Assembly: GCA_021108075.1 (NCBI GenBank)
Contig: JAIORP010000068.1
Location: forward strand, 10,594-74,593
Length of the DNA stretch: 64,000 bases
Origin: Candidatus Omnitrophota bacterium
GTDB taxonomy: Bacteria > Omnitrophota > Gorgyraeia > Zapsychrales > Zapsychraceae
Reading direction: 5' to 3'
Each line of letters begins with the position of its first letter. The first letter of the stretch is position 1. The notes beneath the pieces are model-generated. The model worked only from the letters and a program-made list of their open reading frames with translations, did no database searches and was not told the origin of the DNA. The translations under genes and the position numbers were made by a program. This document shows positions 1 through 64,000 of the stretch, one piece after another.

Positions 1-1
1 A

Positions 2-847
2 TGGGCCCAGGAAGGGTATCATTTTCTGGATACCTTTTTTGATCTGAATAAAAAGTACTATGGTGCTGGTTTGAATTTTGTTGATTTCGCGACAAAAACC
101 GAAGACGCACGGAAAACCATAAATATCTGGGTGGAGAATAAAACACAGCAGAAAATTAAAGAATTAATCAAACCACCCATGATTGATTCACTTACATCAT
201 TGGTCCTCTGTAACGCGATTTATTTCAAGGGCGACTGGTTAAGCCGATTCGATAAAAAAAGAACAATGGATGCTGATTTTTATGTTTCTCCTGATGAAGT
301 CATCAAGGTTCCCATGATGAGTCAGAAATCAAAATTTAAATTTAAAGATTTCGATGGCTTTAGCGCTATAGAGTTGCCGTATGAAGGCAATGATTTGTCT
401 ATGATTGTCTTTTTGCCTAAAGAAATTGGCGGCTTAGTAGAGTTTGAAAGCATCTTAATAAATGACAATGTGGAAAATTGGATAGACAAACTCTCTCATT
501 CACCCGGGTCAGAAATATTCGTAAGTTTACCTAAATTTAAAACCACATGTGAGTTTGAATTAGCAGATGTACTTGCTGAAATGGGCATGCCGCATGCGTT
601 TGCCGGCGCGGATTTTTCAGGAATGACCGGCCAAAAAGACCTTTTCATCAGTAAGGTTATTCACAAAGCTTTCGTGGATGTCAATGAAGAGGGCACAGAA
701 GCTGCCGCGGCGACAGCGGTTGTTATGACAAGATGCATTAGCCGCCCCCTGACGTTTCGGGCCGATCACCCTTTTGTGTTCTTGATACGTGATAATATGA
801 CGGGGAGTATTTTATTTATTGGAAGGATTGTTGATCCAGTAAAATAA
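2..847 (+). CDS. serpin (serine protease inhibitor) family protein, 5'-truncated by window edge
   Basis: Reading frame is open from nt 2. Serpin signatures are present: NAIYFKGDW, hinge EEGTEAAAATAVV and C-terminal FRADHPFVFLIRD. The protein would be about 400 aa if complete. Confidence 0.85.
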   Translation, partial: WAQEGYHFLDTFFDLNKKYYGAGLNFVDFATKTEDARKTINIWVENKTQQKIKELIKPPMIDSLTSLVLCNAIYFKGDWLSRFDKKRTMDADFYVSPDEVIKVPMMSQKSKFKFKDFDGFSAIELPYEGNDLSMIVFLPKEIGGLVEFESILINDNVENWIDKLSHSPGSEIFVSLPKFKTTCEFELADVLAEMGMPHAFAGADFSGMTGQKDLFISKVIHKAFVDVNEEGTEAAAATAVVMTRCISRPLTFRADHPFVFLIRDNMTGSILFIGRIVDPVK

Positions 848-1082
848 AGAGCGTGCAACACCTGTAATGTCCTCGTTGTCAGGAGAAAAGACTTATCCTT
901 CGAAGATTTTCAATAATTTTTTAGGGTCATAAAGAAATTATTTTATCGTTTTTGTTTTGGCTTTGTTTCAAAAAGTTGGTTAAAAGGTCGGTAAAGCCTT
1001 GAGAGCACCAATTTTCCTTCATGCTTCGGCAGCTTCGCCGTCTGCGCAAGTCCGCTTGTTAGTGTATGTTATGTGTGTAATA

Positions 1083-1171
1083 ATACCGATTCACTGCATT
1101 AAATAATGACCAAAACCGATTCTGTTTTTCAGAATTAAAATAGAACAATTTATTAATGGATTTGGTATAAA
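1083..1171. repeat. MITE/REP-like palindromic intergenic repeat, copy A
   Basis: TACCGATTCACTGCATTAAATAATGACCAAAACC...AATTCTGtttttCAGAATT...ATTAATGGATTTGGTATA. Confidence 0.8.
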
Positions 1172-1339
1172 TGCCAGCGGTTTATTCTTAAATATATGGT
1201 GTGTATATACTTATGCCATATTAAGTCATTGACGGTATTTAAAAAAAAGAGGAACGGGGGGATCGTTCCGTCAAAAATATTTGTGATATAATGATCAACG
1301 AGAAAACGGTTTTAACCGTCCTACTTAAAGGTGAATTTA

Positions 1340-1981
1340 ATGATAGATCAGAACGAAAAAAAAGTTGTCATTTTTTTATTAATAACCATTTTATTGTTGG
1401 GAATGCTATGCTTATTTTTTAACGATCTTTTTTTCTTGATTTTAAGTGAGGATCATATTGTTGAGTCTATGACTTCAATCCTTTATCTTCTTAGTTCATG
1501 TTTTTTCCTTTTGCTGTTCCTGAAGTCGCGCAGAAAAATACATATAATTTTTTCTTTAATATTATTTATTTTTTGTCTTGAAGAGATAAGTTATGGCCAG
1601 AGGTTTTTTGGATATGAGACGCCTTTATTTATGTCTAAGATCAATGTCCAGGATGAAGTGAATATACACAATACAATATTTTTTAATTCTGAGATAATTT
1701 TTCATTTTTCTCTATTGGTATATTTTGTGTTTATTCCTTTGATGAATAGAAGCAGGATGAAGACTTTTTTTAAGAAAATTGGTTTGATTGTCCCGTCTAT
1801 TTATTATTCCCCTTTTATGGGTGTATTTTTTTCTTTATTATGGATTGATTATATGCTTGGTAAAATTAACATAGAGGAAATTTCTGAGCTTATCGTCAGT
1901 TTGTTGTTTTTTTTTACTGCCTATTTTTCTTTTCGCGGATCTCGCTTAGAATATAGCAAAATAAGGAAAAGCGAGGATTAA
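1340..1981 (+). CDS. hypothetical polytopic membrane protein (F/L/I-rich)
   Basis: Long ORF with an RBS-like AAAGGTGA 5 nt upstream of ATG 1340 (alternative GTG at 1331). Several hydrophobic segments. No recognisable family. Confidence 0.45.
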   Translation: MIDQNEKKVVIFLLITILLLGMLCLFFNDLFFLILSEDHIVESMTSILYLLSSCFFLLLFLKSRRKIHIIFSLILFIFCLEEISYGQRFFGYETPLFMSKINVQDEVNIHNTIFFNSEIIFHFSLLVYFVFIPLMNRSRMKTFFKKIGLIVPSIYYSPFMGVFFSLLWIDYMLGKINIEEISELIVSLLFFFTAYFSFRGSRLEYSKIRKSED

Positions 1982-2246
1982 TTGCGGTGTGAAACAGAAA
2001 GCTCAGGAGAAGATTCGTTGTTTAAGTCTGTGGATGACCATAGCCGGAGAAAAGACGAAATAACCAGTGTCTGTCCGTGTATACCCAAAGCGAAGAAAGA
2101 AATATCATTTTAAAAAATATTTAAGTCCCACGTCGAGCATCTTTTCGTGAGTGGTTTTTTGATTGTGGCAATATGTGATGATTAACATCCATAGCAAAGC
2201 GATATGGTGCGCGGATCGGCGTTTTGTTGAAAAATGAGAAATCCTG

Positions 2247-3377
2247 ATGGATAAAACAGTTCATATTTATCAAAATAAAGGATATGATATTGTGGACATT
2301 AAGAAGTCCCTTTATCACTATTTTGACCGCAAATTTCATTTTAATAATAAGAAGGTTTTACTTAAGCCGAATTTGCTGAAAGCCGCTGCTCCTGAGGCGC
2401 ATGTCACAACACATCCCATTCTCATAGAAGCCCTGGTTCAGTATATTCTGGATATGGGGGGCAAATGTGTGATCGGTGACAGCCCCGCCGGGTGGGGGAT
2501 CGCGCATGTGAAACACGTTGCGGATGTCACGGGCATGACGAACATCTGCGATAAATATAACATCGCGTTCAGTTATTTTGATGCCACTGAAATGCGGAAA
2601 ATGATCATTAAGACGGGCGTTGTGTTTAAAGAGATATTTGTCGCTGAGAATTATTTTGACTGTGATTATGTGATCAATGTGCCCAAACTCAAAACGCATT
2701 CGTTAACGGTTTTTACTCTGGGTGTTAAGAATATGCTCGGTGTTGTGCCTGGTTTACACAAGAAACTTTTTCATGAAAAAGGTCAAGACCCGAAACGCTT
2801 CGCGCAGGCCATATGCGACCTTTTTTCTGTTGTTCAGCCTAACGTAACGGTTTTAGATGGTATCATTGGAATGCATCGAAATGGTCCGGCCAATGGCGAC
2901 CCCATTCCTTTAGGGCGGATATTTATAAGTGAACAGACAAACGCCCTGGACGCGGTTGTCTGTCGCATGTGTGGTGTTGATCCGTTGCAGGTTCCGATTA
3001 CCCGGGCTGTTCATGAACGTGGAATAGGAGACATCCATAATATCCCTGTCCAGAAAGAATACAGCGACCATGATGACGCGTTCAAATCGTTTCAGTTGCA
3101 CAAAATATACAAATTGCGGACGAACCTTCCGGTTCAAGTTTTTTGTTGCCTTTTCGCCCTATTTAAATACAAGCCGAAGATCAATACAAGTGCTTGCACG
3201 AAATGCCACAAATGTGTCGTCATCTGCCCCACTGGAGCGTTATCTCGAACTGAATCCTACCCGCAATTGGATCTGGATAAATGTGTGCGTTGTTTTTGTT
3301 GCTGCGAAATCTGTCCGACAGGGGCAATGTCAGTCGATAAGAATTTTTTTGCGAAACTCGTTAATGAATATCAATGA
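2247..3377 (+). CDS. DUF362-like protein with C-terminal 2x[4Fe-4S] ferredoxin domain
   Basis: N-terminal region matches the DUF362 family pattern (KPNLL..., CVIGDSP). Two CxxCxxCxxxCP motifs are present: CTKCHKCVVICP and CVRCFCCCEICP. Confidence 0.7.
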   Translation: MDKTVHIYQNKGYDIVDIKKSLYHYFDRKFHFNNKKVLLKPNLLKAAAPEAHVTTHPILIEALVQYILDMGGKCVIGDSPAGWGIAHVKHVADVTGMTNICDKYNIAFSYFDATEMRKMIIKTGVVFKEIFVAENYFDCDYVINVPKLKTHSLTVFTLGVKNMLGVVPGLHKKLFHEKGQDPKRFAQAICDLFSVVQPNVTVLDGIIGMHRNGPANGDPIPLGRIFISEQTNALDAVVCRMCGVDPLQVPITRAVHERGIGDIHNIPVQKEYSDHDDAFKSFQLHKIYKLRTNLPVQVFCCLFALFKYKPKINTSACTKCHKCVVICPTGALSRTESYPQLDLDKCVRCFCCCEICPTGAMSVDKNFFAKLVNEYQ

Positions 3378-3517
3378 CAGTAAAATCAGATGGGAAAATG
3401 CCATTACCCGAGGCAGTGTTATGTGAACCACTTAGTAAGCTTTTTTAGGTAGCGACGGGGTTGTGTTGTTCATGGGGCACGTAATAGAACTTTTTATAAC
3501 GCTTGACAATTAATTTT

Positions 3518-3907
3518 ATGAGTCCAGGAAAGACAAAACCAAATCTTCTGCTGGTCATTCCTAATGTGCCGGCCAGTTCATGTCTGAATTCTTTAGCCGC
3601 AGGCATTACCCAACCGCTGGGAATGGCCTATGTTGCTAATTTTATTCGACAGAAGGGTTATTCCGTTATGATTCTGGGCAATTGTGTCGATCAATTATCT
3701 ACAGATGAGTTTGCGGAATACCTTCATGTCGTTAATCCTGATATAATTGGCTTCACGGCAACAACGACGACACTCTCATCCGCTGACCGATACGCAAGAA
3801 TATGTAAAGAAGTGGTGGTTAATGATTATCTGTTTTCTGTTTCGGGTAACAAAAATAGATCTTCTTATTCAAAAGGGTGTCATCATCGCCGTCCTGAAGA
3901 AAAATGA
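3518..3907 (+). pseudogene. B12-binding-domain-only fragment of a class-B radical SAM paralog (no radical SAM core follows)
   Basis: Aligns with N-termini of the 13658 and 18527 proteins (PLGMAYVANFIRQKGYSV, IIGFTATTTT). Terminates after about 130 aa. A full-length paralog follows at 4044. Confidence 0.5.
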
Positions 3908-4043
3908 ACAGTAACGGAAAAAATTTTTATGCCAACAAAGACTTGATTTAAAGCGGGATGATTTTGACGCTATCAAAAGAAGATGTTATTAATATTTTAG
4001 AAAGGATCAACACAGCCATACAAGAGCTTAACGAATAAAAGAC

Positions 4044-5468
4044 ATGAAAATTCTTCTCTTACAACCATATGTTCAGCATGAAATTTCACACATGTGCATA
4101 AAATCCATTGATAAGGAGAAAGGCTTCTTCCCTCCTCTGGGTTTACTTTATATCGCAACATATTTGAAAAAACACACGGCGCATGAGGTGCGGGTCCTTG
4201 ATTGCAACACGGAACATATTGACGTGCCCCGTTTAGAAACGGTCTTACTCGAATTTCAACCGGATATCGTCGGTGTTTCGACGATCACGCATCATCTCAT
4301 TGACGCTTACGCGGCAGCGGCCGTCATTAAAAAGATATCAACGGACATCATCACTGTTTTCGGAGGAGCGCACGCCAGCATTTATCCTATAACCACGGTT
4401 GAAAATTCGAACATTGATTATGCGATCCGCGGAGAAGGAGAGATCGTTTTCACGGAATTGGTGCGGGCCATTGAGCAAAATAAAAGTTTAGCTGAGATTT
4501 CAGCCATTCCCGGGATCGCCACTAAATATTTGGCCAAACGCGGCCTGAAAAACGGAGATATCCAGCGGCTTTTTATTGATGATTTAGACAGCCTTCCCTC
4601 GCCTGACCGGACACTTGTTCCGTATAAGAAGTATCATAATATTCTTTCTCCCAACCGGTATATGACAACCATGTTTACCACCCGGGGGTGCCCGTATCAT
4701 TGCGTCTTTTGTAATCGTATGGGACGAAAAGTGCGTTCTTTGTCGCCGGGTAAGGTGTTATCTGAGATAGAAACCCTGCTTAAGCTGGGGATCAATGAAA
4801 TATTTTTTAAAGATGACACGTTTACTATCGATCAAGACCGCGTCAAATTGATTTGCAAAGGCATTATTGACCGTAATTACGCGTTTACCTGGCAGGTCCG
4901 CACAAGGGCTGACTGTTTTGATTTTGAATTGCTTTCCTTGATGAAAAAAGCCGGTTGCAGCAGGATCAGCTTTGGGATTGAAAGTGGAGATCCTCATATT
5001 TTAAAAATGCTGCGAAAAGAACTTGATTTTGAACTGGCGCGAAATGTTGTTCAATGGTGCCGTCAACTGGGCATCCAGACCTTAGCGAATTATATTATCG
5101 GGTGTCCGGGTGAAACCAAAAAAGAAATTCATAAGACATTGTTGTTTGCTGAAAGATTAGGAACGGACTATGCCTTGTTTTTTATCCTCAGCCTGTACCC
5201 GGACACAGATTTATACCGGCAAGCCATGGCGTCAGGCCTTGTGCCGGGAGATGTTTGGCTGGATTTCGCTAAAAATCCAACCAGGGCGTTCATCGCGCCG
5301 ATATGGAATGAAAATTTTTCCAGAGAGGAACTCGAAGAAATATCAAAGAATATCCACAAAAGATTTTTTATACGGCCGGGTCTCATCCTGCGCGAAATGA
5401 AAAAAATAGAGAGCCCCAATGAATTTATAAAAAAAGTCAGGGCCGCGTGGAATTTATGGCAGGCATAG
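4044..5468 (+). CDS. B12-binding (class B) radical SAM enzyme
   Basis: N-terminal cobalamin-binding-like domain (PPLGLLYIATYLKKH, VFGGAHAS). Radical SAM motif TTRGCPYHCVFCN (CxxxCxxC). Confidence 0.9.
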   Translation: MKILLLQPYVQHEISHMCIKSIDKEKGFFPPLGLLYIATYLKKHTAHEVRVLDCNTEHIDVPRLETVLLEFQPDIVGVSTITHHLIDAYAAAAVIKKISTDIITVFGGAHASIYPITTVENSNIDYAIRGEGEIVFTELVRAIEQNKSLAEISAIPGIATKYLAKRGLKNGDIQRLFIDDLDSLPSPDRTLVPYKKYHNILSPNRYMTTMFTTRGCPYHCVFCNRMGRKVRSLSPGKVLSEIETLLKLGINEIFFKDDTFTIDQDRVKLICKGIIDRNYAFTWQVRTRADCFDFELLSLMKKAGCSRISFGIESGDPHILKMLRKELDFELARNVVQWCRQLGIQTLANYIIGCPGETKKEIHKTLLFAERLGTDYALFFILSLYPDTDLYRQAMASGLVPGDVWLDFAKNPTRAFIAPIWNENFSREELEEISKNIHKRFFIRPGLILREMKKIESPNEFIKKVRAAWNLWQA

Positions 5469-5543
5469 ATGCCAGAACAGTCAGAATGACTTTGATGATT
5501 ATTTAACAAAATTGGTATAAATCAGTAAAAAATATAACTTTTT

Positions 5544-6551
5544 ATGAGAAAATTAATTTTAGTCACAGGTGGAACGGGTTTTATCGGACGGCATTTAGTC
5601 CAAGCCCTGGTTAACGCGGGTAAAAGGATCCGATGCCTTGTCCTGCCTAATAGCGATATAACCGTTTTAAAAAAAATGAGCGTTGAGATTGTTTACGGCG
5701 ATGTTTTAGACCTCCGTTCATTACAAAAAGCTGTTGAGGGGGTCGAGATCGTCTATCACCTTGCAGCGTATGTGCGTCCGTACAGGAATTTTTACCAGTT
5801 GCATAAGTTTTCTGATAGTTTCGATGACGTGAATGTGTTAGGAACACAAAATTTGGCGGATGTGTGCTGTGAAAGTCATGTCCAACGTTTTATTTTTTAT
5901 AGCAGCATTGCTGTCGCCGGGTTAGGTGAAGGGCATACGGAAGCCTCGGTTTGTGAACCGATCACGACATACGGCCAGAGCAAGTTAAAGGCTGAAAAAT
6001 ATTTGATGGCGCTTTATGAATCCAAGAATTTTCCCGTGGTTATTCTTCGTCCAGGGCAGGTTTTCGGCCCTGCGAACATGCCTATGTTAACACTGTTTCG
6101 TTTTGTTAGAAGAGGGGTCCTACCATCTTTTGGCCCTGGAACAAACCGCATACCATTTTGTTTTGTTGATAATTTAATCCATGCGACTTTATCAGCCGAA
6201 AGTAAGGGGTCGATTGGGACACAGTACTACATTTTTGATGAACACCTGACCCTGCGCGGCTTTTCTCTTCTGATTGCTGAAGCGCTGGGTGTTCAATTGT
6301 CGCGCTTTTATATCCCTAAATATTTGGCGGTGCTTGGTATAACCCTGAAGGAACTGATTGAGAAAGTCATTCGGGTTCGCATTTGCCCGTTGAGGATGGA
6401 TATCAGCAGTGAAACGATCAAGATTGCCACGAATAATTGGACATTTTCTAATGAAAAGTCGATCAAAGAACTGGAATATCAATCACAGATTTCATTGAAG
6501 GAAGGAGTTGAGAAAACGGTGCAATGGTATCGTGAACGTGGTTATTTATGA
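5544..6551 (+). CDS. NAD-dependent epimerase/dehydratase (SDR family)
   Basis: Rossmann motif VTGGTGFIGRHL. Catalytic YGQSK (YxxxK). Confidence 0.85.
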   Translation: MRKLILVTGGTGFIGRHLVQALVNAGKRIRCLVLPNSDITVLKKMSVEIVYGDVLDLRSLQKAVEGVEIVYHLAAYVRPYRNFYQLHKFSDSFDDVNVLGTQNLADVCCESHVQRFIFYSSIAVAGLGEGHTEASVCEPITTYGQSKLKAEKYLMALYESKNFPVVILRPGQVFGPANMPMLTLFRFVRRGVLPSFGPGTNRIPFCFVDNLIHATLSAESKGSIGTQYYIFDEHLTLRGFSLLIAEALGVQLSRFYIPKYLAVLGITLKELIEKVIRVRICPLRMDISSETIKIATNNWTFSNEKSIKELEYQSQISLKEGVEKTVQWYRERGYL

Positions 6552-6734
6552 TGTGGAGATAGATTTTTTTAAATAAATTCGGATCAATACCTTTCCCCAC
6601 CCAGTATGATGGTGCTTGAATTCCCCGCAGATGAATTGGAATCAATGTGAAATTTTTTTTTTTTGAATCAGACATTTTAGTGATATATTAATATTTATGT
6701 CTTATAATAATATTTCTATTTATAACAGGTCAAT

Positions 6735-7730
6735 ATGGATAAGTATTTTTTAAATATTCGTCGATTTATTTTGTTGTACAATATTTTTATTCGCAGGGTG
6801 CGCTTAAAGGGGCATACTCAAATGTTGAAGTATGCGTTTAAACGTCTTTTTTTAAGACAGGAAATCCCCATGACGATCATGATCGCGTTAACTTATCGCT
6901 GCCAGTGCCGATGCGTGCATTGCTCGGCTTCGGACCTTTCTGATCAAGCGGGAGAGGAATTGACAACCGCAGAATGTCGGGATGTGATTCGTGAAGCGAG
7001 TGAGCGCGGATTTATTAAAGTCGGCATCACGGGTGGAGAGCCTTTATTACGCGATGATATTGTTGAGATTGTACATTTCGCGTACCGAACAGGGATGAGT
7101 GTCTCTATTGATACGAACGGAATCCTTTTGACGGAACAGATGGTCCGTGAATTAAAAGATGCCGGGATTACGAATATCAATGTCAGTTTAGACCATCCGG
7201 ACGAGAAATATCACAATCGTCTGCGCAGATACAAGAACTGTTTTAAACATGCGCTGGAGGGCATCGATCATTGTGTTCAGCAGAGAATTCCCTGTGTTGT
7301 GTCAACGTATATTACGGATCGGTCTTTTGAAAACAATGAGTTGGATAAAATGATTGCTCTGGCAAAAGAGTTAAAATCGACGGCCGTGCGCTGCCTTTTT
7401 CCTATTCATTCAGGGAAATTCAGTCAGAAAAAAAGGTCATTGCTGTCGCCCGTGAATAAACAGAAGTTTTTTGACACTTACGCGGATGGTTCTTTTGTTT
7501 ATTCGGAGAGTCCGATGTTCGATTTTCAGACGGGACAGTTAGAATGTTCCGCTCTAAAGAAATTGTCTGTTTATTTGACAGCCTATGGAGACCTTAAATA
7601 TTGTCATGTTTCAAATAATGTTTTGGGAAATATTCGATCAGAGTCTTTATCCGAAATACTGAACAGGAATGAATATTCTTCCCCTGAGAACCGGATTAAA
7701 TTAAATTGTCAAACGTTTCACGATCAATAG
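6735..7730 (+). CDS. radical SAM enzyme, SPASM/twitch-type (AslB/PqqE-like fold)
   Basis: CQCRCVHC (CxxxCxxC) and GITGGEPLLRDDI. Cys-rich C-terminus. Paralog of 27510 and of the C-terminal half of 8686. Start ambiguous; in-frame alternative at about 6822. Confidence 0.8.
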   Translation: MDKYFLNIRRFILLYNIFIRRVRLKGHTQMLKYAFKRLFLRQEIPMTIMIALTYRCQCRCVHCSASDLSDQAGEELTTAECRDVIREASERGFIKVGITGGEPLLRDDIVEIVHFAYRTGMSVSIDTNGILLTEQMVRELKDAGITNINVSLDHPDEKYHNRLRRYKNCFKHALEGIDHCVQQRIPCVVSTYITDRSFENNELDKMIALAKELKSTAVRCLFPIHSGKFSQKKRSLLSPVNKQKFFDTYADGSFVYSESPMFDFQTGQLECSALKKLSVYLTAYGDLKYCHVSNNVLGNIRSESLSEILNRNEYSSPENRIKLNCQTFHDQ

Positions 7731-7748
7731 TTCTTTGCTGAGAAAGTT

Positions 7749-8588
7749 ATGGTTTACGATAAAAGCAGATCAGCCTCAAAAAAAATCAGTCTGTTGTATT
7801 CTGGCGGATGCGATTCAACTTTGTCTGCGTCCATCCTGGCTAAAGACTTCGAAGAAATTCATCTGGTAACTTTCAAGCATTATGCGACCTGGAATGTCGG
7901 AAGGTCCAGAATAAATGTTCAGAAGTTAAGGGTTGAAAACAAACAGGTCCGATTCATACATGTTTTTTTGAACACTTCCGGGTTGTTTTATAATATTCAG
8001 AAAGGATTTTTTAACGATCGCGCAATGTTGCCCTATTTTCCGTTATATATTTGTGGAGCCTGTAAGCTAGCCATGCATACGGATTTGATTTGTTATAATT
8101 TGGCCCATGATATCACTTTTGCCTCCAGTGGGGCTTCCCACGAAATGAGTATGTTTCCGGCGCAAACCGAGGGAGGGCTGAGCCATCTTGAGAAGTACTA
8201 TGCTGAATATGGCATGCAATTGATGAGTCCCGTCTACCGGAAGAAGAACGTTGATGTTGAGGCTATTGAAAAGGGTCTTCTCGAGCCCCGGCATCTAAAA
8301 AAAAAACATAAAGCAAGCTGGAATAAGTTATCAGATTTATATGTCCCTATAAAGAATGTTATTGATAATACTCAGGGATTTTGTTTTTGGATCGCGGCTG
8401 TTGATATTTATATCGCCCGGGAACAAAAGAAGAGCCGTCTTAGCCGGACACAACAAGTAAGTCGTGTATCAAAATTTTCACAGCAATATTATCAAAAAAA
8501 AATTGATGATATTTGTAGAAAATATATTGAATTAAGTCAAAAGAAGCAGAAGCGCAAACAAATTAATCATACCAAATTCATTGTTTAA
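7749..8588 (+). CDS. PP-loop ATP pyrophosphatase family protein (QueC/LarE-like)
   Basis: N-terminal SGGCDS PP-loop motif. Lys-rich C-terminal tail. Confidence 0.6.
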   Translation: MVYDKSRSASKKISLLYSGGCDSTLSASILAKDFEEIHLVTFKHYATWNVGRSRINVQKLRVENKQVRFIHVFLNTSGLFYNIQKGFFNDRAMLPYFPLYICGACKLAMHTDLICYNLAHDITFASSGASHEMSMFPAQTEGGLSHLEKYYAEYGMQLMSPVYRKKNVDVEAIEKGLLEPRHLKKKHKASWNKLSDLYVPIKNVIDNTQGFCFWIAAVDIYIAREQKKSRLSRTQQVSRVSKFSQQYYQKKIDDICRKYIELSQKKQKRKQINHTKFIV

Positions 8589-8597
8589 TGTTCTATT

Positions 8598-8673
8598 TCA
8601 ATTCTGATATTCTTGCTAAAGCGTCGAGAAAAGCAGAATTGATTTTGGTAATTATTTAATGGAATTGGTATCA
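8598..8673. repeat. MITE/REP-like repeat, copy D (variant with GCGTCGAGAAAAGCAGAATT core)
   Basis: ...GCGTCGAGAAAAGCAGAATTGATTTTGGTAATTATTTAATGGAATTGGTAT. Confidence 0.75.
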
Positions 8674-8685
8674 ACAGGAAAATAG

Positions 8686-11259
8686 ATGCATATTGTATTT
8701 GTTCATACCGGACAGGAAAGTCTCGGTCTGGAATATTTATCTGCCGTTTTGAAAATTCATGGACACAAAGTGTCATTGGTCTATGAGCCTCTCATTTTTC
8801 GCTCATTTCGGTTTTATTTCCCTTCTTTGGACCGTCATCCACCACAAACGATCGCACAGCGAGCGTTGGCCGCTGAACCGGACCTGATCTGTTTTTCCAT
8901 TGAATCTGATTATTTCGGTTGGGCATGTCAGGTTGTAAGGGAACTTAAACAATTAAAAGATATCCCCATTCTTCTGGGAGGAATTCATCCAACGTCTGTT
9001 CCGGAAAACGTTATTTCAGAAACATCGGTTGATTATATCTGTCTTGGTGAGGGTGAGGATGCCCTGGTCGAATTGGTTGCCAGTCTTGAAAGAAAAGATG
9101 GCCGAATGGATATTTTAAATATATGGTATTGTCGGCAAGACCGTATTATCCGCAATCCTTTGCGCCCATTAAATGAAAATCTTGACGATTTCCCTTTCCC
9201 GGATAAAGAATTGTTTTACCGGGAATACCCTGGTTTTATCAATGATGTCTATACAATCATCACCGGGAGGGGGTGTTGTAACGCGTGCAGTTATTGTTAC
9301 AATAGCATGCTACAAAAACGTTATGAGGGTCGGGGTCGTTATTTAAGGCGTCGGAGCGTGGAGAATGTTATTGCTGAATTGAAGCACGCTCACCGTGTAT
9401 ATCATTTTAAGCGGGTAACTTTTTGTGATGATGTTTTTACCACCGATCTTTCATGGTTGGAGAGTTTTGTCTCTTTATACAAAAAAGAAATCGGTCTTCC
9501 TTTTTATTGCCAGGTTCACCCATCTTTTGTTGATAAAACCAGGATACAGTTGTTAGCCGACGGAGGGTGTACGGTGGTCAATTATGGTATCCAGACTATT
9601 GATGAAAATTTACGCAAACGCTATTTGCATCGCCAGGGATCCAATCGGGAGATTGTTCAGCACCTTAATGATTTTTATGAAACTAAAATTTTTTTGTTCA
9701 CTAATTTTATTGTCGGATTGCCCCGTCAGGACGAGGAAGAATTAATACGCATTGTTGAATTTTGTTGTTCGCATCCGGCCGGATTTCATGATGTGAATTG
9801 GCTGCGGTATTATCCGGGCACTGATATTGTTTCTATTGCTCAAAGGGAAGGCCTTTTGACTGAACAGGACGTCGAAAGGATTAATGCGTCTCGGGATTAT
9901 CAGCCATATGCCCATGGCGGACATGCCCGCACAAAGCAAAGATCGCAGTTAAGAAATTTGATATTTTTGACCCATATTCTCCCGAAGGGTTTGATCCGCT
10001 GGCTGCTGGAGCGTCAACGGTATCGTTTCTTACCAACATTTAATATGCGAAACATGATTGTTATTCCACGATTATTGTTTATGAAATGGGTTAAGGGCAG
10101 GAAATATCCGTATCCAAATCTTTCTTTATTCGGAAATTTGAAGTATTACTGGCATTGCCTTGTCTCCAGGGTTCGTAAAAAAAATACTCGCAAGAAATTT
10201 CATAGATTAACCGGTTTTAAGGCCCTGGTGCGTCGATTTATGAATATGTTTTATTTGTATAAAATGTTAAACAGGAAGGTATGGGTTCAATCATGCCGGT
10301 ATTTTATTTTTCGTTTTATTTTGCGCAAGAAGATACCGGGAACAGCGATACTGGCTTCAACTTTTCATTGTCAGCTGGATTGTGAATGCTGTTCAGCCGG
10401 GATTTTCAGGCGATATTATCAAGGAGTTGAAGAAATGTCCTTGAAAGAAACGGAAGATAAAATTCGAGAGATAGCTAAGATCGGTATTCCACGGCTCCAT
10501 CTTGCGGGCGGGGAACCGTTGCTAAGAAAAGATATTGTAGATATCGTTAAGGTCAGCTCGGACTGTGGGCTGATTGTTTTTCTGGAAACAAACGGTTTGC
10601 TGCTCACAGAAGAAATGATCCTCCGCCTGAAGTCCTCCGGGATTTCCAGTGTTAATGTGAGCCTGGATAGTGCGGATGCGTTTAAACATAACCGTTTAAG
10701 GACACGCGCGGGAGTCTTTGAACATGTCTGTCAGGTGATTACGCTTTGTGTGAAACACAAGGTGAATTGTATCGTGTCGACCTATGCGACAAAAGAGAAT
10801 ATCTATAATGGTGATCTGAATGCTTTAATTCAGTTATCAAAACGTATGAAATGTTATGGGATTCGGGTGATTGCGCCTCAACCGGCAGGGAATTGGATCC
10901 TGTGTGATGATGTGATTTTAAGCCGGGAAGATAATGCTGCAGTTGAGGCGATGATGCCGATTTTTTTTATGGCCCTTAATCGAACAAAGTTGATCCGCTG
11001 TCCGTTACGGACTGCCTATAAATTGTTCATTTTACCTGACGGTCAGATCGCTCCGTGCGAACATTTGCCGTATATTTTTAAGGATTCAAACGGTATGTCT
11101 CTTGAACGGCTTCCTGAGCTCATTAACCGTTTTGATATGTTTTCAAAAAATTATTATTGTCTTCCTCGGGATAGAGATTTTCGTCAACGATATTATAAAA
11201 AAGGAGTGTCCAGGGATATGTCACCCATATTTTTAGATGCTGACGTTCAAAATGATTAA
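8686..11259 (+). CDS. fusion protein: N-terminal B12-binding radical SAM plus C-terminal SPASM-type radical SAM
   Basis: N-half resembles the 29283 protein (LGLEYLSA, ITGRGCCNACSYCYN). C-half resembles 6735 and 27510 (FHCQLDCECCSAG, LAGGEPLLRKDIVDIV). Confidence 0.85.
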   Translation: MHIVFVHTGQESLGLEYLSAVLKIHGHKVSLVYEPLIFRSFRFYFPSLDRHPPQTIAQRALAAEPDLICFSIESDYFGWACQVVRELKQLKDIPILLGGIHPTSVPENVISETSVDYICLGEGEDALVELVASLERKDGRMDILNIWYCRQDRIIRNPLRPLNENLDDFPFPDKELFYREYPGFINDVYTIITGRGCCNACSYCYNSMLQKRYEGRGRYLRRRSVENVIAELKHAHRVYHFKRVTFCDDVFTTDLSWLESFVSLYKKEIGLPFYCQVHPSFVDKTRIQLLADGGCTVVNYGIQTIDENLRKRYLHRQGSNREIVQHLNDFYETKIFLFTNFIVGLPRQDEEELIRIVEFCCSHPAGFHDVNWLRYYPGTDIVSIAQREGLLTEQDVERINASRDYQPYAHGGHARTKQRSQLRNLIFLTHILPKGLIRWLLERQRYRFLPTFNMRNMIVIPRLLFMKWVKGRKYPYPNLSLFGNLKYYWHCLVSRVRKKNTRKKFHRLTGFKALVRRFMNMFYLYKMLNRKVWVQSCRYFIFRFILRKKIPGTAILASTFHCQLDCECCSAGIFRRYYQGVEEMSLKETEDKIREIAKIGIPRLHLAGGEPLLRKDIVDIVKVSSDCGLIVFLETNGLLLTEEMILRLKSSGISSVNVSLDSADAFKHNRLRTRAGVFEHVCQVITLCVKHKVNCIVSTYATKENIYNGDLNALIQLSKRMKCYGIRVIAPQPAGNWILCDDVILSREDNAAVEAMMPIFFMALNRTKLIRCPLRTAYKLFILPDGQIAPCEHLPYIFKDSNGMSLERLPELINRFDMFSKNYYCLPRDRDFRQRYYKKGVSRDMSPIFLDADVQND

Positions 11260-12313
11260 CATCATTGAAATCAACCGATCAGATTTTGAGACCTCATGTC
11301 CGAAGGACGTTCCTTATTGTTATTCCCCGGTCTGGCTGGATGTATATGCAAATGTGTTTTGTTATCGCCCCAAATATTACCATATTATGAATGACCGTAG
11401 CGTGATAGGTGTTTTTTCTTTTGTGTGCATCAAATCGATGCTTTTTGGCAACCGGATTGTCTCAATGCCTTTATCCGATGAGGGGGGGGTCGTATTATTT
11501 GACCCGTCATCGATATCACTTGAGTTTAAACAGGAGATTGTGGGGCAAGTGAGTCGCCTCTTGAAACAAGAAGCCCGATTACAGAATGTAGCAATCATAG
11601 AAATACGCGGATACAATCCACTTGTGCACGAATATGATGCGGATAAACTTTTTTTGAAAAAGAAGGTATATGTCCGATTTGTTTTAGATACAGGGCGTGA
11701 TTATAATTCGCTTCAGGCAAATTATCAGACTAATATTCATAAGAATTTGAAAAAAGCTCAACAGCACATTGCCGTTGATGAGTGTGTCTCAGTTGCCGCT
11801 ATTCCTGAGATCTATAACATTTATTTGCTTCAGATGAGGCAATTTGGTTCACCACCATTATCGATTGATTATTTTAGTTGTCTGCTCGAATCTCTAGTTG
11901 CTAAAATTTTTTTAGCAAAGAAAACAGGATCAGGGATCGTTGGTTTTTTACTGGTATTTATCTATAATAACCGTATGTATGCTGATATCAACGCGAGTCT
12001 TTTATCCTATAATTCCTGTTTTCCGAAAGTCTTTTTGTTTGATGAAAGCATAAAATGGGCCTGTATGAATGGTATCCGGACATATGATTTCATGCGGACC
12101 AGGACAGGGAGTGGCGTTTATGAACATAAAAAGAAGTGGGGCGGAACGGAAAAGCCGATTTATTATTATTATCTGACGACGAAACAGCAACGCGAGCTCT
12201 TGTTGGATCCTGAACAGTCGCGGTTTGTTTTGCCCAAACGGATTTTACAGCATATGCCGTTAGGCGGCCTTAAGCGGATCGGACCATGGATCCGACGAGA
12301 AGCAGGGAAATAA
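11237..12313 (+). CDS. FemAB-like / GNAT-fold acyl(aminoacyl)transferase family protein
   Basis: Size and motif pattern resemble FemAB-related proteins found in exopolysaccharide loci. Alternative start ATG 11252 overlaps the upstream stop. Confidence 0.5.
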   Translation: MLTFKMINIIEINRSDFETSCPKDVPYCYSPVWLDVYANVFCYRPKYYHIMNDRSVIGVFSFVCIKSMLFGNRIVSMPLSDEGGVVLFDPSSISLEFKQEIVGQVSRLLKQEARLQNVAIIEIRGYNPLVHEYDADKLFLKKKVYVRFVLDTGRDYNSLQANYQTNIHKNLKKAQQHIAVDECVSVAAIPEIYNIYLLQMRQFGSPPLSIDYFSCLLESLVAKIFLAKKTGSGIVGFLLVFIYNNRMYADINASLLSYNSCFPKVFLFDESIKWACMNGIRTYDFMRTRTGSGVYEHKKKWGGTEKPIYYYYLTTKQQRELLLDPEQSRFVLPKRILQHMPLGGLKRIGPWIRREAGK

Positions 12314-12315
12314 AT

Positions 12316-13644
12316 ATGCGAGAAAAATTGTTTTATATGATGGCGAATTTGTGCTCGCGCGGTTTTGAAGATCGCATTCAACAGGGGGAGAGCCGTTATT
12401 CTAAACAAGAAATAGAATGTCTTCAGTTTAAGAAATTTATTAAATTATATCGATATGCCTTTGGGCATATACCGTTTTATAAAAAAAAGTATGAGCGTGC
12501 AGGGTTATCCCTTTCGTCTTTAAGCTGTTATGCGGATATCAAGAGAGTTCCCTGTTTATCAAGGCAAGAATTGATTGAACAACAAGAGCTGCTGCACCGT
12601 CGTCAGGGTGTCACGTTCCTGGAGAGTGGAGGAACAACCGGTGCGCGTGTGCATACGCAATTAAATAAAAGCATAGCAGTCAAACGGTACGAGATGCTTT
12701 TACAGATACTCTATCGGGTTGGGTGGCAAATATCTATGCCCAGCGCGGCCTTCTATTCGAATGAATATCGTTATAGCACAAATTTCTTCCCCTTGTTGCG
12801 ACGGGGCCAGTTGAACAAGTTGATTTTTGATTTTATCCAGCAATATGTGATTTACGGTTTTTTTCATAATCGGAAAAATATTTATTTTGGATCAGAACTG
12901 TTTGTGCAAAACAATGCGGACCGGTATTTGAGGCCTGTATGGAATAAGAAACCGGTCTTGTTGATTGCTCGTCCGGATGTCATAACTGTCTTGATAAAAC
13001 AAGGCAAAATAAAGGGGGTTGATTTTCGTCCGATAAAGAGCATTGTGACGGTCGGAAACATGTTAACAGAATCCACACGGTCATTGATCGAGGAGGTTTT
13101 TTCGGCAACAGTCTATAATATGTATGCTTCAACGGAATTAGGCTATATCGGTGTCAGTTGTCCTGGGTCGGGGGTTTCTGTTCATGTCGATGATGAGAAT
13201 TACATCGTTGAAGTGGCAGATAATGATCAAAATGAAATTGTGGTTACCGATTTTAATAATTATATGCTACCCTTAATAAGGTATAAATCATCAGATGTCG
13301 GCGAGTATGCACCCCGAAAATGTTTCTGTGGACGGTCCGGTCAGGTGTTATGTCTCCGGGGCCGGACGCGCAGATTTATTCTTTCTGATACGGAAAATAA
13401 AATTTATGAATATGATGTCATTGAATTTTTTGAGCAATTTAAGGACATCATTAATTATCAAATAGTAAGAAGGCCGGATCAACAATTATCAATGAACATC
13501 GGGGGGGGGCAATCAAAGGGGGATAAAGATCAGATTCTTGTCGATTTTTGTGACAGTTTCAAGATTGATCCCCGGAGAGTTCTCCTCGAGAGTGATGGGG
13601 AGCTGATACGGAGCCCATCCGGTAAAGTTTGTTGTCTCGTATGA
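12316..13644 (+). CDS. PaaK-like adenylate-forming enzyme (phenylacetate-CoA ligase / F390 synthetase family)
   Basis: ESGGTTGA nucleotide-binding motif, with family-like N- and C-terminal regions. ATG preceded by AGGGAAA. Confidence 0.65.
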   Translation: MREKLFYMMANLCSRGFEDRIQQGESRYSKQEIECLQFKKFIKLYRYAFGHIPFYKKKYERAGLSLSSLSCYADIKRVPCLSRQELIEQQELLHRRQGVTFLESGGTTGARVHTQLNKSIAVKRYEMLLQILYRVGWQISMPSAAFYSNEYRYSTNFFPLLRRGQLNKLIFDFIQQYVIYGFFHNRKNIYFGSELFVQNNADRYLRPVWNKKPVLLIARPDVITVLIKQGKIKGVDFRPIKSIVTVGNMLTESTRSLIEEVFSATVYNMYASTELGYIGVSCPGSGVSVHVDDENYIVEVADNDQNEIVVTDFNNYMLPLIRYKSSDVGEYAPRKCFCGRSGQVLCLRGRTRRFILSDTENKIYEYDVIEFFEQFKDIINYQIVRRPDQQLSMNIGGGQSKGDKDQILVDFCDSFKIDPRRVLLESDGELIRSPSGKVCCLV

Positions 13645-13657
13645 TCATCAAACCAGG

Positions 13658-15118
13658 TTGAATGCGCGTATGTCTTATCTAGATATCATTTTGGTGAATG
13701 CCCATCAGGCCAGAACGTCTAAACTGATTGCTTTAACAACGGGGATGACGGCCCCACTTGGGATCACATATATCGCAAGTTATCTGCGAAAGCATGGTTT
13801 TAATGTCAAGATTTTGGACAATGATATTGAACAATTTGATGGAAATCAGTTCAAGCATTATATCAACTCAAATAAACCTCGATGTGTAGCCATCAGCTCT
13901 TTGACCAATTCCATTAACAATGCGTTTTTACTGGCGGCGGTTGTCAAAACCGTAGATCCCGACATCCCTGTTGTTTTTGGTGGCGCGCATGCAACATCGT
14001 TGCCGGAACAAAGCCTCTTAGATCAGGCCGTAGATGTTGTCGTTAGAGGAGAAGGAGAAGAGACGATGCTGGAGTTGCTGGATGCCCTTATCCATCATCG
14101 ACCGTTAACTCAGATTGTAGGCATTACATACAAAGATCACGGTCAAGCTTGTAAGAATCCTGACCGTGAATATATTAAAGATATCGACCGCATCCCTTTT
14201 CCCGCTTATGATTTGTTGCCGATGAATAGATATTATTTAAACTCAACCCGCCGCCTGACGAACCGCAAGATTGGTGTTATTTTAACCGGACGGGGATGCC
14301 CGTATCGTTGTACGTTTTGTAGTCGGTTGTTTAAGACAAATGTGCGCTTGCGATCCCCTGAAAATGTGATCAAAGAAATAAAGTTTTTGATCAAAGAATA
14401 TGGCGTTGGTGAAATCCATTTTTTAGATGACACATTTACGTTCGATAAGGATCGAGCGATCGCTATTTGCCGACTCATTAGAAGGAACAACCTTGATATT
14501 ATTTGGAATTGTAACAGCCGTGTTGAACATGCCTCAGATGAATTGTATTCCGAACTTTATTCCGCAGGGTGTCGTGAACTGTTCTATGGTGCCGAGTCTG
14601 GTTCACAACATATTCTTGATTCCCTTAAGAAGGGGATAAGTCTTGCGCAAACAGAAAAGGCTGTGCAGTTGTGCAAAAAACACAAGATGCTCGTTTATTG
14701 CAGTTTTGTTTATGGCTCGCCAGAAGAAACAAAAGAAACATTGGCTGAAACTCTAGCCTTTGCCAGGAAATTAAACCCTGACTTTGTCGTTTTTTGTATG
14801 CTTATCCCGTTTCCAGGAACAGCCCTTTTTCAAGAAGCTGTTAAACGGGGTTTTATTGATTTAAGGAATGTTGAATGGGATCAGTATATGAATTTAATGT
14901 CAACGGATCCGCCACCCGTTAATATGTCCGTCTTGTCGAATGAGGAATTGATCGCGTGGTCTAAAAAAGCGTTTCGCGAATTGTATTTTAATCCGAGATA
15001 CGTTATTAAGAGTATCAAACGCATCAGCTCCTTTACTCAGGTTTATGAACTTGCACGAGGATTCATGGCTGTTCTCAGCCATCAAATATGGCAATTTAAA
15101 TCTAAGGTTAAAGGATGA
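13658..15118 (+). CDS. B12-binding (class B) radical SAM enzyme
   Basis: B12-like N-domain and TGRGCPYRCTFCS. The track uses a TTG start; alternative ATG at 13670. Confidence 0.9.
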   Translation: MNARMSYLDIILVNAHQARTSKLIALTTGMTAPLGITYIASYLRKHGFNVKILDNDIEQFDGNQFKHYINSNKPRCVAISSLTNSINNAFLLAAVVKTVDPDIPVVFGGAHATSLPEQSLLDQAVDVVVRGEGEETMLELLDALIHHRPLTQIVGITYKDHGQACKNPDREYIKDIDRIPFPAYDLLPMNRYYLNSTRRLTNRKIGVILTGRGCPYRCTFCSRLFKTNVRLRSPENVIKEIKFLIKEYGVGEIHFLDDTFTFDKDRAIAICRLIRRNNLDIIWNCNSRVEHASDELYSELYSAGCRELFYGAESGSQHILDSLKKGISLAQTEKAVQLCKKHKMLVYCSFVYGSPEETKETLAETLAFARKLNPDFVVFCMLIPFPGTALFQEAVKRGFIDLRNVEWDQYMNLMSTDPPPVNMSVLSNEELIAWSKKAFRELYFNPRYVIKSIKRISSFTQVYELARGFMAVLSHQIWQFKSKVKG

Positions 15119-16035
15119 CAAACATCGTCTGTCCGTTTTGTGCGCACAATGAATTCAATGTTTTTTTATCGGTCGGGTTCTATCGTGTTCTGAAGTGTTT
15201 GCGCTGCCATGGGATGTACCGTGATCCCTATCAAACGAAAGTTTTTGATAAGTGTGAAGAGTGCGAGGATAAGTGTTTGCACCAGGACAGCTGTTTTGAT
15301 GATAGTTATCAAGAGCAGTTTTTGTCATCGAAAACCCAATTAGAACAGACCAGATGGAATAGGATAAAGGCGAATACAAATATTTTTGTTAAGAAGTCAA
15401 AAATTATGGAATTGGGAACAGGGGTTGGGGCATTAGCATCTTTAATGCTTGATGATGGGGCTGATTATCGGGGACTGGAAGGTTCGCCATTTTTTTATCA
15501 GCAATGCTTGCGGTTTTTCCCGACATTAAAAGGTCATGTTGTTAATGCGTTCTATCCTGAAGGACATTTTCATCAGGAGACATTCGATCTCATTGTCGCT
15601 AATGATGTTTTGCAATTTGTACCGTATCCCTTGAAATTTTTGAATCAAATAATAACACGCTTGAAACCTGATGGGCAGTTGTATATTGAGGTTTCTAATG
15701 AGTCTGCGTTTAAGCTCAGGGCTTATGTCAGAAAATTTATGGGCTTATATTCGTCAGCCCCGATCCATCCTGGTCATATTAATTTTTTTACAAGGACATC
15801 ATTAAAAGAACTTTTTGATCAGGCAGGATGCTCGATCAGTCGCTTGTTCCAGATATCATTAGCGTCTGATAGGATGCGAATGAAGATGACGATAAGAAAA
15901 AATCCCTCTGCGTTTATCCAGTGCATGAGCAATGTCTTGTCGTTAACCAGGTTGGATCTGATGTTGCAGTTAGGGAATTATGTCTCTGTTGTAGGTATAA
16001 AAAAAATTGAACTTAAAGGGATTAAAAAGAAATAG
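15115..16035 (+). CDS. class I SAM-dependent methyltransferase with N-terminal Cys4 zinc-ribbon-like motif
   Basis: ELGTGVGALA motif I and LKPDGQLYIE. N-terminal CxxC...CxxC. ATGA overlap with upstream gene. Confidence 0.8.
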   Translation: MTNIVCPFCAHNEFNVFLSVGFYRVLKCLRCHGMYRDPYQTKVFDKCEECEDKCLHQDSCFDDSYQEQFLSSKTQLEQTRWNRIKANTNIFVKKSKIMELGTGVGALASLMLDDGADYRGLEGSPFFYQQCLRFFPTLKGHVVNAFYPEGHFHQETFDLIVANDVLQFVPYPLKFLNQIITRLKPDGQLYIEVSNESAFKLRAYVRKFMGLYSSAPIHPGHINFFTRTSLKELFDQAGCSISRLFQISLASDRMRMKMTIRKNPSAFIQCMSNVLSLTRLDLMLQLGNYVSVVGIKKIELKGIKKK

Positions 16036-16128
16036 GTTAAAAGATGAATACATCGATATTTAAAATTTTATATTTTAGTTTTCTGCTTTATTCGGCATTG
16101 AGCGAGGAAATGAAATTGAGGAACTATT

Positions 16129-17130
16129 ATGTATTTTAAGATGAAATTGCGGGAAAAAATCTTTAAGTTTTTTCGGTTAGTTTTATGTCGATTTGCTTAT
16201 CCGCCCAAGGATATCACGATAGAGATATCCACAAAGTGTGCACTAAAGTGTCGTATTTGCTTTCGGTTTCCATTGTCTATTAATGAAAAAACGATGAAGT
16301 GGGAGTTGTTTAAGACTATATTGAACAAAATTAAGTCAGAGCCTCGCCAGAATATTTCCTATTTAAATTTTGTTGGACTCGGAGAAGTGTTCTGTCATGA
16401 CAGGCTGCTGGATGTTCTAAAATATACTAGAGAGTTGTTCCCTGATATCAGCATCAATTTATCAACGAGTCTTGTTCCGTTCAAAGAAGAGGTATTAAAG
16501 CAGATTATCGAGCATGGCCTTGTTGATCAAATGAATATTTCTTTGGACGATGCGCAACCTTGTTCTGAAGATTTTCATCCATGCACAAATGAGACATTAA
16601 ATAATATTGATCGTCTCCTTGAGATGATTCACGTCAGTCATTCTAAAATGATTGTCCGATTTCAAGGCGTCCTCCTCTCGACGGAGCAGGTTCAGAGGAT
16701 ATTAGATTTTGCAAAAGCCAAAGGGGTTTCTTTTGTCCATTTTATCCGTATGGATTTGCATGCTTTCAAAGGTGAAACGGACTTGTCTCGTATCGGACGA
16801 GCACAGGAAATTCAGTTAATGCGGTGGGTTCGCCGATATGGAAAGCAAAGGGACATCACGGTTACACATAATAATTCCTTTAATATTTTTATGCGAATTG
16901 CTTCTCATTTTGATAAATATTGTTTGATGACCGATGATCATATGTTTATTGATGTTGAGGGCAATGTGCTGCCTTGCTTCTTTTTGAGAAAACATGTTTT
17001 TGGGGATCTCAAGCATGAATCCTTGCAGCAAATATATGCAAGGACCCCAAAATTATCTTTTTACTCTGATCAGGAGGTTGTGTGCAAGGGCTGTGATGAA
17101 TACAAGGAAAATTATCATCATAAGTGTTGA
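16129..17130 (+). CDS. radical SAM enzyme with Cys-rich (SPASM/twitch-like) C-terminus
   Basis: CALKCRIC CxxxCxxC motif. C-terminal PCFF...CKGCDEY. Confidence 0.8.
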   Translation: MYFKMKLREKIFKFFRLVLCRFAYPPKDITIEISTKCALKCRICFRFPLSINEKTMKWELFKTILNKIKSEPRQNISYLNFVGLGEVFCHDRLLDVLKYTRELFPDISINLSTSLVPFKEEVLKQIIEHGLVDQMNISLDDAQPCSEDFHPCTNETLNNIDRLLEMIHVSHSKMIVRFQGVLLSTEQVQRILDFAKAKGVSFVHFIRMDLHAFKGETDLSRIGRAQEIQLMRWVRRYGKQRDITVTHNNSFNIFMRIASHFDKYCLMTDDHMFIDVEGNVLPCFFLRKHVFGDLKHESLQQIYARTPKLSFYSDQEVVCKGCDEYKENYHHKC

Positions 17131-17167
17131 TAAACAGAGAAGTGAAAACATAAAGGGTTAAGTGGTG

Positions 17168-18475
17168 ATGGAATATAATGATAAGAATGTCGTTCCGAAC
17201 CAAAATAATTTAAAAAAAGTATTCTTAGTGTCCTCATCAGCTAAATGCAAGCCGAATTCGGTTATCAGTGCCCGGATACTCAAATTTTTTGAAAGCAATG
17301 AATATCAGCTTGCCAGAGATGTGAGGGACGCGAATTTGGTTTTTGTCAATACCTGCGCCTGCACCCAAATGCTCGAAGATAAGACGATCAATCTTTTTAG
17401 AGATATTTATAAAGAGAAAAATGAACAGGCAAAGGTCATATCTGTCGGATGCTTGAACGCGATTAATCGCAAGGCGCTGGAAGATCGTTTTTCTGACCTT
17501 CATATTCTCCAGAATTTGTCCGAACTCAATTCGATAACGGATACATTGGTATTATTCAATAACAGTAAGACTTGTTATTACGATAAACATTTGATGGATT
17601 ATGCTTCATGTGATAAGCATTTCTCTGTGATGGATCGGGGCGTGATCATAGCCGCAGAGATTTTATGTCGAGCCTTTAAAACAACACGTTATCCAAGCGC
17701 TGAGTCAACTCATCTGCCTCAGATTCTCGATGAAATTTATCAAACCAATAAAGCCTGTGTGCAAATTAGTTCAGGATGCAAAGGTCATTGCAGCTATTGT
17801 ATTATCAAAAAGGCAAAGGGTGATTTGCATTCGCGTAAAATAGATGACATTTTAGATGATATCGATGAGATGCATCAAGAAGGGATGATCAAAGATAACA
17901 CGGCGCTAAATCTCGTCGCTGACGATTGTGCGTGTTATGGGATGGATACAGGCGAATCTCTTTTTAGCCTTGTTGCAGCCATTCATGCGCGCTTCACGCA
18001 TGTACCCCTTGAGTTTTGTTATGTGAACCCGTCTTTCATTGTTGAGAATACTAACGCTTATTTAGAAATGTTTCAAAATGTCCGTATCAACAGTATCAAC
18101 ATTCCTTTACAGTCAGGCTCTGACCGGATTATTCAATTAATGGATCGTGATTATGCGGTAGCTGATGTCTTGGGATTTGTTGATCAGGTTAAGAAGATTT
18201 CGCCACACACAATGATTTGGTCCCATTTTATTGTTGGATTTCCATCTGAAACCTGGAAAGATTTTAGTTTGAGTTTGCGTTCGGCCCGTCGCTTCCATTT
18301 TTATGTGCCATCGACGTTCTCTGTTCGCGCCGGAACTAAGGCATCCGGCATGACGAATGATGTTTCTGCTTTTAACGCGAAAATAAGATATCATTTGTTT
18401 GTTCAGCAATTGATTTTTCAGAAGGCTTGTGGCCTGTTGATTCCAAAGATTAAAAATGACGTATCAAAAAGTTGA
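17168..18475 (+). CDS. radical SAM methylthiotransferase-like (MiaB/RimO family) protein
   Basis: N-terminal MTTase-like Cys triad region (CKP...NTCACT). Radical SAM SSGCKGHCSYC. GTG 17162 is the alternative start. Confidence 0.55.
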   Translation: MEYNDKNVVPNQNNLKKVFLVSSSAKCKPNSVISARILKFFESNEYQLARDVRDANLVFVNTCACTQMLEDKTINLFRDIYKEKNEQAKVISVGCLNAINRKALEDRFSDLHILQNLSELNSITDTLVLFNNSKTCYYDKHLMDYASCDKHFSVMDRGVIIAAEILCRAFKTTRYPSAESTHLPQILDEIYQTNKACVQISSGCKGHCSYCIIKKAKGDLHSRKIDDILDDIDEMHQEGMIKDNTALNLVADDCACYGMDTGESLFSLVAAIHARFTHVPLEFCYVNPSFIVENTNAYLEMFQNVRINSINIPLQSGSDRIIQLMDRDYAVADVLGFVDQVKKISPHTMIWSHFIVGFPSETWKDFSLSLRSARRFHFYVPSTFSVRAGTKASGMTNDVSAFNAKIRYHLFVQQLIFQKACGLLIPKIKNDVSKS

Positions 18476-18526
18476 ATTGTTTCGATACGTGTCAATTTTT
18501 TTTAAACCAGTGGGATTATTTTAACA

Positions 18527-19978
18527 ATGCGAATATTATTGATTTCCCCACCTATCACCCATGGTGATGAACTGCAGGCGAAGGCCAGAGGGTGTATGCC
18601 TCCATTGGACCTGATGTATCTTGCCGCTTATGTGCGTCAGTACAACCATGATGTCAACATGCTCGATCTCTATTCCCGGGGTTTATCTAATAAAAAGCTA
18701 TTCCAATATATTCAAAAAGAACATCCTGTCGTGATTGGATTTTCGACTTATTCTGCAAATATTGATTTGGTCTATAAGTTGTCAGCAATCATCAAATTAA
18801 ATTTTCCGGATATCAAAATTGTTTTAGGTGGGATCCATGCGAGTTATCTGGCTGGCGTCTGTCTGGATAACCCATCCGTTGATTTTATTGTGCGTGGTGA
18901 AGGAGAGCGAACACTGTTAGAACTCCTGTCCGCAATAGAGGATCGGTCTGATTTATCGCAGATAGAAGGGATGTCCTATAAAAGCAAGAGTGGAATTGTT
19001 CACAATCCTGACAGGAAATTAATTGAAGACATTGATGCCTTGCCATGGCCAGCATACGATCTTGTCAATTTTGATAATTATTTTTTAGCTGTCACCCGGG
19101 CCGTTACAAGTGGTCGAGTTGCTTCTGTGCTAACCGCAAGGGGTTGTCCATATGGGTGTTCCTTTTGCAGCCAATCTTATGGATATAATCGAAGAGTGCG
19201 AAACCGTGATGTCCATAACGTCGTTGATGAAATGCTTTATTTGTATGACAAATATGATATCCGTGAATTTCAGATCGAAGATAGCTCTTTGACGGCCGAC
19301 CCTAAACGCGTTATCAAACTTTGTCAGCTGATCGAAGAAAGTCATATGAAAATTATATGGAATTGCAATGTGCGCGCTAATACCGCTTCAGAAGAATTGT
19401 TTGCTGCGATGCGAGATGCAGGTTGCCGTCGGATATTGCTAGGGGTTGAATCTGGTTCACAAAAAATGTTGGATTCGATGAATAAAGGGATAACCCTGGA
19501 ACAGGTTCGTAAAACTGTACGGCTTGCTAAAAAATATAAGATGAGAATCAATTGTGCTTTTGTTGTTGGCCTTCCCGGTGAGACATATGAGAGTGCTATG
19601 CGGAGTTGTGTTTTCTCGAAAGAACTTGATCCTGATTACATCATGTTTTCAGTGCTGGTTCCCAGTGTCGGGTCTGCTTTGTTCGAGCAGGCGGTGAAAG
19701 AAAAGATTATTGATGTAAGGAATGTCAAAGGCGCAGATTATATCAGCGTGTATTCCCAGCGCTTGCCATTGGTTGAAATGAGCTCAGTTAAAAGAGAAGA
19801 TTTGTTTAAATTAATGGAAAAGTGTACAATAAGTTTCTATTTGCGGCCCAAATATATTTTAAAACGGATGATCGGGATAACTTCCTGGGCGGAGTTAAAA
19901 CGTATGATTTATGGCCTGGTTTTAATTTTTAGGCATCAAATGGCTTTATTTTTAGCATTATTTAAACTGAAGAAATAA
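18527..19978 (+). CDS. B12-binding (class B) radical SAM enzyme
   Basis: PPLDLMYLAAYVRQ B12-like domain. TARGCPYGCSFCS. Confidence 0.9.
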   Translation: MRILLISPPITHGDELQAKARGCMPPLDLMYLAAYVRQYNHDVNMLDLYSRGLSNKKLFQYIQKEHPVVIGFSTYSANIDLVYKLSAIIKLNFPDIKIVLGGIHASYLAGVCLDNPSVDFIVRGEGERTLLELLSAIEDRSDLSQIEGMSYKSKSGIVHNPDRKLIEDIDALPWPAYDLVNFDNYFLAVTRAVTSGRVASVLTARGCPYGCSFCSQSYGYNRRVRNRDVHNVVDEMLYLYDKYDIREFQIEDSSLTADPKRVIKLCQLIEESHMKIIWNCNVRANTASEELFAAMRDAGCRRILLGVESGSQKMLDSMNKGITLEQVRKTVRLAKKYKMRINCAFVVGLPGETYESAMRSCVFSKELDPDYIMFSVLVPSVGSALFEQAVKEKIIDVRNVKGADYISVYSQRLPLVEMSSVKREDLFKLMEKCTISFYLRPKYILKRMIGITSWAELKRMIYGLVLIFRHQMALFLALFKLKK

Positions 19979-19985
19979 AAACAAT

Positions 19986-20852
19986 ATGAATCAAATCGAT
20001 AAAACCAATGAAGGGGACCTTAAAGATAAGCAGCCCATCACGAATGTTTTAACGGTTGATGTTGAGGAATGGTATCAAACATTTCTTTTTTATAATACAG
20101 TTTATAATGATCAACATTTTTCCTCCTTACCTCGGTATATGAATGAAATCCTTGACCTTTTTGAAGAATATCAGGCTCAGGCAACATTTTTTGTCTTAGG
20201 TTCTGTCGCAGAAAAATACCCGGAGCTCATTCGGGATATGGTTAGACGGGGGCATGAGGTAGCCAGCCATGGTTACAGTCATCAGTTGGTCAATAGAATG
20301 ACTCAACAGGAATTTATTCATGACGTGTCCGTATCGTTAGACATTTTAAAAAGTATCACGGGTTGTGATATTTTAGGTTATCGAGCATCCACCTGGTCGA
20401 TTACAAAGAATATCACCCGGGCAATGCAGACATTGCGGTCTTTAGGGTTGAAGTATGATTCAAGTTTGTACCCTGTCAGCAGGAATATTTTTCGTTGTTC
20501 TCAACAACAATGTTGCCCGTACGAAATCATAAAAGGCTTTATTGAGTTTTCTCCGTCGACATTTCGGTTTTTAGGTTGCAATTGCCCTTTCGCGGGGGGG
20601 ACCTTTTTACGATTCCTTCCGATTTCATTTATTCGCAATAGAATAAGAAGTATTAATAAAATCGGACAGACTGCGATGATATACTTTCATCCCTGGGAAT
20701 TTTATGCGGTTATTCCTGAGGCAAGGGTGCCCCTCTGGAAGAATGTTATTCAGTGGGGGAACTTGCCAAGCGTAAGACGTAAACTACGGTGTCTTTTGCA
20801 GGAATTTAAGTTTTCTTGCGTTCGGGATGTCATAAATTTAAATGATTCTTGA
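19986..20852 (+). CDS. polysaccharide deacetylase (NodB homology, DVEEWY-type)
   Basis: VDVEEWYQ, ATFFVLG and HGYSHQ motifs. Confidence 0.75.
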   Translation: MNQIDKTNEGDLKDKQPITNVLTVDVEEWYQTFLFYNTVYNDQHFSSLPRYMNEILDLFEEYQAQATFFVLGSVAEKYPELIRDMVRRGHEVASHGYSHQLVNRMTQQEFIHDVSVSLDILKSITGCDILGYRASTWSITKNITRAMQTLRSLGLKYDSSLYPVSRNIFRCSQQQCCPYEIIKGFIEFSPSTFRFLGCNCPFAGGTFLRFLPISFIRNRIRSINKIGQTAMIYFHPWEFYAVIPEARVPLWKNVIQWGNLPSVRRKLRCLLQEFKFSCVRDVINLNDS

Positions 20853-21286
20853 GATAATAGAGCGGTATACTAAGAGGAATTTTAAAAACATGTTTGGAAT
20901 CCTTATGATTAGAATATTATTGAGCCTGATGCTAAAATTTTAAATTCGTCTCATCCAGGAAGTATTGATTCAAATAACAGCATATGTAAATAATGAAATA
21001 AATATTAAATGTTACGCTATTCTCGCCAGAGCAAGTAAGACTGGAAGAGTGTTAGGGGACGATATGCCTCCGTTGAACTTAATGTGTCTGGTCGGAACGC
21101 CTTAAAAGAAAATGTTGATATCGTTGCCCGGGGAGAGGGAAAGGCTAAATTATTGCAATTAGACAAGCATTGCGTTTTTGGTCCAGGATGTGTTTTGTTG
21201 CGCATTTCGATTAAGCAAAATAGATCATGGATCGGGCGTTATTGTCGTTGTAGCGGACATTAAACGCTGTCGGAGGGGTCGTTCCC

Positions 21287-22978
21287 GTGATAAAAAATAA
21301 TTTAACAAAGCATGCCTGGTTTACCAATGGCATTTTGGTAACTGTTCTAATTGCCCTCTGTGCGAACGTTATTATTCACTTCAGAGAGATATTCAATCAA
21401 TACATCATATATCCTGATGCTTTTTTCAAGTATATTGTTTTTTCTTCGGATTTATCGCTATTCAAAAACGATCCGTTTGTTCAAATCGTGAGATGTCCTT
21501 TCTCGTTCAATATTGTAAGTATCGAGACGATACCGCTCGTGCTGTTGCGAAATATTTATACGGTCTGGTTTTTTTTATACACAAGATTATTTTATTTTTT
21601 CACCAAACTGTTTCCACTCGCGCATGTGTTAACAATGGCATCAATATGTTTTAACATTATTGCATCGGTGTTTGTCTATAAAATAGCCCGTTTTTTTACT
21701 GCTTCTAAAGAAAACAAAGAATATGCCTATTTTTTGGTCATGATCTTTTTGATATATACGGCAACCATGGACTCATTTTATGCGGGCATGGAAAGAGGCA
21801 TAGGTTTTGTGCTTACGTGCGCTCTTTATTTTTATGCGTGTAAACGCGATGTCTTTAAAATTATGTGTTGTACCTTTCTTTCTGTCTTTTTGTATACAGC
21901 GATTTTTCCCGCGGCATTTTTACTCGCGCTAATGGTTTTTTTGTTGAATAGGTGTGATAGGCCCACCTTCAGAAAAATATTCGCGATAAGTTGTTACAGC
22001 ATCGCAATCGCATGGTCTGTTTTTTTTATGATCAAGGTTTTCAGCCCATCCGGGCATGGGTTTTTTCAATTATCGTATATGGATTGGAAATATGGCCTGA
22101 AGTTGAGCTCCCCAGACGTGATCGACTTGGAGTATTACAAGTACATTTACGCTTTTGTTCTAAACGGCAATGAGCATGCGCCATTATATATTGCCGTAAC
22201 AATAGGGTTGATTATCATTAATTTATTGTTATTGATAATATTTTTCAAAAATAAACATGGTTGTCCTGGCGAGCAGTGTTTTGTGGCTGCATCTATCAGC
22301 ACGTTTTTTATACTTGTTCCGATCCATTTAGCTCTTGGGTCGCGACAACTTATTTTTTCTATACCCCTGTGTTTAATGCTGTTTTTGTGGAAACATGTGT
22401 TATGGTATCTTCCCTGTAAAAAGTTTGTTTTTCGCTCCATTCTCATCACAATGGCGGCAGTGTCTGTGTTTTTTTATGCGTATGCGTCTGATGTGCAGGA
22501 TTTGACTGGATACAAAAATGTCTACGATTATTTTTTGCAGTCTCCGAAAGATAGCTTGATATGCGGACACCCTGAGGATGTCAAATTCATCCCATTTTAT
22601 GCGCAGCGGAGTGTGTATTTTAATCCTGCGTGGAGCACCTCGACATGTATAGCGAACCAGAAGACGAAGGAGGAATACCGCCGGCGTAGAGAACGCATGG
22701 TTCGCATTATGTACAGCCGTTCGCTCGAAGAATTAAAGACGTACATAAGGCAGGAAGGTATTACGCACTTCTTTGTTAATGAGTATTATTATTCTAATAA
22801 CTATTTGTTATCGGAAAAAGAATGGCATGAAACATTCAAGCTGGATATTGTCAATTATACGGAGGTGACTAAAGTCAACCGGGATGATTTTGTTGTTCTT
22901 TCACTCGCGTATAAATTGGGTAAACAAAAAGGCGATGGTATTTTTGTTTTTGCTTGCGCTGAGATTCTAGCGTTATAG
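21287..22978 (+). CDS. hypothetical polytopic membrane protein with C-terminal soluble domain
   Basis: Long ORF with more than 10 hydrophobic helices and a hydrophilic ~180-aa tail. GTG start. Confidence 0.5.
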   Translation: MIKNNLTKHAWFTNGILVTVLIALCANVIIHFREIFNQYIIYPDAFFKYIVFSSDLSLFKNDPFVQIVRCPFSFNIVSIETIPLVLLRNIYTVWFFLYTRLFYFFTKLFPLAHVLTMASICFNIIASVFVYKIARFFTASKENKEYAYFLVMIFLIYTATMDSFYAGMERGIGFVLTCALYFYACKRDVFKIMCCTFLSVFLYTAIFPAAFLLALMVFLLNRCDRPTFRKIFAISCYSIAIAWSVFFMIKVFSPSGHGFFQLSYMDWKYGLKLSSPDVIDLEYYKYIYAFVLNGNEHAPLYIAVTIGLIIINLLLLIIFFKNKHGCPGEQCFVAASISTFFILVPIHLALGSRQLIFSIPLCLMLFLWKHVLWYLPCKKFVFRSILITMAAVSVFFYAYASDVQDLTGYKNVYDYFLQSPKDSLICGHPEDVKFIPFYAQRSVYFNPAWSTSTCIANQKTKEEYRRRRERMVRIMYSRSLEELKTYIRQEGITHFFVNEYYYSNNYLLSEKEWHETFKLDIVNYTEVTKVNRDDFVVLSLAYKLGKQKGDGIFVFACAEILAL

Positions 22979-23350
22979 GAAAAGTTTCAGCCTTACGGCC
23001 AACAGCCTGTGGATATTTGCTCCGTTAGATCATGATATTGTTATCTTTTACGCTGATGGACCCTCCTCGCGCTGTTTGTTCGTCTTAAGGCATCGCTGCA
23101 AGAACGGTGTTTATTTTCAACAAATCAAACCAGAAGATCGTTTATTGCGGAGATAAACGGGTGTGTTTTTTGAGATGCAATGGCTGACGCCCGTTTATAT
23201 TGGTGTTATAATTAAAAAAGATTATGCGTCACCCCTTTGGGCTGACAGGAATCATAACTTATCAGGTTTTATTTGAATGCAACTTATTGTCAGGTGAAAG
23301 TCAATATAGATTTTAGTGTTAAATGCCTGAAGTTGCCTGGCATTTTTTTG

Positions 23351-23389
23351 GACTTCAGGGCGTGTCGATGATTGATCGGCCCTGAAGTC
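23351..23389. repeat. stem-loop (11-bp stem, 17-nt loop) upstream of lipoprotein gene
   Basis: GACTTCAGGGC...GCCCTGAAGTC. Confidence 0.5.
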
Positions 23390-23446
23390 CAAGATGGATG
23401 ATAAAAATTTTTTATAATGTTTTTTGTGTTTGGGGAGCAGAAAAGA

Positions 23447-25033
23447 ATGAACAATAAATATTTATCAGGACTTGTTCTTGCCGCGTTTATGTTATCAGGT
23501 TGTTTTGAATCTAATCAACATTATACAATTAATCCTGATGGGTCAGGGAAACTTCAGTTTGAAGTTTCATATAATAAAAAGGACTATGTCCATACCAGCT
23601 CTATTGATTTAGAAGGAATTATTCTGAAGCTTAAAGATAAATCCTTGGGGATTACACACTGGCATGACATTTTTTTTGAGGATAAAGGGGAGGGGCCGTC
23701 TCTTTTATCAGGAACAGCTTATTTTGACAATATTAACAATGTGTCATTACCGATTGATGGGCTTTCTTTGGATCCTTATAAGATTCAATTTAGAATAGAG
23801 AAGGGGCAAGGTATTTTGGAGATTTTAGATCCACGCGTGAAAACACTAAAAAAGTTAACCCTGCCCGAAGAACGGACGCAGGAACTTTTAATGGAGGATA
23901 AACAACAATTTGAAGGCATAAAATCTCTTATTGAATCAACCATAGGAAAAGTAAAGATGACAATATTATTTTCTTTGCCAGGCGATGTTGTTGGTGTTTC
24001 GAACATGATAAAGAAAGAAGATAATCAAGTCTTTGTCCAGTTCGACGGGCATGATTTTTTTCAATCTGCTCAAACGGTTCTTCAAGATGATGATTGGTGG
24101 CTACGCCATATAAAAGTAGGGATTGATGTTTATGAGGAAGGCCCGCTTGGTGATGAGGATTTAACCAATGTCATTCTCGGCAGTAAATCAGACATCAGCG
24201 CAAGTATCGAAAATATCTCCGGTCCGCTTCTTGATTGTCAAAAGGAACTCATGGGGAAAAATGTTTACTGGTCATCTTTTGAGTCAGGTGGTCAGGTTAT
24301 GGAGATCACAGAGGAAGACATCCCTTTACGGGATATTAATATTATCAGGCAATCGGTAACATACGACTTCAACTTGCCGGTGGATATTTATCCGATCACA
24401 GACAAGCACGGGTATACTCTGACAGTGGTGGCCACTGTTCCGGATTCAATTTTCTTTATTTCGGGAGGAAAACTGCTTGAAGCGATAACAGACAGAGAAC
24501 AATCTTTGATGTTGATTGAAGATGCTCAAAGGATGGTTGACGATGTGCTTTTATCTGGATCGGGGTTTTATCTCCGCTTTCAGATCAACTTGTTAGAACC
24601 AAATGTCTGGAGTTCCAGAATTGATAAGATTTCAGGTTATTTAACTGGTTTTTCCGGGCGGGAGATTAAAGAGATTGATCTGGGGATTCCCGGCTTTGAG
24701 CCCGGATTAAAAAGTGAAAAGATAGAAGTCCGCATTGAATCATTAAAAAGGGACCCGGAAGATATATCGTGTGAGATATTAACAATGCGGATTCATTTGC
24801 CCCGTGAGGCTGTTTTAGATTTGCGTTTATTCGACGAACAGGATCGGGAGATGAATGTTCAGACAGAGGTCCTTTTTTTCCAGGACGAAGAAGTGTTGAT
24901 CGCTTGCCGGCTCAAGGGTCGGTATCCGTTAAGAGGGCGAATATTAATAAAGACGTATGCTGATATCCAAAAAATTAAAATGCCTTTTAGTCTATCTCAT
25001 ATTGATCTGCTGGGACGTCCGTCAAAAGAATAA
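23447..25033 (+). CDS. hypothetical lipoprotein
   Basis: MNNKYLSGLVLAAFMLSGC gives a signal peptide with lipobox LSGC. RBS GGGGAG 9 nt upstream. Confidence 0.55.
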   Translation: MNNKYLSGLVLAAFMLSGCFESNQHYTINPDGSGKLQFEVSYNKKDYVHTSSIDLEGIILKLKDKSLGITHWHDIFFEDKGEGPSLLSGTAYFDNINNVSLPIDGLSLDPYKIQFRIEKGQGILEILDPRVKTLKKLTLPEERTQELLMEDKQQFEGIKSLIESTIGKVKMTILFSLPGDVVGVSNMIKKEDNQVFVQFDGHDFFQSAQTVLQDDDWWLRHIKVGIDVYEEGPLGDEDLTNVILGSKSDISASIENISGPLLDCQKELMGKNVYWSSFESGGQVMEITEEDIPLRDINIIRQSVTYDFNLPVDIYPITDKHGYTLTVVATVPDSIFFISGGKLLEAITDREQSLMLIEDAQRMVDDVLLSGSGFYLRFQINLLEPNVWSSRIDKISGYLTGFSGREIKEIDLGIPGFEPGLKSEKIEVRIESLKRDPEDISCEILTMRIHLPREAVLDLRLFDEQDREMNVQTEVLFFQDEEVLIACRLKGRYPLRGRILIKTYADIQKIKMPFSLSHIDLLGRPSKE

Positions 25034-25396
25034 GTTTAAGCTATCTGAAAGACCATTTATTTTCGGGAGGTGTAAAATCGTTGTTTTGTGAAATGATATC
25101 GTTAGATTTCGAGCTATAGAAACGTGTATACCTTTGTGTTTCATTTATTTGATCGTATTGTTTCAATGCTGACTGCTGAAGGATAAGAAAGAAGCCCGCC
25201 TCTTTTATCAATGAAAAATAATAAGATAAATTTTAGTCTTCAGGGCCAAATTTTATATTAGACGTAAGTCAGTTTTTATTGACGATTCACGTTGTGACTT
25301 GCCATTGCCAATGTCCACAATGTTTTGAAGGCGATGGCACAACCACCTTCAATAACGCCGGAAAAGAGTGTTTTCGATGTGTTCGATGTTTATATT

Positions 25397-25482
25397 AATA
25401 CCAATTCCATTAAATAATGACCAAAACCAATTCTGCTTTTCAGAATTAAAATAGAACAATTTATTAATGGATTTGGTATAAA
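25397..25482. repeat. MITE/REP-like repeat, copy B
   Basis: ATACCAATTCCATTAAATAATGACCAAAACCAATTCTGCTTTTCAGAATT...TTAATGGATTTGGTATA. Confidence 0.85.
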
Positions 25483-25874
25483 GATGTGCTTGGGATGATT
25501 AAACATGAAGGGGCCGGGTATCAGGTCCCTGAGAAAATAATCTATATTTAACCTTCCGGATATCTTACGGCCCTGTCTGGCGATTCCGGTGTTCTTTTGG
25601 CATGCGCCGGGTGAACCCGAAATTATAAAAGCGGAATTGTGCGTAGAGCAATTTGACGCATATTGCAGGTGGATTTTTTTTGTGACAGTTTAGAAATATT
25701 TTTTAGCCGCGTCTGCCATGTTAAAGTGAAAAATATGTTGATTTTTTGAATCAATTAGTGAATACTATGGATGTATTTTTTTCCATGGCGCATTCCCACC
25801 TGTAAACGGTAATTTTTCAGAAGGATCATTTGAATCCTGGCACGTGATAACACTTTATTAAAGCGAACCACGAG

Positions 25875-27230
25875 ATGTCTAAGAAAATAAAAACAAAATT
25901 TCTAATATTAGGTGGCGGATTAAGCGGATTATTTATCGCTTTATTTCTTAAACGTCAGGGATATGAACCGGTTATCCTCGAAAAATCTGATGATGTTGGA
26001 GGTTTAGCCCGAACGTATTCTTTTCAGGGGCATTCTTTTGATGTCGGTGGCCATCGGATTTCTTTCCATGAGCATGAGAATATTCAACTCGTTCAATCGC
26101 TCATTCCTGATTTATCAACATTAACACGCAGGAGTAAGATCTATTATAGTGACCGGTTTATTGATTATCCCATCACCTTATCGTCGTTTATGTCGTTTAG
26201 CAAAAAAAAATTATTGAAAATTGTTTTTGAGATGGCCTTTAGCAATCGTTTTGTAAAACCCGGTAATTTTGAAGAATGGATCAGGCGTTACTACGGGCAA
26301 ACGATTTATGAAATTGTTTTTGAACACTATTCCCGCAAAGTTTGGGGGCAGGATTGTAAAAATTTGAGCGCCGAATGGGCGAAGAGACGGATTGGGTATT
26401 ATTCCTTTTCGAACCTGTTCCATAACATTAAAGCCAAAGAGAACATGAAACAATTTTATTACCCGGGGCGTGGTATCGGGGTTTTGGCGCAAAATCTATA
26501 TCAGGAATTGGTACCGCAAACAACCGTGCTAAAGAACGTCCATGTTCAAAACATACAAATAGAAGACTCATCGGTTAAGGGGGTGACGTGTTCGGCCCCG
26601 GAGGGCTCTTATGATATTCAATGCGAGCATTTAATGTCGACGATTCCGTTGAAAGAATTATTAAAGATCGCCCCGTTTGCGGCGGACCATCAATTGCAAT
26701 CGTACGGAAAAGATATTCGGTACCGCAGTCTGCTTCAAGTGAATATTGTTTTAAACCGGGAGCATGTCTCTGATTGGCATTGGTGTTATTTCCCGGATGA
26801 AGATCTGATTTTTTCGCGCTGTTATGAGCCTAAATATTGGCATGGCCATATGGGCTCGGGCAAGCAGAGTACTCTGTTGTGTGTTGAGATTTTTTGTCAA
26901 TACAATGATGATATCTGGAATATGCGTGAAGAAGATTTGACGCGGCGGACCGGCGCGCAGTTGATAAAGATTGGAATCATTCGTGATCAGGCCGAATGTC
27001 AGGACGCGTATATCCTGCGGGAACGTTACGCCTATCCATTGTTGTATCTTCATTATGAGACGGAATTAAAACGCCTGACAGATGCCGTATCATCGGTTCG
27101 TAATCTCCACATGAGCGGGCGCAACGGCACACATGCCTATTATGATATTGAGGAATGCATCATAAACGCACGGTCGCTAAGTGAGAAAATGGTAAGCCGG
27201 GATGGGATATCCGCGTGCGCGTCGTCCTGA
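25875..27230 (+). CDS. FAD/NAD(P)-binding oxidoreductase (amine-oxidase/UGM-like fold)
   Basis: ILGGGLSGL...EKSDDVGG dinucleotide-binding motif. Confidence 0.7.
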   Translation: MSKKIKTKFLILGGGLSGLFIALFLKRQGYEPVILEKSDDVGGLARTYSFQGHSFDVGGHRISFHEHENIQLVQSLIPDLSTLTRRSKIYYSDRFIDYPITLSSFMSFSKKKLLKIVFEMAFSNRFVKPGNFEEWIRRYYGQTIYEIVFEHYSRKVWGQDCKNLSAEWAKRRIGYYSFSNLFHNIKAKENMKQFYYPGRGIGVLAQNLYQELVPQTTVLKNVHVQNIQIEDSSVKGVTCSAPEGSYDIQCEHLMSTIPLKELLKIAPFAADHQLQSYGKDIRYRSLLQVNIVLNREHVSDWHWCYFPDEDLIFSRCYEPKYWHGHMGSGKQSTLLCVEIFCQYNDDIWNMREEDLTRRTGAQLIKIGIIRDQAECQDAYILRERYAYPLLYLHYETELKRLTDAVSSVRNLHMSGRNGTHAYYDIEECIINARSLSEKMVSRDGISACASS

Positions 27231-27378
27231 CCGGCTAAAGCTCATTCCTCCCGCCGCAATATCAGACATTTCAGAATAAGAGTAAGACGGTCCGGTCCCC
27301 CAACCGCCCTTTCGGGATTCATACAATATATTTGACATCAATGAGATAAGAAATGTATAATGTTTCGTTGCTCTTTGT

Positions 27379-27452
27379 TTAACCCGGAAAATGTAATTGC
27401 GACGAGTTTTGCCTTCTCGTTACGATTCCAATTGCGTTTTCCGGGTTAATGA
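27379..27452. repeat. 13-bp perfect inverted repeat (TTAACCCGGAAAA / TTTTCCGGGTTAA) about 60 nt upstream of radical SAM gene 27510
   Basis: Seen directly. Arms are separated by about 47 nt containing a second small dyad (CGACGAG/CTCGT). Confidence 0.6.
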
Positions 27453-27509
27453 ATGGCAGACTTTTAAAAAAAGTCATATTTTCGATAGATAAGAAGGAGA
27501 GTTAACCGA

Positions 27510-28550
27510 TTGAAGTTGAAGAGTTTGCAGGGTTTTTGTGGAAGAACGTATTTGACGGCTAAAATATTTTCTAAACTCGTTTTACCTCATTTGTATGGGA
27601 AAGTCATCAGTAACACAGTATCCCGCTGTTTAATAATTTATAAACCATCGTCTGCTGTCTTAGGCCTGACTTATCGCTGCCAGTGCCATTGCGTGCATTG
27701 TTCGGCTGGTTCCTATCGGTATGAAGTGAGTCAAGATCTGTCAACAACAGAATGGATGGGTTTACTGGATGCTATCCATCAGTTAGGTGTTCCCCGGATT
27801 AATCTGACCGGGGGTGAAGCCCTATTAAGAGAAGACATTTTTGATATTATTGCCTATGCGGCAAAAAAAATTGTCGTGATTCTGGAAAGCAACGGCCTGT
27901 TGATTTCTGACGAGGTGGCCTTAAAACTCAAAAAAGCGAAGGTATCTTGCGTGGCCGTCAGTATCGATAGCGTTGACGGGCCGGGGCATGATTCCTTCAG
28001 AGGCGTCCAAGGCTGCGTTGATAACGCCATCAAGGGGATAGAGCATCTGAATAAGGCGAGGATCCCCTTCATGGCGACATATATCCGTGCTGAGAACGCG
28101 CGTGTTGATTATATTCAAGGGTTCATGGATTTAGCGAAAAAGATGAACGTTATGGCCGTAAGGATTTTGCCCCCGCGCCCTGCCGGAAATTTTTCCTGTC
28201 ATGTGGATGCGTTGCTGAGCAAGGAAAATGAAACGCTCATCCGGGAAAACACGGATCTCTTTATGTTTTATTTTAATGGCATGCCGGCGCCACGTATGTG
28301 CGGAACTTTTTCTAAAGCAACGTTTTACATCTCTCCTTATGGGGACATTCAGCTCTGCCCCTACCTGTCCATTTCTTTCGGTCATATCAAGGACGGATCC
28401 TTGCGTTCTTTATTGGAGAAAATGTGGTCGCACGCCATTTTTCAAGACGATGGAACAGACTGCTTTGTCCTGAACGCGTCTTTTCGCAAGCGATATTTGG
28501 ATGGTTGTGTCAGTTATCCCTGTGATGACACAATATTGATGAATGAGTAA
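27510..28550 (+). CDS. radical SAM enzyme, SPASM/twitch-type
   Basis: CQCHCVHC and LTGGEALLREDIFDI. Cys-rich C-terminus. Paralog of 6735. TTG start 11 nt after AAGGAG. Confidence 0.8.
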   Translation: MKLKSLQGFCGRTYLTAKIFSKLVLPHLYGKVISNTVSRCLIIYKPSSAVLGLTYRCQCHCVHCSAGSYRYEVSQDLSTTEWMGLLDAIHQLGVPRINLTGGEALLREDIFDIIAYAAKKIVVILESNGLLISDEVALKLKKAKVSCVAVSIDSVDGPGHDSFRGVQGCVDNAIKGIEHLNKARIPFMATYIRAENARVDYIQGFMDLAKKMNVMAVRILPPRPAGNFSCHVDALLSKENETLIRENTDLFMFYFNGMPAPRMCGTFSKATFYISPYGDIQLCPYLSISFGHIKDGSLRSLLEKMWSHAIFQDDGTDCFVLNASFRKRYLDGCVSYPCDDTILMNE

Positions 28551-28589
28551 AAGGGCCCTTTTTTACGTTTAAGACGGAAGAGAATGGAT

Positions 28590-29261
28590 GCGTATGGATC
28601 AATTTAATATAAATACAAATTCATCTGAAAAATATCCTGGTCTCGTCCAATCAGTGATGAAACGGGGGCATGAAATTGCCAGCTACGGCATGGACATCAG
28701 TTGGTGTCTAAAATGACTCAAAAAGAATTTATTTCGGATGTCACACCGTCCTTAGGTATTTTACGGAACATGACAGGAAAAAAGATATGGGGGTATCGGG
28801 CACCAACCTGGTCGATCGCAAAGGATGTCGATTGGACCATGCGGACCCTGAAATCCATCGGGCTGAAATATGACTCCAGTATTTACCCGATCAGTAAAAA
28901 TATTTTTACCGGGCATAAAAAACAACGGTTTGCGCATGATATTATTAAAGATTTCAAGGAGTTTCCTCCTGCAACGTTTCAATTCGGGGGGGGCAGTTTT
29001 CCTTTGTCTGGAGGCACGTTCTTGCGCTATTGGCCCGTTTCTTTTGTTCGCCGTAACATTGAGAAGATGAATCATGCCCGGCAGGCGGCCATGATATATT
29101 TTTATCCCTGGGAATTTTATAAAGATATACCGCAGAAGAAGATTCCCGCGTGGAAATACGCCGTCCAGTGGGGGAATGTGCGATGTGTGAGGCCTAAAGT
29201 CGAGTGCCTGCTACAGAATTTTAAGTTTTTATCGATAAGGGATGTGTTAAATTTGGTTTAA
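28590..29261 (+). pseudogene. polysaccharide deacetylase pseudogene (N-terminally deleted, frameshifted at about 28690)
   Basis: KYPGLVQSVMKRGHEIASYG in one frame stops after a few codons. Homology to the 19986 protein resumes in another frame (MTQKEFISDV...GLKYDSS). Confidence 0.65.
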
Positions 29262-29282
29262 CTTCTTTGATATCGGATTATC

Positions 29283-30782
29283 ATGCGTGTAGGATTTCTA
29301 AACCCGGGGTATGAACATTTAGGCCTGGAATATTTGTCGGCGTCATTGCGCCGGGCAGGCCATACCACACAGTTGTTTTTAGACCCGATCTTATTCAATG
29401 AAAGCGGATTTATCCAGCGCCCCTTACTGGCCAAATGGTTTTCCTTTGAAAAACACATCATCCGTTCCATTCAAGAATATCAGCCCGACCTGTTGTGCCT
29501 GTCTGTGCTCTCGGATAATTATCAATGGGCCTGCTCGTGGGCGGAAACGATTAATTCGGTTTATTCCGTTCCTATTGTCATCGGAGGTATTCATCCCAGT
29601 TCTGTTCCTGATCATGTCATTCAAAATCAATGGATTGATTATCTTTGCGTGGGCGAGGGGGAGGAGGCCCTGGTTGATCTGGTCCGGTGTTTAGAGGCAA
29701 AACAGAACCCTTCCCGGATAAAAAATATTTGGACCGTCCAGGCGGGTCAGGTTCACCGCAATGAGGTGCGTCCGTTGATATCGGATATCAACACCCTTCC
29801 CTATCCGGACAAAGCCCTGTTTTATTCCCAACTGCCGGCCTTGAAACGTATTTATTCCATCAGCACGTCTCGTGGTTGTCCCTTCACATGCAGTTATTGT
29901 TGCAATAATGTCTGGAAATCCATCTATCGCGCCCGGAAAAGTCTGTTGCGCCGCCGTTCGGTTGCCAACGTGATCGATGAGTTGTCAGACGCCAAAAGAA
30001 GGTACGTTCCAAAGTCGATCGCTTTTTTGGACGAAGTCTTTAACATGGAAAAGGAATGGCTGTTAGATTTTTTTAAAGAGTACCGGGCTAAAATTGATTT
30101 GCCTTTTTCCTGTTTTGTTTTTCCTGATTATTTGGATGAGGAAATTATTCTGGAATTAAAGAAAAGCGGTTGCATCAAGGTTCAGATGGGTGTGCAGTTG
30201 ATCGATGAAGAAAAACGCAACCGTTTGTTAAACCGCAGGTCCTCGAACGCGAAGATTCAGACGGCCATCGCGTTGTGCAAGCAGACCGGTATTTTTGTGG
30301 CCTGTGATGTCATCTGGGGGCTGCCGGACACAACCGAAGCGGATCTGTTCCAGGCCGTTGACTTTTTTTGTCAGACGACGCCTGACCATATTGAAATTTT
30401 TTGGCTGCGTTATTATCCGAAGACCAGCCTGACGGAATGGGCCAGAAAGAATGGCTATCTTACAGCGGCGGATTATCAGGCCATCAATGAAGGTGTGGTG
30501 TCGACCGGGATTGTGCGCGGGAAAAACAAGGCCACAAAGCTGGAAAAGAAAATTTTTGTTCTGTTGTATTTATGGCCGTTATTGCCAGAGAAACTCCGGA
30601 TGTATTTGGCTAAAAAATCTTTCTACCGGTTTCTCCCGGCAGGGGTGTCTATTTTAGCGCTTTATATATTGAAAAGGCTTGTGAAAAGGTCTCGGTATGA
30701 TATAAATACGGAGCAGACAATGTCCAGATATGTGTACTTTATGTTTTTGAAATTTAAATTAAAGGTAAAATTGCAAAGATAA
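29283..30782 (+). CDS. B12-binding (class B) radical SAM enzyme
   Basis: LGLEYLSASL and STSRGCPFTCSYCCN. Homologous to the N-half of 8686. Confidence 0.9.
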   Translation: MRVGFLNPGYEHLGLEYLSASLRRAGHTTQLFLDPILFNESGFIQRPLLAKWFSFEKHIIRSIQEYQPDLLCLSVLSDNYQWACSWAETINSVYSVPIVIGGIHPSSVPDHVIQNQWIDYLCVGEGEEALVDLVRCLEAKQNPSRIKNIWTVQAGQVHRNEVRPLISDINTLPYPDKALFYSQLPALKRIYSISTSRGCPFTCSYCCNNVWKSIYRARKSLLRRRSVANVIDELSDAKRRYVPKSIAFLDEVFNMEKEWLLDFFKEYRAKIDLPFSCFVFPDYLDEEIILELKKSGCIKVQMGVQLIDEEKRNRLLNRRSSNAKIQTAIALCKQTGIFVACDVIWGLPDTTEADLFQAVDFFCQTTPDHIEIFWLRYYPKTSLTEWARKNGYLTAADYQAINEGVVSTGIVRGKNKATKLEKKIFVLLYLWPLLPEKLRMYLAKKSFYRFLPAGVSILALYILKRLVKRSRYDINTEQTMSRYVYFMFLKFKLKVKLQR

Positions 30783-30924
30783 TTTTCATTTTGTGTGACA
30801 GGGGCAACCAGATTCATTTTTTGCTGAATATCAATAGCGTTAAAATGGAAACACGTTAACGGAAGATAAGAGCTGTTTGAGACCGGGTATTTTGAACCGG
30901 AAAATAGGCGTCATTTGAATTGTC

Positions 30925-32088
30925 ATGAATAAATATCGAAAAGAAATCGTTTTGTTTTTTCTGGTGCTTTCTTTTTGTTTGAGGTTTGCCGTTGCCTCTG
31001 AAGCTGAGTTGACCTTTGATGAAAATTACTGGATCGGTTATGTTAAGCATTGTTCCGTCGAAGATGGGAAGATCAATTTTGTCTGGCATGGCTCAGGCCA
31101 TCCGGCCTTAGCCGTTTATCTGATCAAACTCAGCACGGTCATTTTTGGAGAAAGCGTGCTCGGCCATCGCTTGATGAACCTGTACGCGGGTGTTTTAACG
31201 GTTTGGATGTTGTATCTCATATCCATGCGGTGGTTTGGTTTCGGCGCGGCGGTGTGGACGCTTATTTTAGCGACCTTTAATGAATACCTGATCGGTATTT
31301 CAGCGATTGCCACGGCAAAAAGTTATTATTTTTTATTCGCTTCGGCGGGAATCTATTTGTTTTATCGGGGATTAGAAGAGAAGAGTAAACAAAAAATCTA
31401 TGGGAGCGGTTTTTTTGTCGGGCTGGCCTTTTTGAGCAGTGAAATATCCGCTTTATTGATCGTGGCCTTTGCTCTGTTCTTGTTGTGTTCGAAATACCGG
31501 TTCTGGTTTAAGCGCAAAGAGATTTATTTTGCCGCGTTGATTTTTTTCGTCGTGATATCGCCGGACATTTGCTTTAACATTACCAATCAAACGCCGGACC
31601 ATGATGGTTTGGTGAATTATTTGGATCACTTCAAACGCATCGGGCGGATTGGTTTCAGCATTCATCCCTTTGCCTTTTATTTTAGCGATTTCTATAATGG
31701 CCTTTTAACCCCCAGGGGGCTATGGGAAAACATGTCTCCGGAATATCCGGCGCCCAATGGCTTTTGGGGTTTTCTTTGCTTCGCGGGGACAATTTTCGCG
31801 TTATTTGTTAAGAAACAACCGCTGGAAAAGATTTTGCTGATCATTTTTTTTCTTGTGTTCGGTATTCTGCTGTTTTTAACATGGGTTCCGGATGATCCTG
31901 TTTGGGAAGCAGGTTTGGTTAAAGTTGAATGGGTTTGGTGCGCGATTACCCTGATCCCGGCGCTTTTGCTGACAGCCCATAAGATCGCTCAGATAAAGGA
32001 GCGCCATTCATGGTTGTATTTCTTTATCATTTTATTTGTGATGACTGCTGTCTATAAAACTTTCATGAGTGTGAGCGCCTGGCAATAA
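30925..32088 (+). CDS. polytopic membrane protein, GT-C (ArnT/PMT-like) glycosyltransferase-like
   Basis: Multi-TM protein with N-terminal pattern reminiscent of GT39/GT83 enzymes. Weak call. Confidence 0.4.
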   Translation: MNKYRKEIVLFFLVLSFCLRFAVASEAELTFDENYWIGYVKHCSVEDGKINFVWHGSGHPALAVYLIKLSTVIFGESVLGHRLMNLYAGVLTVWMLYLISMRWFGFGAAVWTLILATFNEYLIGISAIATAKSYYFLFASAGIYLFYRGLEEKSKQKIYGSGFFVGLAFLSSEISALLIVAFALFLLCSKYRFWFKRKEIYFAALIFFVVISPDICFNITNQTPDHDGLVNYLDHFKRIGRIGFSIHPFAFYFSDFYNGLLTPRGLWENMSPEYPAPNGFWGFLCFAGTIFALFVKKQPLEKILLIIFFLVFGILLFLTWVPDDPVWEAGLVKVEWVWCAITLIPALLLTAHKIAQIKERHSWLYFFIILFVMTAVYKTFMSVSAWQ

Positions 32089-32089
32089 T

Positions 32090-32192
32090 GCCAATCACAT
32101 TAAATAATTCTTCTGATTTCTCATCGCTATTTGCGTAAAAGCGTTCGCAAAAAACGACGGAATAAAACAATTCATTAATGGATTTGGTATCA
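32090..32192. repeat. MITE/REP-like repeat, degenerate copy G
   Basis: CACATTAAATAATTC...GCGTAAAAGCGTTCGC...CATTAATGGATTTGGTAT. Confidence 0.55.
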
Positions 32193-32520
32193 TATCGCGT
32201 TTATCGACCGGATCGTTTGTTGAGCGGGAAGACATGCGAAATTTTTTAATTTGTCATTTTTATTGGAGTTGATCACAGCAGAACATGATTGCCGAAATTA
32301 GCCATATCCTCTATAATTACGTGTTAATGCGATGATTGTCCCGGGATGTCAGGAAAAGGGAATGGGCGTTTGTTGCTGATTTATTCTTGGATGCTCCAGA
32401 CGGGGAGCGGCGCGGAAAGAGTCAATAGGATATTTTTTTGATCGGGTCTCAGACGCACGAACATTCATTCTTCACTCGCATGGTTATCAGTTTAAACTAT
32501 TTGTACGGTTCAAAAATCAG

Positions 32521-33963
32521 ATGAAAAAAGTCAGTGTAACATTGTTAAAAAAATTTTGTGTTTTTTTGATCGGCCTTTTTGTGGGACTCTGTCTGCTCGA
32601 GGCCGGCCTGCGTGTCGTAGGATATATTGTTCTGCATCAGAGATCACAGGTGCGGAAAATAGCTCAGGTGCGGAAAAACAGGAACGCGCAGACGATCCTG
32701 TTTTTAGGTGATTCGTATACCTTCGGAGGCAATGTCTCTGTTCATCAAAATTTTCCCAGTCAGTTTGAAGAGATATTGAAAACAAAGCGGCTGGCCCAGG
32801 ATATTCGGGTTGTCAACGGTGGGTGGTGTGAACAAACGACCCGTGACCTTCTTCCGCGTTTAAAAAAAATATTGTCCACGCATCAACCGGATGTGATTGT
32901 CCTTTTGATCGGCGCGGCCAACCGTTACAACCTGGATGATTATGATTTCTCCCGGAATCAATTATTTTATTTTTTAACGAATTTACGCGTTTACAAGATG
33001 GCGCGTATTATCGCGGTGAATTTAAAGGCGAACCGTCTGGCCCATGACGCGCGGCATTTCGGTCTGAACGCGGATTTATACAAAAAAAGAGTGCGACAAT
33101 TACGTCATTTTCAGTCCATCGATCAATACTCCGAGGATTTGACCCTGGACCAAAAAGCTTTTTATTATTTTAATAAGGGAGATCATGATAAAGCGTGGGA
33201 GCTTATTCATGTTTTTCTCAAGAGTCATCCGGAATCCCTTGAGGCGCTTATGGCCGCAGGCTTTTTTCATTATAAAAAATATGAGTATGCGCAGTGTGAT
33301 GTGGTCCTTCAGAGAATAATTAAAATTTGTGAGACCCGGATAGCCAACAATCAGACCTCTGAGCGGGTTCGCTCTCATCTCGCGTTTGCCGCCGTCTCAC
33401 GCGCGAATTTTCTTTTGGTTTTCCGCCGGCATGCCGACGCGATTGATTATATTTTTAAAACATTATTGATTGAACCGAATGGAACGCTGCTTCAATATTT
33501 GATCCGTTCGTATTCCCTGCAAAGCAAGTACTCGGCAGCCGATATGGTCGGTTTTTATGACGAGTTGTTTCGAAAAAAACCGGAGCTGCGGGATTTCAAA
33601 TTGTTCTTAAATAATTACCGGTATTTTTCTGATGAAAAAGTTTGGGAGAAAAGGCTGGAGTCCTGGCTGCGCGACGATCTGGACGAAATTGTGAGGATAT
33701 GTCGTCAGAGCGGGGTAACGCTCATTCTGCAAAATTATCCTTTTCCCTATGCTGTCGCTAATACCGCGATTGAGGATGTTGCCAGAAAATATTCATTGCC
33801 TGTGATCGATCAGTTGTCTTATTTTGAAGAGTTGATAGGTCAGGGTTTTGAGAACGATTATTTAGAAGATGACGCCCATTGCACAGTCAAAGGCTATCAA
33901 CATATGGCCCGTCATATTTATGACTATTTATCATCCATTAATATGTTAGAAGTTAGAAAGTGA
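32521..33963 (+). CDS. membrane-anchored SGNH/GDSL hydrolase family protein
   Basis: N-terminal TM helix. FLGDSYTFGG block I. C-terminal DDAHCT (DxxH block V). Confidence 0.6.
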   Translation: MKKVSVTLLKKFCVFLIGLFVGLCLLEAGLRVVGYIVLHQRSQVRKIAQVRKNRNAQTILFLGDSYTFGGNVSVHQNFPSQFEEILKTKRLAQDIRVVNGGWCEQTTRDLLPRLKKILSTHQPDVIVLLIGAANRYNLDDYDFSRNQLFYFLTNLRVYKMARIIAVNLKANRLAHDARHFGLNADLYKKRVRQLRHFQSIDQYSEDLTLDQKAFYYFNKGDHDKAWELIHVFLKSHPESLEALMAAGFFHYKKYEYAQCDVVLQRIIKICETRIANNQTSERVRSHLAFAAVSRANFLLVFRRHADAIDYIFKTLLIEPNGTLLQYLIRSYSLQSKYSAADMVGFYDELFRKKPELRDFKLFLNNYRYFSDEKVWEKRLESWLRDDLDEIVRICRQSGVTLILQNYPFPYAVANTAIEDVARKYSLPVIDQLSYFEELIGQGFENDYLEDDAHCTVKGYQHMARHIYDYLSSINMLEVRK

Positions 33964-34285
33964 CAGGCCTGGTCTTCCGGGGCGGGAGGAATGTTTGTGC
34001 CTCTCCAATCAAGCCGGATGATGTTGTTGAAGAAGATTCCATCGGGTAAAAATTTTGAGATGTCCCTTCTGGGAATATGTTTCAACTGGGTGTTGTATTG
34101 AAAAAGATTCCACGCCATGACTTTTTGGCCGGATAGTGGGCGTAACCTGTTAAAAAAGTATAATATTATTTTAGGCTCTTTCTCAGAATCTGTGGGTAAA
34201 ATAATAAAAAAATAAGCATTGTTGCTTCAGTTTGATAGAATGCGGTTTGCGAAAACCTAGCATTCAGAACTGGAGATGACCAACA

Positions 34286-34790
34286 ATGCTCGCAAAAATA
34301 ATACTAAACAAAACATATCCTGTCAAAGGATTCGTTTATGGCAAAGTCAGCCTTGAAAATGAAACAATTTGTATTGAAATTCATGAACGAAAAAACTCAA
34401 AAGCAAAGTGTTCATGTTGTCATCAACACATGCCCACGTATGATCATATGAAAGAACGTCGATTTAAATTTGTTCCCCTTTGGGGAATTAATGTTACATT
34501 CATTTATCGGCCGAGATGAGTTGATTGTCTCAAAGACGGAATAAAAATTGAATTCATTCCTTGAACCGATGGTAAAAGTCCAGTATGCCAGCCATTTAAA
34601 TTATTTCTGGCACACTGGGCAAAACTGTTATCCTGGAAAGAAGTCGCTGTTCAGTTCAAAGTTTCTTGGCACAATGTATTTGAATCTGTTCAACACGTTG
34701 TTCAATACGGCTTAAAACATTGAGATCTGGATAACGTCAAAGCAATAGGCATAGATGAAATTCAATTAACGAGGCTAATTGTTATATAAA
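34286..34790 (+). mobile_element. degraded ISL3-family transposase N-terminal remnant (frameshifted and nonsense-interrupted)
   Basis: Frame a gives CSCCHQHMPTYDH..RFKFVPLWGINVTFIYRPR. Frame b gives WAKLLSWKEVAVQFKVSWHNVFESVQHVVQYGLKH*DLDNVKAIGIDEIQL, as in the N-terminus of ISL3 transposases. No DDE domain follows. Confidence 0.65.
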
Positions 34791-34925
34791 TTTTGTTGAA
34801 ATAAACGAACAATTTAATGAAGTATGGAAACGATGTCAGGTCGCTTTAGCGGGTCCAAATGACGTCGGGTAGATTTTCTATGCTGTCATGCTGACTGTGT
34901 TGTGTCCGGTTAAGAGGAAAACAGG

Positions 34926-35936
34926 ATGAGTCAAGTTTTTAAACCCAAAATTGCGATTGTAGGGTCCGGGGCAGTGGGGAGTGTTATCGGTGGTTTGCTG
35001 GCACGGGAGGGAGAAAACGCGACTCTCATTGCCCGTAAAGCACACGTCGAGACTATTAATAAAAATGGATTATTTATTGATGGAATATTGGGTTCGTTCT
35101 CTGTTCATGTCCAGGCAAAAGAAGAGCTCACATTCAGACCGGACCTGGTGCTTCTCACAGTAAAGGCGCAGGATGTGGAATCTGTGTGTAGGCAAATAAA
35201 GCCATATATCACTGATGTGCCGGTTGTAACCCTGCAGAACGGGATCAGAAGTGAAGAAATGGCGGCTTCTTTGCTGGGGGAAAAGAATATCATCCGTGGT
35301 GTTGTTCTCTTCAACGCGCAGTTCCTAAAATCCGGGTGCGTGACATATGGCGAGAAGGGTTCTTTGCTATTGGGGGAGGCGTTTCGACAGAATGGAAGAC
35401 GTGTTGCTGATATTGCGGGTATTCTCAGGCGAGCCATCAAGACAGAAGTCAGTGACAATATTTACGGGGTACGTTGGACAAAATTGCTTGTAAGGGTTAT
35501 GGTAAATAGCCTGGAAGCAATGACGGGATTGAGCTTCAAAGAGTGTATGAGATATCCCGGAATGAGGCGGATTGGTATGTTTATCCTGAGGGAGGCATTT
35601 GAGGTCGTCGAAAAGGCAGGTGTCAAACTAGAGCCGCTACCCGGCTTGCCTCTAACCGTTTTCAAACTTATCATCAAATCACCGTTGGTCATAGCCTCAC
35701 TGGCGTTGAGACTGAGGATGAGCTCCACAGACACAATTACATCCACTCTGCAGAGTATGCGCAGAGGCCGGCCTACCGAAATCAATTATCTCAACGGTGA
35801 AATAGTGATACAGGGGAGGGCGGTGAACATTTCAACCCCGTATAACTTGAAGGCAGTAGAATTGGTTCATGCCGTAGAGCGAACAGGCCGATTTTGTTCG
35901 CCATTACATTTAGAAAGTCAGTTTTTGAGCGGGTGA
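34926..35936 (+). CDS. panE: 2-dehydropantoate 2-reductase (ketopantoate reductase, PanE/ApbA family)
   Basis: IAIVGSGAVGS N-terminus. KLLVRVMVNSLEA and EINYLNGEIV family blocks. Confidence 0.7.
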   Translation: MSQVFKPKIAIVGSGAVGSVIGGLLAREGENATLIARKAHVETINKNGLFIDGILGSFSVHVQAKEELTFRPDLVLLTVKAQDVESVCRQIKPYITDVPVVTLQNGIRSEEMAASLLGEKNIIRGVVLFNAQFLKSGCVTYGEKGSLLLGEAFRQNGRRVADIAGILRRAIKTEVSDNIYGVRWTKLLVRVMVNSLEAMTGLSFKECMRYPGMRRIGMFILREAFEVVEKAGVKLEPLPGLPLTVFKLIIKSPLVIASLALRLRMSSTDTITSTLQSMRRGRPTEINYLNGEIVIQGRAVNISTPYNLKAVELVHAVERTGRFCSPLHLESQFLSG

Positions 35937-36011
35937 ACAAGTTGCGGGAACGGAGTAGACGTCGATGAGGACGCGTTCCATATCAAATCCACTTATGAAT
36001 TGTTTTATCTT

Positions 36012-36062
36012 AATTCTGAAAAGCAGAATGGGGTTTGGTCATTATTTAATGGAATTGGTATA
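36012..36062. repeat. MITE/REP-like repeat, half copy F
   Basis: AATTCTGAAAAGCAGAATGGGGTTTGGTCATTATTTAATGGAATTGGTATA. Confidence 0.7.
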
Positions 36063-36147
36063 AGCGGAGGGTTTAGCTTTCCGGTCGGCGATCATTGTCA
36101 GGATATGCTATAATTAAAAAAAGCCCTATAAATCATTCAACTGAGAT

Positions 36148-36468
36148 ATGACGCGAATGCTGATACTGACATTGTTTCTTATTTATTTTTTATCATTGAT
36201 TGTAACGACCAGCTTGATGACCCTGGTGTATAAACCATCGTTTGTGCCTGCGGTAGAATTTATTGAAGTGTCCGGCATACAGTTTTGGAGCGCCATTTTG
36301 GCCTTCCTGTTGACGCTCATTGTTTGCAAAATTTTTGTAATATTGAAATTTAAGCTGTTTCGTTCTCCTGTCGATAAGCCCCCTGATTTTTACGAATCAA
36401 TTTATGTGCGCAGAGTGCGCAAAGAAATGGAGAGTCTGACCAAAGGGTTGGACAATAATAAAAAATAG
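36148..36468 (+). CDS. small hypothetical membrane protein
   Basis: Two hydrophobic helices. Weak. Confidence 0.35.
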   Translation: MTRMLILTLFLIYFLSLIVTTSLMTLVYKPSFVPAVEFIEVSGIQFWSAILAFLLTLIVCKIFVILKFKLFRSPVDKPPDFYESIYVRRVRKEMESLTKGLDNNKK

Positions 36469-36671
36469 TCCGTCCCCGGACTTTTAATCTGCTCCGGTCA
36501 ATTTTTCGGATGTGTTGGCTATTTTCAAGGCCACCTTTAATATTAATAGACATACTAATCTATTTTTTAATAGCTCAGCAGGGTTCCGGGTTAATAATTA
36601 AATTTGTTAATATTAAATAAATGTTTTATACTAAAAAAGCGTTTTCTTATTAATATATAAATACTTTTAAT

Positions 36672-39600
36672 ATGTGGAATTTTATTCAAAATAAGAAATA
36701 TTATGTTTATAAGCAAATCACTGCGTTATGCATTGCTGTATCCTTTTTTGGATCAACAATATTCCCGGTTCCTTTAGCTCAAGCTCAGAGTGTGCCTGCA
36801 ACGGTTGGTCTGGATCTTCCAACCCCTGGGACAATGGTAACATTAAGCCCTGGATTTATACCCGCCGTTATTAAAGGCGTAAAAATTTTTCCTAATCAAC
36901 CTCTAAGATTTGATTTTATCGTTGACCCGGGAGACTCCGGGTTAAAAGGGACTGGTTTAAAAAGTGAAGCCAACAAACTCATTAAATATTTTCTCGCGGC
37001 AATAACTGTTCCCGAAGATGATATGTGGGTTAATCTTTCCCCATACGAGAAAGACAGAATAATTGCGGAAGGTTTTGGGAAGACTGAGATGGGGCGAGAT
37101 CTACTCGCGCAGGACTATATCTTAAAACAAATCACAGCATCCCTTATGTTTCCTGAAGAAGAAATTGGAAATGAATTCTGGGATAAGGTCTATCAAAAGG
37201 CGGTTGATTTATATGGCACGTCAGAGATCCCGGTTAATACATTTAATAAGGTGTGGATTATTCCAGAAAAAGCTATTGTTTATGAAAATGGCGATACTGT
37301 CTTTGTCTCAGAAAGTCATTTAAAGGTAATGCTCGAGGAGGATTATCTCGCGCTTGAGTATAATTCATTGAATAGTGAAAATGGTACTGACCAGATTAAT
37401 AAAAATGACGTGGAGCAACCGGATGATGTTTCCTCCTCTATCATAAGAGAAATTATTATTCCCGAATTAGAAAAAGAAGTGAATACAGGAAAGAATTTCG
37501 CGAATTTAAGACAGATTTTTAATTCTGTGATTTTGGCTACCTGGTTCAAACGGAATCTTAAAGAAAGTTTGTTAGGCAAAGTTTACATGGATCAAAACAA
37601 GGTCGAGGGTGTTAACACAGAAGATCGTCAGGTTAACGAAAAAATTTATCAGCAATATTTAGAGGCTTTCAAAGTTGGTGTATATGATTTTATTAAGGAA
37701 GATTATGACACAACAACACAAGAAGTTATTCCTCGAAAATATTTTTCAGGAGGAGCTCTTTTAGCTTTAAAAAATGCCTATAGGAAAAGGGACACGTCGG
37801 AAGGGGTTGCTGTAAGTGAAGACAGTATTGTTGCAGGTGTCCAGTTGGTTGCCGCCCCTCATAGTTATGCTAATAGAGCGGTTAGAGAGACAGGTGAGCT
37901 TCCGGATGTTTCTAATTTAGACGATTATAGGAACAATTTACCACAGGAAGTAATGGATGGCGTAAGACGATTTTTGCGTAGTGAGAAAGGATTAGAAGTA
38001 GACGAGAAGTTTATGCGTAATATTCCCATAATTTCAAGACCTGGATATTTATCAAAGTACGGTGAATTTGGACATGTTGGTCTGGGGGAGATGTATGGTG
38101 AAATAGTGATTTATCTGGATTCGGAATCTTTTGAAAATATAACGAGATTAGCCCATGAAATTGCTGAGGCCTTTAATTTCGAATCAGGTAGAAGGGACCT
38201 TTATGTGTCCAGTGAATTTATTACACAGCTCAGAGAATTTGTGGGAGAGTATGCTACAGAGTTAGAGAGCATTGGCCGCAATGGTCAGGACGCTATACAG
38301 AAATTTGAAGCTCATCTTAAAAATACTCCCGGAAAATCATTCGAGCCATGGATGATGCGTTGGTGGATCTGGGCTACTTCAGAAGGAAAAGAATTTGCTG
38401 ATCGTTCACATGATCTATCTCCCTCACTTGCTGAGGAATACGAAATAGCCGCTCAGGCGGGAAAGCTTCCAACGGGATTAAGGTTCACACCAACCCAATT
38501 AGATCAAGTCGATCGTAATGTAGCGGCAGGTAATAAAAGCCGCCAATTTTTAACACTGGATGATGTAAAAATCAGGGACAAACGGGTTCTAATTAGACTT
38601 GATATAAACGCGCCTGTTAGTGATGGAAAAATCAAACCAACGGAAAGGATTACAGCTTCATCAGAAACGATTAGAGAGGCGGCTGAAAGTGGAGCTAAAG
38701 TCGCTATTATCGCTCATCAAGGACGGCCGGGAGATGATGATTACATGGAATCGTTGGATCAGCACGCACAATTACTTTCAGAAAAGATAGGTCGCCCCGT
38801 TAGAGCAATAAATGATTTATACGGAGAAGAAGCACAGGAAGCGATCCGATCATTACAAAGTGGTGAAGTAATCATTCTGGGCAATGTTAGGCCAAAAGAA
38901 AAAGATCCAGAATTTGTGGCAAATCTTGAACCTTTATTTGACTTTTTTATATTTGATGGTTTTTCTGTCGCTCACAGGGATACAAATAGTGTTACAGGAT
39001 TTAAAAATATTCCAAACGTTGCCGGACGATTAATGGAAAGAGAGTTAGACGGAAATCAACGGTTTTTGACTGCCCTTGAGCATCCTTACGTGGAGTTATT
39101 GGGGGGGGCTAAGATTAGTGATCACGTAGACGCGTTAGATTATGGTTTAGAGCAGGGACTTATTGATCGTGTGCTTACCGGAGGCATGTTAGGTCAGTTG
39201 TTATTGCTTATTGATGGTTACCAATTAGGTGAGCCTACTATGAAGGTTTTGCGTGAGCAGGATGTGGATGAATCCCGACCGGAAGGTCTTTTAAGTTTAA
39301 TTCCACGAATTAGAGATATTTATGAAAGACACCGGGACAAATTTGAGTCACCCTCTGATCTCGCTTATGAAGATGCTGACGGTGAGAGACAGGAAATCGC
39401 GATTACTGATTTAGGTGAGGATGGCGCACCATTTGTCATTGGTGACAATGGGACAGAAACTGCTAACCGATACGCGGATATTTTAAGAGAAGCGAAGACA
39501 GGATTTGTGAAAGGTCCTCAGGGCAATTACAAGAATGATAATTTCAAAAAAAGTTCAGAGATTACTTTTGGAGCACTCGCGGATTCGGGGGCTTTCTGGA

Positions 39601-40043
39601 TGACAGGTGGTGGTGACACTGATCAATTAATTTCTGATTTAAAGCTTCAACCAAGCCATCGCACACTCGCGGGTGGCGCTTTTTTAAAATTTAAATCGGG
39701 AAAAGAACTTCCGGCGATAAGTCGTTTAGCTGAATCGAGAAAGCAACAAGGCGTTGGAGAAACAGATGGAGGTGACCGCGCGGTTTTAACTTCCGTGGCC
39801 AGTCCCGGTGGTATTGATTTTAATCCTAAAAATTTTGATATTCAATCTGAAGGGAAAGGGATGGATATCGACTTTGCCTTTGATCCGGCAAATTTTGAGA
39901 CAATGCCCGTAAATGGATTTATACCCGTTATTTTTCAAATCTCTCCGATTTCAAATTTCCCTTCATTATTGTTGGGTGTATCAGATCAAGAAGAAAAGCA
40001 GCAACTCACTCAACTCAAAAATTATACCAATTCCATCAAATAA
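36672..40043 (+). CDS. giant signal-peptide protein with paralog-shared N-cap and C-tail and an embedded full-length phosphoglycerate kinase-like domain
   Basis: Signal peptide ...PVPLAQAQS. The N-cap (about aa 40-330) is shared with 40150. About aa 630-1030 align end to end with PGK: KRVLIRLDINAPV..GKI, AHQGRPG, FDGFSVAHR, LLGGAKISD, TGGM, GGGDT, AGGAFL. Confidence 0.85.
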   Translation: MWNFIQNKKYYVYKQITALCIAVSFFGSTIFPVPLAQAQSVPATVGLDLPTPGTMVTLSPGFIPAVIKGVKIFPNQPLRFDFIVDPGDSGLKGTGLKSEANKLIKYFLAAITVPEDDMWVNLSPYEKDRIIAEGFGKTEMGRDLLAQDYILKQITASLMFPEEEIGNEFWDKVYQKAVDLYGTSEIPVNTFNKVWIIPEKAIVYENGDTVFVSESHLKVMLEEDYLALEYNSLNSENGTDQINKNDVEQPDDVSSSIIREIIIPELEKEVNTGKNFANLRQIFNSVILATWFKRNLKESLLGKVYMDQNKVEGVNTEDRQVNEKIYQQYLEAFKVGVYDFIKEDYDTTTQEVIPRKYFSGGALLALKNAYRKRDTSEGVAVSEDSIVAGVQLVAAPHSYANRAVRETGELPDVSNLDDYRNNLPQEVMDGVRRFLRSEKGLEVDEKFMRNIPIISRPGYLSKYGEFGHVGLGEMYGEIVIYLDSESFENITRLAHEIAEAFNFESGRRDLYVSSEFITQLREFVGEYATELESIGRNGQDAIQKFEAHLKNTPGKSFEPWMMRWWIWATSEGKEFADRSHDLSPSLAEEYEIAAQAGKLPTGLRFTPTQLDQVDRNVAAGNKSRQFLTLDDVKIRDKRVLIRLDINAPVSDGKIKPTERITASSETIREAAESGAKVAIIAHQGRPGDDDYMESLDQHAQLLSEKIGRPVRAINDLYGEEAQEAIRSLQSGEVIILGNVRPKEKDPEFVANLEPLFDFFIFDGFSVAHRDTNSVTGFKNIPNVAGRLMERELDGNQRFLTALEHPYVELLGGAKISDHVDALDYGLEQGLIDRVLTGGMLGQLLLLIDGYQLGEPTMKVLREQDVDESRPEGLLSLIPRIRDIYERHRDKFESPSDLAYEDADGERQEIAITDLGEDGAPFVIGDNGTETANRYADILREAKTGFVKGPQGNYKNDNFKKSSEITFGALADSGAFWMTGGGDTDQLISDLKLQPSHRTLAGGAFLKFKSGKELPAISRLAESRKQQGVGETDGGDRAVLTSVASPGGIDFNPKNFDIQSEGKGMDIDFAFDPANFETMPVNGFIPVIFQISPISNFPSLLLGVSDQEEKQQLTQLKNYTNSIK

Positions 40044-40132
40044 TGACCAAAGTCATAATGATATTCTCGCTAAATCGTCGAGAAAAGCAGAATTGGGTTT
40101 GGTCATTATTTGATGGAATTGGTATTAGTATA
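40021..40132. repeat. MITE/REP-like repeat, full palindromic copy E, overlapping the stop of the 36672 gene
   Basis: ATACCAATTCCATCAAATAATGACCAAA...GTCGAGAAAAGCAGAATT...TTTGGTCATTATTTGATGGAATTGGTAT is a perfect 28-bp terminal inverted repeat. Confidence 0.85.
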
Positions 40133-40149
40133 AATTGTGAGGATTTTTT

Positions 40150-43100
40150 GTGCGCGCAAAGAAACCGAACCGTTGTTTTGCTTTTTTAATGATCCTGGCT
40201 TTCGGGGTCAATGGCCTCATGCCGTATGCCTACGCGCGAACACCGCTCAGCTTACCTGAACCCGGGGTGATGGTTTCGACCAGTCCGGCGTTTGTGCCGG
40301 TCTTAATCCGGGGCATGACCCTCCATCCCAAAGACCCGTTCCGCCTGGATTTTATTATGGATAGCGGGAATACCGGCCTAGAAAATGACGCGATGAAAGA
40401 AGAGTCACAAAAACTGATCAAATATTTTCTCGCCTCAATGACAATCCCGCAAAACCATTTATGGGTCAACCTTTCGCCTTATGAAGGCGATAAAATCATT
40501 CCACCCTCTTTGGGCCGGACCATGCTGGGCCGTGACCTGCTGGCTCAGGATTATCTCCTGAAACAATTAACCGCGACGCTGATGTACCCGGAAGAAGGAT
40601 TGGGCCAGGAATTTTGGGAAAGGATTTACCGCCAGGCAAAGGAGAAATTCGGAACAACCGACCTGCCGGTGAACACGTTTAACAAGGTTTGGATTTTGCC
40701 GCAGAGCGCGGATGTCTATGAGCATGGCCGGACGGTTTATATTGTGGACAGCCGACTGAAGGTCATGCTGGACAGCGATTACCAGGCCATGATGACAGGC
40801 CATGAGACAATTAAAAATGACGCGATGATGGAATTAGGGGAAACGATGATCCGTGAGGTTATTCTTCCCGAGATTGAAAGAGAAGTGAATGAAGGCAAGA
40901 ATTTCGCGCCCTTACGGCAGATTTACCATTCCTTGATTTTAGCGAAGTGGTATAAAGAAACGATCAAGGAAAGCATCCTGTCTCTGTCTTACGTGGACCA
41001 GCATAAAGTGAACGGCATTGAATGGAACGACCCGGCGTTTAAGGACCGGATCTATGCCCGATATATGCGGGCGTATCAAAAAGGTGTTTTTAATTATATC
41101 AAAGAAGATTATGACCGCTTAAGCCAGGAATTGATCCCCCGCAAATATTTTTCCGGCGGTTTTCAGGACCGGGCCATCGCCTTCAACCGGCCGCGGATTG
41201 CCAGAGAAGATATCAAACCCGTCGGTGATTATGCCATGTTGTCTGTGTCTTTGGACCAGGTGCCCTTGATTACCGTCAGGCAGGCGGGCTTGACAGGGGG
41301 GTATAAAGTCTCAGGGGCCATAGAACTGGATGAGCAAAAACAAATGCTTTCGTTTGAGGGACTGCGCGATGAGAAGTCTGTTTCTGAAAGGGTCGAACTG
41401 CTCATTCAAAAACGCTTGACAAAAAGAGACGTGCTGGACAAAATCAGCCGTTACGCCGGGCATGAAATGATTGACGCGATGATCGCCTGGTTTATGGATG
41501 AGTCGACCATGAACGATATTGTTATTCTTCAACCGAACGCCCTGGGTGTTCACACGGTTTTTGACGTGCGCGTGCTGGCTGTTTCAGAAAATTTTGAAGA
41601 CGAAGGTCTTGTTTTTCTGCATGAAATCGGCCTGGCCATGGGACAAACCGCGGATTTAAACACGGTCCTGGAGGTCGTTGATGATAAAACCACAACACAT
41701 CCGCTCAAATTATCACCCGATAAAATTGTTCAGGACTATCTCGAGGATAAAGCGTGGTACGACCGGCATGTGCAGGTGACAGACAAGCAGGGCGTGAAAC
41801 TGCACTATGCTTTGCGGGCATTGTTCCGTGAACAGTTTTTTCTGGACGATATGGACCTGACGCACCGGATCAAAGTGGCTTTTGAATTTGCTGATGAGAA
41901 GTTGCGCGCGGATGGCGAAGATGTGGACCAGGAAAAACTTTTACAGGAATTAACGGATAAATACAATCGAATCAGCGCGGCCAAATGGGGAGAGAATCAA
42001 AGACAATCCTCGTGGTTTTTAAGGCTGCGGGATGCTAAAGAACGGGTTCTCGCGGCAAGAGACATTTCCTCCTCGCGGGTCGTTGATGAGATCCTCAGTT
42101 TTTATCTCAAGGCCACAGATCCTCAAGAGCCGGTTGAGCGCTATGAACCTTTTAATGCCTTTATCTCGACGACGTTTCAAGGGCGGAAACGGGAAGTGCT
42201 GGTGCCTGTTGTTAAGGAATTATATGGGATGATCATGTATGACAGCGTCTATGTCGACCAGAGAGTCCTATTAATATCGTTGATGTCAAATATTATGGCG
42301 GGTATATTTGAACTGGACCAGTCCATCGTGTCTGGGTTTGAAGTGCTTCTCTTGCGGGATATCCGGCGGTTTGTTTCCGATGAGGTTTTTGTCGCGCCCC
42401 ATCAAGTTAAGGGTATTGATCATTTAGAACGGTATTTTAAAATTGTGCCCGGAAAAGAGTCGTTTCGGACAGTCGTTCAAAAGGCGGCCTTTAGATTGCT
42501 GGGACGACAGCCGTCTGTATTGAGCGTGCCGCAACCGAGGTTGTATTTCCGTGAAGATTTTTTTAAAAAAGTCAGGGAGCAAAGAGATGTGGCTATAAAA
42601 AAACACTTGATCCGGGCGCATAAACAGGCGCATTTGTTTAGAAACGCTATTCGGTCTTTGAGCAACAGTCTGGTCGCGCGTGAGCGGGTCGGCACCCGGC
42701 GGCGCAAATTTACGCTCAGGGAAAACGCGGGTCTGCACATGGATGGATTGTTGCGTCAATTTCAGGAGACGAAAGACGCGGGGAAAAAGGTGTTTTTGGC
42801 AGAGCTTTTATTCTCGTGGTCGGGTTCAGGGCATGAATTTTGGAACAAAGGTAATGCCGGGACCTATCTGGAAGACCTGATGAAATTATTGCCTCAAACA
42901 AAAACAGTCATGCAGAAAAGATCTCTCTTGCAGCAGGCCTTAGGGTTGCCGGTGATGACGATGGAACGGTCCTTGCGGCAGCGCTTTGTCGACTTTGTGT
43001 CCGGGGAACTGGCCGGATTGTTTTCTAAGGTGACGGAATTGGGCGTCGACATTGACCAGGATTTTCAGGACCTGGACGAACGTTATCCGGATGGTTATGA

Positions 43101-44934
43101 TCCTTTAAAAGATAAAGGGCTGGATGATAAGGTTTATGAGCAGCACAATTTGATGGTTGACATTCATCTGCGGATGTGGATATTGACAAAACTGGCGTTA
43201 GAGGGCATGAAGAGCCCGGACACGTCCTCAATCGGTCATGGCATCATACAAAATTTATGGGAGAGCGTTAATAACAGGCCATGGGACAAGAATATCAAAT
43301 CGATGATGATGACACATTTGGAGCCGTTTATTGTTCAAGGCGGATTTGTTTCCGATCGAAGCTTCGCGTCCGTGGTTCGTCCGTCGGATGAATTTTTTTC
43401 TGAGTTAAAGCGTGCCGGGTATCTGAATTGGAATGGGATGATCACGAATCAATTTGTGCGCTTAAAAAGTTCAGCGGAAATGGACCTGCCCGAAAAATAC
43501 CGGGATTTGAAAGAGAGCATTTATCAGGTATTTCAAGAGGCCTTAGACCGGTCAAATCCCGCTGTTGATTCTGCGTTCGCGGAATTGAAATCCCGGATCG
43601 ACCCGGGGCTGGTGAACACGGTGGAACGCGTTGTTTACGGCCGGGCGGAAGAATTTTCGGACGCCATTGTTTCTATTCTGGAGCAAAATGTCCTCAATGA
43701 TAATGTGACTTTTTTTATTTTAATGCGTCATAGTATGGACGAGCAATTGCTCGAAAGAATCGTTTTTAATGAGAATATCCGGATCGAAACCCGGCTGTAT
43801 GCCGCTTCCTGGCTTTTTCCGTCGATGACAACCGGGCGGGCCGCGCGATTGGTTGAGAGCCTCGCGGATGAAACAGAAGCGTTCATCCGCCGGACGATCA
43901 GAGATAATAACCGGGTCCGGTCTTTATTTGATAATGAGCTTTTACAGGATGAAGAAATCAAGGTTTACATGTTAGGCATGCTGATTGACACGCGGCGGCA
44001 TTTAACCCCGATGTCGATGAAGGCTTTTATCTCCATCTCCCGACGGATCCGTTCGGCCGAGGCCTTCGCGTATTTAAACAACGCGAACGCTTATTTCACG
44101 TTCGGGGGGAAGATTTTAGCCGGAACAACAGAACCGGCGGCATTGTTTTATGAAATTCTGAGCCACGAAATATTGCACGCCATTTTGCAAGAGGAACACG
44201 GTTACCGCGGCCAGACGCTCAAAGATTTCACGTTGGAGGAAATGTTGTCTGACATCCACAGTTATATGTTCGCCGACCGGATGGGCATCGAAGATAGTTA
44301 CCGCATTGACGCGGCCAAAATCGATAATTTTTTCAAGGCCGTTAAAGGGAATGATTATTTTACGGTAGAGAGCCATGAGGGCGCGCGGGCCCAGCTGAAA
44401 ATTTTGATAGAACGCCTGGAGGAACTCGGGATCAGTCTACATTGGCAGACGCTGTTAAGGATCGGTATCGCGATGATCCGGGATCCTCTGGTGCGGGAGC
44501 GGTCTCTGGAAGAGACGGTCTCCATCTGGGTTAAGACCGCGTTTTTCGAGCGGCATGGTTTCGCCCGGGTCAAACACAATGAGTTTTATCAGCGTTTTTT
44601 TGATGCCCCGGCGAGCAGTGACGCCGATAAGGATAGAATAAAGATTCTGGACGGCGAGGGCGTTGATAGGGCATTGGACCAGGACAGGGCGATGCTTCCG
44701 GGCGAGGAAGAGGTCGGAGGGATAGACCTGCAGGGCATTGACGTGAACCGTCAGGGCGAGGGGTTTGAGATTCAATTTGATCCGGCATCATTCCGGCAAA
44801 ACGGGGGTCAGGGCATCAACGGGCTTACGCCTGTCATTATCAATGTCACGCCCATTCAGAATATCCTGCCGCTGCTCGGCCTGGGGTCGGACAATGTGTC
44901 TGGATCGCTGGAGCTTTCGCAAAGCAGGGATTAG
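40150..44934 (+). CDS. giant signal-peptide protein, paralog of 36672 (shared N-cap and C-tail), core contains an HExxH motif
   Basis: GTG start after AGGA. Signal peptide ...AYARTP. N-cap similar to 36672 (LIKYFLA, WVNLSPYE, GRDLLAQDY, PVNTFNKVWI). HEILH near aa 1340. C-tail is similar. Confidence 0.85.
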   Translation: MRAKKPNRCFAFLMILAFGVNGLMPYAYARTPLSLPEPGVMVSTSPAFVPVLIRGMTLHPKDPFRLDFIMDSGNTGLENDAMKEESQKLIKYFLASMTIPQNHLWVNLSPYEGDKIIPPSLGRTMLGRDLLAQDYLLKQLTATLMYPEEGLGQEFWERIYRQAKEKFGTTDLPVNTFNKVWILPQSADVYEHGRTVYIVDSRLKVMLDSDYQAMMTGHETIKNDAMMELGETMIREVILPEIEREVNEGKNFAPLRQIYHSLILAKWYKETIKESILSLSYVDQHKVNGIEWNDPAFKDRIYARYMRAYQKGVFNYIKEDYDRLSQELIPRKYFSGGFQDRAIAFNRPRIAREDIKPVGDYAMLSVSLDQVPLITVRQAGLTGGYKVSGAIELDEQKQMLSFEGLRDEKSVSERVELLIQKRLTKRDVLDKISRYAGHEMIDAMIAWFMDESTMNDIVILQPNALGVHTVFDVRVLAVSENFEDEGLVFLHEIGLAMGQTADLNTVLEVVDDKTTTHPLKLSPDKIVQDYLEDKAWYDRHVQVTDKQGVKLHYALRALFREQFFLDDMDLTHRIKVAFEFADEKLRADGEDVDQEKLLQELTDKYNRISAAKWGENQRQSSWFLRLRDAKERVLAARDISSSRVVDEILSFYLKATDPQEPVERYEPFNAFISTTFQGRKREVLVPVVKELYGMIMYDSVYVDQRVLLISLMSNIMAGIFELDQSIVSGFEVLLLRDIRRFVSDEVFVAPHQVKGIDHLERYFKIVPGKESFRTVVQKAAFRLLGRQPSVLSVPQPRLYFREDFFKKVREQRDVAIKKHLIRAHKQAHLFRNAIRSLSNSLVARERVGTRRRKFTLRENAGLHMDGLLRQFQETKDAGKKVFLAELLFSWSGSGHEFWNKGNAGTYLEDLMKLLPQTKTVMQKRSLLQQALGLPVMTMERSLRQRFVDFVSGELAGLFSKVTELGVDIDQDFQDLDERYPDGYDPLKDKGLDDKVYEQHNLMVDIHLRMWILTKLALEGMKSPDTSSIGHGIIQNLWESVNNRPWDKNIKSMMMTHLEPFIVQGGFVSDRSFASVVRPSDEFFSELKRAGYLNWNGMITNQFVRLKSSAEMDLPEKYRDLKESIYQVFQEALDRSNPAVDSAFAELKSRIDPGLVNTVERVVYGRAEEFSDAIVSILEQNVLNDNVTFFILMRHSMDEQLLERIVFNENIRIETRLYAASWLFPSMTTGRAARLVESLADETEAFIRRTIRDNNRVRSLFDNELLQDEEIKVYMLGMLIDTRRHLTPMSMKAFISISRRIRSAEAFAYLNNANAYFTFGGKILAGTTEPAALFYEILSHEILHAILQEEHGYRGQTLKDFTLEEMLSDIHSYMFADRMGIEDSYRIDAAKIDNFFKAVKGNDYFTVESHEGARAQLKILIERLEELGISLHWQTLLRIGIAMIRDPLVRERSLEETVSIWVKTAFFERHGFARVKHNEFYQRFFDAPASSDADKDRIKILDGEGVDRALDQDRAMLPGEEEVGGIDLQGIDVNRQGEGFEIQFDPASFRQNGGQGINGLTPVIINVTPIQNILPLLGLGSDNVSGSLELSQSRD

Positions 44935-45080
44935 CCTTCCGTTATAGCGTTCATTTTTGTGTTTATACATGTATTGTTGCTAAGTTCTATCCTCTGGTCG
45001 GGAACGGATACACGGACAGGGAAAATTTTTTTGACGGCAGGGAAAAAAGGGTTTACTTGGAGTGTTTTTTATGTATAATA

Positions 45081-45163
45081 ATACCAATTCCATTAAATAA
45101 TGACCAAAATCAATTCTGCTTTTCAGAATTAAGATAGAACAATTTATTAATGGATTTGGTATT
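45081..45163. repeat. MITE/REP-like repeat, copy C
   Basis: ATACCAATTCCATTAAATAATGACCAAAATCAATTCTGCTTTTCAGAATT...TTAATGGATTTGGTAT. Confidence 0.85.
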
Positions 45164-45242
45164 ATACAACCTTGAGCGATAGTAGCGTGCCTGTGATCGC
45201 TTCAGGACATTGTCAGAAAAAATATTGGTAAGAAATAAATTT

Positions 45243-45317
45243 GGGGTTGTAGTTCAGCCTGGTTAGAACGCCTGCCTGTCACGCAGGAGGTCGCGAGTTC
45301 GAATCTCGTCAACCCCG
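45243..45317 (+). tRNA. tRNA-Asp (anticodon GTC)
   Basis: Cloverleaf with acceptor GGGGTTG/CAACCCC. Anticodon loop CTGTCAC. T-loop TTCGAAT. CCA not encoded. Confidence 0.95.
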
Positions 45318-45323
45318 TTTTTT

Positions 45324-45357
45324 TAAAAGCCCAAATTAATAATTTGGGCTTTTTTGT
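45324..45357. terminator. bidirectional intrinsic terminator after tRNA-Asp
   Basis: aaaGCCCAAATTaataAATTTGGGCtttttt flanked by A- and T-runs. Confidence 0.7.
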
Positions 45358-45653
45358 CGACGATAACCCGCTCCTTAATTTTTGCACTTAGGATTACTTT
45401 CAAGCTTTCTGCTGTGCCCTCAATTACCACATTTTGCTACATTTTACCCTTCCAAATGGCACCAAAATGGCACCACTTTTTTCAATCCCTTCTTAGCGCC
45501 TAAAATAAGCATCAAATGTCAAAATATAGATCCCCATTATAATGCTAGCTAGGTTTTGGTTGGTGCTAAATCTTGTCATCTATGCAGATAAACTAATATG
45601 GCTAGATATTCAATAAACTGACTTTTTGGGATACCTTGCGACGAGTCAAGTCA

Positions 45654-45682
45654 TTGACAATAATATGACTGAAGGATAGAAT
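45654..45682 (+). promoter_or_regulatory. consensus sigma70-like promoter (TTGACA-17 nt-TAGAAT) at right end of leader copy 1
   Basis: TTGACA 45654-45659. TAGAAT 45677-45682. 17-nt spacer. Confidence 0.6.
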
Positions 45683-45927
45683 GGTTGTATATTTTTTAGG
45701 GGGGAACCTATTTTATAAATGTCTATTTATGTCGGGAATGATATCCAGCCCCGCAGGATGAACTGCTTCAACGACTGTCCTGCGAATAGCTATTACCGAT
45801 AAAAAGCGACATTTTTTATCGGTTTATGCCATAAAAAATGTAAATTTTAAACGATGGAAATGAAATTAAACCAGCTATGTCCGGTTGATCCAGTAAACCG
45901 GACAGTCGTATATTAAATGTTATCTTC

Positions 45928-45996
45928 AAGTAAATGAAGAATGAGGCGTGAAGAAATTCCCATGTTTTGTTCGAAGCATCGTTGGTTACGGGAGAA
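45928..45996 (+). repeat. about 70-bp direct repeat flanking IS630 (left copy), contains mini-ORF MKNEA
   Basis: AAATGAAGAATGAGGCGTGAAGAAATTCCCATGTTTTGTTCGAAGCATCGTTGGTTACGGGAGAA matches the sequence at 47368-47436. Confidence 0.6.
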
Positions 45997-46108
45997 AATA
46001 TTGGTAGCGGAGGCAGCCTGATTCGGAATGGGGGATTTGTTGCGAGGGTGTTACTAGATCCAACAACAGTAAAATTAAAGAAATTTAGTTATATAGATAG
46101 TTTCATGA

Positions 46109-47260
46109 AATTTGCAATATAGCTTGACGAGAACATAACGAATCTATAAGCTGAATACAATGAACGCTATTAAAAGCTCGACGTATTCAACATATGAGGT
46201 TCGAGAGAGAGCCGTTAAAGCTGTGCTATTGGGGCAACAAAAGGTAGCTGTCGCTAAAGCATATCAGGTTGACTACTCTACACTGTTTCGTTGGTGCCAA
46301 CGTTATGAAGGCACTAAAAAATTTTCAGCATTAGCACGTCAGCCTGGTAGCGGACGTCCTAATCTTTTAGATATTCAAACACGAGAAAATTTTCTTAAAA
46401 TTATTACTCAGCCAGCCTCTGAATTTGGATATGAAACTGACTTCTGGACATGTCGCAGGTTAATGCAAATTACTGAACAACGATTAAAGATTAAGGTTTC
46501 TAAGCCAACAATGTGGCGGATATTACGCGATATAGGTTTAACTTACCAAAAACCTGAACGCCGATATTTTGAAACTAATGATAAACTACGAAAAAAATGG
46601 CTTCGTTATGAAGTCCCAAAGATTAAGCGTTCTGTAAAAAAATATCGAGCCATTCTCTATTTTCAGGATGAGTCACATATTTCTTTGACGACGGTATTAG
46701 GAAAGACATGGGCTCCAAAAGGTCAAACGCCAATGCAACGAGTTACTGGTAATCGCGGTGGTTTTGCGGCTATGTCAGCAATTAGCCAAGTTGGAAAATT
46801 AATTTTTCGACTTCATCAAAAACGCATTACTTCTGTAGAAGTTATTGATTTTCTTAAACAGATGCTTAAGCATCATAAATATCGAAATGTAGTAGTGGTC
46901 ATGGATCAAGCTAGACCACATGTATCAAAGAAAACACAAGCATTTATCAAAGAACAGAAAAGATTGCATGTTTTTTATTTGCCATCTCGTTCTCCGGATT
47001 TGAATCCAGATGAACAGGTTTGGAATCATTTGAAACATCAAGAACTCAAAGGCAATGCATCCAGAACAAAAAAAGAACTTAAAAATTTAACCAATAGGAA
47101 GTCCCGAAATCCAGAATTACTAAATGGTATTTTCTTTAGATCCTGCATGGCAAGCTTCTTAAACTAAGCAACCTGTAAATATTTCTCGTCGGATTCTTAA
47201 TAGCGTTCTCTATTTTCAACGTCTTTTTAATTTCTCCTCCGTCGAGGCATATTGCAGATT
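46109..47260 (+). mobile_element. IS630-family insertion sequence (about 1.15 kb) with imperfect terminal inverted repeats
   Basis: Left TTTGCAATATAGCTTGACGAG. Right, as reverse complement, ATCTGCAATATGCCTCGACGGAG. Encloses the transposase ORF. Confidence 0.75.
46160..47167 (+). CDS. IS630-family (Tc1/mariner-like DDE) transposase
   Basis: N-terminal HTH region and DDE core (QDESHISL, MDQARPH, PSRSPDLNPDEQVW). Confidence 0.9.
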   Translation: MNAIKSSTYSTYEVRERAVKAVLLGQQKVAVAKAYQVDYSTLFRWCQRYEGTKKFSALARQPGSGRPNLLDIQTRENFLKIITQPASEFGYETDFWTCRRLMQITEQRLKIKVSKPTMWRILRDIGLTYQKPERRYFETNDKLRKKWLRYEVPKIKRSVKKYRAILYFQDESHISLTTVLGKTWAPKGQTPMQRVTGNRGGFAAMSAISQVGKLIFRLHQKRITSVEVIDFLKQMLKHHKYRNVVVVMDQARPHVSKKTQAFIKEQKRLHVFYLPSRSPDLNPDEQVWNHLKHQELKGNASRTKKELKNLTNRKSRNPELLNGIFFRSCMASFLN

Positions 47261-47367
47261 TTTTGAAATTATCTATAACACAATAAAAAGATAACAACTC
47301 GCTCCATCGGGCAGTCCTGCGCCACCTTCGTCGGCTTGTTCTGCCGATGAGCTCAAGGCGTTATATT

Positions 47368-47436
47368 CAAATAAATGAAAAATGGTGCGTGAAGAAATTC
47401 CCATATTTCGTTCGAAGCAATGTTGGTGGTGGGAGA
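47368..47436 (+). repeat. about 70-bp direct repeat flanking IS630 (right copy), contains mini-ORF MKNGA
   Basis: AAATGAAAAATGGTGCGTGAAGAAATTCCCATATTTCGTTCGAAGCAATGTTGGTGGTGGGAGAA. Confidence 0.6.
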
Positions 47437-47609
47437 ATGACGTTGTCTCAGAATCCTAACCCACCAAATGGACTAGTTTTGGGGGAAAGGTCATATTATG
47501 GATAGAAAAAGTTCTAAAAATAGAACAGGTTTTTGGGGATTTATTTTTTGCACAGGCATTGAACCAACGAGCGCAATATATAAACTTTTCCTTATAAAAA
47601 GGCATTTAC

Positions 47610-49661
47610 ATGTCGATTAATCCTCTTGGCAATATAAAGGCAGAAAATGATCATATAATGCTAGATGCAGCTTTTTATGATACTCAAGAATATAATTCCC
47701 TTATCGAAGACTCTGCTCATCGCATAGTCATCGGTAGACGTGGGACAGGAAAAAGTGCTTTATTTTATAGGCTTCAGAAGCATTGGGGTCATGAAAAAAA
47801 GTCGAATATAATAATTTTATCTCCAGGTGAAACTTATATTATCGGAATTCGTTTTTTTATTAATTGTTTTGGCGACAATCCTTCATATTTAAGAGCTGCT
47901 TGTAAAATTCTTTGGGAGTATGCAATTTTAAATGAAATTATTATAAATTTAGTGCAGGAATATAAGATAAAAAGTGAAACATTATTAAATGATTTGAACT
48001 CTTTCAGAAGTAACTGGGTTAAAGGAGGAAGCAATATTGCATCAAGATTATATTTTCTTTTACAAAATAAATTGAATATTAAAGAGCCAGCTGAAGTAAA
48101 AATAGCCAACTTAACGCGAACTTTAGAAATTAGTAGGGTAAGAAATTTAGTTGCGGACTCTTTTAAATTTTCAAGATATAAATATCGTATAATATCAGAT
48201 CGCTTAGATGAGGGATATGAACCGGATGATAGGGGTGTTGCAATAATCAGCGGATTACTAAGTGCTTTAGATATAGTAACATCATCAATAGAGAGTGTCT
48301 CGTCTGTTACATTTTTAAGAGATAATATTTTTCGTGCCGTGCAACGTTGTGATCCGGATTATTCGAGAAATATCGAAGGTGACATTTTGCGAATACATTG
48401 GGATGAATATCATTTGTTTAATATGATATGTAACCGTATAAGGAAGTCTTTTAAGATATCTCGTGAGCAGAATCTTGTAACCTGGAATAAGGTTACAGCA
48501 AAAGGTGTTACTGGTAAAGAAGGATTTAGAAAATGTCTTCGACAAACATTATATCGTCCTCGTGATTTGTTAGTGCTATTAAATAATGCATTTAACTCCG
48601 CATTGTCTCATAAAAGGAATGAAATAGTTGACGAGGATATTGAATTATCAGCAAAAGACATATCATGTTCACGACTAGATGATCTCAAAAAAGAATACAA
48701 ATCTGTATTACCAGGTTTGGAAGAAATTATTAAGATATTTTCCGGAGGAAGTCCAAAATTTATAGTTTTAGAAGCTAATAAGTTAATGCAGTCTTTGTTT
48801 GATTTGGATGATGTTAATTCTCTAGCTAGACAAACATTAGCAATTATGCAATCACCTTCAGAAGTCTTGAGGATGCTTTTTAGTATCGGGTTTATTGGAA
48901 TTTTAAATAAGGATTCATCTTGTTACGTCTACTGTCATGACGGAAAAGAACCGGATGTCTCAATAGATGAAAAAGCAAATATATTAATACATCCCTGTTA
49001 TTGGATAGCATTGAATTTGCATAATGTCGATTTAGAAGAAGAAATTCGTGATGAGATCCATGATGAATATGATATTGAAGTATGTTCTGAAACTCCTGAG
49101 ATACGTAGTAAAAAAATAGGTCAATTGATTTCAGAATTGAGTTTAATAGACGAAGGAAAAGAACACGCTTCAATGTTTGAGGATTGGTGTTTAAAGGCCA
49201 TACGGATTATTTTTGCTAAAGGTATTGTTAATGTTGAACTTCATCCTAATAAAAATTTAACGCAAAGAAGGGATGTTGTAGGTCGAAATACTGGTGAAAC
49301 GAATGCGTGGAGAAGGATTCTAAATGATTTTAAAGTAAGGCAGGTTATATTTGAAATTAAGAATTATTCGAAAGACCTAAGCGGAGATGAGTATAGGCAA
49401 ATGCTATCATATCTTACTAATGGTTATGGAAAGCTAGGTTTTATAGTCAAGAGAGGAAGTGATGAAACTTTGAGGAAAGGCAAAGAACTGAGGTGGGCCA
49501 AAGAGATCTATGATAAGCATGACAAACGTATTGTTGTTAAATTAACAGACAGTTTTATAGTGCGTTGTCTTTCAAAATTAAGAAATCCTCAGAAACATGA
49601 TGCTCCAGATAAACAACTAAGTTCTCTTTTAGATAATTATCAACGGAGATATCTTAGCTGA
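47610..49661 (+). CDS. P-loop NTPase fused to C-terminal PD-(D/E)xK (restriction-endonuclease-like) domain; candidate single-gene defense protein
   Basis: Walker A VIGRRGTGKSA near the N-terminus. The C-terminal 150 aa have a D...(E-x-K) pattern (RRDVVG ... IFEIKNYSK). Cargo of cassette 1. Confidence 0.7.
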   Translation: MSINPLGNIKAENDHIMLDAAFYDTQEYNSLIEDSAHRIVIGRRGTGKSALFYRLQKHWGHEKKSNIIILSPGETYIIGIRFFINCFGDNPSYLRAACKILWEYAILNEIIINLVQEYKIKSETLLNDLNSFRSNWVKGGSNIASRLYFLLQNKLNIKEPAEVKIANLTRTLEISRVRNLVADSFKFSRYKYRIISDRLDEGYEPDDRGVAIISGLLSALDIVTSSIESVSSVTFLRDNIFRAVQRCDPDYSRNIEGDILRIHWDEYHLFNMICNRIRKSFKISREQNLVTWNKVTAKGVTGKEGFRKCLRQTLYRPRDLLVLLNNAFNSALSHKRNEIVDEDIELSAKDISCSRLDDLKKEYKSVLPGLEEIIKIFSGGSPKFIVLEANKLMQSLFDLDDVNSLARQTLAIMQSPSEVLRMLFSIGFIGILNKDSSCYVYCHDGKEPDVSIDEKANILIHPCYWIALNLHNVDLEEEIRDEIHDEYDIEVCSETPEIRSKKIGQLISELSLIDEGKEHASMFEDWCLKAIRIIFAKGIVNVELHPNKNLTQRRDVVGRNTGETNAWRRILNDFKVRQVIFEIKNYSKDLSGDEYRQMLSYLTNGYGKLGFIVKRGSDETLRKGKELRWAKEIYDKHDKRIVVKLTDSFIVRCLSKLRNPQKHDAPDKQLSSLLDNYQRRYLS

Positions 49662-49727
49662 AAGTATTTTTAATGAAAAATTAAACCATGCCTCAAATTA
49701 AAGGCATTTTAAATCACTGTCTGTGTA

Positions 49728-49880
49728 GTGACCTGCCCCAACTAGTTGCTCCATTAATTGTGGGAGACCGATGGTTGATGGAACTATCCTAGGTTTCATA
49801 TAGATTTTATTTTAGGACAGGATCATTAAAATCCCCCTAATATGTTAATAAACAGGTTCTAAACTTGTCTAACCATCCCC
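49728..49880 (+). repeat. cassette trailer repeat, copy 1 (about 150 bp) ending in CCATCCCC
   Basis: GTGACCTGCCCCAACTAGTTGCTCC...TTCTAAACTTGTCTAACCATCCCC. Repeated at 51770-51922. Confidence 0.85.
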
Positions 49881-49889
49881 GCCATTTAA

Positions 49890-49924
49890 CCCGAGTTCGT
49901 TTAACGACGAGCTCGGGTTTTTTG
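49890..49924 (+). terminator. intrinsic terminator at start of leader copy 2
   Basis: CCCGAGTTCG-loop-CGAGCTCGGG followed by T7. Confidence 0.7.
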
Positions 49925-50220
49925 TCGACGATAACCCTCTCCTTAAATTTCGCATTTAGGATTACTTTCAAACTTTCTGCTGTGCCCTGAATTACTACAT
50001 CTTGCTACATTTTACCCTTCCAAATGGAACCAAAATGGCACCGCTTTTTTAATCCCTTCTTATCGTCCAAAATCAGCATCAAATATCAAAATATGGATCA
50101 CCATTACAATGCTAGCTAGGTTTTGGTTGGTGGTAAATTTTGTCATCAGTGCGTATAAACTAATATGGCTTGATATTCAATTAACTGACTTTTTGGGGCA
50201 CCTTGCGATGAGTCAAGTCA

Positions 50221-50249
50221 TTGACATAATTTAGGGGGGAGATTAGAAT
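50221..50249 (+). promoter_or_regulatory. consensus sigma70-like promoter (TTGACA-17-TAGAAT), leader copy 2
   Basis: TTGACA 50221-50226. TAGAAT 50244-50249. Confidence 0.6.
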
Positions 50250-50303
50250 GATTGTATGTTTTTTGGCGATAATATCGGATATTGATATCTTCCATTATTC
50301 AAC

Positions 50304-51635
50304 ATGCCGGATGTTGACGGTGTATATCTATACTGTCAGATACCATTTACAGGGGGAAGTATGAGTGAATCGATGACAATGAAGATGCATGACGTTTGTG
50401 AATCCCTTTTTTTACATGATTTGATGCGCCTCTCGACGCATTTCACCAATACCATTGACTGGGCGCGCTTTGGCATCCTCTTGGCGCAGTTCCAAGACCA
50501 GTTTGCCGGTATATCTCAAGCCCTTTACGAGTTCCTGGAGCAGGAAGAGAAAGAAGAGTTCTTGAAATGGTTTCTGCTTAAATGGGGGGAGATCAATATC
50601 TTGCCCCAGAGCGAGATTGATGAATATGACCGTAAATACGCCAGTTATGATCATTATCGCTGGGGCAAACGTAAAATCAATGGCATTGAAACGATCGTGG
50701 TCGATCTTCAGGAACAGTACGGTTTTGACTTCGCCCTTGACCGGGACTATAAAACCGTTGCTGATGGGGCCTGGCTTTTGTGTGATTTCCTGCATGATCA
50801 ATATTCTTTTAAAAAGACACATGTCCGTGAAAAAGATGTCATTATCGATGCCGGGGCTTATTTAGGGGAGTCGGCTTTATTTTTTGCACATCAATTGCGC
50901 GGGCAGTGCACGGTGCATTCCTTTGAAATTTCTCCCCCGAACTATCAAACCTTATTGGATAACCTGGCGATCAACGGACTAAAAAATATTCATCCCAACC
51001 GCCTGGCATTATCCGATAAGAGCGGGGAACAATTCGTGTTCACGCATGACCGGGGTAAATCTTCGGTCGACAGGAAAGTCGGCGGGACCAGCGATATGTG
51101 TACCGTTGAGACGGTTACCCTGGACGATTATGTTGCCCGGCACACATTAGAGCGTGTGGATTTCATTAAAATGGATATCGAGGGGGCTGAGATGGCGACC
51201 TTACGCGGGGCAGTTCAGACCATAAAGCAATTCAAACCACGGCTCGCAATCAGCATCTACCATTTGCCGGAGGACACGGTGTCCATCCCCCGGATTATTA
51301 AAGAACTGGTGCCTGAGTATCATTTCCATTTTAACTGGTATGCCAAAAGAAAGGGATCGGACGCGATCCTCTATGCCTCTATCGACGAGCAGCCGAAAGA
51401 AATGAAGATGAAAAGAGTGCCGGTTTTTGACCATAAGCTTTTTAATGAAGTTATTTACCGCTCCCTGTTTGAGATGGATGATCTGAAAGCCCAGCTGAAA
51501 GAAAAGCATGAAAAAAAGTGCCAGGAACTCGAGCAACGCATCGAGACGATCCATAATTCAAAAGTGTATGGACTGGTCCGGTGGTATTGGCGGACCATCT
51601 CGGCGGCAAAAAAATTGTTCAAGAAAAATTCGTGA
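50304..51635 (+). CDS. FkbM-family SAM-dependent methyltransferase with C-terminal coiled-coil extension
   Basis: VIIDAGAYLGESALFFAH and FIKMDIEGAE blocks. Alternative start ATG 50361 after AGGGGGAAG. Confidence 0.75.
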   Translation: MPDVDGVYLYCQIPFTGGSMSESMTMKMHDVCESLFLHDLMRLSTHFTNTIDWARFGILLAQFQDQFAGISQALYEFLEQEEKEEFLKWFLLKWGEINILPQSEIDEYDRKYASYDHYRWGKRKINGIETIVVDLQEQYGFDFALDRDYKTVADGAWLLCDFLHDQYSFKKTHVREKDVIIDAGAYLGESALFFAHQLRGQCTVHSFEISPPNYQTLLDNLAINGLKNIHPNRLALSDKSGEQFVFTHDRGKSSVDRKVGGTSDMCTVETVTLDDYVARHTLERVDFIKMDIEGAEMATLRGAVQTIKQFKPRLAISIYHLPEDTVSIPRIIKELVPEYHFHFNWYAKRKGSDAILYASIDEQPKEMKMKRVPVFDHKLFNEVIYRSLFEMDDLKAQLKEKHEKKCQELEQRIETIHNSKVYGLVRWYWRTISAAKKLFKKNS

Positions 51636-51769
51636 CAGTCACCTCTGCCCTCGTTTAGCCGCTAAGAGGCCCCTTTATATAAACTACGGAAAAAGTTGTA
51701 GACGCTGTTCCTATATTTGTGTTGCAGATATAGGTGCACATAAGATACGGGGTAGGCAAGGATGATATT

Positions 51770-51922
51770 GTGACCTGCCCCAACTAGTTGCTCCAGAATT
51801 TGTGAGAGACCGATGGTTGATGGAACTATCCTAGGTTTCATATAGATTTTATTTTGGGACAGGATTATTAAAATCCCCCTAATATGTTAATAAACAGGTT
51901 CTAAACTTGTCTAGCCATCCCC
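51770..51922 (+). repeat. cassette trailer repeat, copy 2, ending in CCATCCCC|G
   Basis: Near-identical to 49728-49880. Followed by a tRNA-3'-like remnant and a copy of the post-tRNA terminator (51923-51965). Confidence 0.85.
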
Positions 51923-52034
51923 GTTTTTTTAAAAGCCCAAATTATTCATTTGGGCTTTTTTTTAGGGGGAACCCAAGCAAAATGGCAAAGCCATTCTTGC
52001 CCGGGTGTGTCAAAATATCCTATTTTGACTGCCC

Positions 52035-52464
52035 CGCCATTTAACCCGAGTTCGTTTAACGACGAGCTCGGGCTTTTTGTCGACGACAACCCTCTCCTTT
52101 AAATTCTCATTTAGGATTACTTTCAAACTTTCTGCTGTGCCATCAATGACTACATTTTGCTACATTTTACCCTTCCAAATGGCACCAAAATGGCACCTCT
52201 TTTTTCAATTTCTTCTTATCGCCTAAAATCAGCATCAAATGTCAAAATATAGATCGCCATTACAATGTTAGCCAGGTTTTGGTTAGTGGTAAATCTTGTC
52301 ATCAGTGCGTATAAACTAATATGGCTTGATATTCAATCAACTGACTTTTTGGGACACCCTGCGACGAGTCAAGTCATTGACATAATTTAGATGAGAGACT
52401 AGAATGTTTTTATGTCTTTTTTTGGGGGGGGGGATAACATTGGATATCAATATCCCGTGATATA
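52035..52464 (+). repeat. cassette leader repeat, copy 3
   Basis: Terminator 52045-52078, conserved core, then the promoter. G10 tract at about 52427-52436. Confidence 0.85.
52377..52405 (+). promoter_or_regulatory. consensus sigma70-like promoter (TTGACA-17-TAGAAT), leader copy 3
   Basis: TTGACA 52377-52382. TAGAAT 52400-52405. Confidence 0.6.
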
Positions 52465-52655
52465 CGGAAAACCCTGATATGTGATGTTAGCCAGCAAAAG
52501 CGACCTATCAACGATGTCTCTACGACAAAAACAGCATTATTTTGATATAAAATAAAAAGAGGGACTGGCTTTTTAGTGAGTCCTAAAATATTTAACGGAA
52601 AACCGTACATTATATGTTATGTTTCAAGAATCACTAATCAAATTAAGGAGTAAAA

Positions 52656-53669
52656 ATGGCTGAAGATAAAAATCAAAAGAAAGATGAAGTTGTAAAAACC
52701 GGAAATCCGCTAGTGTTTATAAGTCATGACACTAGAGATGCTAAACTCGCCGAAGCCTTTAGCGGACTTCTAAAAAGTGTTAGTGCTGGTGTTTTGAAAT
52801 CGTTCAGAACATCAGATAGAAAAGGGAATCAAGGAATTGAATACGGAGTCGAATGGTATCCCGAAATCATAAAGAATATTCAAAACGCTTCTGACGTTGT
52901 TTGCCTTCTTACAGAGAGAAGTATAAATAGGCCTTGGATTCTATTTGAAGCAGGAATGGCAAAAGGGAAGCTTGAAACTCCTATTTTAGGTGTAGCGTTA
53001 GGCATATCTTTGAAAGACGCATCATCTGGTCCGTTTGCTCAATTTCAGAATTGTGGAGATGATGAAGAATCTTTAACTAAATTAGTCTTTCAATTGGTAG
53101 ATCGTATCCCCAATTCAGAACCAGACGAAGAAACGATAAAGTTTCAGGTTGGCAAATTCAAAGAATCTATTGCAAAAATATTAAAAGCCAAGAACAAAGA
53201 CGCAAAACCTGAATCTTCAGAATTATCAAGTAGAGATAATTCATCGGCAAAACTCTTTGAAGAAATTAAGGTTATGTTTCAAGATCTACCGTCAAGAATT
53301 GAAAGTAATATGAATCCTGAATTACGTAGCAGAAAAAGACGTCGCTTTCATCCAATGATGATGGAAGAAATGATGCATATGAGTAAAAACAGACATATTG
53401 GAATAATGATGGCGCTTAGTCTTTTCAAAGAACCGATGCCTTGGCTGTATGAAATTGGCATGGAAACCATTAGGACGATTAAAACAGGAAAAACGAAAGC
53501 AGAAAAGAAAAGGGCATTTTCAGAGTTCCAAGAAATAGTTGAAATGTCCACTCGTCATCCAATGATGCGTGAATTTTTTATGGATTCAAAAGATGACTAT
53601 ATGCTTTTTAGAGAATTGCCTGAGGTGCTATCAGAAAGTTTTTATAGATTAATGATTGAAGAAAAATAA
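52656..53669 (+). CDS. TIR-domain protein with Met/His-rich C-terminal domain of unknown function
   Basis: N-terminal VFISHDTRDAKLAEAF...VVCLLTERSINRPWILFEAG fits the bacterial TIR (TIR_2-like) pattern. The C-terminal 200 aa have no recognisable family. Low GC. Confidence 0.65.
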   Translation: MAEDKNQKKDEVVKTGNPLVFISHDTRDAKLAEAFSGLLKSVSAGVLKSFRTSDRKGNQGIEYGVEWYPEIIKNIQNASDVVCLLTERSINRPWILFEAGMAKGKLETPILGVALGISLKDASSGPFAQFQNCGDDEESLTKLVFQLVDRIPNSEPDEETIKFQVGKFKESIAKILKAKNKDAKPESSELSSRDNSSAKLFEEIKVMFQDLPSRIESNMNPELRSRKRRRFHPMMMEEMMHMSKNRHIGIMMALSLFKEPMPWLYEIGMETIRTIKTGKTKAEKKRAFSEFQEIVEMSTRHPMMREFFMDSKDDYMLFRELPEVLSESFYRLMIEEK

Positions 53670-53813
53670 AAAAACATAACAAATCACTACACTGGATTTT
53701 TACTCCGCTGCGCTCCGTAAAAACCAGTGAGTTCAAGCGTTGGGCCTCATTAACGATGGCCTGCATAGAACATCCGAACCACAATCTTGGCACATGATGC
53801 GAGAATGAATTAA

Positions 53814-54641
53814 ATGACAAAAACTAAGACCGATGGCAAGAAGCCCATATTCCCTCTTGGTCCGCACCCACTTCCACCACACCCTTGTGGCATTCACTTA
53901 ACTGCCATGGACCAAAACACTGCGTACGATGTTCCGCATCGAGTGCTCCAGGATGAACATTTGCAACCTGAGGAGTTCACTGTCGCAATGACCCAATGGA
54001 TCGTGACTCACCACCTTAGCCCCGAAGCCATTGAGCGAGATCGAATACGTTGTGAAGCTTTGACGAGACAGGGTCTTGTCGACCCTGTGCAGCGGTTCCC
54101 TATTAACTTGAGCACGCAGAAAGGCAATTGGGCAGAGGTATTGCTCGCTGAGTATATCGCTGCATCGTGTGCTGTCAAAGTGCCAGTGTATCGTCTTCGT
54201 TACAACCCGAACGTGGATCAGTCAATGAAGGGGGACGATGTGCTTGCATTTGATCTCGATTCAAATCCTGTTCGTGTGTTGGTCGGTGAAGCTAAGTTTA
54301 GATCGACTCCTTCAAAAGCAGTAGTGGAGGAGCTTGTTGATGCACTGGTTAGATCACACTCTGGGAATATTCCTGCATCTTTGCAATTCGTTGCGGATCG
54401 CTTGTTTGATTCTGGGAACGACGAGTTGGGAGCGAAGGTCATGGCTTGCAATGGGCTATTTGCTCAGGGACGTCTGCAATTGGATTATGTTGGATTACTC
54501 GTAAGCACAAGGGTTGCTCATCGTCACATGGAGAGGAACGCTAAATCAAATGTTCGCCGTCTTGCCGTAATATCGCTCGGGCTATCGGACCCTGAGGGAA
54601 TTGTGACTGCATCCTATGTCAGGGCTGGTGAATACGTATGA
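53814..54641 (+). CDS. hamA: HamA-like (DUF1837-type, PD-(D/E)xK-like) Hachiman component
   Basis: About 275 aa with GDDVLAFDLD....LVGEAKFRS (D..D..E-x-K). ATGA overlap with a downstream DExH helicase. Abrupt rise in GC. Confidence 0.6.
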   Translation: MTKTKTDGKKPIFPLGPHPLPPHPCGIHLTAMDQNTAYDVPHRVLQDEHLQPEEFTVAMTQWIVTHHLSPEAIERDRIRCEALTRQGLVDPVQRFPINLSTQKGNWAEVLLAEYIAASCAVKVPVYRLRYNPNVDQSMKGDDVLAFDLDSNPVRVLVGEAKFRSTPSKAVVEELVDALVRSHSGNIPASLQFVADRLFDSGNDELGAKVMACNGLFAQGRLQLDYVGLLVSTRVAHRHMERNAKSNVRRLAVISLGLSDPEGIVTASYVRAGEYV

Positions 54642-57600
54642 GTCTCTCAGCCCAGAATGCTCGGATTTTGATGCAGTCAATGCGCACACAGAGAATCCAA
54701 AATCTCGTAGCACAATCTAAGGCCAAGCAGGTGTTGAGAGAGGTGCGTGAAGTCCCCGCAAATTTTCCAAGGTTTGAATCAGACCTTGATGATCGGGTTA
54801 CGTTTATTGCATATGGGCTGTTGGCCGCCGGTTGCAGTCTGATTGAACGGAACGAAACAGCCGAGGGCTATATGGAGTTGTATGCCGCCGCAGATATACT
54901 TGAGTCGGCACACAGAACAGAGATTGCGAACCATCAGGCGAGTGCGCTGCACTGCCTGATCGGTGCTATGGCATTCTATGCTTGCGGCCAATATTCAAGG
55001 GCATTTGTACTGATCAAAAACTTAGAAGCGGTCACACCTTCGGCTGGTATCATTGCTTCATTCTTGCGGAAGGATCGGACACGCCTAATCGACAAACTAA
55101 ATGAGGTGTTACTTGCTCCAGTTCCGGTCTTTAACGAAAAAAGTCAGTTCGACGATTGGGCTCTTACAATTTGTGTGGCTCGCTCATTATCAATAGCGAC
55201 GGAACACGCCATCTCGGGCCAGCCGGAACTTCTCGCGATTGCGGACACGATCCTTCGTGACGCAATGACGATCAGCGTAGGAGCTTCACATCCGGCCTTT
55301 TGGTGGCTTGCTCGCCTGTTGCGGTTGATGCTCAAGGACTATGGAAACGGGGCTTTGTGGTCTGTGCTGCCACCTTTCTTTGGGCCGGAAGGCAAGGCAC
55401 AGGTGGACAGCTATGTGAAGCTCCTTGCCTTCCAAAAGCCACCAGTGATTGAGCTGTGGCAGTCTCAGACGGTCGCTCTACAGCTTGCCCTAAATTCGCA
55501 GAATCGAGGTGGTGTAATCAACCTTCGAACCAGCGCAGGAAAAACCAGAGTCGCGGAACTGGCGATCCTCCACACGCTCTGGGCTGATCCAAACGCAAAG
55601 GTTTTATATCTCGCACCCTTCCGGTCGCTCGCCTTCGAACTGGAGAGAACCTTCAGCAAAACCTTGGCACCATTGGGATACTCCGTTTCGCACCTTTATG
55701 GAGGTTCACGTTTCAGTGGTGTGGATCGTGAGCTGTTTAATGAAGGCCACATCACCATCGCCACACCCGAAAAAACCAAAGCCATGCTGCGGGCTTCGCC
55801 GGAACTTTTCAAGCCAGTGAAACTTGTTGTGATCGATGAAGGCCATCTTCTCGGGGGCAATGAACGGAACGTTCGAAACGAAATGTTCCTCGAATACTTG
55901 CGCCTTCTGGCTCGCGTGCGTGGCGCACGAATACTGTTACTTTCGGCTGTCCTTCCGAACGCTGAGGACTTGGCAGCTTGGGTTGGCGGCGCTCCTGATG
56001 CTTTGGTGAAGTCGAGTTGGAAGCCATCAGCCGAGAGACGAGGAATTATTCAATGGAGAAAGACAGGTGTTACTATCGAATGGTTGGGAGACGAACGCTG
56101 CTTCAATCCTCATTTTATCGAGTTCAAGAAGGTGCCTCATGTAACACCCAAAGGAAAAATTAAATCCCGCGCCTTTCCCAAGAACAAGACGGAGGCCGTA
56201 GCGGCAACAGCCACCCGACTTGCAGCACTTGGTCCTGTCTTGATATTCGCGGGACAAGCTCAGTGGGTGCCGTCCATGGTGCGGGCGGTGCTGCTTTCTC
56301 TCGGTCCTGAAGCACCGGTCCATCGGTGGCCTGATACAGAATGGCGGCTTCTTGATGCAGTTTGCAGAGAGGAACTTGGCGATGATTCGTTGGAAATCAC
56401 AGCAGCACGTTTGGGAGTCGTGTGCCACAGTAACAAACTACCTCCTCATGTTCGGATTGCCTTGGAAAAGCTCATGGCAAAGCATCCTCCAAGGATAATT
56501 GTCGCAACTACGACGCTGGGACAAGGGGTGAACATAAGGATTTCCTCCGTCATCGTAGCTACAACTTTCATCGGTGCTAATTTGCAGATCAGCAAACGTG
56601 ATTTTTGGAATATTTGTGGACGCGCTGGAAGAGCGTTTGTAGATGGCGAAGGCAAGATACTGTTCGCAATTGACGGAACCCGTAGCGCTTGGAACGTCAA
56701 AACCGATGAGGCAACTGCTGCAAACTATTTTGATATCGTTAATATAGACCAGGTGGAGAGCGGCTTACTTCATGTGGTTAAGTATATGCATACTATTGCC
56801 GCTAATGTTGGAATTCCCTTCGCAACCCTGTTGGAGATGGCAGCGAACGACAATTTTGATCGATGCGGTGAAAATAGAGTAAACGTAGAAGGAGTCATGG
56901 ATTGGATTGACGATCAGTTGTTGGCGTTGCATGTCGAATACAAGGGTGATGCCCCCGAGCTAACCGTCGACTGGGTGGATGATGCATTTAGAGATTCACT
57001 TGCGGCCATTCAAGAGAGGGCCAGACGGGAACCTGACCATGATGACCAATTGATAAACTTCTTGAAGGCTCGGGTTGCAGGTGTGCAACGGAAGGTTCCT
57101 TCGCCCGAGGCGCGACGAGCGGTTATTTCATCAGGTCTTCCATTGTCAGTCGGAATTTTAGCATTTAATCAGTTGGATGTGTTTCGCGAGATGGTGGACC
57201 GCTATTTAGCCTCCGAAACTGACGCCGACGCGCTCGGCGAGATGGTCACGGAGTTTGAGACTTGGGCTCGTCAACATGCGAAGATCATTGTCAAAGGGAT
57301 GCCCGAACAGGAGCAGTTGGACAAAATTCGCCCTCAATGGCTTGATGGGGGATCATTGAGAAAGATCGTCGAAACGTGTGGGGATGATGCCACTGGTATT
57401 TGCACCGGTCTCTATGGCTACCAGCTTCCTTGGCTTTTCCACTCGGTTGCCCAGAAACTCGACAAGCTGGCCGAAGAGAACCGTATAGAGGCGTTTGCCA
57501 AGGTGGGCCTTCTCGTGGAACTCGGCTTACCAACGGAAGCCGCTGCCAAAGTCTTCTTGGCGGGAGTGCGATCCCGCGTAGCGGCTGTTGAGTTAAGCAG

Positions 57601-58003
57601 GTTTATAACCAATCCCGCTGCAAGCGTCTCGAGGATTCGAACGGCTTTGCTGGATTCTGCCACTGTGACAGCACTTTCAGCTTCGGTTTCAGCGTCGACT
57701 CTCGAATGGCTTCATCTTCTTTCGGCAGAGCACGGGACTAAAGCCGTTTCACCTCCGCAGTGCGCAAGATTTCGGTTGGAAGCACCCAATGAGGTGAAAA
57801 CTCTTCATGCGCGGCAACTATCGCCGGGTAGTTCCATTGTTCTATGTTCGACCGACACTCGGTTTAAGGTTGAAGTGAAAGCGACCGAACAATTGCCCTT
57901 CGACAATTTTGTAAACGACCCCCGTTTTATCTTCGCCCGAGATGGCGACGTTTGGGTTCAACAGTGCCGAGACCCCCGTATCGATTATTTAAGTATGGGA
58001 TGA
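54638..58003 (+). CDS. hamB: HamB-like SF2 DExH-box helicase (Hachiman component)
   Basis: Motif I TSAGKTR. Motif II VIDEGH. Helicase C-like block TTTLGQGVNI. 1121 aa. Confidence 0.7.
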   Translation: MSLSAQNARILMQSMRTQRIQNLVAQSKAKQVLREVREVPANFPRFESDLDDRVTFIAYGLLAAGCSLIERNETAEGYMELYAAADILESAHRTEIANHQASALHCLIGAMAFYACGQYSRAFVLIKNLEAVTPSAGIIASFLRKDRTRLIDKLNEVLLAPVPVFNEKSQFDDWALTICVARSLSIATEHAISGQPELLAIADTILRDAMTISVGASHPAFWWLARLLRLMLKDYGNGALWSVLPPFFGPEGKAQVDSYVKLLAFQKPPVIELWQSQTVALQLALNSQNRGGVINLRTSAGKTRVAELAILHTLWADPNAKVLYLAPFRSLAFELERTFSKTLAPLGYSVSHLYGGSRFSGVDRELFNEGHITIATPEKTKAMLRASPELFKPVKLVVIDEGHLLGGNERNVRNEMFLEYLRLLARVRGARILLLSAVLPNAEDLAAWVGGAPDALVKSSWKPSAERRGIIQWRKTGVTIEWLGDERCFNPHFIEFKKVPHVTPKGKIKSRAFPKNKTEAVAATATRLAALGPVLIFAGQAQWVPSMVRAVLLSLGPEAPVHRWPDTEWRLLDAVCREELGDDSLEITAARLGVVCHSNKLPPHVRIALEKLMAKHPPRIIVATTTLGQGVNIRISSVIVATTFIGANLQISKRDFWNICGRAGRAFVDGEGKILFAIDGTRSAWNVKTDEATAANYFDIVNIDQVESGLLHVVKYMHTIAANVGIPFATLLEMAANDNFDRCGENRVNVEGVMDWIDDQLLALHVEYKGDAPELTVDWVDDAFRDSLAAIQERARREPDHDDQLINFLKARVAGVQRKVPSPEARRAVISSGLPLSVGILAFNQLDVFREMVDRYLASETDADALGEMVTEFETWARQHAKIIVKGMPEQEQLDKIRPQWLDGGSLRKIVETCGDDATGICTGLYGYQLPWLFHSVAQKLDKLAEENRIEAFAKVGLLVELGLPTEAAAKVFLAGVRSRVAAVELSRFITNPAASVSRIRTALLDSATVTALSASVSASTLEWLHLLSAEHGTKAVSPPQCARFRLEAPNEVKTLHARQLSPGSSIVLCSTDTRFKVEVKATEQLPFDNFVNDPRFIFARDGDVWVQQCRDPRIDYLSMG

Positions 58004-58138
58004 CTATAGGGGAGATTTTAGGGACATGCCTGAATGTTGAAATGTGATGTAGCAAAAATATTACAAACATTGCCCAACAAGACAATCCAGCGGGCGTCTT
58101 ATAGCCGCCGCTGATTTTGGCGTTATGAGATACAAATA

Positions 58139-58546
58139 ATGTTGAAAATTTATAATAGATTTGTCCCCATGGGCATCATCATTTGGTGTGTCCTTTTTGT
58201 AATTATAAATTTGTTCGTAATAATAAATTCAATTTATCAAGCATTTCGAGCAAGTGTGCCCCACTTTCTGTTTGCGCTCATTCCTGTAGTTTATGTAATT
58301 GTTTTGCTGGGATTTATGATTTTACAAGTATTGTTGGGTGGTAATGATTGCAGAAAATACTCTATTTATTGGTGCTTTTTTTGTTTGCTGGGAATTTCTG
58401 GAAGGTTTTGGGCGGGGCCACCATCGGATTTACTGGAATTAAGTATAACGAATGTATTAAAATTCTTGCCTATCATTGTATTTAATGTTAGTTTTATTAT
58501 TTATTTTTTGTTGCCAAGTATAAAAAAGTATTTTAGAAATCATTAA
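58139..58546 (+). CDS. small hypothetical membrane protein (4 predicted TM helices)
   Basis: Hydrophobic ORF in an AT-rich region. Confidence 0.4.
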   Translation: MLKIYNRFVPMGIIIWCVLFVIINLFVIINSIYQAFRASVPHFLFALIPVVYVIVLLGFMILQVLLGGNDCRKYSIYWCFFCLLGISGRFWAGPPSDLLELSITNVLKFLPIIVFNVSFIIYFLLPSIKKYFRNH

Positions 58547-58617
58547 TCTCATAACCAGCAGATTGAGCGGGCGTCAGGACGCCGCTCATCTGCCAGCGTT
58601 ATGAGAAATTAAAAATT

Positions 58618-58956
58618 ATGAATCACCGTATTCAAATACTTCGTGACGTATACAAATTTTACAATGAGAAAGGCCCTGGCAACTATGGGCTTGCACACAC
58701 ATTTCCAAGCTTTACAACGGGAGATGAAAGATATTTGGCAGCTCTCAACCAACTTCTACGAGAAAAACTGATCCTCGGTGTTTCTATGCCGGACAATAGT
58801 CATGAAAAAGATCAAATGGCGATTGGGCTTAACCCAGATCGTCTTAACAATATCAGAAAGGAATTGTCTCCATGGCACATGGATCCTAAGATAGTTATAC
58901 CTATTATTGTTGGAATGCTAGGCCTCATATGGGCAGTTGTCAGCAAGTTGTTTTAA
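58618..58956 (+). CDS. small hypothetical protein with C-terminal TM anchor
   Basis: ORF with a C-terminal hydrophobic helix (IVIPIIVGMLGLIWAVV). Confidence 0.4.
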   Translation: MNHRIQILRDVYKFYNEKGPGNYGLAHTFPSFTTGDERYLAALNQLLREKLILGVSMPDNSHEKDQMAIGLNPDRLNNIRKELSPWHMDPKIVIPIIVGMLGLIWAVVSKLF

Positions 58957-59155
58957 AAGGTCTACCCAGCCGTTCAACATCAAGAGGATAAACGGAGGAT
59001 AGCGGGGTGAGCCTGTTGAATGTTGGAACTAATTGACAAAAAAGATATAGAAATTAAGAGGCGGATTAGCTTTCGGTGGAAAATATGGAAAAATTATATG
59101 TTCCTCGACAAACGAAATAAAAAAGAATAAAATAAAAAGTCATAACGAAGCAATC

Positions 59156-59203
59156 CACCTGACCTTTTCCCGCGCCAAAATCGGTATGGGAAAAGGTCAG
59201 GTG
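59156..59203. repeat. 16-bp perfect inverted repeat overlapping the annotated start of the 59186 ORF
   Basis: CACCTGACCTTTTCCC-16 nt-GGGAAAAGGTCAGGTG followed by ATTTTTA. Confidence 0.6.
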
Positions 59204-59698
59204 ATTTTTATGTTAGAAGGCACCATGGTAAAAATAGAAAACAGGGTTGAGAAATATGCTTTTTTGAGGTTGTATGATCATGACCTTGAAATGGCAATAC
59301 AAACGATAATGGTTCTACGCAGATATCGTAGAAAAGATGTTAGATTTCCATTGTTAAGGGATATCGTTGTTACATATTGCAGGCCATTTACAGAGAGTCG
59401 AGGGGACGGAATACACAAAGATTTTTTTGGAGTAAAAAAATTCGAAAACCCTGAGATGAAATCGTTTCACAAAAAGCTTTTGAATTTAAGAAGTGAACTT
59501 TTTGCGCATACAGATTTTACATTTAAAAAGCCACAAATAGCAAATTGGTCCAACGGCGACAAAAAATGGTTTCCCATGGCATTCAAGGGTTTTAGCTACG
59601 AAAAGCTTGATAGCGAATTACCTAATATAATCAATTTTATAAAATACGTACAAAAAGATTTAACCAAACAAATTAATGAATATGAGAAAAGCTTCTAA
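59186..59698 (+). CDS. hypothetical protein
   Basis: ORF. ATG 59186 lies inside a 16-bp perfect hairpin, so ATG 59210 is the more likely start. Confidence 0.4.
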   Translation: MGKGQVIFMLEGTMVKIENRVEKYAFLRLYDHDLEMAIQTIMVLRRYRRKDVRFPLLRDIVVTYCRPFTESRGDGIHKDFFGVKKFENPEMKSFHKKLLNLRSELFAHTDFTFKKPQIANWSNGDKKWFPMAFKGFSYEKLDSELPNIINFIKYVQKDLTKQINEYEKSF

Positions 59699-59783
59699 CA
59701 AGGCTTTTGCAGCGGAGCGCAAAAAGCCGCGCCCGCTGAAAAGCGACGTTGCAGGAAAATAAACAATTAAAAAGGTTGGATAG

Positions 59784-61673
59784 ATGCCGGGACTGCTTGG
59801 AATTATTGATCATCAGAAAAAGTTGGGCGTCAGCAGGATTGAGGAATTATTAACGCTAATGTCTCGTTCCCTGCAGCATGAAGATTTTTATCACACCGCA
59901 CAGTACGTCCGTGAAGAATTCGGCATAGCCAGAATTAGTAAACAGAAGGCGCGAGACGTTCGCGATAAATTTCCTGCCCCCCAGGATAATAATCTTTTAT
60001 TTTTTTACGGTGATCTCTATGTTTTTAATGGAAAGGATGTATTGGGCGATGCTTATCTGAACGATTTCCATAGGGACCTAACCCGGAATTTCAGCAAAAC
60101 AGTCTCGAATATCGATGGAGACTTCCTTTTTGTCTATTACAATTCTCAAGAGAAGAAATTATGCATCGTGAACGACATTACGTCGTCTATACCTGTTTAT
60201 TATGCTGTTGTAGACGAGGTCCTGTATTTTGCCCCAGAAGTAAAGGCCCTGCTTAAAATTCCTAGTCTTGATAAACAGATCAATTTTACAGGCCTGGCCC
60301 AGTTTCTTTCTTCAGGCATGGTCTATTCAGGCAATACTTATTTCAACAGTATCAAAGCTTTGATGATGTCGACCGTCATGTCTGTGCACTTTCCTTCCCA
60401 TAAAATAGTCCAAGCCCCATACTGGTCTTTTAATTTTGATGAAACGGTTAAAGATAAAGGGATGTCCTGTTACGCAGAGCCCCTCGCTGACCTGATTAAT
60501 AAAGCGATCAAGAGACGCGTTCGGGATAATACGGCTAAGAGAATAGGCGTCTTTCTTAGTGGTGGATATGATTCGAGGACGATCTTAGCTGCCTGCCTTC
60601 AAAATAATGTCCAGGTTGAAACGATCACCCACGGAGTCGAGCAACAGAAGCCTTTTTCAGACGCGCTTATCGCTAAGGAATTGTCAGATAAGCTCGGTAT
60701 AAAAAATCATTTTCATAAATTGATCCCAAACGACATGCAACACCATCTTCAGGATGTGGTCTATCGTACTGACGGATTAACGGATCAAGTGGGCAATTAC
60801 CCCAGCGGCCTGGACAATCAACGCCAGATGAGAGAAAGTTTTGATGTGGTTCTACGCGGTGAGGAATTATTCGGCTGGCAGGGGGGCGTATTCAATGAAG
60901 ACGATGCCTTGGCAAGTTTTAACCTTGTCCCTTTGCCGAACAAGTACCGTTCTATTTTAGGTGAGAAACATTTCCCTGGAATGAGGCAGGCGTCAGAGGC
61001 TGGTCTAAAGAATATTTCAAAAAGATGTGGTTTAAAGGATTTAATGAATCGAAAAGATCTTTATGTCTTTGCGCAAGGCGTTCCACATTTCTGGGGCATT
61101 TTAAATTATTTTAAGAATATGGTCATTGATATCCGAAATCCATTGTGGGATAAAGACCTCTTAACCTTTATAGCTAAATTACCTCCTCAATACAGGATTT
61201 ACAGAAATCTCTTCCGCAGAACTGTCCGGACGGCATATCCCGACATATTCAGCATAGAAGGAGCCAAGAGTTCTAATCTTCCCAATTGGACAGAGAGTTA
61301 TAGGGATCATCCGGATTTGCGTGCGTATATCCGCAGCAATTTAATTGATTCTTCTAATCCCTTTATTGAAGAATTGATAAATAGAGAAGGCCTTAATATT
61401 TTTGTTTCAAAATTTGAAGAGGCAGCTTTAAATTGCGCGCAAAAGTCAACAGGGTTGTCTGTGAAGGCATTTCAATCCTCTTTCAGATGGAAAGACCTTT
61501 TACCCACAGATTTTAAAACCTTTTTGGCCCACCTCATCAAGAGTAACTATATTCCTTATAAGATGGCATTGCCTTTATTTAAAAATAAAAAGATAACCGT
61601 GAGTTGGTTAAGGGACGATGTTGTTATGATGAGGTTATTGGTTTTGAAGCATTGGAGTGATTTGTTTATTTAG
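59784..61673 (+). CDS. asparagine synthetase B-like amidotransferase homolog lacking the N-terminal Cys nucleophile
   Basis: N-terminus is MPGLLGI where AsnB has MCGI. AsnB-like N-domain (DGDFLFVYYN) and PP-loop VFLSGGYDSR. Confidence 0.75.
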   Translation: MPGLLGIIDHQKKLGVSRIEELLTLMSRSLQHEDFYHTAQYVREEFGIARISKQKARDVRDKFPAPQDNNLLFFYGDLYVFNGKDVLGDAYLNDFHRDLTRNFSKTVSNIDGDFLFVYYNSQEKKLCIVNDITSSIPVYYAVVDEVLYFAPEVKALLKIPSLDKQINFTGLAQFLSSGMVYSGNTYFNSIKALMMSTVMSVHFPSHKIVQAPYWSFNFDETVKDKGMSCYAEPLADLINKAIKRRVRDNTAKRIGVFLSGGYDSRTILAACLQNNVQVETITHGVEQQKPFSDALIAKELSDKLGIKNHFHKLIPNDMQHHLQDVVYRTDGLTDQVGNYPSGLDNQRQMRESFDVVLRGEELFGWQGGVFNEDDALASFNLVPLPNKYRSILGEKHFPGMRQASEAGLKNISKRCGLKDLMNRKDLYVFAQGVPHFWGILNYFKNMVIDIRNPLWDKDLLTFIAKLPPQYRIYRNLFRRTVRTAYPDIFSIEGAKSSNLPNWTESYRDHPDLRAYIRSNLIDSSNPFIEELINREGLNIFVSKFEEAALNCAQKSTGLSVKAFQSSFRWKDLLPTDFKTFLAHLIKSNYIPYKMALPLFKNKKITVSWLRDDVVMMRLLVLKHWSDLFI

Positions 61674-61836
61674 GATGCTGGATGCCTGAGGGCTGAATTA
61701 GAAAAATCGTAGACGCTGTATCCATCCCCATGTAGCAGGCAGATGCAAATATAGTACGGGTAAAGCGAGATTGATGTTCAATCTTTATTTACGGGGGCAG
61801 GATTGTATCATTGTTGGAACTGGATAAGGAGGCATT

Positions 61837-62757
61837 ATGAAAGCATGGAAAATATTTGGAATGTTGACAATCTGTCTGTTGCTGAGTGGAACGTGTGACG
61901 CTGAACTGGTCGGATATTGGGATTTTAATGAGAATGCCGGAACGATAGCGCATGATAAATCAGATTATCATAATGATGGAACGATAGATATGCTGGGGAC
62001 TGTATGGACTGAGGGTAAATACGGATCAGCTTTAAAATTTTTAAATAATAGCCATGCCGCCGTCGTGGTTCCAGACGTTAATGATTCGTTGGATTTAGCA
62101 TCAGAGTTTTCAATTATGGCTTGGATTCAGATAAACGGTGTTACTTCCAGTGGTTTTATCATTTTATCTAAACATTATCCATGGTCTTGGTGGAGTTACT
62201 ATTTAAGTGTTAGTGCTTCCAACTTTCTGACTGCTTTTAAATTTGGGGCGGGTTATGGACATGGATTAGAAACCCAAAGCTTGACTGCACCTGAACAAAA
62301 TGTATGGATTCATGTGGCCTGTACGTATGACGGGTATAAAATAAAGCTTTATTATAACGGAGTTATCGACCAGGAACGTTATTTGTATAAAGCCGTTAAT
62401 GAACAAACGGATGGTCCGTTTTCTATCGGAGGAGGTGTTAGTGGATCTGAAATAGAAGGGCACCATTTTAAAGGGGACATAGATGAAGTCAGGGTGTATA
62501 GCCACGCGTTAACTGATGAGGAGGTTGTTATTGCTATGCATAGTCAAGGGATTAACAACGGGCAGTCTCCAGTTATAGTCATCGAAGAAGAATTTGTAGA
62601 AGCAGATGTCAATGAAGAAGTTATCCTAAGCGTAGAAGACTCTTACGACCCGGATGGTGATCTGATCTTCTATCGATGGACAAGATTACCGGAAAATGAA
62701 GTCATTTGTTTTTCCCCCCGCTCCAACATGCTCTGTAAAAGGCACAGGCAAAGTTAA
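61837..62757 (+). CDS. secreted LamG/concanavalin-A-like domain protein with PKD-like repeat; 3' end probably frameshifted
   Basis: Signal peptide. LamG-like pattern (hydrophobic core, WIHVACTYDG, DEVRVY). DPDGDLIFYRW is PKD-like. The ORF continues in the +1 frame after the C6 tract at 62714-62719. Confidence 0.55.
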   Translation: MKAWKIFGMLTICLLLSGTCDAELVGYWDFNENAGTIAHDKSDYHNDGTIDMLGTVWTEGKYGSALKFLNNSHAAVVVPDVNDSLDLASEFSIMAWIQINGVTSSGFIILSKHYPWSWWSYYLSVSASNFLTAFKFGAGYGHGLETQSLTAPEQNVWIHVACTYDGYKIKLYYNGVIDQERYLYKAVNEQTDGPFSIGGGVSGSEIEGHHFKGDIDEVRVYSHALTDEEVVIAMHSQGINNGQSPVIVIEEEFVEADVNEEVILSVEDSYDPDGDLIFYRWTRLPENEVICFSPRSNMLCKRHRQS

Positions 62758-63037
62758 GGATTTAATCAAAGTTGAAGCTTTTGATGCTAATGGTAACTCA
62801 TCCGAGGATCAAGTGACGATTGTCGATCGCTTGGCGGCTTTTTTATACTTTCAAAGTCAGCAGTAGATGAAACGACTTATTAAATCTATGTTTAAGAATA
62901 ATTTATGTATAAAGTAGACGCAGTATTAATCGTATTGTCAAAGAACAAACTCAGTCGACTCTTAAGTCTCAATCGGTACTAATGATGGGGTGAGTTCCAT
63001 GCCGCAAAGGATCAGCCCCGGATGATCACAAAAGCGT

Positions 63038-64000
63038 ATGGGAAAATATAAACCTTACCTAATCCCTTTCTTTATTTTCTTTATCAGCTTCATTATTCGG
63101 TTTTCGTTAATCAGCAAAGGGCCTTTTCATTCAGACAGTCTGCGCCTGCTGATCAGCGCCGAACAATCCCTTCAGGAACACAAAATTATCTATCTCCATG
63201 GCCACGGGTATCCTTTGACTGCGATTATGGGAGCATTTTTTGCCGGATTGGCTCGTATGCTGGGATTTCAGAATCCGCAATTCTTGCTCAATTTCATGAG
63301 TGTCTTATTCGGGGCACTAGTGGTTTTTCCCGGCTATGTCTTCCTTAAGAATTTTTTTGATGAGAAAACGGCCATTTTTACCATATGTTTATTAACATTC
63401 AGTCCCATTTTGTTATCGACATCCATTTACGGCAACAGCCATAACCTCTCCCTGTTCCTTTTCCTCTTATCACTCTGTCTATTCGGCAGATACCTGCAAA
63501 TCCCCTCTCTGAAAATTCTGCTAGGGGGAGCGTTGATTTTTGGATTGTTTGGAGCTTCCCGCGTTCAGGACTTTATGACCATGGTCATTCCGGTCTCCTA
63601 CCTTTATTTTGTTTTCGGGCCATTACCACAAAATGTTCGAGTCAACGGCCGGTGTGGAAAACTTCTGCGCTACGTGACAGCCGCGTTTATCAGTGTCTTA
63701 ACTGTCATTGTCTTTTATATCCCGCTGCTTTTAGAACGGGGTCAGGAATACTTTGGCGCAACATTTAAATACAACATCACAGATTCCTTTCGCTACCTGA
63801 TCTCACCTTACCATATGGGTAGAAGTTTCGGTTATCTCTTCAACAACTTCAATACCATTGGCTTATTGGCCTGTTTTTTCGGATTCCTTTATCTCCTGAT
63901 CAAAGATTACCGGCGCTGCGGTTTCATTGTGCTTTGGTTTTTGATTCCATTTATGTTTTTTGGCAATCATGCCATGACAGCTCCCCGCTGGCATCTGCTT
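63038..64000 (+). CDS. GT-C family (GT39/ArnT-like) membrane glycosyltransferase-like protein, 3'-truncated by window edge
   Basis: ATG 63038. Multi-TM protein. Frame open to the end of the window. Confidence 0.55.
   Translation, partial: MGKYKPYLIPFFIFFISFIIRFSLISKGPFHSDSLRLLISAEQSLQEHKIIYLHGHGYPLTAIMGAFFAGLARMLGFQNPQFLLNFMSVLFGALVVFPGYVFLKNFFDEKTAIFTICLLTFSPILLSTSIYGNSHNLSLFLFLLSLCLFGRYLQIPSLKILLGGALIFGLFGASRVQDFMTMVIPVSYLYFVFGPLPQNVRVNGRCGKLLRYVTAAFISVLTVIVFYIPLLLERGQEYFGATFKYNITDSFRYLISPYHMGRSFGYLFNNFNTIGLLACFFGFLYLLIKDYRRCGFIVLWFLIPFMFFGNHAMTAPRWHLL

Follow-up and report, generated by a model that had tools for sequence, protein, structure and literature searches.

The 2TM-1TM-TIR system, whose host element is Escherichia phage P2_AC1, has been validated as a defense against lambda, LF82_P8, and P2 (Rousset et al. 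2022, PMC9122126). Its authors suggest that the TIR protein signals to membrane effectors instead of working alone (PMC9122126). The system is listed under different names, i.e., "TIR-TM" (PDLC03016) in PADLOC and Rst_2TM_1TM_TIR in DefenseFinder. Compact defense systems are also carried by integron cassettes (BRiCs), which include the validated TIR cassette Brc236 (Kieffer et al., Science 2025; bioRxiv 10.1101/2024.07.02.601719). Sedentary chromosomal integrons (SCIs) harbor defense cassettes as well (Darracq et al. 2025 and Getz et al. 2025, cited via bioRxiv 10.64898/2026.03.17.712381).

TIR-CTD is encoded in a Candidatus Omnitrophota metagenome-assembled genome (MAG), in a stretch of 64,000 nucleotides referred to here as the window. 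It joins an N-terminal TIR domain to a C-terminal helical domain (CTD), and its gene is an integron cassette adjoining a Hachiman (hamAB) cassette. On the basis of profile comparison, its closest validated relative is the P2_AC1 TIR protein and not Thoeris or CBASS.

Protein Product and TIR Domain

The open reading frame, proposed in a preceding sequence-only reading of the window, is real and encodes 337 residues (Table 1). TIR-CTD is predicted to be a soluble, cytoplasmic, two-domain protein; neither a signal peptide nor a TM segment was found in it, and its top 19-residue Kyte–Doolittle score is 1.06. The helix–linker segment between the domains (aa 158–195) has the lowest conservation in the protein, at 28.9% identity, and the AF2 model shows it as disordered. 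The full-length model is mediocre (pLDDT 65.6, pTM 0.44) such that interdomain contacts are unreadable from it.

The N-terminal region had been assigned to the TIR domains, and Pfam, PADLOC, and fold evidence agree on this assignment. Pfam TIR_2 (PF13676) matches aa 20–131 with E=2e-6 and 28.7 bits, a narrow margin over the gathering score of 28.0, and the same family is precomputed on nearly all of the 120 homologs listed. TIR models of PADLOC match the protein, and all best profile matches are defense TIRs. The AF2 secondary structure (strands E20–23, E46–49, E80–85, and E110–114; helices H26–41, H62–76, and H94–105) follows the flavodoxin-like alternating beta–alpha fold of solved TIR domains. 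When the model is compared with the PDB by Foldseek, the top matches are SPARTA TIR-APAZ, BtpA, AbTir, and ThsB, all with probability 1.0; their E-values are weak (~1e-3) because of the mediocre model. PDB sequence searches with the TIR half gave no TIR and no match.

W94 and E98 are invariant across 68 genome-derived and 48 database homologs. The W-x3-E spacing of these residues (W94-x3-E98) matches that of the catalytic glutamate on which the activity of TIR NADases depends, suggesting that E98 is a catalytic-type glutamate at the start of helix alpha-C. A rival fold devoid of this glutamate, which had been named as the finding that would overturn the TIR assignment, was not seen; the profile passes, and the motif is present.

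Table 1. Features of the TIR-CTD cassette and of the array to which it belongs (window coordinates)
Feature	Coordinates	Strand	Description
Candidate sigma-70-type promoter TTGACA-17-TAGAAT	52377..52405	+	11/12 matches; ~210 bp upstream of cassette boundary
5′ cassette boundary G↓TTATGT, R′-type core	52616..52622	+	Exact reverse complement of own R″ ACATAAC
Shine–Dalgarno AAGGAG	52645..52650	+	5 nt before ATG; conserved among relatives; strong
TIR-CTD ORF	52656..53669	+	337 aa; MCD4779823.1; Candidatus Omnitrophota MAG
TIR domain	52707..53123	+	aa ~18–156; 73.5% mean pairwise identity across phyla
GAA codon of E98	52947..52949	+	Invariant Glu in motif R92-P-W94-I-L-F-E98-A-G
Long helix (aa 158–182) and K/E/S-rich low-complexity linker (aa 183–195)	53124..53240	+	
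C-terminal all-alpha domain (CTD)	53241..53666	+	aa 196–337, ~142 aa, about eight helices
attC of TIR cassette	53674..53745	+	R″=ACATAAC (53674–53680), imperfect hairpin, R′=G(53739)↓TTGGGC
hamAB (Hachiman) cassette	53740..58122	+	5′ TTGGGC complementary to R″ GCCCAAC (58072–58078); R′=G(58122)↓TTATGA
Third cassette	58123–58598	+	135-aa ORF 58139–58546, several hydrophobic TM-like stretches; R″ TCATAAC 58549–58555
Fourth cassette	58599–59212	+	112-aa ORF; R″ TCATAAC 59140–59146
Fifth cassette	59213–59748	+	162-aa ORF; R″ TTCTAAC 59693–59699, overlaps stop codon

C-Terminal Domain

The C-terminal 200 residues had been described as unrecognized and Met/His-rich. The peptides quoted from this region are found in the protein, and profile and structure searches of the CTD against Pfam, NCBIfam, the PDB, and viral structures gave no match. 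However, the folded domain extends over ~142 residues (196–337), following the helix and linker, rather than over 200. Likewise, the Met-rich character holds (13.0% of aa 200–337 vs 1.1% of the N-terminal half), whereas the His content is only 2.9%. Methionine varies from 2.4 to 16.3% over the family, with a mean of 7.1%, and histidine is at background level, leaving metal binding via Met-rich motifs unsupported.

The CTD is modeled confidently as all-helical. Its first helix, LFEExKxMxxxLP (residues 200–212), is invariant. Further along, the basic patch RKRRRF (aa 226–231; family consensus RRRRRF) precedes the near-invariant H232-P233, the invariant W263 is part of the near-invariant motif P262-W263-x-Y265, and a second HPMM motif occupies residues 300–303. 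An R-x5/6-H-like motif, RRRFHP, and a top Foldseek match to Csx1-Crn2 prompted a HEPN reading of the domain. This reading was dropped because the match lacks significance (E=0.74, TM 0.36), confidence in the motif region is low, and the histidine is not invariant.

The CTD is not peculiar to one unusual protein but is a widespread domain, forming 441 clusters at 50% identity. A search for its co-occurrence with TIR, which the sequence-only reading had proposed, shows the CTD always fused to TIR-type heads. Three head lineages bear it: the window type, an AC1 type (at least 1,005 proteins), and a type resembling CBASS-effector TIRs (P0130 and P0226). No partner genes were found for any of the three in the contexts examined. 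The mean pairwise identity is 73.5% for the TIR domain vs 36.6% for the CTD, with the TIR value being higher in 67/67 comparisons; between one Omnitrophota and one Oceanobacter copy, for example, the two domains are 96 and 54% identical, respectively. The CTD is a modular, fast-evolving, and previously undescribed unit. Its rapid evolution need not signal an arms race; relaxed constraint or recombination could also account for it.

Integron Cassette and Array

The TIR-CTD cassette (52617–53739, 1.12 kb) is the first recognizable one of five co-oriented cassettes, in an array that may be longer. It is complete: the ORF lacks a promoter but comes with a ribosome-binding site and an attC. The attC hairpin, CACTGG(A)TTTTTAC...GTAAAAACCAGTG, has a bulged base and lies directly 3′ of the ORF, and G 53739 is the last base of the cassette. 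When the gene is compared with its closest relatives in unrelated contexts, nucleotide homology sets in 40 bp before the ATG. Specifically, homology to six loci (L086, L087–L089, L001, and L006) runs from 52615/52616 to 3–13 bp past the stop codon, with unrelated flanks; the upstream flank of L086 is another attC. An attC-equivalent site is present at the stop codon in about 18 of 79 homolog loci.

In five of five consecutive cassettes, the 5′ end is complementary to the R″ of the same cassette. The pairs are GTTATGT/ACATAAC for TIR, GTTGGGC/GCCCAAC for hamAB, and GTTATGA/TCATAAC, GTTATGA/TCATAAC, and GTTAGAA/TTCTAAC for the next three. By our own estimate, the four variable positions match by chance in about 1 in 256 cases per cassette. 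The signature recurs in 10 of 75 homolog loci vs about 1.75 expected. Two generic home-made attC scans missed known sites and returned real counts equal to shuffled counts. These scans are uninformative; therefore, the attC call rests on the logic of boundaries and complementarity and not on a calibrated attC model. The sequence-only reading had missed the integron cassette nature of the gene.

The kilobase upstream of the TIR-CTD gene is ORF-less, and an Rfam search of it gave sub-threshold matches on a terminator only. A strong terminator hairpin (52045–52072) lies upstream of a candidate Pc-like promoter that may serve the promoterless cassettes; promoter-like sites overall are not above shuffled controls, and the site is a candidate only. 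No integron integrase was found in the window, which has no large minus-strand ORF, and tblastn with IntI1 gave nothing. A decayed integrase was also sought upstream with Pfam on three minus-strand frames of 51636–52655, with no match. Thus, the array is CALIN-like within the window.

Family Distribution and Genomic Neighborhood

The family comprises 3,253 matches (>3,000 sequences) and is conserved over its full length. Members with 65–91% identity are found in Omnitrophota, Spirochaetota, Planctomycetota, Bacteroidota, Pseudomonadota, Desulfobacterota, and Cyanobacteriota, and the sole archaeal member, from a Bathyarchaeota MAG, is 55% identical. The distribution is patchy, reflecting horizontal transfer across phyla, and includes environmental MAGs without an animal host. 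Phage and plasmid collections contain distant TIR-only matches, the exception being one copy with 54% identity, found in the plasmid collection on a Ralstonia replicon of 2 Mb. No nucleotide homolog was found in E. coli genomes. The single-gene cassette is the route by which the solitary TIR-CTD gene spreads among distant phyla.

No neighbor is conserved in 80 genome loci, the largest neighbor cluster covering 7 loci at no fixed position. The sequence-only reading had seen no partner and had allowed that a known one might accompany the gene elsewhere; neither a recurring adjacent gene nor a constant known partner exists among the 80 genomes or the metagenomic relatives closest to the gene. In L002 and L007, a small 4-TM ORF immediately precedes the TIR gene; it was considered as a hidden partner and rejected, since it occurs in only 2/80 loci and has no remnant in the window. 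In the reference genomes, the immediate neighbors span 132 different Pfam families, including many housekeeping ones, and are mostly not defense genes, so that gene neighborhood is a weak guide to function except in the closest relatives. Surroundings of the defense type comprise Hachiman in the window, an SbcCD-like pair with an AAA_13 ATPase adjoining the relative P0001, and MazEF adjoining P0005.

Proposed Function and Alternatives

The stand-alone sensor–effector suggested in the sequence-only reading is the best-supported interpretation of these data. We consider it somewhat better than an even prospect that TIR-CTD is an autonomous sensor–effector, i.e., a self-contained abortive-infection protein that depletes NAD+ on phage infection. 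In the uninfected cell, the CTD, with its LFEExKxM helix following a flexible linker, would keep the TIR domains inactive or separated. Recognition of a cue from the phage by the fast-evolving CTD would release the TIR domains or allow them to assemble. The freed or assembled TIR domains would then hydrolyze NAD+, shutting down the infected cell before new phage can form. Such self-sufficiency would be selected for by integron mobility.

A more far-reaching proposal is put forward tentatively. On this view, the CTD could be a new type of TIR module, dedicated to phage sensing and autoinhibition and shared by at least three head lineages, making TIR-CTD the smallest known autonomous TIR immune receptor (~1 kb, partnerless). 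The receptor would have been spread by integrons over >10 phyla and archaea, and its specificity would be diversified by rapid evolution or swapping of the CTD on a near-frozen head.

Alternatively, TIR-CTD could generate a signal, such that an NAD+-derived messenger, as for ThsB and as proposed for the P2_AC1 TIR, activates an effector located elsewhere or in a neighboring cassette (e.g., the 135-aa hydrophobic ORF). We regard this as unlikely. The nearest validated relative does belong to a three-gene system with proposed signaling to TM proteins, ThsB gives a weak profile match, the array also contains the small, apparently multi-TM ORF two cassettes further down, and two homolog loci share the 4-TM ORF. 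However, the latter has neither wider occurrence nor a homolog in the window, and TM-protein neighbors are not enriched in the 80 loci (20–22% vs a background of 25%), which have no conserved neighbor whatever. Homologs of the AC1 membrane partners are missing by tblastn from the window and from the 80 loci, the CTD has no homology to the C-terminal half of AC1, and the AC1-type sister family that bears the CTD likewise lacks TM partners. Moreover, dependence on an unlinked effector would render a cassette that moves alone useless.

A function outside immunity is quite improbable. TIR-CTD would in this case be a cassette-borne toxin or addiction module, an NAD+-linked housekeeping or stress regulator, or a secreted virulence factor of the TcpB/BtpA type. 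Integron arrays also hold toxin–antitoxin and many non-defense cassettes, which is consistent with such a role, as are the mostly housekeeping immediate neighbors in reference genomes and a TIR conservation that is unusually high for a defense gene. In addition, one of 67 CTDs weakly matches an antitoxin family, although the match is not significant (E=0.0042). Against these roles, no separate antitoxin gene recurs beside the TIR-CTD gene in the 80 loci, the protein lacks a signal peptide and TM segment, and its patchy horizontal spread over phyla extends to environmental MAGs without an animal host. The nearby Hachiman, MazEF, and SbcCD-like/AAA_13 genes, in the window and in the nearest relatives, and the top profile matches, all of which are defense TIRs, also argue for immunity.

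Finally, it is highly improbable that TIR-CTD is a Hachiman accessory forming one three-gene unit with HamAB: 145 bp separate the TIR-CTD gene from hamA, which has the same orientation, with no terminator predicted in between, so they may be co-transcribed in the Omnitrophota source, but HamA/HamB are next door in 0/80 TIR-homolog loci, six contigs carry ~90%-identical hamAB without the TIR-CTD gene (neighbors being resolvase, ParDE, Tn3, or IS21 genes), and the context data effectively refute the association. Both hamA (53814–54641) and hamB (54638–58003) have strong profile confirmation. The block that is shared at 90% nucleotide identity with organisms lacking the TIR-CTD gene (53739–58080) has as its first base the very crossover G of the TIR cassette attC. 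The sequence-only view of the gene as an independent module is upheld by these exact cassette/attC boundaries and by the travel of hamAB without it elsewhere. The GC content that had been cited for this view is indeed unlike that of hamAB (35.6% vs 49.5% for hamA and 51.3% for hamB), although it is host-like only loosely, being somewhat lower than the 41.3% of the whole window.

Implications

If the autonomous sensor–effector is confirmed, TIR-CTD would represent a minimal TIR immune receptor, made of one polypeptide and regulated by a domain of a new type, and a handy system for studying how TIR NADases stay off and switch on. The same tail on three TIR heads would likewise offer a ready example of sensor/effector modularity. 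The list of defense candidates gains a large unnamed family, with >3,000 sequences and at least 1,000 more in a sister family. Current tools half-recognize these proteins in that the PADLOC "TIR-TM" model matches, yet the missing partner genes would preclude a system call. The window further illustrates that an Omnitrophota genome can carry Hachiman and a TIR gene as adjoining integron cassettes, extending the picture of integrons as defense libraries beyond Vibrio and clinical class 1 integrons. There is no conceptual surprise in these results since TIR effectors fused to sensors and integron defense cassettes are both established.

Comparison with Known Systems

Thoeris, CBASS, Pycsar, SpbK, and SPARTA share the TIR fold and the catalytic glutamate with TIR-CTD, and by analogy, the same chemistry (NAD+ cleavage) would be expected. 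The profile matches to ThsB (E=1.9e-5) and SpbK (E=1.5e-4) are weak, with the latter covering aa 6–42 only. In contrast to these systems, no ThsA, cyclase, Argonaute, or other partner is found beside TIR-CTD, and they have no counterpart of its C-terminal helical regulatory domain. Among the ten flanking proteins in the window, no SIR2, SLOG, or Macro domain was found, as a Thoeris partner would provide.

The best PADLOC match is the P2_AC1 TIR protein model PDLC03016 (E=3.5e-14, 51 bits; 2.9e-9 with the TIR half alone). The same model scores 2.7e-118 and 393 bits on the AC1 TIR protein itself, making TIR-CTD a distant subfamily. The alignment spans aa 60–308, and the TIRs are 31% identical over 90 aa, with a common PWIxFEAG motif. 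The two proteins are similar in length (315 aa for AC1 vs 337 aa), have a helix pattern xxEExLxxS/Mxx after the TIR, and are both carried by mobile elements. However, there are several differences. BLASTP aligns only the TIR, and the C-terminal ~100 aa of AC1 compare to the CTD with an hhalign probability of 0.2%. AC1 requires, or at any rate is accompanied by, two upstream membrane-protein genes, 2TM (PDLC02978) and 1TM (PDLC02977); tblastn detects neither in the window and gives one chance-level match (E=0.32) in the 80 loci, and the flanking ORFs of the window have no PADLOC 2TM/1TM match. While AC1 resides in a P2 prophage hotspot, TIR-CTD resides in an integron cassette. Membership in 2TM-1TM-TIR was rejected on the basis of the absent partners and the nonhomologous C-terminus.

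The TIR-CTD cassette resembles the BRiCs in being compact and promoterless, with a single ORF and an attC, and it shares its array with Hachiman. Brc236 likewise contains a TIR domain, the two being compared by description. An Acinetobacter plasmid TIR (H3), considered in this comparison, was set aside as it is not in an integron. BRiCs and SCI cassettes are known from class 1 mobile or Vibrio chromosomal integrons, whereas TIR-CTD belongs to an array in an Omnitrophota MAG without an integrase in the window.

A sister family fuses an AC1-type TIR to the CTD (~342 aa) and is represented by P0316 from Teredinibacter turnerae, P0317 from Desulforhopalus, and P0349 from Chlorobaculum. P0212 was rejected as a clean exemplar of this hybrid since, in L090, it is a rearranged fragment without the first ~78 TIR positions, and full-length members were found in its place. 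The sister family differs from TIR-CTD in its head, which is of the AC1 lineage (PADLOC TIR-TM E=1e-52 for P0212 vs 3.5e-14 for the window protein). Its architecture and length are the same, and its CTD is clearly homologous (hhalign 99.5% to P0212, phmmer E down to ~1e-17). As with TIR-CTD, its genes are solitary and without TM partners, and at least one of them (L105) is a textbook integron cassette.

TIR-CTD Gene and Its TIR Domain

The ORF at 52656–53669 (+ strand) is confirmed and encodes a 337-aa protein, deposited as MCD4779823.1 (“TIR domain-containing protein”, Candidatus Omnitrophota MAG; source contig ENA ERZ26872899 NODE_2, 168,659 bp). The sequence-only reading proposed an N-terminal TIR domain, which would fail if profile searches or the catalytic Glu were negative; both support it. 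Residues 20–131 match Pfam TIR_2 (E = 2e-6) with 28.7 bits, barely above the gathering score of 28.0. PADLOC TIR models also match, and nearly all homologs carry a precomputed PF13676 annotation. The AF2 model shows alternating β-α elements, and its best Foldseek PDB matches are TIR domains (SPARTA TIR-APAZ, BtpA, AbTir, and ThsB; probability 1.0), with E-values of only ~1e-3 because the model is mediocre (pLDDT 65.6). In TIR NADases, the catalytic glutamate follows a W-x3-E spacing. The motif R92-P-W-I-L-F-E98-A-G is invariant across 68 genome-derived and 48 database homologs, and E98 is presumably the counterpart of that glutamate by motif spacing. No transmembrane (TM) helix was found in the protein.

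C-Terminal Domain

The C-terminal part had been described as Met/His-rich and without recognizable match. It is Met-rich (13% vs. 1% in the N-terminal half; family mean 7.1%, range 2.4–16.3%) but, at 2.9% His, not His-rich. Modeled alone with a diverse alignment, residues 196–337 (the CTD) adopt a confident fold of approximately eight helices (pLDDT 88.3, pTM 0.71). The lack of a recognizable match is borne out: Foldseek yields nothing significant against the PDB (best E = 0.74) or viral predicted structures (best E = 0.65), and no significant match is obtained with the CTD HMM against PDB sequences, with Pfam on 67 diverse members, or against PHROGs. A search of 1.84 billion cluster representatives with the CTD by itself recovers 441 clusters at E ≤ 1e-3 (200 at E ≤ 1e-10), and the domain is C-terminal in every case. 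It is a real, widespread, and unannotated domain.

The co-occurrence with TIR in other genomes that the sequence-only reading suggested searching for extends to three head types: the TIR of the window protein, a TIR like that of phage P2_AC1 (AC1), and a third, TIR-like head. Proteins that pair the AC1-type TIR with the CTD make up a sister family with at least 1,005 members of ~342 aa. The third head, in P0130 and P0226 (341 and 348 aa), carries the motif ADLT..NPNVFYELA and matches the PADLOC CBASS “Effector TIR” model (E = 5e-9) and phrog_3634 (2e-51), with no Pfam match. A few other CTD fusions (ATP-grasp, FMN reductase, RT-like) appear to come from chimeric contigs. In P0243, a 387-aa family member, the most conserved CTD helix is tandemly duplicated (KLFEEIKIMFQD...YFEEIKIMFQD), suggesting that the helix works as a separate functional unit.

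The mean pairwise identity is 73.5% for the TIR domain versus 36.6% for the CTD, and in all 67 comparisons with the window protein the TIR is better conserved than the CTD (extreme example, 96% vs. 54%). A flexible linker and then an invariant amphipathic helix follow the TIR domain.

Integron Cassette Structure

Judged by its ends, the TIR-CTD gene is an integron cassette, a feature that the earlier reading overlooked. Its nucleotide homology with the nearest relatives has a sharp edge 40 bp upstream of the ATG and stops 3–13 bp past the stop codon, with unrelated flanks. The elements 3′ of the gene are arranged as R''-L''...L'-R', as in an attC site. Generic attC scans are uninformative; therefore, the assignment is based on boundary and complementarity logic. 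The array (52617–59748) comprises five co-oriented cassettes, carrying the TIR gene, hamAB, and ORFs of 135, 112, and 162 aa, and in all five the 5′ end is complementary to the cassette's own R'' box; we estimate a chance match of the four variable positions at ~1/256 per cassette. No integrase was found within the window, and the array is therefore CALIN-like within it.

Among homologs, an attC-like site lies at the stop codon in ~18 of 79 loci, and the stringent exact-complement signature occurs in 10 of 75, versus ~1.75 expected from shifted-window controls. In one locus (L086), another attC of the same type precedes the TIR cassette, and a sister-family gene of Teredinibacter turnerae (L105) is a further textbook cassette.

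The array may end before the asnB-like gene that follows the fifth cassette (59784–61673), as no matching R'' (CTGCAAC) was found for this unit. The 135-aa ORF is strongly hydrophobic, with several TM-like stretches by eye. The 162-aa ORF (59210–59698) probably starts at 59210, since the listed start, 59186, overlaps the preceding attC; its product matches Pfam HEPN_AbiU2 weakly and non-significantly (E = 0.07).

Features of the TIR-CTD protein, its cassette, and the array (slash, cassette boundary)
Feature	Position	Strand	Description
Promoter candidate	52377–52405		Near-consensus; after strong terminator 52045–52072
TIR cassette left boundary	52615/52616		G/TTATGT; start of nucleotide homology
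Ribosome-binding site	52645–52650	+	AAGGAG; strong
R'' box	53674–53680		ACATAAC; directly after stop codon; exact reverse complement of left boundary
attC remainder	to 53745		Imperfect hairpin with bulged base, then G(53739)/TTGGGC
hamAB cassette			Starts TTGGGC; GCCCAAC (58072–58078) heads next hairpin
Third cassette	58123–58598		135-aa hydrophobic ORF (58139–58546)
Fourth cassette	58599–59212		112-aa ORF
Fifth cassette	59213–59748		162-aa ORF
CTD first helix	aa 200–212		LFEExKxMxxxLP; conserved
CTD basic patch	aa 226–231		RKRRRF (family consensus RRRRRF), then near-invariant H232-P233
CTD tryptophan	W263		Invariant; within near-invariant P262-W263-x-Y265

Surroundings of the Array

A stretch of ~1 kb without a credible ORF (51636–52615) separates the TIR cassette from an FkbM methyltransferase gene, and no remnant of an integrase was detected in it. 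The stretch includes two strong terminator-like hairpins (~51937–51957 and 52045–52072), the first of which gives the only Rfam matches, all sub-threshold; a G10 homopolymer (52424–52433); and an attC-like palindrome, GGATAAC...GTTAGCC (52432–52492), that is not above chance in the scan. The candidate promoter in this region could drive the cassette array.

Further upstream, a 683-aa Sll1717-family P-loop ATPase (47610–49661; NCBIfam NF047389, E = 4e-77) weakly matches at its N-terminus the anti-phage equivalog DS41_1 (NCBIfam; E = 1.5e-9, far below cut-off) and PADLOC PDC-M36A (E = 2e-7). Its gene is preceded by an IS630-type DDE_3 transposase (46160–47167), and the segment holding both is low in GC (33–37%). 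Directly downstream of the transposase gene, on the opposite (−) strand, is a 78-nt palindromic site with attC-like ends, ATATAAC...GTTATCT (47289–47366). On the + strand lie all ORFs of 120 aa or more within 1–46 kb, as well as every credible gene beyond.

Distribution and Genomic Neighbors

Homologs of the whole protein number 3,253 in the database, of which the best 120 are full-length, share 65–91% identity, and come from very different phyla. A one-genome-per-species scan gives 80 loci, including one Bathyarchaeota MAG. The sequence-only reading saw no partner gene, and clustering of all flanking ORFs of these loci agrees: no conserved neighbor was found, the largest cluster being present in 7 of 80 loci at variable positions. 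Genes for TM proteins are not enriched (20–22% vs. 25% background). The 146 nearest neighbors of at least 100 aa fall into 132 different Pfam families, many of them housekeeping, with some defense and mobile genes scattered among them. Of the closest relatives, P0001 (91% identity) adjoins an SbcCD-like pair and an AAA_13 ATPase, and P0005 (86% identity) adjoins MazEF.

In two close relatives that belong to different phyla (Planctomycetia and Paraglaciecola), homologous 125-aa ORFs with 4 TM segments (L002, 7497–7874; L007, 7426–7803; 44% identity) lie ~120–160 bp upstream of the TIR gene and probably represent a co-traveling neighboring cassette. The TIR gene of L007 is broken into two ORFs.

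Proposed Function

The architecture, conservation, solitary inheritance, and cassette structure of the TIR-CTD gene are direct observations. The best-supported reading of the protein is an autonomous sensor-effector, whose enzymatic activity, defensive role, trigger, and autoinhibition we infer from the invariant catalytic-type glutamate, the linker and invariant amphipathic helix, the occurrence of the CTD on three heads, and inheritance as a lone cassette. The CTD would sense a phage cue or hold the TIR domain off; upon activation, TIR domains would assemble and deplete NAD+, leading to abortive infection.

In the chief alternative, the TIR would generate a signal that acts on an unlinked effector, for which AC1 provides a precedent; however, no recurrent partner was found, and the cassette moves independently. 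A non-immune role is possible because most neighbors in reference genomes are non-defense genes. That the protein is a Hachiman accessory is effectively refuted, as hamAB adjoins the TIR gene only in assemblies of this organism and near-identical hamAB occurs elsewhere without it.

The separateness of the two modules, already suspected from composition, is evident in the DNA. A ~90%-identity hamAB block (53739–58080) shared with other contigs (L093–L098) starts at the crossover G 53739, and hamAB is itself cassette-like (4.38 kb). The block stops right after the R'' box (GCCCAACAA) and not at the attC end; therefore, the hairpin parts differ between contexts. The 90%-identity protein cluster of the window HamA also holds proteins whose annotated sources are Desulfobulbus and Pseudomonadota MAGs. 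In the other contigs, the ~90%-identical hamAB lies beside resolvase, ParDE, Tn3, or IS21 genes, with no TIR gene.

Comparison with Known Systems

The best PADLOC match of the window protein is PDLC03016 “TIR-TM” (E = 3.5e-14, aa 60–308), which represents the TIR protein of the three-gene P2_AC1 system (AC1 itself matches at E = 2.7e-118); the two genes upstream of AC1 match the 2TM-TIR and 1TM-TIR models. This system has been validated against lambda, LF82_P8, and P2, and signaling from its TIR to the membrane proteins has been proposed (Rousset et al., PMC9122126). The window protein and AC1 have only the TIR in common, where they are 31% identical across 90 aa and share PWIxFEAG; the AC1 C-terminal half and the CTD are not homologous (hhalign probability 0.2%). 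Homologs of the AC1 partners are absent from the window and the 80 loci, and TM partners are absent next to the sister family in three independent contexts. Thus, the CTD accompanies stand-alone genes in both TIR lineages, a correlation drawn from few (three) contexts for the sister family, and AC1, the only relative that comes with membrane partners, carries another type of tail.

Integron-borne defense cassettes are established, among them the TIR-containing Brc236 (bioRxiv 10.1101/2024.07.02.601719; see also bioRxiv 10.64898/2026.03.17.712381), and the TIR annotation of the window protein is already public. What appears to be new is the CTD as a defined domain, the recognition of two large TIR-CTD families that lack partners and are relatives of the 2TM-1TM-TIR system of P2_AC1 yet separate from it, and the dissemination of these families on integron cassettes, in this case in Omnitrophota and beside a Hachiman cassette.
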